DNA of 24,732 nt from an uncultured Candidatus Bathyarchaeia archaeon (GCA_964353395.1 CAYGVV010000001.1:1-24732), one strand, 5' to 3'; shown: positions 1 through 24,732, numbered from the stretch's first letter. Notes: generated by a model not told the origin, from the sequence alone. Numbers and translations are program-made.

Positions 1-1019
1 AACTTGACCTCAGAGAACTCCAGAAAACAGGCCGCATCGGAAGAATAGAAATCGACCTACACAGCAAAAACGACCGAACCACAGGAACCATAACCATACC
101 CACAAGCCTAGACCGCGTAAGCACCGCCCTAATCGCCGCCAGCGTCGAAAGCATCAACCGCGTAGGACCCTGCAGCGCCAAAGTGCTCCTAGACAAGATA
201 GAAGACATCCGAGAAGCACGAAGAAAAATTATCATTGACCGCGCCAAAGAAATCCTGCACAAGTGGAACATCGAATCCATGCCCAGCGTCGACGAAGTCT
301 ACAAAGAAATCAGCGACACCATGAAACTAGGCAAAGTCGAAAAATACGGACCAGAAGACTTACCCGCAGGACCAGCACTTGAAAGCTCAAAAGAAATAAT
401 CATCGTAGAAGGACGCGCAGACATCATAAACCTAATGCGCTGCGGCATACTCAACACCGTCGCGCTTGAAGGCGCCAAAGTCCCAGAAACAATAAAACGT
501 CTCACCAAAGAAAAAGAAGCCACTGCACTCTTAGACGGAGATCGTGGTGGTGACCTCATCCTCAAAGAACTTCTACAGGTGACAAGTATTCGCTACGTTG
601 GACGAGCACCACGAGGCAAAGAAATTGAAGAGTGCAACTGCAAAGAAGTCGCCGAAGCCATAGAAAACAGAATAGCCGTCTCCGACCTCTTCAAACCAAA
701 AAAGGCTGAACGACCAAAAATCGTGTATCCTGAAGCAATAGGCCAAGCCGCAAAGGCGCTGGTAGGTTCGCTTGAAGCCGTTCTTATGAATGAGAAGCTT
801 GAGCAAATGGAGCGATTGCCCGTCAGCCAACTTGCCGAGAGACTGCAGCAAACGACGGGTGTTGACACCCTGATTTTCGACGGCATAATCACCCAGCGAA
901 TAGTGGACATTGCCAGTGAAAAGAACATTAAGTGTATAATTGCTTCTCGTGTTTCTGAAGCAGTGAAGCCAGCGTTGAACGTTGAACTTGTGACTTTCCA
1001 AGATGTAGTGCAGAGTTAA
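1..1019 (+). CDS. dnaG: Archaeal DnaG-like primase / exosome-associated protein (5'-partial)
   Basis: Frame is open from nt 3 (LDLRELQKTGRIGRIEID...), so the GTG at 183 in the track is internal. TOPRIM motifs IIVEGRAD and LLDGDRGGDLI are present. Stop TAA at 1017-1019. Confidence 0.93.
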   Translation, partial: LDLRELQKTGRIGRIEIDLHSKNDRTTGTITIPTSLDRVSTALIAASVESINRVGPCSAKVLLDKIEDIREARRKIIIDRAKEILHKWNIESMPSVDEVYKEISDTMKLGKVEKYGPEDLPAGPALESSKEIIIVEGRADIINLMRCGILNTVALEGAKVPETIKRLTKEKEATALLDGDRGGDLILKELLQVTSIRYVGRAPRGKEIEECNCKEVAEAIENRIAVSDLFKPKKAERPKIVYPEAIGQAAKALVGSLEAVLMNEKLEQMERLPVSQLAERLQQTTGVDTLIFDGIITQRIVDIASEKNIKCIIASRVSEAVKPALNVELVTFQDVVQS

Positions 1020-1284
1020 GCGCCGATGAACTCCATCAGACTTATCTTTCCTTTCTTAAATGAGACGGAAGAATAAAATAGAAACATTGGCTTATCGCCT
1101 TGAATCCGGTTATCTTCCGGCTCTCACAAGACTTGGCTCTGAAAGTCAAAATGCGCATGGCGTCTATGATGATAATTGCACGTTAGTCTGAACGGGGTTT
1201 CAGTTAACTTCTGTTTTCCCCGAGATGACTTTAAATTAAATTCTGAGGCGCCGCAGTACGCCATCACCATCAGCTATTGCGCGA

Positions 1285-1980
1285 CTATCGGGTGGTTTCG
1301 AGCAGAATCCTCTTCAGGATAACTGCGCCATGCTTCATTTTCAGTTTTTTCTCGCCCAGCCTCTGCCGATATCTAATGGGCACTTCGACTGTTTTGAATC
1401 CTTTTCGCTCCACTTGATGGTTCAGTTCCACTTCGATGTCGAAACCTTTTGACTTCACCGTCCAATTTCTGAGAATTTCGGCACGTATAACCCGCAAACC
1501 AGTCAACGGATCGTTCAAGTCTACGTGGTTAAACAGGTTGTGAGCGAAAGCTAAAACTCTATTTCCGAAATAGAGCGAACTGCGCAAAGCCTTTCTATCT
1601 ATCTTCTGGCTGAATCTGTTTCCGCAAACCATGCCCACCTCTGGATTTCGCTCTAGTATTTCGATCATTTCAGGCACATGTTCTGCGGGGTAAGTGTAGT
1701 CTGCGTCGGTGAGAACAACATAATCCGCATTTGAGTTTATGGATTCAAGTGCCTTGGATATGGCGTCGCCTTTGCCGGTGCCATTTTGAAAAAGAATTTC
1801 TGCTCCGCAGTCCTTAGCGATTTCCACAGTTTTGTCGTGGCTGTGGCCGTCAATGACGAGAACGCGTTGAGTGTGCAGGTTTTCTGAGAGTTCAAGTATT
1901 GTTAAGCCTATGCCTGGTTCCTCGTTTAATGCTGCGATTACGACTTCAGTCGTGCAGTGTTCATGTGCTCCTCTTATCAT
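1285..1980 (-). CDS. Glycosyltransferase family 2 (dolichol-phosphate mannosyltransferase-like)
   Basis: GT2/DPM1-like motifs VVIAALNEE, VIDGHSHDKT, GKGDAI, DxD (TDADYTY), DPLTGLR and GFDIEVE. Confidence 0.9.
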   Translation of the reverse strand: MIRGAHEHCTTEVVIAALNEEPGIGLTILELSENLHTQRVLVIDGHSHDKTVEIAKDCGAEILFQNGTGKGDAISKALESINSNADYVVLTDADYTYPAEHVPEMIEILERNPEVGMVCGNRFSQKIDRKALRSSLYFGNRVLAFAHNLFNHVDLNDPLTGLRVIRAEILRNWTVKSKGFDIEVELNHQVERKGFKTVEVPIRYRQRLGEKKLKMKHGAVILKRILLETTR

Positions 1981-2206
1981 GATAATCCCTCAAATGTTTC
2001 CTTTTGTTGTTGTATGGTATCGTAGGTATCGCGAATACATTATAAGCGAGATTTCTGGAACCCTAACAAGTCGAAACTCGATACATTACATACAGAGTAT
2101 AAACACATGCGGAACGGTTTACAATGTGCAATGACAAACCAAAAGAAGCACAATTTACACCAAAAGGGCAAAAAATCGTCAACCCTGATTCAAAGCCAAG
2201 TTCAAC

Positions 2207-2240
2207 CTATATAAAAGGGAGGGGGTAGTCACCGAGAGCA
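2207..2240 (+). repeat. Dispersed TATA-like/G-tract/GAGCA motif, copy 1 (upstream of rubrerythrin)
   Basis: ctatataaaa-gggagggggtagtcaccga-gagca. Same layout and 19-nt spacer as the copies at 14443, 15556, 15627 and 16956(-). Confidence 0.65.
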
Positions 2241-2318
2241 CAACAGCAACCTCTATTAACGCAGGAATTGTTTTTATTTTCCGCTTCAGTTGCAATTAGT
2301 GTAAGGAGTATATGAGTT

Positions 2319-2891
2319 ATGGAGTTTAAAGGCAGCCAAACTGAAAAGAACCTCTTAGCTGCTTTCGCAGGAGAATCCCAAGCCAGAAACCGCTATACTT
2401 TCTTCGCCAACGCCGCCAAAAAGGAAGGCTACGAGCAAATAAGCGCCATCTTCCAAGAAACAGCTGATAACGAGAAAGAACACGCTGAACTCTTTTTTAA
2501 GCAACTCAAAGGCGGAATGGCAGAAATAACCGCGGCTTACCCAGCAGGCGTAATCGCTTCAACCGCGGAAAACCTGAAAGCCGCAGCAGACGGAGAAAAA
2601 TTTGAGTGGACAATGCTGTACCCTAACTTTGGAGACATCGCCGAACAAGAAGGCTTCAGCGCTGTAGCCCAAACGTTCCGTGCAGTCGCCAAAGTGGAAG
2701 CTTACCACGAACGCCGATACTTGAAACTGCTGGAAAACGTGAAACAGGACAAAGTCTTCAAGAAAGACGCGCCAGTCAAGTGGAAATGCAGAAACTGTGG
2801 CATGGTCATCGAAGGCAGCGAAGCACCAGTCGTTTGCCCAGTCTGCGGTCATCCGAGGAGCTACTTTGAGGTTTGGACAGAAAATTATTAG
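2319..2891 (+). CDS. rbr: Rubrerythrin (diiron domain + C-terminal rubredoxin domain)
   Basis: TEKNLLAAFAGESQARNRY; diiron ligand segments NEKEH, GEKFE, VEAYH; rubredoxin motifs CRNCG...CPVCG; SD-like GGAG at 2305-2308. Confidence 0.96.
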   Translation: MEFKGSQTEKNLLAAFAGESQARNRYTFFANAAKKEGYEQISAIFQETADNEKEHAELFFKQLKGGMAEITAAYPAGVIASTAENLKAAADGEKFEWTMLYPNFGDIAEQEGFSAVAQTFRAVAKVEAYHERRYLKLLENVKQDKVFKKDAPVKWKCRNCGMVIEGSEAPVVCPVCGHPRSYFEVWTENY

Positions 2892-2906
2892 CCCCCCACT
2901 TTTTTT
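2892..2906 (+). terminator. Probable archaeal oligo-T terminator of rbr
   Basis: cccccc-ac-TTTTTTT (T7 at 2900-2906) directly after the stop, between convergent genes. Confidence 0.55.
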
Positions 2907-2965
2907 CAGCAAGTATGCTGCATGCTCTTTCAATGGTGGAAGCAAAAACCTGTCTGTCCCTTGCG

Positions 2966-4132
2966 TCACGTGACTGTTTCGTTCCAGAAAATCAACTCAG
3001 TATAGCGACTTGCTATCGTATCCATTAATTCTGGGTCGTCGTAAACGATGTCTAAGCGAGAACCGTACTTCGCTACAAGTTTGTTCGCGTCGTCCCAAAC
3101 CTTAGAAGACAAGGCATCAGCGCTCCACAGTCCCAATATGCTATCTGTGGAACTTCGAAATCCAAAGCCGTAACCCTGAGGGAGAACATACGCCACATTT
3201 CCCTGATTAACCCCATAGTCTTGTGGGTGACTGCATATGTAGTCCCAAAAGTTCTTCAACGCTTCAAAATGCTCTTCAGTCAATATTCCGTACTGAGTTG
3301 AATTTGGATGATCAAAAATTACCACATATTTCGCTCCAGCATTGTATGCTAAAACCATATCGTCGTAAAGTTGAGAACCTGATTCCAAATAAGGCGGTTG
3401 TCGGTATGTCCAAGTGATTAAGGCACCCCAATCCTTGTTCTGAGCCCTAGCGGCACCTCTGCAAAGTGCGATATTCATTTGTCTGCTGTGGTTCCACCCA
3501 AATTCAGCGAAGACGCTGTTAAATCCAGCTTTATAGTCAAACCAATAGAGCGCGTAGTCTGCCGTGAATACGCCAGAGTACAGTTGCTCATGAAAGTACT
3601 CCAAGTGGCTTTGAAGGATTTCGGCATAATCTTCGGAGGCTCCCGTGTAGTTTTTCACTTCCGGAACAAAACTACTCGCATTGAGAAATCTGTTTGTCAC
3701 ATTGTCTAGCTCTTTTCCTCCTGGTTCGTCGATGCGGTACACCCCCAAGAATTTGCCACCGTATTTTTGCTGTGCGTCCCTGGTCCACAGGCGTGGAATA
3801 TAGGTGTAACTCGTGGTATTTGTGAAAAGAACGATAAAGTGTAACCCTGCATTATAGATGTAGTCACACGCCTCATTTAGCGCACTCTCGTCAAGGGATA
3901 TTTCAGGTAAGCCTATTATGAAGAGATTCGTGTAGTCCTTCACTTTATCCACTAAACCCTTCAAATTACTCAAAGTATCCTTTAAATCACTCAAATTGTT
4001 GCTGTAGGCAAATTCAACGCCAACAAGAAAACCGGAAGACTGTCTATCGCCAACTAACTCAATTGCCACAAAAAGAGATATGGAAACAAGTGCGATGAGT
4101 ATGATTGCCAATATTATCTTTCTTCGACTCAA
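2966..4132 (-). CDS. N-terminally membrane-anchored protein, putative (beta/alpha)8 glycoside-hydrolase-like fold
   Basis: 388 aa. Basic N-terminus plus hydrophobic helix (RRKIILAIILIALVSISLFVAI), alternating strand/helix pattern, YRIDEPGG (E136), VFAEFGW (E210), several N-x-S/T sequons. The CDS is well supported; the function is inferred. Confidence 0.7.
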   Translation of the reverse strand: MSRRKIILAIILIALVSISLFVAIELVGDRQSSGFLVGVEFAYSNNLSDLKDTLSNLKGLVDKVKDYTNLFIIGLPEISLDESALNEACDYIYNAGLHFIVLFTNTTSYTYIPRLWTRDAQQKYGGKFLGVYRIDEPGGKELDNVTNRFLNASSFVPEVKNYTGASEDYAEILQSHLEYFHEQLYSGVFTADYALYWFDYKAGFNSVFAEFGWNHSRQMNIALCRGAARAQNKDWGALITWTYRQPPYLESGSQLYDDMVLAYNAGAKYVVIFDHPNSTQYGILTEEHFEALKNFWDYICSHPQDYGVNQGNVAYVLPQGYGFGFRSSTDSILGLWSADALSSKVWDDANKLVAKYGSRLDIVYDDPELMDTIASRYTELIFWNETVT

Positions 4133-4313
4133 TTACTACTCAACCATCCCGCAGGATAGTCAATGTTAGGAATTCTTTTGCTAATAACATTTGTTGGTCT
4201 GTGGCAAAGAGCTAAGCCGTTCATCGCAGTCATTCAATGCTCAACTTAAACGTGCTGAGCAAAAAACTCTTGAGGCAACCTGCACAATAGATGTGGTCAA
4301 AGGCGGTTCACCA

Positions 4314-4814
4314 ATGTCGCTTGCGGATAAACCTTGGGTAATTCGGGAGCTCCTGAATTTTCCCTTCTTACCTACCCCACCAACTGTTATCGATACTGCT
4401 CTAAACCTTTTTCACCTCAAGGAAGACGAAGTTTTTGCGGATTTGGGCTGCGGAGAAGGAAATGTGCTGATTCGCGCAGCAGAAAGATTCAACGCTTTCT
4501 GCGTGGGCTTCGAAATCGACTATAGGCTCTTGCCTGAAGCGAAGAAAAACATCAAACAAGCAGGATTAAGCAGCAAGATAGACATTGTTTACGCGGACAT
4601 TTTCACTGTTGACCTTTCACGGTTCGACGTGCTTTACGTTTACCCTTTTCCCACAATCGCGCAAAGGCTTTCAGAAAAGATGCGGGAAGAATGCAGAAAA
4701 GGCGCCACCGTCTTAGTTCATGACTATTCTTTTCCCACGCTCAGGCTAGTCGAGACGGCTTACGTTCCCGTGAGCAGTATGCACGTGCACAAGATTTATG
4801 TCTACAGATTTTGA
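4314..4814 (+). CDS. Class I SAM-dependent methyltransferase (FAM173/archaeal lysine-methyltransferase-like)
   Basis: FLPTP, motif I FADLGCGEG, GFEID and DIF. ATG at 4314 (MSLADKPW) is preferred over the track's start at 4191. Confidence 0.82.
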   Translation: MSLADKPWVIRELLNFPFLPTPPTVIDTALNLFHLKEDEVFADLGCGEGNVLIRAAERFNAFCVGFEIDYRLLPEAKKNIKQAGLSSKIDIVYADIFTVDLSRFDVLYVYPFPTIAQRLSEKMREECRKGATVLVHDYSFPTLRLVETAYVPVSSMHVHKIYVYRF

Positions 4815-4845
4815 GCTTTTCGCAACTTCTTGTTTAAGCGCCTGT

Positions 4846-5304
4846 TCATCTGCTTCGCTTATAGAGCCCGACAAGCTCGCCCTTGGCAAGTATGTGTCCT
4901 TGCATGGCTTTCTCCAAATCCTTCTTCCTCGTCGCATTCGGGTTCAACGCAAGTTCCGTGTCCAAGGCGTAAACCTTGAAGAAATAGCTATGCGTACCTG
5001 AAGGGGGACACATTCCAAAGTATGATCGCTGCCCAGCACTGTTCAGTCCTTCAGTTCCTAGAACACTGTGCTCTTCAATCTTGCCGGTTGGAGGAATATT
5101 CCAGACAATCCAGTGGTCAAACGTGCCCCTTGGCGCGTCAGGATCATCAACGATCAAAACCAAAGTTTTCGTTCCCAGCGGCACATCGTTAATCGTCAAA
5201 GGCGGATTCACTTCGGCGCCGTCGCAACTGTACTTCACGGGAATGAGCTTGTTGTTCTCAAACGCTGAGCTTTTCACAGTTAGTTCTAGCATGAAGCTCA
5301 ACAT
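4846..5304 (-). CDS. YbhB/YbcL family PEBP (Raf kinase inhibitor-like) protein
   Basis: SSAFENN, YSCDGAEVNPPL, LIVDDPDAP, FDHW, CPPSGTH.YFFKVYALD. Alternative start ATG at 5292. Confidence 0.92.
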   Translation of the reverse strand: MLSFMLELTVKSSAFENNKLIPVKYSCDGAEVNPPLTINDVPLGTKTLVLIVDDPDAPRGTFDHWIVWNIPPTGKIEEHSVLGTEGLNSAGQRSYFGMCPPSGTHSYFFKVYALDTELALNPNATRKKDLEKAMQGHILAKGELVGLYKRSR

Positions 5305-5420
5305 GTATTATGCGCGTTCAAGCAAAAAAACTTATCTAACGCACGTTTCACGTCAAGTCAGGTTGCACAAAGGCTATTAAGTGAAACATTCAGAGTACGT
5401 TCAGGGAGGCAACTCCAAAC

Positions 5421-6209
5421 ATGTGTGGCATTTTCGGGTTTATTCTCAGAAAACCGTTATCCATAAACAGGGTTTTTCAGGTGCTTAAGAAACTGGAAGT
5501 CAGCCAGTACCCGGGTGAATCGCAGCCAGTTGGCGGGTATGGTGCAGGCGTAGCAGTCATGCTCAAGGATGGTGACATTATCGCCGAAAAAGTCGGGAAA
5601 ACCGCGGATTCTCCAGCAGCACAACTGGCTGAAGCAGTTAAAGCCAAGCTCACTGAGGCGTCAGTTTTGCTTGCGCATGTGCGTTTTCCAAGTCAGGATT
5701 TGCTGGGCACGGTACGGTTCAGGGAAGCCGCACAACCTTACGTTGAACACTTCGGGCCAGAGCTAACCATCGTTTCAGTGCATAATGGCAAAGTGGAAAA
5801 CTGCGCGGAACTCAAGGCTAAACTGAAGACCCATGTCTTTGAAAGCGAAAAAGTCGGCTTTGTCGATTCAGAGGTTATTCCGCATTACTTCAGAGAGATG
5901 CTGAACGAAACAGAAAACATGGATGCCGCAGTGTACGAGTTGCTGTCTTCCCTGAAAGGATCAAACGCTGCGGCGTTGCTGCAGGTTGACGCGGAAAACG
6001 CGTTCATGCACCTGATCCATAAAGGCAAAACAAGAGGCTTAACAGCATGGACCAACGACAGGAACGAAGTGATTTTCTGTTCCAGACCCGAACCAGTGCA
6101 GGATGAGCTTAAGTCGCTGCTTGCAGTAGGCAAATTCAAAGAGAAAGTCTCAATCAAATGGCAAGAAGATGCAGGGCTCAAACTCTCTTTCCCAGCAACC
6201 TTTGAATAG
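5421..6209 (+). CDS. Stand-alone class II (Ntn) glutamine amidotransferase domain protein
   Basis: N-terminal MCGIFG (Cys2 nucleophile), LAHVRF, VHNG and VDSE. Only 262 aa, with no synthetase or isomerase domain. Confidence 0.85.
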   Translation: MCGIFGFILRKPLSINRVFQVLKKLEVSQYPGESQPVGGYGAGVAVMLKDGDIIAEKVGKTADSPAAQLAEAVKAKLTEASVLLAHVRFPSQDLLGTVRFREAAQPYVEHFGPELTIVSVHNGKVENCAELKAKLKTHVFESEKVGFVDSEVIPHYFREMLNETENMDAAVYELLSSLKGSNAAALLQVDAENAFMHLIHKGKTRGLTAWTNDRNEVIFCSRPEPVQDELKSLLAVGKFKEKVSIKWQEDAGLKLSFPATFE

Positions 6210-6246
6210 CTAACGGACCCTGTGCTCTGTCACACAGCTTTTCGGT

Positions 6247-8025
6247 TCAAGTTGGAGGTGGAGGAGGGGGTGGCGGAGGCGTCTCAAATTGGGAAACTGG
6301 CTTCTTCTGCAGATCTGGCGTGGTGTACATCAAGAAGCCGCCGATTATCCTGAGCACAATCGCCACGATGAACAAGTAAACTCCGACAGTTAAGCCCCAG
6401 TTAACCGTAGTTACACCAACTACTGGCAACACAGAGTTGGTTGTGCCCAGAACAGGGCTCGCCGCTATCGTACGCATCATATCTCCAACCTGTGCTGGAA
6501 TGCTTTGACCTGGAAATAGCCCGTTCGCAAATGGCAAAAGCGCTGGCAGCTGGGAGATGAAGACTAAGACCAAGATTATGGGCAATATCGTAGCTATGAT
6601 GCCTATCCAGAGTTTTTTCCCCATTGTCTTGCCGCTTCTAACGCCTATTACATCAAGTGCTAAGAGGACGATGCCTGCGCCTATGATTATGGCGAAAGGT
6701 AGTTGTGTAGAGAACAAGGTCATGTATCCTGATGAGGCATCGGAACTGCCAATTCCCAGGAACATGTTTACAGTAACTCCGTGGACGCCGTCGATGGTCA
6801 TTAATGTGACGCCGCCTTGCTGCGCCAGTGGTCCAGTTTCAGACGAAGCCGTTATTGTGTACCATGGCACGAACAATGCTATTACAGTAACTATGATGGC
6901 TGCGATTCCCAGCATGAGTCCAATGCCGCCTCGCCCTTTGAGGAACCTGCTAACCATTAAGCCGCCTTTTCTATGAAGTTTAAAGATGCACCAGCCTTTC
7001 CAAGCCCCTCTAGCAACTATGTATATGATGAAGAAGAGTAAGAAGCTGGATACCAGCCACGCAAGAATAAAATAGTTGCCGTCAACCGACAAAGTGGACG
7101 CTAAATACGATTCTGGCTGTGCCCATCTCGTGCCGTCTTGGTTGAAAACTGGACCATACGGACCTGCTCTGCCTAAGGCTACGTCCTGTTCGGTTCCCCA
7201 GTACCCCCAGCGTCCCTTGAAGTCCAGCCAACTCTGACTGGCAGGGTGGTTTCCTTCTTCGCCCAGCATCACAATGTCAGTGGGCATTATGGTTATGGTT
7301 TTGCCGTCGCTTCCAACGACGTCGTTCTCTATTCCCATTTTGCCTTGATAAGAACGGAAGTAGTTGGCGTGGGATCCTTGTGCTACGTAAACAACTGGGT
7401 GATTGTCAACTTTTTCCACATCGCCCCAAGCAGCGTTTTGTCCAGCGCCGTGCTGTGAAAGCAAGACTGTCTGCGGATTCCAGGCGCTGTCGAGGAATAC
7501 TTCAATTACTTCGATGTCGCCTTGGTGATCATTTAATGGTCCATTGTTATATGCGTAGAAGAGCCAGTATTGAAGAACAGTCGAGGAATAACTGGTGATA
7601 ACGTGAACGTATGCTGTGTATCCGAGGCTGGCGGCGTTTGAGGAGTAATCAGCCGCTATGTTCTCGAAAGTTGCCAATTTATTGTCCAGAAATAGATCAT
7701 TAGAAGTGTAGGTTCCCAGATTATCTGGCGTAGGCGCTGAATCAACGACAGATGAAGTTCCAGACGTATCACGCTGTTTGAGAACGGAACTTTCAATGAT
7801 GTAGTTAACTGTGGTTGGGTAGAATTTTTCGCCTTGAGTGAAATGAAGAACAGGCGCAAACTGCGAAGCTAAGTCTTCGTTTGTTTGAGCTTTCACGGAA
7901 GGCTGCCACGCCAGAACAGCTAGGAGAATAATAGATAGAGCTCCAGCGAGGATAACCCAGTTGAAACGGTGAAGTCTGAAACGTGATTTTTTCAAAATGC
8001 GGATTCGCGATTTTTTGAGAGACAT
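6247..8025 (-). CDS. Membrane protein with Vps62-like extracellular domain, multi-TM C-terminal region and poly-Pro tail
   Basis: Signal/TM helix; LASQFAPVL...EKFYP; QYWLFYAYN...DHQGDIE; VYVAQGSHANYF; about 4-5 hydrophobic helices; ends in P9-T. Confidence 0.7.
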   Translation of the reverse strand: MSLKKSRIRILKKSRFRLHRFNWVILAGALSIILLAVLAWQPSVKAQTNEDLASQFAPVLHFTQGEKFYPTTVNYIIESSVLKQRDTSGTSSVVDSAPTPDNLGTYTSNDLFLDNKLATFENIAADYSSNAASLGYTAYVHVITSYSSTVLQYWLFYAYNNGPLNDHQGDIEVIEVFLDSAWNPQTVLLSQHGAGQNAAWGDVEKVDNHPVVYVAQGSHANYFRSYQGKMGIENDVVGSDGKTITIMPTDIVMLGEEGNHPASQSWLDFKGRWGYWGTEQDVALGRAGPYGPVFNQDGTRWAQPESYLASTLSVDGNYFILAWLVSSFLLFFIIYIVARGAWKGWCIFKLHRKGGLMVSRFLKGRGGIGLMLGIAAIIVTVIALFVPWYTITASSETGPLAQQGGVTLMTIDGVHGVTVNMFLGIGSSDASSGYMTLFSTQLPFAIIIGAGIVLLALDVIGVRSGKTMGKKLWIGIIATILPIILVLVFISQLPALLPFANGLFPGQSIPAQVGDMMRTIAASPVLGTTNSVLPVVGVTTVNWGLTVGVYLFIVAIVLRIIGGFLMYTTPDLQKKPVSQFETPPPPPPPPPT

Positions 8026-8161
8026 GTATAGTTACCCCTCACTCCCAAAAACACCTAATAGCGCATTTCACTAATAAATATATGCAAAAGGCAAGAACAC
8101 CTGAATTCTGGAGCAAGATTTATGAGAAAACAACCCAAGCCTAATAGTTGAGTGTTCAAGA

Positions 8162-8536
8162 ATGCGGTTGAAATCACTGGAAGAGAAATACCAAGTCAAC
8201 GCAGGCATTGAAGAGGCTCAGAGGCGAGTTCAAAAAGCGCTGGACGAATTAGGCTTAAAAAACGTAACCGTGAAGAAGCACGTGCCTCCCCGCTACTTGC
8301 TGGTTGAGTACAGTCCAGGCTGGGTGGGAAAAACTTTTGAAATAGAGTTCTTGTTTAAAGAAACCAAGACGGGCACTGAAGTGGCTGTCAAGTGGCCTTA
8401 CACGAAGGAACTTCCATCCAAAGATGAAACGCCCAGTGCATTTCGCAAGCAGCAAGAAGAAACAAGGCGGAAAACTGAGCGTCTCATCGAGGAGTTCAAA
8501 CGGAAAATCGGCGCAACAGACATAGCAGGCACCTAA
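8162..8536 (+). CDS. Hypothetical protein (124 aa)
   Basis: ATG start, protein-like composition, divergent from the 8025 gene across an AT-rich spacer. No recognised motif. Confidence 0.7.
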   Translation: MRLKSLEEKYQVNAGIEEAQRRVQKALDELGLKNVTVKKHVPPRYLLVEYSPGWVGKTFEIEFLFKETKTGTEVAVKWPYTKELPSKDETPSAFRKQQEETRRKTERLIEEFKRKIGATDIAGT

Positions 8537-8653
8537 GTGCAGAGACTGATGGTTTTCTTCAGGAACACATTCGTTAAGATAGCAAATTTTAAAATGTTAA
8601 ATTATTTATTCACAAAGAAGAATTTACACGCGAAAGAGAACGATGGCGACAAA

Positions 8654-8851
8654 TTATGTCGTCTGGTTTTCCTGCGCTTTCCACTCCACTATCGTGAGCT
8701 TTTTGTCTCCTTGCGTGAAGCTCACGTGCACATGCATGGAGTCGCCAACTTTAAGGGGGAACATGCTGTCTTCGGCTAAACCCACTGGGAGATAGATGAG
8801 GTATCTGCCTTGGGAATTCTTGAATAAACGCGCTTTTCCTTCGTTAACCAT
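8654..8851 (-). CDS. Small AbrB/SpoVT-like (swapped-hairpin) protein, 65 aa
   Basis: MVNEGKARLFKNSQGRYLIYLPVGLAEDSMFPLKVGDSMHVHVSF fits the beta-beta-xP-helix-LKxGD pattern. ATG at 8851 is preferred to the track start at 8947. Confidence 0.6.
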   Translation of the reverse strand: MVNEGKARLFKNSQGRYLIYLPVGLAEDSMFPLKVGDSMHVHVSFTQGDKKLTIVEWKAQENQTT

Positions 8852-9019
8852 CAACGTCACCTTAACCGTTCTGAGACCTACTGTTTGATGATTCACTAAT
8901 TTAAAACTTATCCCCTTCCGAGTCCAAGCTGAACCTGGGTAATCCAACAGTTTTCAAAGAGTGGTGAACGGGATTTGAACGGCATAAGAAGATGCCATAA
9001 TATCCTGAGAAAAAATTTA

Positions 9020-9058
9020 ATCCTATTTGCATCATTAAGTAGGATAATTCTTTTATGG
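9020..9058 (+). promoter_or_regulatory. Candidate vapBC promoter/operator
   Basis: ATCCTA (9020-9025) / TAGGAT (9040-9045) inverted repeat, followed by TATA-like TTTTAT about 35-40 nt before the vapB start. The repeat is short and could be chance. Confidence 0.3.
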
Positions 9059-9091
9059 TACGAAAGCACTGTGTTATTTGAGGAAGAAAAA

Positions 9092-9319
9092 TTGGGAAAC
9101 ATCGTGAAAATAACCCGAAGAGGACAAACTACAATCCCAGTAGAGTTCAGAGAAAAATTCGGAATCAAAGAAGGGGACAGATTAGTCGTAGAAGCCACAG
9201 AAAAAGGCATACTATTTAAAACCGTTCCAAGACTCGAAGAGATGGCAGGTATAGACTCAAAGTATGGTACACCAGAAGAAATAAAGAAAGAAATCGACAA
9301 GCTCAGGGAAGAGTACTAG
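9092..9319 (+). CDS. vapB: AbrB/MazE/SpoVT family antitoxin (VapB)
   Basis: KITRRGQTTIPVEFREKFGIKEGDRL. TTG start at 9092 after GAGGA; 1 nt upstream of a PIN gene. Confidence 0.88.
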   Translation: MGNIVKITRRGQTTIPVEFREKFGIKEGDRLVVEATEKGILFKTVPRLEEMAGIDSKYGTPEEIKKEIDKLREEY

Positions 9320-9320
9320 C

Positions 9321-9719
9321 TTGAAAGAAGTCCTCGACACGAGATTCCTAGCCGAACACTTCTATTCCAACCAAGTAGAGATAAAAAAGAAAACTGCGAG
9401 AAAACTGAAAGACCTCATAATAAAAAACGAAGGCATACTTCCAACTATAGTAATCGCTGAAATCGTCCAAATCACCTGCGAAAAAAGAGGAAAGGACATG
9501 GCAGAAAGCCGCTATGAAGCGGTAACCCAAAGCGGACTGCAAATCCAAGACCTCACTCCACAAATTGCCAAGTATGCAGGTCTCCTCAAGAACAAATACA
9601 AAAACATTCCGATGGGCGACTGCATCATTGCCGCAACAGCCATCGAAAACCACGCAAGAATACTCTCAGACGACCCACACTTTGACAACATAGAAGAGAC
9701 AAAACGCACTTGGATATAG
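9321..9719 (+). CDS. vapC: PIN-domain ribonuclease toxin (VapC)
   Basis: VLDT, IVIAEI, GDCIIAATA and SDDPHF carry the conserved acidic PIN residues; 132 aa; coupled to the antitoxin. Confidence 0.92.
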   Translation: MKEVLDTRFLAEHFYSNQVEIKKKTARKLKDLIIKNEGILPTIVIAEIVQITCEKRGKDMAESRYEAVTQSGLQIQDLTPQIAKYAGLLKNKYKNIPMGDCIIAATAIENHARILSDDPHFDNIEETKRTWI

Positions 9720-9739
9720 GCATTAACTCTTTTTGTGTT

Positions 9740-9817
9740 TGGTGGACGGGGCGGGATTTGAACCCGCGACTTCCACGATGCCAACGTGGCGATCATGCCG
9801 AACTGATCTACCCGCCC
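9740..9817 (-). tRNA. tRNA-Ala(GGC), intron-less, CCA encoded
   Basis: GGGCGGG TA GATC AGTTCGGCAT GATC G CCACG TTGGCAT CGTGG AAGTC GCGGG TTCAAAT CCCGC CCCGTCC A CCA folds into a full cloverleaf. Anticodon GGC; G3:U70 alanine identity pair. Confidence 0.97.
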
Positions 9818-10085
9818 AACGAACTGGACTTCTGAAGCTTTAACCCGCAACATTAGCGTATAAGCGTTTCCGATGATAACTGAATGATCCAAAGTCCCAC
9901 ACTAAGGTTCAACGAAGTGGAAGGGCTTATATTCCGATTGGCAAAATAAGATAAATTGCGCCTGCTTTGGATTTTGAACCGCGGAATCACTTCCTGAACG
10001 GAGCCGCACTTCCTCGGATGGCGACACGAAACAGGCGCTACACAAAAAGATGCTTATGAGAAAGAAACAAGGAGCTAAAGTCTAA

Positions 10086-11411
10086 ATGAATACCCAAATA
10101 AGTGGAAAGAAAGTTGTCGGTAGAAACGCGGCCATTGCGTTAGGAATCATTTGCATCCTGCTAGCAGTCAGCTTAGTCGGAGTAATAGCCAATTACACGT
10201 CAATAATAAGCGTCAAAGATAACACCATAACAAGCAAGGATTCTGCAATCAACGACCTAAATTCACAAATCACCAGCAAAAACTCTCAAATAGCAGAAAA
10301 GAACAACACGATTTCCTCGTTAAACTCCCAAATATCGAGCAAAGATTCTCAAATAGAGACCCTTACAAGCCAAAAGGATCAACTGCAAACATGGCTAAAC
10401 GGCAACGTCACTTTTCTAAACTCTCAAATTGAAAATCTTCAAAGCCAAGTCACTTCCTTAAATTCCCAGATAGGAGCCCTTCAAAGCCAAGCTTCATCAG
10501 ATAAATCCACAATTACTAATCTCCAAGGCCAAGTTACATCTGCAAATGCCCAGATCAGCTCCTTAAGTTCCACTGTGACGGCTCTGCAGAGCCAAGTAAA
10601 CGACCTCACAGCAATAATTAACATGAGCAAATCTAAACTACAAACCCTTGTCTTCCATGTCTGCGAAAAAGGAGAAGGGTACGTATGGGGTCATCTCCCC
10701 GACGTCAATTACACCTACAACCAAATTCTAGCCCTCAACAACAACACGTACAACATCCTTTTGCTCCCTGAATACAAAGGACACGGGAATTGGACAGAAG
10801 AACTTGCATGGATCACAGCTAACTTCGGAGGACAACACGGAATTCCGATCATGCTGGATGTCTTCGACGGAGGACCAAACGACACGCCTAATCCGCTGTT
10901 GACAACTGACCAAATTTTAGTGGCTATGGCAGTCGCTAACGTCCAGTATCTGCGGTTTGCCGAAGTTGTAAGCTGGCATAGTGAGCATTCACTGCCTTTT
11001 CCAGCCGAATATGTTGCCGCCATTCTTGCCTTCGCACGTGCGAACAACTTGAAGGTTATATGGACTGAGTGGAAAGCAGAAACATTCAAGGCAATTCAAA
11101 CCTACATCAAGGGTTACGAAGACATCGTGACTGTTTCCTTCTCTACAAATTCAGGAGACCTCGAACCTGTCGATGGCTTCATGCAAGTAAGCAGAATGTT
11201 CCAACATTGGGGCGGCTCCGTTCAGGCCTGGTACTGGACCACACGTTACGATCCCGAACCCCTAAACATGCCCACCTCACTGCTAATACAACATGCTCTT
11301 TCAGCAAAAAACATAGGGGCAGAAATCCTTCAGTTTGAACCTTACTGGTACTTCTTTGACAATGGACAAGCAAAAGAAAACCTGAAACTCTTGGAGATTA
11401 TGCTGGCTTAG
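10086..11411 (+). CDS. Membrane-anchored surface protein with long Ser/Gln/Asn-rich coiled-coil stalk and C-terminal putative (beta/alpha)8 domain
   Basis: TM helix (AAIALGIICILLAVSLVGVIA), about 20 heptads (KDNTITS KDSAIND LNSQITS KNSQIAE ...), then a globular domain ending HWGGSVQAW...AKNIGAEILQFEPY. Confidence 0.8.
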   Translation: MNTQISGKKVVGRNAAIALGIICILLAVSLVGVIANYTSIISVKDNTITSKDSAINDLNSQITSKNSQIAEKNNTISSLNSQISSKDSQIETLTSQKDQLQTWLNGNVTFLNSQIENLQSQVTSLNSQIGALQSQASSDKSTITNLQGQVTSANAQISSLSSTVTALQSQVNDLTAIINMSKSKLQTLVFHVCEKGEGYVWGHLPDVNYTYNQILALNNNTYNILLLPEYKGHGNWTEELAWITANFGGQHGIPIMLDVFDGGPNDTPNPLLTTDQILVAMAVANVQYLRFAEVVSWHSEHSLPFPAEYVAAILAFARANNLKVIWTEWKAETFKAIQTYIKGYEDIVTVSFSTNSGDLEPVDGFMQVSRMFQHWGGSVQAWYWTTRYDPEPLNMPTSLLIQHALSAKNIGAEILQFEPYWYFFDNGQAKENLKLLEIMLA

Positions 11412-11446
11412 TCCTTATGAACATCATCGTCACACCGCCCTATATT

Positions 11447-11737
11447 TCAGGTTTGCTCAATAACAGGCAAACCCAAACGCTTCGCATAAATCGCGCTTAA
11501 TTCCGCCTCAATCTCAAGAATCCTCTTCTGCTGAGCCACGAAAATAGACATCACCATAGGCTCAAAAAGTATAGGATCCGCGGCGTTGCCACCCGCCATC
11601 GCCAAGCTCCTGTACATATCCATCAACTCCTCAAAAGCTTCCCGGTTTTCTTTACCCGTTAGGGCTTTTCTGAAGCCTTTCCACCGCTCAATCTCAAACT
11701 CCAAAGCCATCCGAAACGAAGGAACAGTCTTACCCAT
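11447..11737 (-). CDS. Small alpha-helical conserved archaeal protein (MGxTxPSFR family)
   Basis: MGKTVPSFRMALEFEIERWKGFRKAL...FEELMD...ADPILFEPMVMSI. From recall, resembles the small proteins encoded beside archaeal PolB2 (arCOG07300-like); not verified. Confidence 0.75.
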   Translation of the reverse strand: MGKTVPSFRMALEFEIERWKGFRKALTGKENREAFEELMDMYRSLAMAGGNAADPILFEPMVMSIFVAQQKRILEIEAELSAIYAKRLGLPVIEQT

Positions 11738-11855
11738 ACATTCAACCTCAGGAAGTAAACAGTAAACAATGTGCTACAAGCGGTTTTTGAGGTGTAGCTG
11801 AAACCGACCCCCCCTTGCAGGTGAGAGGGATAAGTTGAAGTGAAAAATGCAGAAA

Positions 11856-12026
11856 TTACTTTGCTTGGCTGACAGGACATTTTGGGCTAAAACTGACTAT
11901 TCGTGTAGGATTTTCGGTTTCGCGAGGTTTTTGCGGATTCGGTAACTTCTTGGTGGCTTTGATTACTTTCATTGTCGTAGCCTTCGTGATCTTCCCTGTG
12001 GTGAAAATCTCCAAGAAATAGGTCAT
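11856..12026 (-). CDS. Possible small protein (56 aa) downstream of PadR
   Basis: ATG at 12026 (MTYFLEIFTTGKITKATTMKVIK...), co-oriented and 40 nt after the PadR stop. No motif. Confidence 0.3.
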   Translation of the reverse strand: MTYFLEIFTTGKITKATTMKVIKATKKLPNPQKPRETENPTRIVSFSPKCPVSQAK

Positions 12027-12066
12027 GGAACAAACTAAACCCCTTTTCTTTGATGTGTTTTGGCGT

Positions 12067-12477
12067 TTATTTTGCGAATAATGTGATCGGCATATTTGAT
12101 TTTTGAGTTCTGTAGCCAATTGAGAAGTTTGCTTCTTCTATGCTGATTATGTCGTCTTTTGCCATGTTTTTGCAGATTAGATTGAGTGAGTTTTCGGTGA
12201 AATTTAGTACTGTTTTGCCGTCGTTTGTGAGTTGGTACACTTTTCTGGGGCGTTCTGCGTCCATGTACCATGTGCTCTTTAAGTAGCCTTTCTTCTCCAG
12301 CGTGCCTAGTAGGGGGTAGACGGTGCTGGGACCGAAATACACGCCGAAGCCTTTGCGGATTTTGGTGATTATTTTGTATCCGTGCATGGGTTCTTGTTTG
12401 AGGTATTGGAGGATGATCATGTCGAGGAGGCCTTTGGCGAGTTTGGTTTGGATTTCTTTTTGGTAATTGTTGGTCAT
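12067..12477 (-). CDS. PadR family transcriptional regulator
   Basis: KGLLDMIILQYL...MHGYKI...GPSTVYPLLGTLEKKGYL...RPRKVYQLT.DG. Confidence 0.93.
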   Translation of the reverse strand: MTNNYQKEIQTKLAKGLLDMIILQYLKQEPMHGYKIITKIRKGFGVYFGPSTVYPLLGTLEKKGYLKSTWYMDAERPRKVYQLTNDGKTVLNFTENSLNLICKNMAKDDIISIEEANFSIGYRTQKSNMPITLFAK

Positions 12478-12667
12478 TTTTCTTGTTTCTCCATGTGTTG
12501 TTGTGTTGTACAGGTGTACAATATGTCTTCTTAAGACATATTTCTCACGTCTTCATAGAGAAGAAGACCGCCATATAAACCCTCTGGCTAAAAAGCCACC
12601 ATTTCAAATGCATATTTCACTTAAATGGAGTTGTACAGCAGATCAGCAGAAAACCGCGAAAGCTCCA

Positions 12668-12922
12668 TCAAAACCTGAAAAAATTATATTGAACTGCAGG
12701 AAATATCTCAAAACAGCAGCGTAGAGATAGCAAGAGCACAAAATCCTGTCCCGTAAGGGCTTTGTTGATTAGGTCTTGGATGGCAGCGTTCAGGTTTCCG
12801 TTGTAGTAGGGTCTAACGATTTTTTCGTTGAACTCAGCCACCTACGAGGCGGGCACCTTATGAAATGTTAAATCTATCACGAGGTCCTCTTCGGTTGCAT
12901 AGGCTAAGGTTTTCCTTCTCAT
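12668..12922 (-). pseudogene. Amber-interrupted small protein, possible ribbon-helix-helix DNA-binding fold
   Basis: Own translation: MRRKTLAYATEEDLVIDLTFHKVPAS*VAEFNEKIVRPYYNGNLNAAIQDLINKALTGQDFVL... with an in-frame TAG at codon 27 (12842-12844). Absent from the ORF track. Confidence 0.6.
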
Positions 12923-13273
12923 AGGCTATCACTTGGGACTCCAGCCTATGGTGCAAACTGTTAAAAAGGCAGGTGCAGAATCGACCTTAGGGTGCAGCGG
13001 AGAGAGAAGAGTAAAAATGAAGAGAGCCATTCAGCTTCCCATAAAATTTTGAATAGAACGTTAATGGCAACGCGTGCAACTCTGATTACGGGCCACGTGA
13101 ATTTCAGCAATTAAACCTATTTCTTTGTTCAAAATGTGTTAGTGCAGCACGTGAGTTCTCTAAACGAGTGAAGAAGACTTCACCAAAATCATATAAGCAC
13201 ACTGATTCCTCATTAATGCACGGCGATAGCTATCTGTGAGAGCAACGACTGGGACAACGAAATTCAAAAGGCA

Positions 13274-14065
13274 ATGTCTAATCCAATAAACAGGAAAATC
13301 ATTGAATATTTAGCTGAAGAAGACTTATCTTTCACGCAACTGCTAAGCAGAATTAATAGTTCTTGTGAGCACGGCAAATTTGGATATCACCTAAGAAGAC
13401 TGGTCGGATTCATAGAATTTGAGCCTACAACAAAAAAGTACAAACTGACCTATCGAGGCAATTTGCTATTAGGCATTATTCGTGAATTTCGCAGTCGTGT
13501 TCTAAAAGCGAATCGACCGTTGAGGTATGCTGAGCAATTGGCTGCGGGAGACCATGCATTTGCCCTGGTTACTAGTGAATCTTTCAAACGGGACATAACG
13601 TTTCCGTTTTTTAAAGCTGGCTTGTCAAGAGGATATGCGGCGGTATATACTGTCGGCGAAGAAAAGTTGGACGCTGAAGTTTTAGCACTCAAAAAGCATG
13701 GCATAGACCTTGACAGCCTACCCACGGGAGCATTAACATTGATGCCGAGTTTTGAATGGTATATACAAAAGGGGAAAGCCGAAACTAAAACGATTATAGA
13801 GAATTTACAGATGCTGCTTGAAGAGAAGAAAAAAGCTGGATTCGCAGGGTTGTGGGGCGCCACCGAAATGGCGACTTTCATTGATAATGGAAAAGGTAAC
13901 GAATTGCTGCAGTATGAAGCGTCGCTAGGCAGACAATTTGGTTTAGACATGTGTGGAATATGCCTCTTTGATAAGAAAAGGTTGGAAGAAATAGGCATTT
14001 CACAACTTATCAGAAGTCACGGTCACATAATCTCAGAAGAACTCTGCGGAAGGACGATGCCTTAA
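13274..14065 (+). CDS. Winged-HTH (ArsR-like) + MEDS sensory domain transcriptional regulator
   Basis: N-terminal NPINRKIIEYL...LSFTQL...GYHLRRL...YKLT; C-terminal DHAFALV...GYAAVY...WYI...GLWGATEM...LLQYEA...ICLFD (MEDS pattern). Confidence 0.85.
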   Translation: MSNPINRKIIEYLAEEDLSFTQLLSRINSSCEHGKFGYHLRRLVGFIEFEPTTKKYKLTYRGNLLLGIIREFRSRVLKANRPLRYAEQLAAGDHAFALVTSESFKRDITFPFFKAGLSRGYAAVYTVGEEKLDAEVLALKKHGIDLDSLPTGALTLMPSFEWYIQKGKAETKTIIENLQMLLEEKKKAGFAGLWGATEMATFIDNGKGNELLQYEASLGRQFGLDMCGICLFDKKRLEEIGISQLIRSHGHIISEELCGRTMP

Positions 14066-14186
14066 GAAAAGGTAAAAGAATTACACAATTCGTTAGCGAG
14101 TGCCTGGAAAAGTTGGTTAATAGAGATTCAACAATCTTGCCAACAGCGTCCTGAGTTATCTTGCTGTTTTTAATTACTATTTCCAT
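14010..14186 (-). other. Possible short or frameshifted ORF (MEIVIKNSKITQDAVGKIVESLLTNF...)
   Basis: Protein-like N-terminus from ATG 14186. The frame then runs 56 nt antisense into the MEDS gene; an alternative frame after a TTTT run reads QALANELCNSFTFS*. Unverified. Confidence 0.25.
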
Positions 14187-14442
14187 GATTGAACCGAGCA
14201 TGTCCTGCTTAATAACAAACGTGTTCCGACAAAAGTCTGGTTTGAGTCTGCAAAGAGACTGTTATCCTATTCAGAGTTTCATTTCATGATCTTTCCAAAA
14301 CAGGTAAATCTTCGTCTGCAGGAGAAGGGGAAACGTCCCTTGAACACGTCAGGAGAACGGCTTAGGGGGAACCACCTGACCCCGGACTAATTTTTTTGTT
14401 GTCCAATTTAAATTTTGGAAAGTGACTTTTCAGACGGGTTAT

Positions 14443-14476
14443 CTATATATAAGGGAGGGGGTATGCGCAGAAAGCA
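14443..14476 (+). repeat. Dispersed motif, copy 2
   Basis: ctatatataa-gggagggggtatgcgcaga-aagca; 25/29 identical to copy 3 over 14449-14477 versus 15562-15590. Confidence 0.7.
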
Positions 14477-14664
14477 GGGGGTCGTAGCTTTTGACGTTCT
14501 AATCGTTTTGCTATAGGGTTAAGATGAGAAATAATGTAGCTTGTTTAGAACACTTTCTCCGGGTCTGTCAAGTCTTAGGTTGATGCTTCTTTCCTTCAAA
14601 AATCTGGTCATCACATCAAAGGGACAGATTCCTTTTCACCGTTAGGCTGCTCTGGCTACTCAGG

Positions 14665-14781
14665 CTATTGAACCGAAATCCATGCATCTGGATTTTGATA
14701 CTTTACTTCAGGTCCTACTTGGTAGATGGCGTCGAAGTTTTTGAGGAAATCTTTGCTTGAGGTTCGGTTTGCTCTTAGCAT
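14665..14781 (-). CDS. Small ORF (38 aa) with SD; possibly the 5' part of a decayed gene extending to about 14519
   Basis: GGTGA 7 nt before ATG 14781; MLRANRTSSKDFLKNFDAIYQVGPEVKYQNPDAWISVQ*, then PE*PEQPNGEK in frame. Confidence 0.45.
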   Translation of the reverse strand: MLRANRTSSKDFLKNFDAIYQVGPEVKYQNPDAWISVQ

Positions 14782-15047
14782 TTTATTTCACCAAAATATC
14801 AATTCTTAATATGCCATATAACCTCCGCTCTCGCAACAAGAATATATCGAAAACAGAAATATTACAAAAAAAATCTGCTACCGCCGGGCATTCCAAAAAA
14901 ATCGAGAAGCGTTTGCACATTGAATCGTTGCCAGCGACCAATCATTCAAGGTCCGAGGTGTTTCCTACAATGATGAATTAAGGATTCATAATCCTTTAGA
15001 GTGCGGCTCTGACTCCTATGAAATCAAGCTCAGGAGGATTTAGGCAC

Positions 15048-15407
15048 ATGCAGCCATTTGACTTCAATTTCGTCATTCTTCCATTAGTTATCTCAATAGT
15101 CGCCCTCGTTTCAGCCGTACTCCTCATAGCCAACAGACATGAAATCAAAGGAAAAAGGATCAATAAAGCGGTTGATAAATTCCTCAAAGAAAAAGCCAAG
15201 AAACGAGAAGAGTTTCTCACGCAACGAGAAGAGTTGAACAGGTTACTCAATGAAAAAGCCATCAACCAAGATACATACGGACGCTTATCCATGCTACTTA
15301 AGATTAATGAAGAAAAACTTGAACAGGCAACAGATTTACTCAGCTTCGTGAAGAACCAGAGCGGTACTAAAATTAAGATGAAATATCGTCAACATGATAC
15401 TCTTTAG
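15048..15407 (+). CDS. Single-TM hypothetical protein with SHOCT-like helical region
   Basis: GGAGG at 15033-15037 before ATG 15048; TM FVILPLVISIVALVSAVLLIA; REELNRLLNEKAINQDTYGRL resembles SHOCT. Confidence 0.7.
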   Translation: MQPFDFNFVILPLVISIVALVSAVLLIANRHEIKGKRINKAVDKFLKEKAKKREEFLTQREELNRLLNEKAINQDTYGRLSMLLKINEEKLEQATDLLSFVKNQSGTKIKMKYRQHDTL

Positions 15408-15555
15408 TGGTTCCTAATTTTTCAAATTCTTTTTCACACGGTCTAATATTTTCTTCAAACTTTGTTCTACCTCTCACTTCTGTTTTAAGCCCTAAAAGCC
15501 CTACGTTCAAAACGCCAATTCTCTCCAGAAAGATTAACCGTTCAAATCCGCCTTT

Positions 15556-15589
15556 CCATAAATAAGGGAGGGGATATGCTTAGAGAGCA
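15556..15589 (+). repeat. Dispersed motif, copy 3
   Basis: ccataaataa-gggaggggatatgcttaga-gagca; followed by gacagcaa, similar to caacagcaa after copy 1. Confidence 0.7.
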
Positions 15590-15626
15590 GACAGCAAAAA
15601 ACCAGACCTCTCCAGCCTATAAATAG

Positions 15627-15665
15627 TTTAAATAAGGGGGGTACAGATTTTTCCGAGCAACTAGT
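15627..15665 (+). repeat. Dispersed motif, copy 4 = left arm of a 39-bp inverted repeat
   Basis: tttaaataaggggggtacagatttttccgagcaactagt; 34/39 identical to the reverse complement of 16918-16956. Confidence 0.8.
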
Positions 15666-15740
15666 CCCCAAGCCTTAAACTGCAGTCAACCAACAGTTTA
15701 TCCTATTTACCGAGGAGCAAAGCCAAAAATCACACTAGAG

Positions 15741-15887
15741 CTAGTCGTATTTTTTTAGGCGCAGCATTTTCCTGTAATTCTTCAGGTCCTGAGAAACCGT
15801 TTTCAGCAGGTTCAGCTCCTCCATTGTCCTCTGAAACTTCATTATTTCCTCGTGAGCTTTCATATGCAACGTTTTCTGTTTACTCAT
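15741..15887 (-). CDS. Small basic helical protein (48 aa), below the ORF-track size range
   Basis: Own translation: MSKQKTLHMKAHEEIMKFQRTMEELNLLKTVSQDLKNYRKMLRLKKYD*. Amphipathic pattern; co-oriented with the 16692 gene. Confidence 0.55.
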   Translation of the reverse strand: MSKQKTLHMKAHEEIMKFQRTMEELNLLKTVSQDLKNYRKMLRLKKYD

Positions 15888-16131
15888 ATTCCCATTCCAG
15901 TCCTGCGCCAACAGCCATGTGAAGAGTGCGTTGGAGGATGCGTCATTGTTTGTTGGCTACCAAAGAGCCAATCCGTCATCGAGGAGAAAGGAGAAGGCTT
16001 CGAGAACGGAAGAATATTGTTGGCTATTTTGGTGTGCCTTCAACCTCATTCATCCCCCTTATCGCATCACAAGACTTAAGATATCGGCGTATAAAAGCGT
16101 TATGCAGCACAAATAAACAAGAAAAACGCGC

Positions 16132-16692
16132 TTAGCCTAATGCTAAAACGCCTTCAAGAACCTTCTTTTCAGAAATCTCCAGCGTTTTGCTCAGCCAACT
16201 CTTCAAGAGAGCCGCAAACTTCGGTATCTCGCCACTGAACTTGATAACCTGATTGTTCTTAAGCGCGTTAACCTCAAAAGTCCGCTCAGTCTCCTTAAAC
16301 GTGAAGGACACCGTTTGAGCTTGAGCAGCCAAAACTTGGAAATCCTCCCACTGCTTGCACTGAAAAAGCACAGGTGTGCCATTCACAGCCTCAAGCCGTG
16401 CAGCGTTGTCGCTTTTGGGCTCTTTAGCGGCAGCTGCGACTGCAACTTGAGGTTCGCGGGGTGACGCAGATAAGCATTTCACTAGGTTGCTTACGTCGTT
16501 TTGCAGGCCGTTTATTTTCTCCTCGATTTTCTCGACTTTGCCTGTTAATTCGCCTGTTTCCCCCATTTGGTCTGCAACTGTGCCTAACTCGTTGACGAGC
16601 CTGTCCAAGTCCTTCTCGTGTTCTTTGAGAACGTTCACGATGAAGTCTAATGCTTCTAAGGCTTCGTCTTTTGATGGTGGTTTCTCTGTCAT
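16132..16692 (-). CDS. Conserved hypothetical protein (N-terminal coiled coil, Ala-rich linker, C-terminal alpha/beta domain)
   Basis: 186 aa. EALEALDFIVNVLKEHEKDLDRLVNELG coiled coil; linker AVAAAAKEPK; FQCKQWEDF...VSF domain. Confidence 0.85.
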   Translation of the reverse strand: MTEKPPSKDEALEALDFIVNVLKEHEKDLDRLVNELGTVADQMGETGELTGKVEKIEEKINGLQNDVSNLVKCLSASPREPQVAVAAAAKEPKSDNAARLEAVNGTPVLFQCKQWEDFQVLAAQAQTVSFTFKETERTFEVNALKNNQVIKFSGEIPKFAALLKSWLSKTLEISEKKVLEGVLALG

Positions 16693-16917
16693 GGTTCCTC
16701 TTCAGTCCTCGAGCTGGTTAATAGGGGTAATGCGTAAATAAAGCTAACGAATTCCAAAAACATATCCATGTGCAGACATAGCTATACTTATTATGAATAA
16801 AGTGTCTGTTTACAGAGTGACACACAAAAGGGAAGCAAGATTTAAATTCGCGGTTTATCAGAAGCTGCAACGCCCTTTTTCTCGCCGAAACGCACCATTT
16901 CCAACACATAGTCCTGA

Positions 16918-16956
16918 ACTAGTTGCTCGGAAAAGACTATAGCCCCCTTATATAAA
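16918..16956 (-). repeat. Dispersed motif, copy 5 = right arm of the 39-bp inverted repeat
   Basis: Minus strand reads tttatataagggggctatagtcttttccgagcaactagt. Confidence 0.8.
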
Positions 16957-17525
16957 GAATGAACTTGTATGTGCTGTGTCTGGGGCTGTCTCTGTTTGGG
17001 GCAGAAAAGCCATCGTCACTGCTTCAGGACCGCATGAAAAAGGGTACTCTGAATCTTCAGACATGTAAAAGTTTAGTCCCAAGTTGGGTCTAAGCCTGAA
17101 CGGCCAACTCAGTTCAGCCAATTGTTAACTAACCTCCACATGCCTGCCTCATTTGATATTATCGCCTGAGACCGACCAAGACAGTTAGTCAATGCGGCAA
17201 CTGTTCTTTGTCAACACATTCCAGCTTGCTTCTCAACTTGGGTAAATTTATGTAATGACTTTAATTCAATATAAATTTGTTTGTACACGGGAAGTTATAT
17301 TTGCCATTATGCGTGAGGAGTTTTTGACGAAGTCAACTAAAGTAAGGCATCATGCCACGCGCAGAAAACAGCAAACGATGGTGAGTATATAAACGATTGG
17401 CAGATGCGGAATGCTTTTCTGTTATGGTGCCTGCCAATTTTTGGGTTTATATACTTTAAAAGCTTAAACCTATTGTTCATAACGAGTGTATTGGCGCAGC
17501 CCATAACTCTCCGGTAAGGACGCAA

Positions 17526-18263
17526 ATGACGAGCAACAAGGAAAAATTTGAGCAAGACCTAACCGTTCTACTTTCTCGATTAACAGTTGATGTGGATAGC
17601 GACTCAGAGCAAAAGCTCAGCAAACTCAAAAGTGAACTTGTGAGTCTCCACGAAGAGAACGTTGTTAAAATCAACCATTCAGTGATGGAGCTCGTGTGCG
17701 CAAAATACCTAATCCTCAAAGGCTACGATGTCCAAGTTGAGCATCCACTGAATGAAATTTTGACATGCGACTTATACTCGGTGAAAGGCTATGGGAACCT
17801 CATAGTAGAAATAGAAACAGGCTACATTCCGCCGGAACACGCCATGGACCCTTTAACTTATACTTACGCGCGGCTAGCCAGCAAAATAATACGTTACAGT
17901 AGTTTCGCTGGAAAATTCGCCATAGGTGTCCCCCCTCACTACGTGCTGCCGCTGCCGCGAACGCTAGCCTTGCCGCCCCGAAAAAGAACACCTAGAGACA
18001 TGGAGCACATAAAAAACCTGTGCGACCTATATTACCAAAATCCACCCGTGACAACAAACGAAATTTTAAACGCCAGAATACATGAAATCTACATAATCGA
18101 CGTTGACCGACTGAAAGTCCAAGCAATGGACCCTGACACTTACATGAAACGCGCGCTGCACAAAGGCGTAATTTTCACGCTGAAAGACGAAGGCATCATT
18201 GACCGATTGAAAACGGCTGAGCAAGGACGCGACGACGAAAAACTGGATTACTACACCAAATGA
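17526..18263 (+). CDS. Conserved archaeal hypothetical protein, PD-(D/E)XK nuclease-like
   Basis: 245 aa. VEHP...TCDLY...LIVEIETG resembles the restriction-endonuclease-like catalytic arrangement with ExE in place of ExK. The CDS is solid; the function is inferred. Confidence 0.65.
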   Translation: MTSNKEKFEQDLTVLLSRLTVDVDSDSEQKLSKLKSELVSLHEENVVKINHSVMELVCAKYLILKGYDVQVEHPLNEILTCDLYSVKGYGNLIVEIETGYIPPEHAMDPLTYTYARLASKIIRYSSFAGKFAIGVPPHYVLPLPRTLALPPRKRTPRDMEHIKNLCDLYYQNPPVTTNEILNARIHEIYIIDVDRLKVQAMDPDTYMKRALHKGVIFTLKDEGIIDRLKTAEQGRDDEKLDYYTK

Positions 18264-18279
18264 TGCTGGAGCGCTCCTG

Positions 18280-18537
18280 ATGCCATACTACGTGTACATC
18301 ATCCTATGCAACGATGGCAGCTTCTATACTGGATACACCAAAAACGTGAAAGCACGCGCGAGACTGCACGCTAACGGCAGAGGCGCAAGATACACAAAAA
18401 TGCACAAACCACGAGAAGTAGCCTACATCGAACAGCTCACTTCGCGGTCAGAAGCCATGAGACGAGAAAAAGCAATAAAAAAACTCAGCCACAGCCAAAA
18501 AGAAGACCTGATTAAATCGCAAAAAACGCGCAAATAA
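18280..18537 (+). CDS. GIY-YIG nuclease (UPF0213/YhbQ-like)
   Basis: YYVYIILCNDGSFYTGYT...R...H..GRGARYTK...EAMRREKAIK. Confidence 0.93.
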   Translation: MPYYVYIILCNDGSFYTGYTKNVKARARLHANGRGARYTKMHKPREVAYIEQLTSRSEAMRREKAIKKLSHSQKEDLIKSQKTRK

Positions 18538-18611
18538 CCAGGGCGAAAAACCCGCTGAGAGAAAGTTTGATTAGAAACCAACTGGCAAATAGAGAATTCA
18601 AGGCGAGAGAC

Positions 18612-19085
18612 ATGCCAAAGAACAAGCCAACGTGGTGCGAGAAACTGCACGACAGCAAAGGACTCCCAAAAGTGGAGCCCATCACAGGCAACATGAGTAA
18701 ACGGTGGGGCACAGGAACCTTAGTTATCCCAGCACCCATCGAAGTGGACGAAATAATGCGCAAAGTCCCCAAAGGCAAACTCACAACCATCAACGACATC
18801 CGCGCCGCACTCGCCAAAAAACACAACGCCACAATCGGGTGCCCCATGACCACGGGTATCTTCTCTTGGATTGCAGCCCACGCCGCAGAAGAACAACGCC
18901 AAAACGGCGAAAAAGACATCACGCCCTACTGGCGGGCACTGAAAACAGGCGGTTTACTGAACGAAAAGTACCCAGGCGGAATCGAAGCGCAAAAACAGCT
19001 CTTGGAAAGCGAAGGGCACACCGTGATTCAGAAAGGCAAAAAATGCGCAGTGCTTAACTACGAGAAGGCATTGGCAACCATTTAA
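18612..19085 (+). CDS. MGMT-family / alkyltransferase-like (ATL) DNA-binding protein lacking the catalytic Cys
   Basis: KVPKGKLTTINDI...PYWR (in place of PCHR)...YPGGIEAQKQLLESEG. ATG 18612 is preferred to 18567. Confidence 0.85.
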   Translation: MPKNKPTWCEKLHDSKGLPKVEPITGNMSKRWGTGTLVIPAPIEVDEIMRKVPKGKLTTINDIRAALAKKHNATIGCPMTTGIFSWIAAHAAEEQRQNGEKDITPYWRALKTGGLLNEKYPGGIEAQKQLLESEGHTVIQKGKKCAVLNYEKALATI

Positions 19086-19120
19086 GCTCTAAATAGTCTC
19101 TTGGCACCTGTGTGAAAAAA

Positions 19121-20365
19121 TCAAATAATGAGCATTAATGTTAAACCCGCGCACAAAGGAATCAAAAGATTATCGTTCACGGGCAGAGGCAAAACCTCCA
19201 CCGTCATGGCAACAGCAGCCCCAACCAAAGCCATCCAAGGCGCCACAAAAAATGAACCCGCCAGAAACGCAAAAGCGAAGCCAGCCAAAGAACCTTCCAA
19301 CGTTTTCGCTTTGTTAAATGGAAGAGGCTTCTTTGTGATTAGACCTCCGACGAGGGAGGCGGTGCTGTCGCCCAAGGCGAAAATGGCTATTGCGGCGTTG
19401 CTAGCGGGAACTGGAAAAAGCAGCAAAGTAAGCACGATGCCCACAGCGAAGTAGACTGGTGCTAAAGTGAACTCGCAAAGCTCTGTCTGAGACGCTGCAT
19501 AACGCGTTATGGTGGAGATAAGCGGCATGTTTTTTCCCCTTACACGTGACAATTCAGATGCCACGTAAAAAGCAATCACAATGCAAATCAGTAATGCAGC
19601 AACTGGAACACTGATTACCCCCGCGACAACAGGAACAAAAAAGCCTGAACCATGAATCATTTCCCGGAAAACATCGTTCCTTGACGGAAAAGCTCTCCGC
19701 TTGGATTCCCCGTTTAATACAAGCAAAATCTTCGACAGCTTGCCGTTTACCACAGTGTCCGCTTTCATGCGTATGCGGAAATCAGGGTTGTACCCTATTT
19801 TTTGCGCTCCTTTGAGAAAAAGACATGCGTTATTGCGGTCATCAGCCACAACCGCACACTCATCAACGCGTAATCCTTCAGTTTTGACTATTTGGTTGAG
19901 GACTCGCAGTTTCCCGTTTGGTTCTATAACTTCGCCCCAGATTTCTCCCGTCAGAGCCTCATCTTTGACGCCTACTTCTACGCCTACAGCGTAATCCGCC
20001 CCTAACATATCTGCTAATTTCTTGACTAGAAACGTTGGCAATCCTGAACTTATCAGCGCAGTTTTGTAGCCCGCTGATTTGAGCGAAGCGAAAACCTCTT
20101 TTGCATTAGGCATTAGGGGAAGCTTTTCGAGGCTTTGCAGGAACAACTGAAGTTTGGCGCCACGCATGACCATAAATAAACGTTGCAAAGCTGACTTCAA
20201 CCGCATCACGCCTATCTCGTATAGGAACCCGAAAAAGAGAACCTTAAGCAGCGGCGTTAGGCCTAGGCTTCTGCCCACTTCAAAGAACAGGCGGTTCTTG
20301 GGTATTAGCACGCCTTCAACGTCGAAGACCACAAGCTTTGACTTTGTGCAGTTTTGAGTTGTCAA
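19121..20365 (-). CDS. Fusion: HAD-superfamily (SerB/ThrH-like) domain + SEC59/DGK1/VTE5-type CTP-dependent lipid kinase domain
   Basis: N-terminal VVFDVEGVL, LISSG, K, ADDRNN; C-terminal FREMIH, ALGDSTASLVG, KTLEGSLAG, NDNLLIP with multiple TM helices. Confidence 0.85.
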   Translation of the reverse strand: MTTQNCTKSKLVVFDVEGVLIPKNRLFFEVGRSLGLTPLLKVLFFGFLYEIGVMRLKSALQRLFMVMRGAKLQLFLQSLEKLPLMPNAKEVFASLKSAGYKTALISSGLPTFLVKKLADMLGADYAVGVEVGVKDEALTGEIWGEVIEPNGKLRVLNQIVKTEGLRVDECAVVADDRNNACLFLKGAQKIGYNPDFRIRMKADTVVNGKLSKILLVLNGESKRRAFPSRNDVFREMIHGSGFFVPVVAGVISVPVAALLICIVIAFYVASELSRVRGKNMPLISTITRYAASQTELCEFTLAPVYFAVGIVLTLLLFPVPASNAAIAIFALGDSTASLVGGLITKKPLPFNKAKTLEGSLAGFAFAFLAGSFFVAPWMALVGAAVAMTVEVLPLPVNDNLLIPLCAGLTLMLII

Positions 20366-20461
20366 CAGTTTTCACTTCAACCTGTCCGCGGGAAACGGGA
20401 ACGCTACTAAATAGGCGCTGATGTTCTAAAAAGGAGTTCCGCTGCATCAATCCAGATTCTG

Positions 20462-21805
20462 TCACGTGGACTCGCTGCAAAGGTACTTTTCACTTTGCAG
20501 TTCCAGAGGGCAGCCTCCTCCGCAGACCTGCAGTTGAGGGCAGTTCTTGCATTTGGCTTCAGCGTAGGCTCTGATGCGTATTTTCACGGCAACTGGGTGG
20601 TTCCAAATCTGAATCCACTTGTCAGTAAGGATGTTTCCTAAGCTTTCAAAGTAGCTTTGGCATGGGTAAACATCCCCGTTCGGTGCAACGCACATGTTAA
20701 TCAGCGCTGCCGTGCACGATTTGACGCCTAAACCTGCTTGGACAGGGTCGAAACGGCAGTACTGGGTAGGCGTGTACCACAGGAATTTTAGTCCAAGCTG
20801 CTGGGCTTTGACTCGGATTTTGGGCAGAAGCTCATTCAACTGGTCAAAGGTTAACGCGAATTCTTGGCTTACGCTTTCGGCTTTTCCAGAGTATATGAGG
20901 CTGTTGCAGCCGAAAGCATCAACGCCTAAGACCCTGATGAAGTCAACTGTGTCCAGGAATTCTGGGGCGTTGTGCTGGCTGAGCGTGGAGTTCGTGGTCA
21001 CGTAAATTTGTGAGTTAACCGCATTCCTGATTCCTGCAACGGTTTCCTTCCAACTGCCAGACGAAGCGGTCATCAAATCGTGGACTTCAGCCTTGTGAGA
21101 TTCCAGGGTTACTTGCACGAAGTCTAACCCTGCTTTCTCAAGCGTTTCCACGTAGGCTTTGTCTTTTAGCCTTCTGCCGTTGGATATGAGCCCCGTGACC
21201 ATGCCTTTGTTCTGGGCATAAAGCAGCAGTTCAGGCAGGTCTTCGCGGAGGGTAGGTTCGCCGCCTGTGAAGGTTAAGATGAAAATGCCAATGTCGCTTA
21301 GTCGGTCTATGACCTGTCGCCATTGCTGCGTGGTGAGTTCAGGCGTTTCGTGGGGTCCGCCTGCGTAGCAGTGGATGCAGTTGTTCTGGCACCTGAACGT
21401 CAAAGCCATGTCCATGCGCAGAGGCGCTGAATACTCGTAGCTGAAAGGCTCTTCTTTCTCAACATTAAGGAAGGTTACGGGGCAGATTTTCTCCGTTTTT
21501 GCCAGCGTGTTTACGGTGTAAACGAGTTTCTCGTAGTCCTGTTTTGCCTTTGCCTCGTTCACGCGGTACAGTTGACGGATTTTTTTTAACACGTGGTGTT
21601 GAGGTATGCCTTGCATGAAATAGTAAGCGTATGCCGAAGCGGTTTCATTAAGGTGAAGCACTGTGTTTGCGTTTATCACCATGACGCCGCGTCCGTCAGG
21701 CTCGATGCGAAGCTGAAGCGCTAATCCTGCGAACTCGCCTTTTCCACGGTACGTGTAACGGCCTGCAGGAACTGGGCGTTTTCTTATTCGTTGTAGGAAA
21801 CTCAT
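20462..21805 (-). CDS. Radical SAM/SPASM enzyme with N-terminal PqqD/RRE-like domain
   Basis: CQNNCIHC (CX3CX2C); FTGGEP; SPASM C-x12-G-x4-C and CX2CX5CX3C (CKNCPQLQVCGGGC); N-terminal three strands plus helices (GVMVINANTVLHLNETA...VLKKIRQLY...AKQD). Confidence 0.92.
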   Translation of the reverse strand: MSFLQRIRKRPVPAGRYTYRGKGEFAGLALQLRIEPDGRGVMVINANTVLHLNETASAYAYYFMQGIPQHHVLKKIRQLYRVNEAKAKQDYEKLVYTVNTLAKTEKICPVTFLNVEKEEPFSYEYSAPLRMDMALTFRCQNNCIHCYAGGPHETPELTTQQWRQVIDRLSDIGIFILTFTGGEPTLREDLPELLLYAQNKGMVTGLISNGRRLKDKAYVETLEKAGLDFVQVTLESHKAEVHDLMTASSGSWKETVAGIRNAVNSQIYVTTNSTLSQHNAPEFLDTVDFIRVLGVDAFGCNSLIYSGKAESVSQEFALTFDQLNELLPKIRVKAQQLGLKFLWYTPTQYCRFDPVQAGLGVKSCTAALINMCVAPNGDVYPCQSYFESLGNILTDKWIQIWNHPVAVKIRIRAYAEAKCKNCPQLQVCGGGCPLELQSEKYLCSEST

Positions 21806-21806
21806 T

Positions 21807-23432
21807 TTAGCCTACTCCTCCTCCGGCGCATGCACAAGCGCAAGAGACGCAAGCGCAGGCACAGGCGCATGCTGCACACGCGCAGACACCGTCGGCTCCG
21901 TGGCGTGCGGGTTCATGTGATGTTTTGGCTGGTGGTGGAGAGGGGACGATGGAGTTGGCGAATTTCTCGATGTTAGCTACGATGCTGTTTGAGGTTTTTT
22001 CTACGGATGTGGCGATGTTGTTGGCGAATTCTGCGCCTGGGATGACAGGGGGCTTCGCAGATTGGGCGGGAACATTGATGTTCGGCTTGTACGTGGGATG
22101 GGGATTGTAATGTGTGTAGCCGTACCAGACCCAGAACCACATGGGGCTGGGTTCGAAAGCGCGGGTTTGGAACGTTGTCTCTGTGCGTCCGCGGTAGTTC
22201 GGGTCTAACAGCAGCCAAAGCAACTGTTCATCGTAGGCTTTCGAGGCGATGTCTGCAGTGCCTGCTTGCTCCACTTGGTGCCAGGCTTTGTCCACGATTT
22301 TTCGGTAGTAGTCTATGGTGTCTTTTCTGCTGTAGCCGCGCAGCTTCTCCTCCAAAGTGTCGCGGAGAGTCATGACTGTTTTTGCCAGTTTTTCCTCGTC
22401 CAGGGTGCCGTCGGCTTTCAATGCGTTGAGGAAGTCGATTTCGTAGTATCGAAGCGGGTTCGTGTCGGGTCCTTTTTTGTTTTTGAATTCTGGCATGATT
22501 CGCAGGAGCAGCGTTGGCTTGGTTGATTCTGCCCATACGGCGCGTTTCTGGAGTAGGCTGTAGAGGATTTCTGTGACGATTTGTGTGGGTTTCAGGTCTA
22601 GGAGGTATGAGGCTTCGACTGCGGTTAAGCCGCGTCTTGCGCCGAGGGTTTCCATGCTGACTTTTGGCGCTGTGTATGCTCGTTTAGTAACTGCGATTAT
22701 GACTATTGCGATGGCGACTATGACGAAGAACAATGCAGCTGCCACTATAGCGATTGTTGTTGTTGAGATTTCGCCGCTTGCTGGCTGCTGCACGTAGTTT
22801 GGCAGGTACTGCTGTGGGAAGGAGACGCCGACGATGTACTGCTCGTTAGCTTGGATGACGGGTGTTTCCCAGTAAACTGTGAGTCTGCCGTCGGATTCTA
22901 TAGATGTGCTGTTCCAGAACTTCTCGTTGGTTTTGACGTCGCTGACGGAGACGTTTTGCGGAAGAACAATTTGTATACGGACGTCGTTTATGGGTACACT
23001 TTGCCATTCTGGGGCGAACTCCATGCCGAGGTTGCCTGGGTTCAGGGTATCGGGGCTTATCATGTTGCCGACGTTTGTGGTTACAATGAACCAGATGGTG
23101 TTTCCCGCGGTTAACGGCGTGTTAAGGTTAACTTTTGCGGCTGTGTCGTCCGGTGAAGCTTGCAGTGTGTTCCCGTACTGGTCTATGGCTGAGCCGACGA
23201 AAAAGTCGCTGTTGGGTTGCCCCAGTCTTACGTAGTTTATGTTGTCGCCTGAATCCAAAGTCAAGCTTACGTTGTATTGCAGGTCGATTGTGGCGTCGTC
23301 GTTTATCCAGAGTTTTGCCCATTCCTGGTTGAAACGGTACACGCGTGTCTGCGCGTTTGCTGCACTCAAGGACGCCACAGAAATGAGCATAATGGCTGCT
23401 AAAATCAGGGGGATAAGGCGTTTCTTCACCAT
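21807..23432 (-). CDS. Single-pass membrane protein (DUF2207-like architecture) with Cys-Ala-rich C-terminal tail
   Basis: Signal peptide, beta-rich outer domain, TM followed by KR, helical inner domain, tail CACAACACACACVSCACACAGGGVG holding all 9 Cys of the protein. Confidence 0.88.
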   Translation of the reverse strand: MVKKRLIPLILAAIMLISVASLSAANAQTRVYRFNQEWAKLWINDDATIDLQYNVSLTLDSGDNINYVRLGQPNSDFFVGSAIDQYGNTLQASPDDTAAKVNLNTPLTAGNTIWFIVTTNVGNMISPDTLNPGNLGMEFAPEWQSVPINDVRIQIVLPQNVSVSDVKTNEKFWNSTSIESDGRLTVYWETPVIQANEQYIVGVSFPQQYLPNYVQQPASGEISTTTIAIVAAALFFVIVAIAIVIIAVTKRAYTAPKVSMETLGARRGLTAVEASYLLDLKPTQIVTEILYSLLQKRAVWAESTKPTLLLRIMPEFKNKKGPDTNPLRYYEIDFLNALKADGTLDEEKLAKTVMTLRDTLEEKLRGYSRKDTIDYYRKIVDKAWHQVEQAGTADIASKAYDEQLLWLLLDPNYRGRTETTFQTRAFEPSPMWFWVWYGYTHYNPHPTYKPNINVPAQSAKPPVIPGAEFANNIATSVEKTSNSIVANIEKFANSIVPSPPPAKTSHEPARHGADGVCACAACACACACVSCACACAGGGVG

Positions 23433-23794
23433 TTCGGCTCCTCAGTTACTTCGAAAGTTTTTCCGCAGTAAGGACACGCAGCGTAGGGCACTCCTGAGAC
23501 AATTTTAATCTGATTCGGGTCCACGGAACCGCCGCAGTTGGGGCACTTGATTGGCGCGGCTTTCATCTGCCCCGAAAGCTCCAGCTGCTGGATGATGGTT
23601 GTGGGTTTGCGGGAGAAAACGTAAGCTACGTAGGCTACAGCGAAGCCGACAAGAAGAAGTATGGCGCCTTCCACCAATCTCAGAACCTGCTGTTCTTGAG
23701 TGAGGGTTACTGACCCAGCGGACAGTAGGAATATGAAGCCGAAGAATAGGAGAACTGCTGAGGCGATTGCGCCTAATACTACTGTAATTTTCAT
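23426..23794 (-). CDS. Small two-TM membrane protein with C-terminal Zn ribbon
   Basis: Two hydrophobic helices, then CPNCG-x17-CPYCG. The stop overlaps the next start (ATGGTGA, 7 nt). Confidence 0.85.
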   Translation of the reverse strand: MKITVVLGAIASAVLLFFGFIFLLSAGSVTLTQEQQVLRLVEGAILLLVGFAVAYVAYVFSRKPTTIIQQLELSGQMKAAPIKCPNCGGSVDPNQIKIVSGVPYAACPYCGKTFEVTEEPKW

Positions 23795-23914
23795 GGATAC
23801 GTGATGTATAACACGTCAGAATTTAAGTTTGTCCTCTGTTATCTTCCGTCCGTAGTTATCATGTTCCCTATTTCATTAGAATATTTGCTTATTGAAAATC
23901 AGCTTTTCACATTA

Positions 23915-24732
23915 TTACAGAAGCTTAATAGCTGTTGCCACAATTTTCTGCACGATTTCCGGGTGTTGGTCGCAGTAATCATAGACTGCTCTAATAAGAT
24001 CATCTAACACAGATCCTGGTGCTTCAATTGATGTTGAAAGGTCTTTCTGCGGCATGTATTCACTTCCATCAAAAAGCACAGCTAAAACATATTCGCTGTG
24101 CCAAAAAGAAGTATCCAACTCCTTAGATTTCCTTGGACTTGAAATTTCACCTACCGCAACGCTTCCTAATCTTATGAGATCTTGGTCGAGGATTTCCCCG
24201 TTTTCCGAATCGCAGACTGTAATCAGGACCATCGTGTCTTTTGAAGCCATCTGACCTTGATTGCCTATGGTCACAGTTGCTTCTCCCACCTCGTTAAGCC
24301 ACGATAGCCACTCCTTGACGCTTAAGGAAATGGCTAGCTGAGGATTCGGCATGTCAACGGTCAAAGAAAGGTTATTCATATCCTTGTTGATATTGATGTA
24401 GCCTACGTCAATCTTTCCATAACCCTCATAATTAATTGATAATATATGTTGTCCTACAGCCACGATCTGCAGCAAGAGAGTTCCTTGTTGAGTCATTGAT
24501 CCCATTTCTTTTCCATCCAAAGAGACTGTCACATCTTTAACAAGTTCATTAGTCTCAGAGTCTCTCAGTGTTAACATAACAGATACATCTGGAACTAAAG
24601 GGTCAGTTTTTCTAACATTGATTTCATCGTAGTCAGAAGCCCCATCATCATCTGTATCTTGAACGAGCGGATTGGTATGATATGTTATTTCTTCGTTATC
24701 AGTCAATCTATCTCCATCAGTATCAACCTTCA
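23915..24732 (-). CDS. Probable secreted/surface protein fragment with bacterial TSP3-like Ca-binding repeats and Ig-like domains (5'-partial)
   Basis: Frame is open to the window end (KVDTDGDRLTDNEE...TNPLVQDTDDDGASDYDE...TDPL), followed by PEGA-like (VTVSLDGKEMG) and CARDB-like (ATVTIGNQG) beta segments. Confidence 0.75.
   Translation of the reverse strand, partial: KVDTDGDRLTDNEEITYHTNPLVQDTDDDGASDYDEINVRKTDPLVPDVSVMLTLRDSETNELVKDVTVSLDGKEMGSMTQQGTLLLQIVAVGQHILSINYEGYGKIDVGYININKDMNNLSLTVDMPNPQLAISLSVKEWLSWLNEVGEATVTIGNQGQMASKDTMVLITVCDSENGEILDQDLIRLGSVAVGEISSPRKSKELDTSFWHSEYVLAVLFDGSEYMPQKDLSTSIEAPGSVLDDLIRAVYDYCDQHPEIVQKIVATAIKLL

Follow-up and report, generated by a model that had tools for sequence, protein, structure and literature searches.

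Radical SAM/SPASM maturases are known almost wholly from small secreted peptides, and the protein substrates described for them are few, namely QhpC and, since September 2026, CrpA. The closest experimental precedent for the locus described here is the CrpC/CrpA pair (2026), which belongs to a different family. CrpC, an enzyme with RRE, radical SAM and SPASM domains, puts thioethers on the 28.8-kDa protein CrpA of Methanococcus voltae; ranthionine links have been shown for CrpA, and the product keeps its protein body (PMC13692751). As in our locus, the gene for this archaeal enzyme lies beside a gene for a full-size Cys-rich protein (PMC13692751). However, CrpA is soluble and carries ten 17-residue repeats with CxxQ/D motifs, whereas the protein considered here spans the membrane and carries a single short CACACA tail, in which CxxQ/D motifs are lacking, and the Crp paper makes no mention of a membrane protein or of a CACA motif (PMC13692751). 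CrpC itself is assigned to TIGR04463; the 25 best NCBIfam matches of our enzyme, which go down to 66 bits, do not include this family. In addition, the Crp screen demanded that proteins longer than 250 aa contain at least 5% Cys (PMC13692751); since the Cys content of our membrane protein is 1.7%, we infer that such a screen would miss it.

Other known systems resemble the locus in part. QhpD, as cited in PMC13692751, is a SPASM radical SAM enzyme whose Cys thioethers are made not in a natural-product peptide but in a subunit of a protein, quinohemoprotein amine dehydrogenase. Its substrate QhpC, however, is small and periplasmic and has Cys-Asp/Glu links, and we saw no similarity of sequence or context to our locus. 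SkfB, CteB, AlbA, Tte1186, PapB and StsB share the three-domain layout of our enzyme, act on Cys-rich substrates and include its best matches (SkfB; CteB by fold). However, the substrates of sactipeptide and ranthipeptide maturases are short secreted peptides encoded by separate genes, and the acceptor residues are not Ala. On the side of the membrane protein, the DUF2207 proteins (PF09972/PF20990), such as SMU.243 of S. mutans (PMC10457818), likewise combine an outer beta-sandwich, a transmembrane (TM) helix and an inner domain. Full-text literature searches turned up no account of the cassette. The system is covered by none of the Pfam and NCBIfam models, the tail-bearing protein matches none of them, and a literature search for the motif CACACAGGG returned only DNA primers.

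The window, that is, the whole stretch of 24,732 nucleotides that was analysed, comes from an uncultured Bathyarchaeia archaeon. Three minus-strand genes are tightly packed at 20462-23794, in the order zinc-ribbon protein, membrane protein and radical SAM enzyme; the first two have 7 nt in common (23426-23432), and a 1-nt spacer (21806) separates the last two, giving the junction TAA-A-ATG. The only intergenic gaps at the locus are 96 and 120 nt long, and there is therefore no space for a separate precursor gene: no gene for a short leader-core precursor peptide lies alongside the cassette. Within this genome, the sole occurrence of the Cys-Ala motif is the tail of the 541-aa membrane protein. 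The gene order, the overlap, the gap and the lack of a short precursor nearby had all been reported in the first-pass annotation, and the gene coordinates bear them out. The features are as follows.

20462..21805, minus strand: RRE/radical SAM/SPASM enzyme, 447 aa
21491..21805, minus strand: N-terminal RRE (PqqD-like), aa 1-105, four strands and then three helices (AF2 fold and profile)
20771..21433, minus strand: radical SAM core (about aa 125-345) with C139, C143 and C146
20465..20770, minus strand: SPASM domain (about aa 346-447), with C350, C364, C382, C419, C422, C428 and C432 conserved
21807..23432, minus strand: DUF2207-like membrane protein with Cys-Ala tail, 541 aa, the presumed substrate
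23361..23432, minus strand: N-terminal signal peptide or TM segment (aa 1-24), from hydropathy; helix 3-22 in the AF2 model
22815..23342, minus strand: extracytoplasmic beta-sandwich domain (aa 31-206), AF2 pLDDT >90, Foldseek, weak PF09972 match
22686..22763, minus strand: TM helix (aa 224-249), from hydropathy and AF2, with Lys/Arg on its C-terminal side
21948..22625, minus strand: cytoplasmic winged-helix-like and helical domain (aa 270-495), from AF2 and a DUF2207_C lead
21816..21884, minus strand: Cys-Ala core, C517-G539, CACAA-CACACAC-VS-CACACA-GGG, invariant in 33 distinct Bathyarchaeia loci
23426..23794, minus strand: zinc-ribbon membrane protein, 122 aa, with two TM helices (about aa 5-23 and 43-61) and then a cytoplasmic CxxC...CxxC zinc ribbon

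Our main reading, to which we assign a probability of roughly 0.6, is that the cytoplasmic (Cys-Ala)n-Gly-Gly-Gly tail receives covalent modifications from the enzyme, probably thioethers, as a RiPP-like core that is kept on the full-length membrane protein.

The enzyme has the domains of a peptide maturase. It matches Radical_SAM (PF04055) with 84.7 bits and SPASM (PF13186) with 41 bits; the CX3CX2C motif (C139-x3-C143-x2-C146) is conserved in 40/40 orthologues, and the seven-Cys SPASM motif for two auxiliary clusters is present as C364-x12-G-x4-C382, C419-x2-C-x5-C-x3-C432 and C350, while a further SPASM Cys, C443, occurs in about half of the orthologues. In the AF2 model (pLDDT 89.6), the nine best PDB fold matches, all with full-length alignment, are the RRE-fused peptide maturases SkfB, SuiB and CteB. 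The profile of the N-terminal domain matches the lasso-peptide RREs TfuB1 (E 3.7e-5) and TbiB1 (E 0.1), and PqqD (PF05402) matches 29/35 homologous N-domains, although the window's own N-domain is not reached when it is taken alone. This domain is missing from the radical SAM paralogues in the same genome. The two radical SAM/SPASM motifs are thus as first annotated, and the RRE fold, the lack of which had been set beforehand as a point that would tell against the proposal, was recovered by the model, by the TfuB1/TbiB1 profile matches and by PF05402. No named equivalog scores above its cut-off: the best NCBIfam match is NirJ2 (141 bits against 500), followed, in terms of the families considered above, by SkfB (91/300), StsB (89/625) and AlbA (84/850), and the bacterial and class B orthologues likewise fall below every NCBIfam cut-off.

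These matches also bear on the type of chemistry. The enzyme might modify the tail by something other than thioether formation: epimerisation as by PoyD or EpeE/YydG, conversion of Cys to formylglycine or dehydroalanine as by anSME, C-C cross-links as by SuiB, or joining of Cys sulfur to a lipid carbon. SuiB, anSME and EpeE do appear among the fold matches (ranks 2-6, 13-20 and 29-50), the lipid-joining relative GDGT-MAS is a weak sequence match, the strict two-residue period of the tail would suit alternating D/L epimerisation, and the tail is hydrophobic (Kyte-Doolittle 2.2). We nevertheless consider this alternative unlikely. The best match by both fold and sequence is the thioether synthase SkfB (E 2.6e-22 by sequence); the window tail lacks the anSME substrate motif C/S-x-P/A-x-R, and the enzyme, unlike the anSME type, has an RRE; epimerases are not known to have the RRE-plus-full-SPASM layout; and the cassette is present in archaea as well as in bacteria, two groups with different lipids.

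In the presumed substrate, the positively charged sequence TKRAY...K follows the TM helix, and the C-terminal part is therefore cytoplasmic by the positive-inside rule, in agreement with hydropathy, with AF2 and with the side assigned in the first-pass annotation. The tail thus lies in the same compartment as the cytoplasmic enzyme, and we count this topology in favour of the enzyme acting on the tail. The label "sensing" that had been given to the outer domain found no support: the domain is a beta-sandwich whose Foldseek matches are Ost1/ribophorin I and the N-domains of M1 aminopeptidases. With PF09972, the window protein scores 16.7 bits, below the gathering score of 24.4, while the homologues P0037 and P0078 reach this model; in a protein-language-model atlas, the neighbours of the tail protein are the DUF2207 and DUF2207_C clusters (0.93 and 0.88). 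Typical DUF2207 proteins have Gly-rich tail ends, and we know of no link between them and a radical SAM enzyme. Within the cytoplasmic domain, the A2 consensus contains a conserved amphipathic helix, PGAEFANNIATSVEK...KFANSI (about aa 466-495), which we regard as a candidate leader-like recognition segment; 3+4-type proteins contain the related motif FGDVxASFAGWxEN.

The membrane protein has no Cys in residues 1-516 and nine at 517-535, all within the last 25 residues, as originally noted. The tail, CACAACACACACVSCACACAGGGVG, has nine Cys in the window, where Gly stands in place of the first Cys, and ten in most relatives. The core is preceded by a flexible Gly/Ser/Pro-rich linker, lies at or near the C terminus and is disordered in the AF2 model; CACACAGGG is common to the tails across phyla, and similar tails do occur on bacterial membrane proteins, as first noted. 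The tail is under selection. In the 24-codon core, codon-pair differences are 52% synonymous and 10.7% non-synonymous, compared with 18% and 72%, respectively, in the 25 codons upstream. Although the codons are synonymously saturated, ten Cys, seven Ala and one Val are invariant, and Ala is thus as fixed as Cys. An origin of the tail by microsatellite slippage was rejected because the residues are fixed while the codons vary freely.

A tail of this composition may instead be an unmodified metal- or iron-sulfur-binding CxC array of the metallothionein kind, with the radical SAM enzyme as its partner for electron or cluster donation or for regulatory docking at the membrane; we judge this to be improbable, in spite of several points in its favour. 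The window tail contains CxC motifs, and CxC repeats are classic thiolate-cluster ligands. In addition, the C-terminal CxCxxxxCxC motif of CopY binds Cu(I)/Zn(II) (PMC12648655). By our own reasoning, the AA, VS and AG breaks could act as two-residue turns, and the resulting hairpin would bring all thiols to the same face, each Cys facing another, a geometry that suits a metal site just as well. Expression of the Crp cluster rises on pyrite, and the cluster is suspected of metal binding (PMC13692751); our cassette is confined to anaerobes. However, metal-binding tails tolerate varied spacers, whereas the Ala here are as invariant as the Cys; the obligate link to a single enzyme clade is likewise unlike CopY- or metallothionein-like tails; the conserved fused RRE implies peptide capture; and the tail is strictly inherited, and has decayed, together with one clade of enzymes, which is the pattern of an enzyme and its substrate. 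Note that modification and metal binding can coexist.

The linkage that carries the main reading was surveyed in two ways. Among 201 Bathyarchaeia genomes in which both genes were scored, 42 have both, 156 have neither and 3 are discordant, counts that are inflated by relatedness among the genomes, which the recurrence across phyla offsets in part; the three discordant genomes were rejected as real exceptions because the genes are cut at contig ends. In one complete genome (G008), the tail gene and the enzyme gene are both pseudogenes. The order zinc ribbon, tail protein, radical SAM enzyme is kept in 30/30 Bathyarchaeia loci, with tail-protein identity as low as 34%, and also recurs across phyla, which is far more than chance would give; in most loci, the stop-start spacing is 0-6 nt or the genes overlap. 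No conserved fourth gene was found across phyla, and the synteny of a HAD/kinase gene downstream of the cassette is limited to close relatives.

Independently of the protein body, a DNA pattern for the tail only was searched against 185,579 species genomes and was found in at least 10 archaeal and bacterial phyla. An enzyme of one monophyletic clade adjoins the tail in 94 of 100 testable loci (63/68 with terminal tails; 31/32 of the Firmicutes type). Five exception loci were checked, L036 on its 2-kb contig being left out, and all five genomes have an orthologue elsewhere. These orthologues score 369-475 bits, compared with at most 67 for paralogues (176 against 44 in class B), and two of the unlinked copies adjoin a second tail gene. 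Linkage is thus near-complete per locus and complete per genome where tested. The tail-linked enzymes form a single clade (SH-aLRT 100) in a tree that has 10 genomic paralogues as its only outgroup and contains no characterised reference enzymes, and the subclades follow tail type. Class B tail proteins mostly have no BLAST-detectable kinship to the window protein, yet they share the motif and the neighbouring enzyme of the same clade; it is the tail that tracks the enzyme, and not the protein body.

Chance co-location of the two genes was rejected on the basis of the Bathyarchaeia gene order, the phyletic pattern, the tail-only search and the exception genomes. The first-pass annotation had stated that its proposal would fall if tail-bearing homologues mostly lacked the radical SAM gene; these counts contradict that outcome, and its view of a RiPP-like core tethered to a membrane protein, having survived both this test and the RRE test, is supported. 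The cassette is found only in anaerobes, including Bathyarchaeia, Methanomassiliicoccales, Heimdallarchaeia, Chloroflexota, Clostridia, Planctomycetota and other groups. Sequencing runs with parts of the window's locus are only DNA runs from sediment, wetland and peat, with no RNA run among those matching the locus sequence.

The co-inheritance of the enzyme and the tail protein suggests that a full-length membrane protein undergoes a chemical maturation not described before. In the mechanism that we propose, the membrane protein would insert so that the beta-sandwich faces outwards and the C-terminal half lies in the cytoplasm, the RRE would dock onto the leader-like segment on the N-terminal side of the Gly/Ser/Pro-rich linker, and the flexible tail would enter the active site. 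There, 5'-deoxyadenosyl radicals would take H atoms and Cys sulfurs would bond to neighbouring carbons, giving sactionine- or ranthionine-type thioethers with Ala or Gly acceptors and thereby a compact cross-linked cap. The usual acceptors of known thioether maturases include Asp, Asn, Thr, Phe and Gln, and we know of no precedent for Ala or Gly acceptors within a strict CACACA string. In CteB, an open iron of Aux I binds the substrate Cys; judging from the motif spacing, the conserved SPASM Cys of our enzyme would presumably permit a fully Cys-ligated Aux I, which counts against the main reading.

The zinc-ribbon membrane protein may be a structural partner of the tail protein. Its Cys ligands are C84, C87, C107 and C110, and its gene lies 5' of the tail gene in the Bathyarchaeia loci and in at least 42 of 73 class A loci. 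The two are one fused protein in L040 and L100, and class B tail proteins contain a zinc ribbon of their own. A point against the main reading is that the enzyme's RRE could bind the zinc-ribbon protein instead.

If the enzyme does modify the tail, the product might still be a conventional small RiPP, cleaved and released from a membrane protein that serves as a very long leader, in line with the position of the core at or near the C terminus after a Gly/Ser/Pro linker, as in RiPP precursors. We regard this as highly improbable: the cassette has no conserved gene for a protease or an exporter, the body is itself conserved (66-88% identity over hundreds of homologues), the core is on the cytoplasmic side, and some relatives have a folded extension C-terminal to it.

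A wider proposal, for which we see an even chance, is that of a widespread, unnamed class of protein-tethered RiPPs. A dedicated RRE/radical SAM/SPASM clade would act on a portable module, [Gly/Ser linker]-(Cys-Ala)n-GGG, at the cytoplasmic ends of unrelated membrane proteins in at least 10 phyla, cross-linking it at several points or rewriting it by other radical chemistry. The product would be a redox- or metal-active cap through which the zinc-ribbon/DUF2207 membrane complex works. Screens by Cys percentage or for short precursor ORFs are likely to miss the motif because it is short and the Cys content of the whole protein is low. If the main reading is true, the cassette adds a membrane-protein substrate with a very simple and strongly conserved core to those of the radical SAM/SPASM maturases, supplies protein cross-linking chemistry with a portable tag of only about 15-25 residues and the enzyme that goes with it, and would provide the first functional handle on DUF2207-like proteins.

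Three minus-strand open reading frames, previously described in the first-pass annotation as a candidate system, were recovered exactly:

23794..23426, minus strand: zinc-ribbon membrane protein gene (122 aa)
23432..21807, minus strand: tail-bearing membrane protein gene (541 aa)
21805..20462, minus strand: gene for an enzyme with RRE, radical SAM and SPASM domains (447 aa)

There is a 7-nt overlap between the zinc-ribbon and tail-protein genes, and only one nucleotide lies between the tail-protein and enzyme genes. On either side of the trio, gaps of 96 and 120 nt are too small to hold a separate precursor gene. The presumed substrate is instead the C-terminal tail of the 541-aa protein, CACAACACACACVSCACACAGGGVG. 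All nine Cys of this protein lie at residues 517-535, and the tail is the sole Cys-Ala run of its type in the 1.93-Mb genome.

The 541-aa protein is a distant DUF2207-like protein, DUF2207 being a family of unknown function. Hydropathy and an AlphaFold2 model give a signal or transmembrane (TM) segment at residues 1-24 and a single TM helix at 224-249, with Lys/Arg on the C-terminal side of the latter, which by the positive-inside rule places the tail in the cytoplasm. In the model, residues 31-206 form a beta-sandwich predicted with confidence and residues 270-495 a helical domain, and the tail is disordered. Ost1/ribophorin I and the N-domains of M1 peptidases have folds similar to that of the outer domain, a likeness that says little about function. 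In the PDB, the best fold matches of residues 31-206 (window 22815-23342) are to Ost1/ribophorin I of the eukaryotic oligosaccharyltransferase (E 3e-10), with an alignment that in part spans the whole beta-sandwich, the TM helix and the inner helices (up to 446 columns) and a TM-score of only 0.24-0.27; M1 aminopeptidase N-domains rank next. In the 122-aa protein, two TM helices are followed by a CxxC...CxxC ribbon.

The tail proteins fall outside all Pfam and NCBIfam models, and full-text literature searches did not find a description of the cassette, which is apparently undescribed so far. The study of CrpA and CrpC, a protein and its RRE-radical SAM-SPASM enzyme from Methanococcus voltae, used a Cys content of 5% as the lower limit of its protein screen (PMC13692751); since the 541-aa protein contains 1.7%, we infer that it would have escaped that screen.

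The enzyme carries the motif C139-x3-C143-x2-C146 and both the Radical_SAM and SPASM domains of Pfam, but exceeds no curated family cut-off (best NCBIfam match NirJ2, 141 bits against a cut-off of 500). The proposal that its N-terminal domain has an RRE fold withstood several comparisons. In the AlphaFold2 model (43 sequences; pLDDT 89.6, pTM 0.89), strands at 15-52 and three helices at 54-103 precede the radical SAM barrel, and the nine best PDB fold matches are the RRE-fused peptide maturases SkfB, SuiB and CteB, each aligned over its full length (409-473 columns). A profile of the first 125 residues matches the lasso-peptide RREs TfuB1 (E 3.7e-5) and TbiB1 (E 0.1). Of 35 homologous N-domains, 29 match Pfam PqqD (best E 5e-9); the window's own copy does not. 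Paralogues in the same genome align to the enzyme only from residue ~124 onward.

Homologues of the tail protein number more than 1,500, the named ones mostly from Bathyarchaeia. Among 201 genomes sampled from this class, which are related so that the counts are not independent, the tail protein was matched in 44 and the enzyme in 43 (E below 1e-60); both were present in 42 and neither in 156, and in all three discordant genomes the match is cut by a contig end. In one 100%-complete Bathyarchaeia genome the two genes have decayed side by side as adjacent pseudogenes (L159, G008:C55:49000-54000): the enzyme is split over several frames by several frameshifts, and the tail protein retains only residues from ~342 onward, with an in-frame stop. 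The two genes are gained and lost together, with a patchy distribution. The order zinc-ribbon, tail, enzyme gene holds in 30/30 loci fetched, even at 34% tail-protein identity.

To search from the tail motif alone, the back-translated core CACACAGGG was compared, ignoring the protein body, with one genome per species from 185,579 species. This search returned 118 stretches: 73 of class A (motif at the protein end), 41 of class B (Firmicutes-type, mostly Clostridia) and five chance matches. Class A occurs in archaea (Bathyarchaeota, Methanomassiliicoccales, Thermoplasmatota, Heimdallarchaeota and a Nanoarchaeia-labelled MAG) and bacteria (Anaerolineae and other Chloroflexi, Planctomycetota, Acidobacteriota, Hydrogenedentes, Sabulitectum and Myxococcota). 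In genuine class B proteins the motif is followed by RAGCSxKDFY and 20-35 more residues.

Tail bearers do not, for the most part, lack the enzyme gene: it lies in 63 class A loci (five cut, five exceptions, none spurious) and 31 class B loci (six cut, one exception, three spurious short ORFs). Whole-genome searches of five of the six exception genomes each found one clear orthologue elsewhere, at 369-475 bits against at most 67 for paralogues in class A and 176 against 44 in class B; two of these unlinked copies adjoin a second tail gene.

A maximum-likelihood tree of 83 sequences combined the enzymes encoded next to each type of tail with unlinked orthologues and, from the same genomes, ten SPASM paralogues. 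Every tail-associated enzyme falls on one side of a branch separating it from the paralogues (SH-aLRT 100); class B enzymes form one clade (100) and class A enzymes another (96), whose subclades track the tail type (single run, 3+4+3 Cys, 4+3 and 3+4).

Outside the motif, most class B tail proteins show no detectable relation to the window protein; many contain their own zinc ribbon, and two loci (L040 and L100) encode the zinc-ribbon and tail proteins as one fusion. What stays constant is therefore the combination of motif, zinc ribbon and enzyme rather than the body of the protein. The motif is a portable module, because the core can also be internal, followed in P0160 and P0169 (tail-protein homologues) by a domain of ~95 residues, or can end very large ORFs of 1,150-1,220 codons whose upstream part contains or overlaps the enzyme gene (loci L074 and L082).

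Several further genes adjoin the cassette. In Chloroflexi, a 113-aa PAS-like protein, a second radical-SAM-like paralogue and a class I SAM methyltransferase follow the enzyme (for example L076:5674-7905; also loci L117, L142, L039, L104, L102, L034, L053, L098 and L113); the methyltransferase cluster occurs in 29 of the 73 class A loci. Three aligned copies of the paralogue, judged by their sequences, have lost every cluster-binding Cys and are hence pseudo-enzymes. Within the enzyme clade, degenerate second copies have at least two separate origins. In the window, a 414-aa gene with Pfam HAD hydrolase matches (19121-20365, minus strand) lies 96 nt after the enzyme gene and keeps this position in the close Bathyarchaeia relatives L068, L129, L090 and L145; it was unmatched in all other loci fetched, other phyla included. 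Upstream, outside the conserved cassette, a minus-strand gene that runs off the window (23915-24730) encodes bacterial TSP3 repeats (thrombospondin type 3-like, DxDxDGxxD).

Codons were compared among 33 distinct Bathyarchaeia loci. In the 24-codon tail core, synonymous codon-pair differences amount to 52% and non-synonymous ones to 10.7%, all at five positions, as against 18% and 72% in a 25-codon upstream stretch. Ten Cys, seven Ala and one Val are invariant, which shows that the Ala spacers are under the same constraint as the Cys. A slippage repeat or nucleic-acid signal is ruled out, since the residues are fixed while synonymous codons vary. A serious rival is that the tail binds a metal or cluster, with or without modification: two-residue breaks, if they act as turns, would put all thiols on one face, Cys opposite Cys. 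Such a constraint pattern would, however, be expected if the tail is an enzyme substrate, and a simple metal-binding tail rarely shows it.

In the GGG motif, the second Gly codon is GGA in 29 of the 33 loci, while the first varies freely (window 21806-21825). GGAGG is thereby placed ~10 nt before the enzyme start codon, and in most loci 0-6 nt lie between stop and start; together, these features fit translational coupling of the two genes.

In the best-supported mechanism, the RRE would capture a segment upstream of the linker, and the tail would then enter the active site and be rewritten covalently by the enzyme. A candidate docking site for the RRE is the conserved amphipathic helix at 466-495, for which other class A subfamilies have an equivalent. 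By analogy, the most likely chemistry is thioether formation, because the closest relative in sequence and fold is the thioether synthase SkfB and because CrpC makes thioethers on CrpA, the only experimentally studied archaeal case of the same enzyme layout acting on a protein (PMC13692751); less probable alternatives are epimerisation, Cys oxidation and C-C coupling. The cassette is a real and strongly conserved enzyme-substrate module, with the tail as putative substrate, in which RiPP-like radical SAM maturation, of predicted chemistry and biological role, would be applied to a membrane protein.
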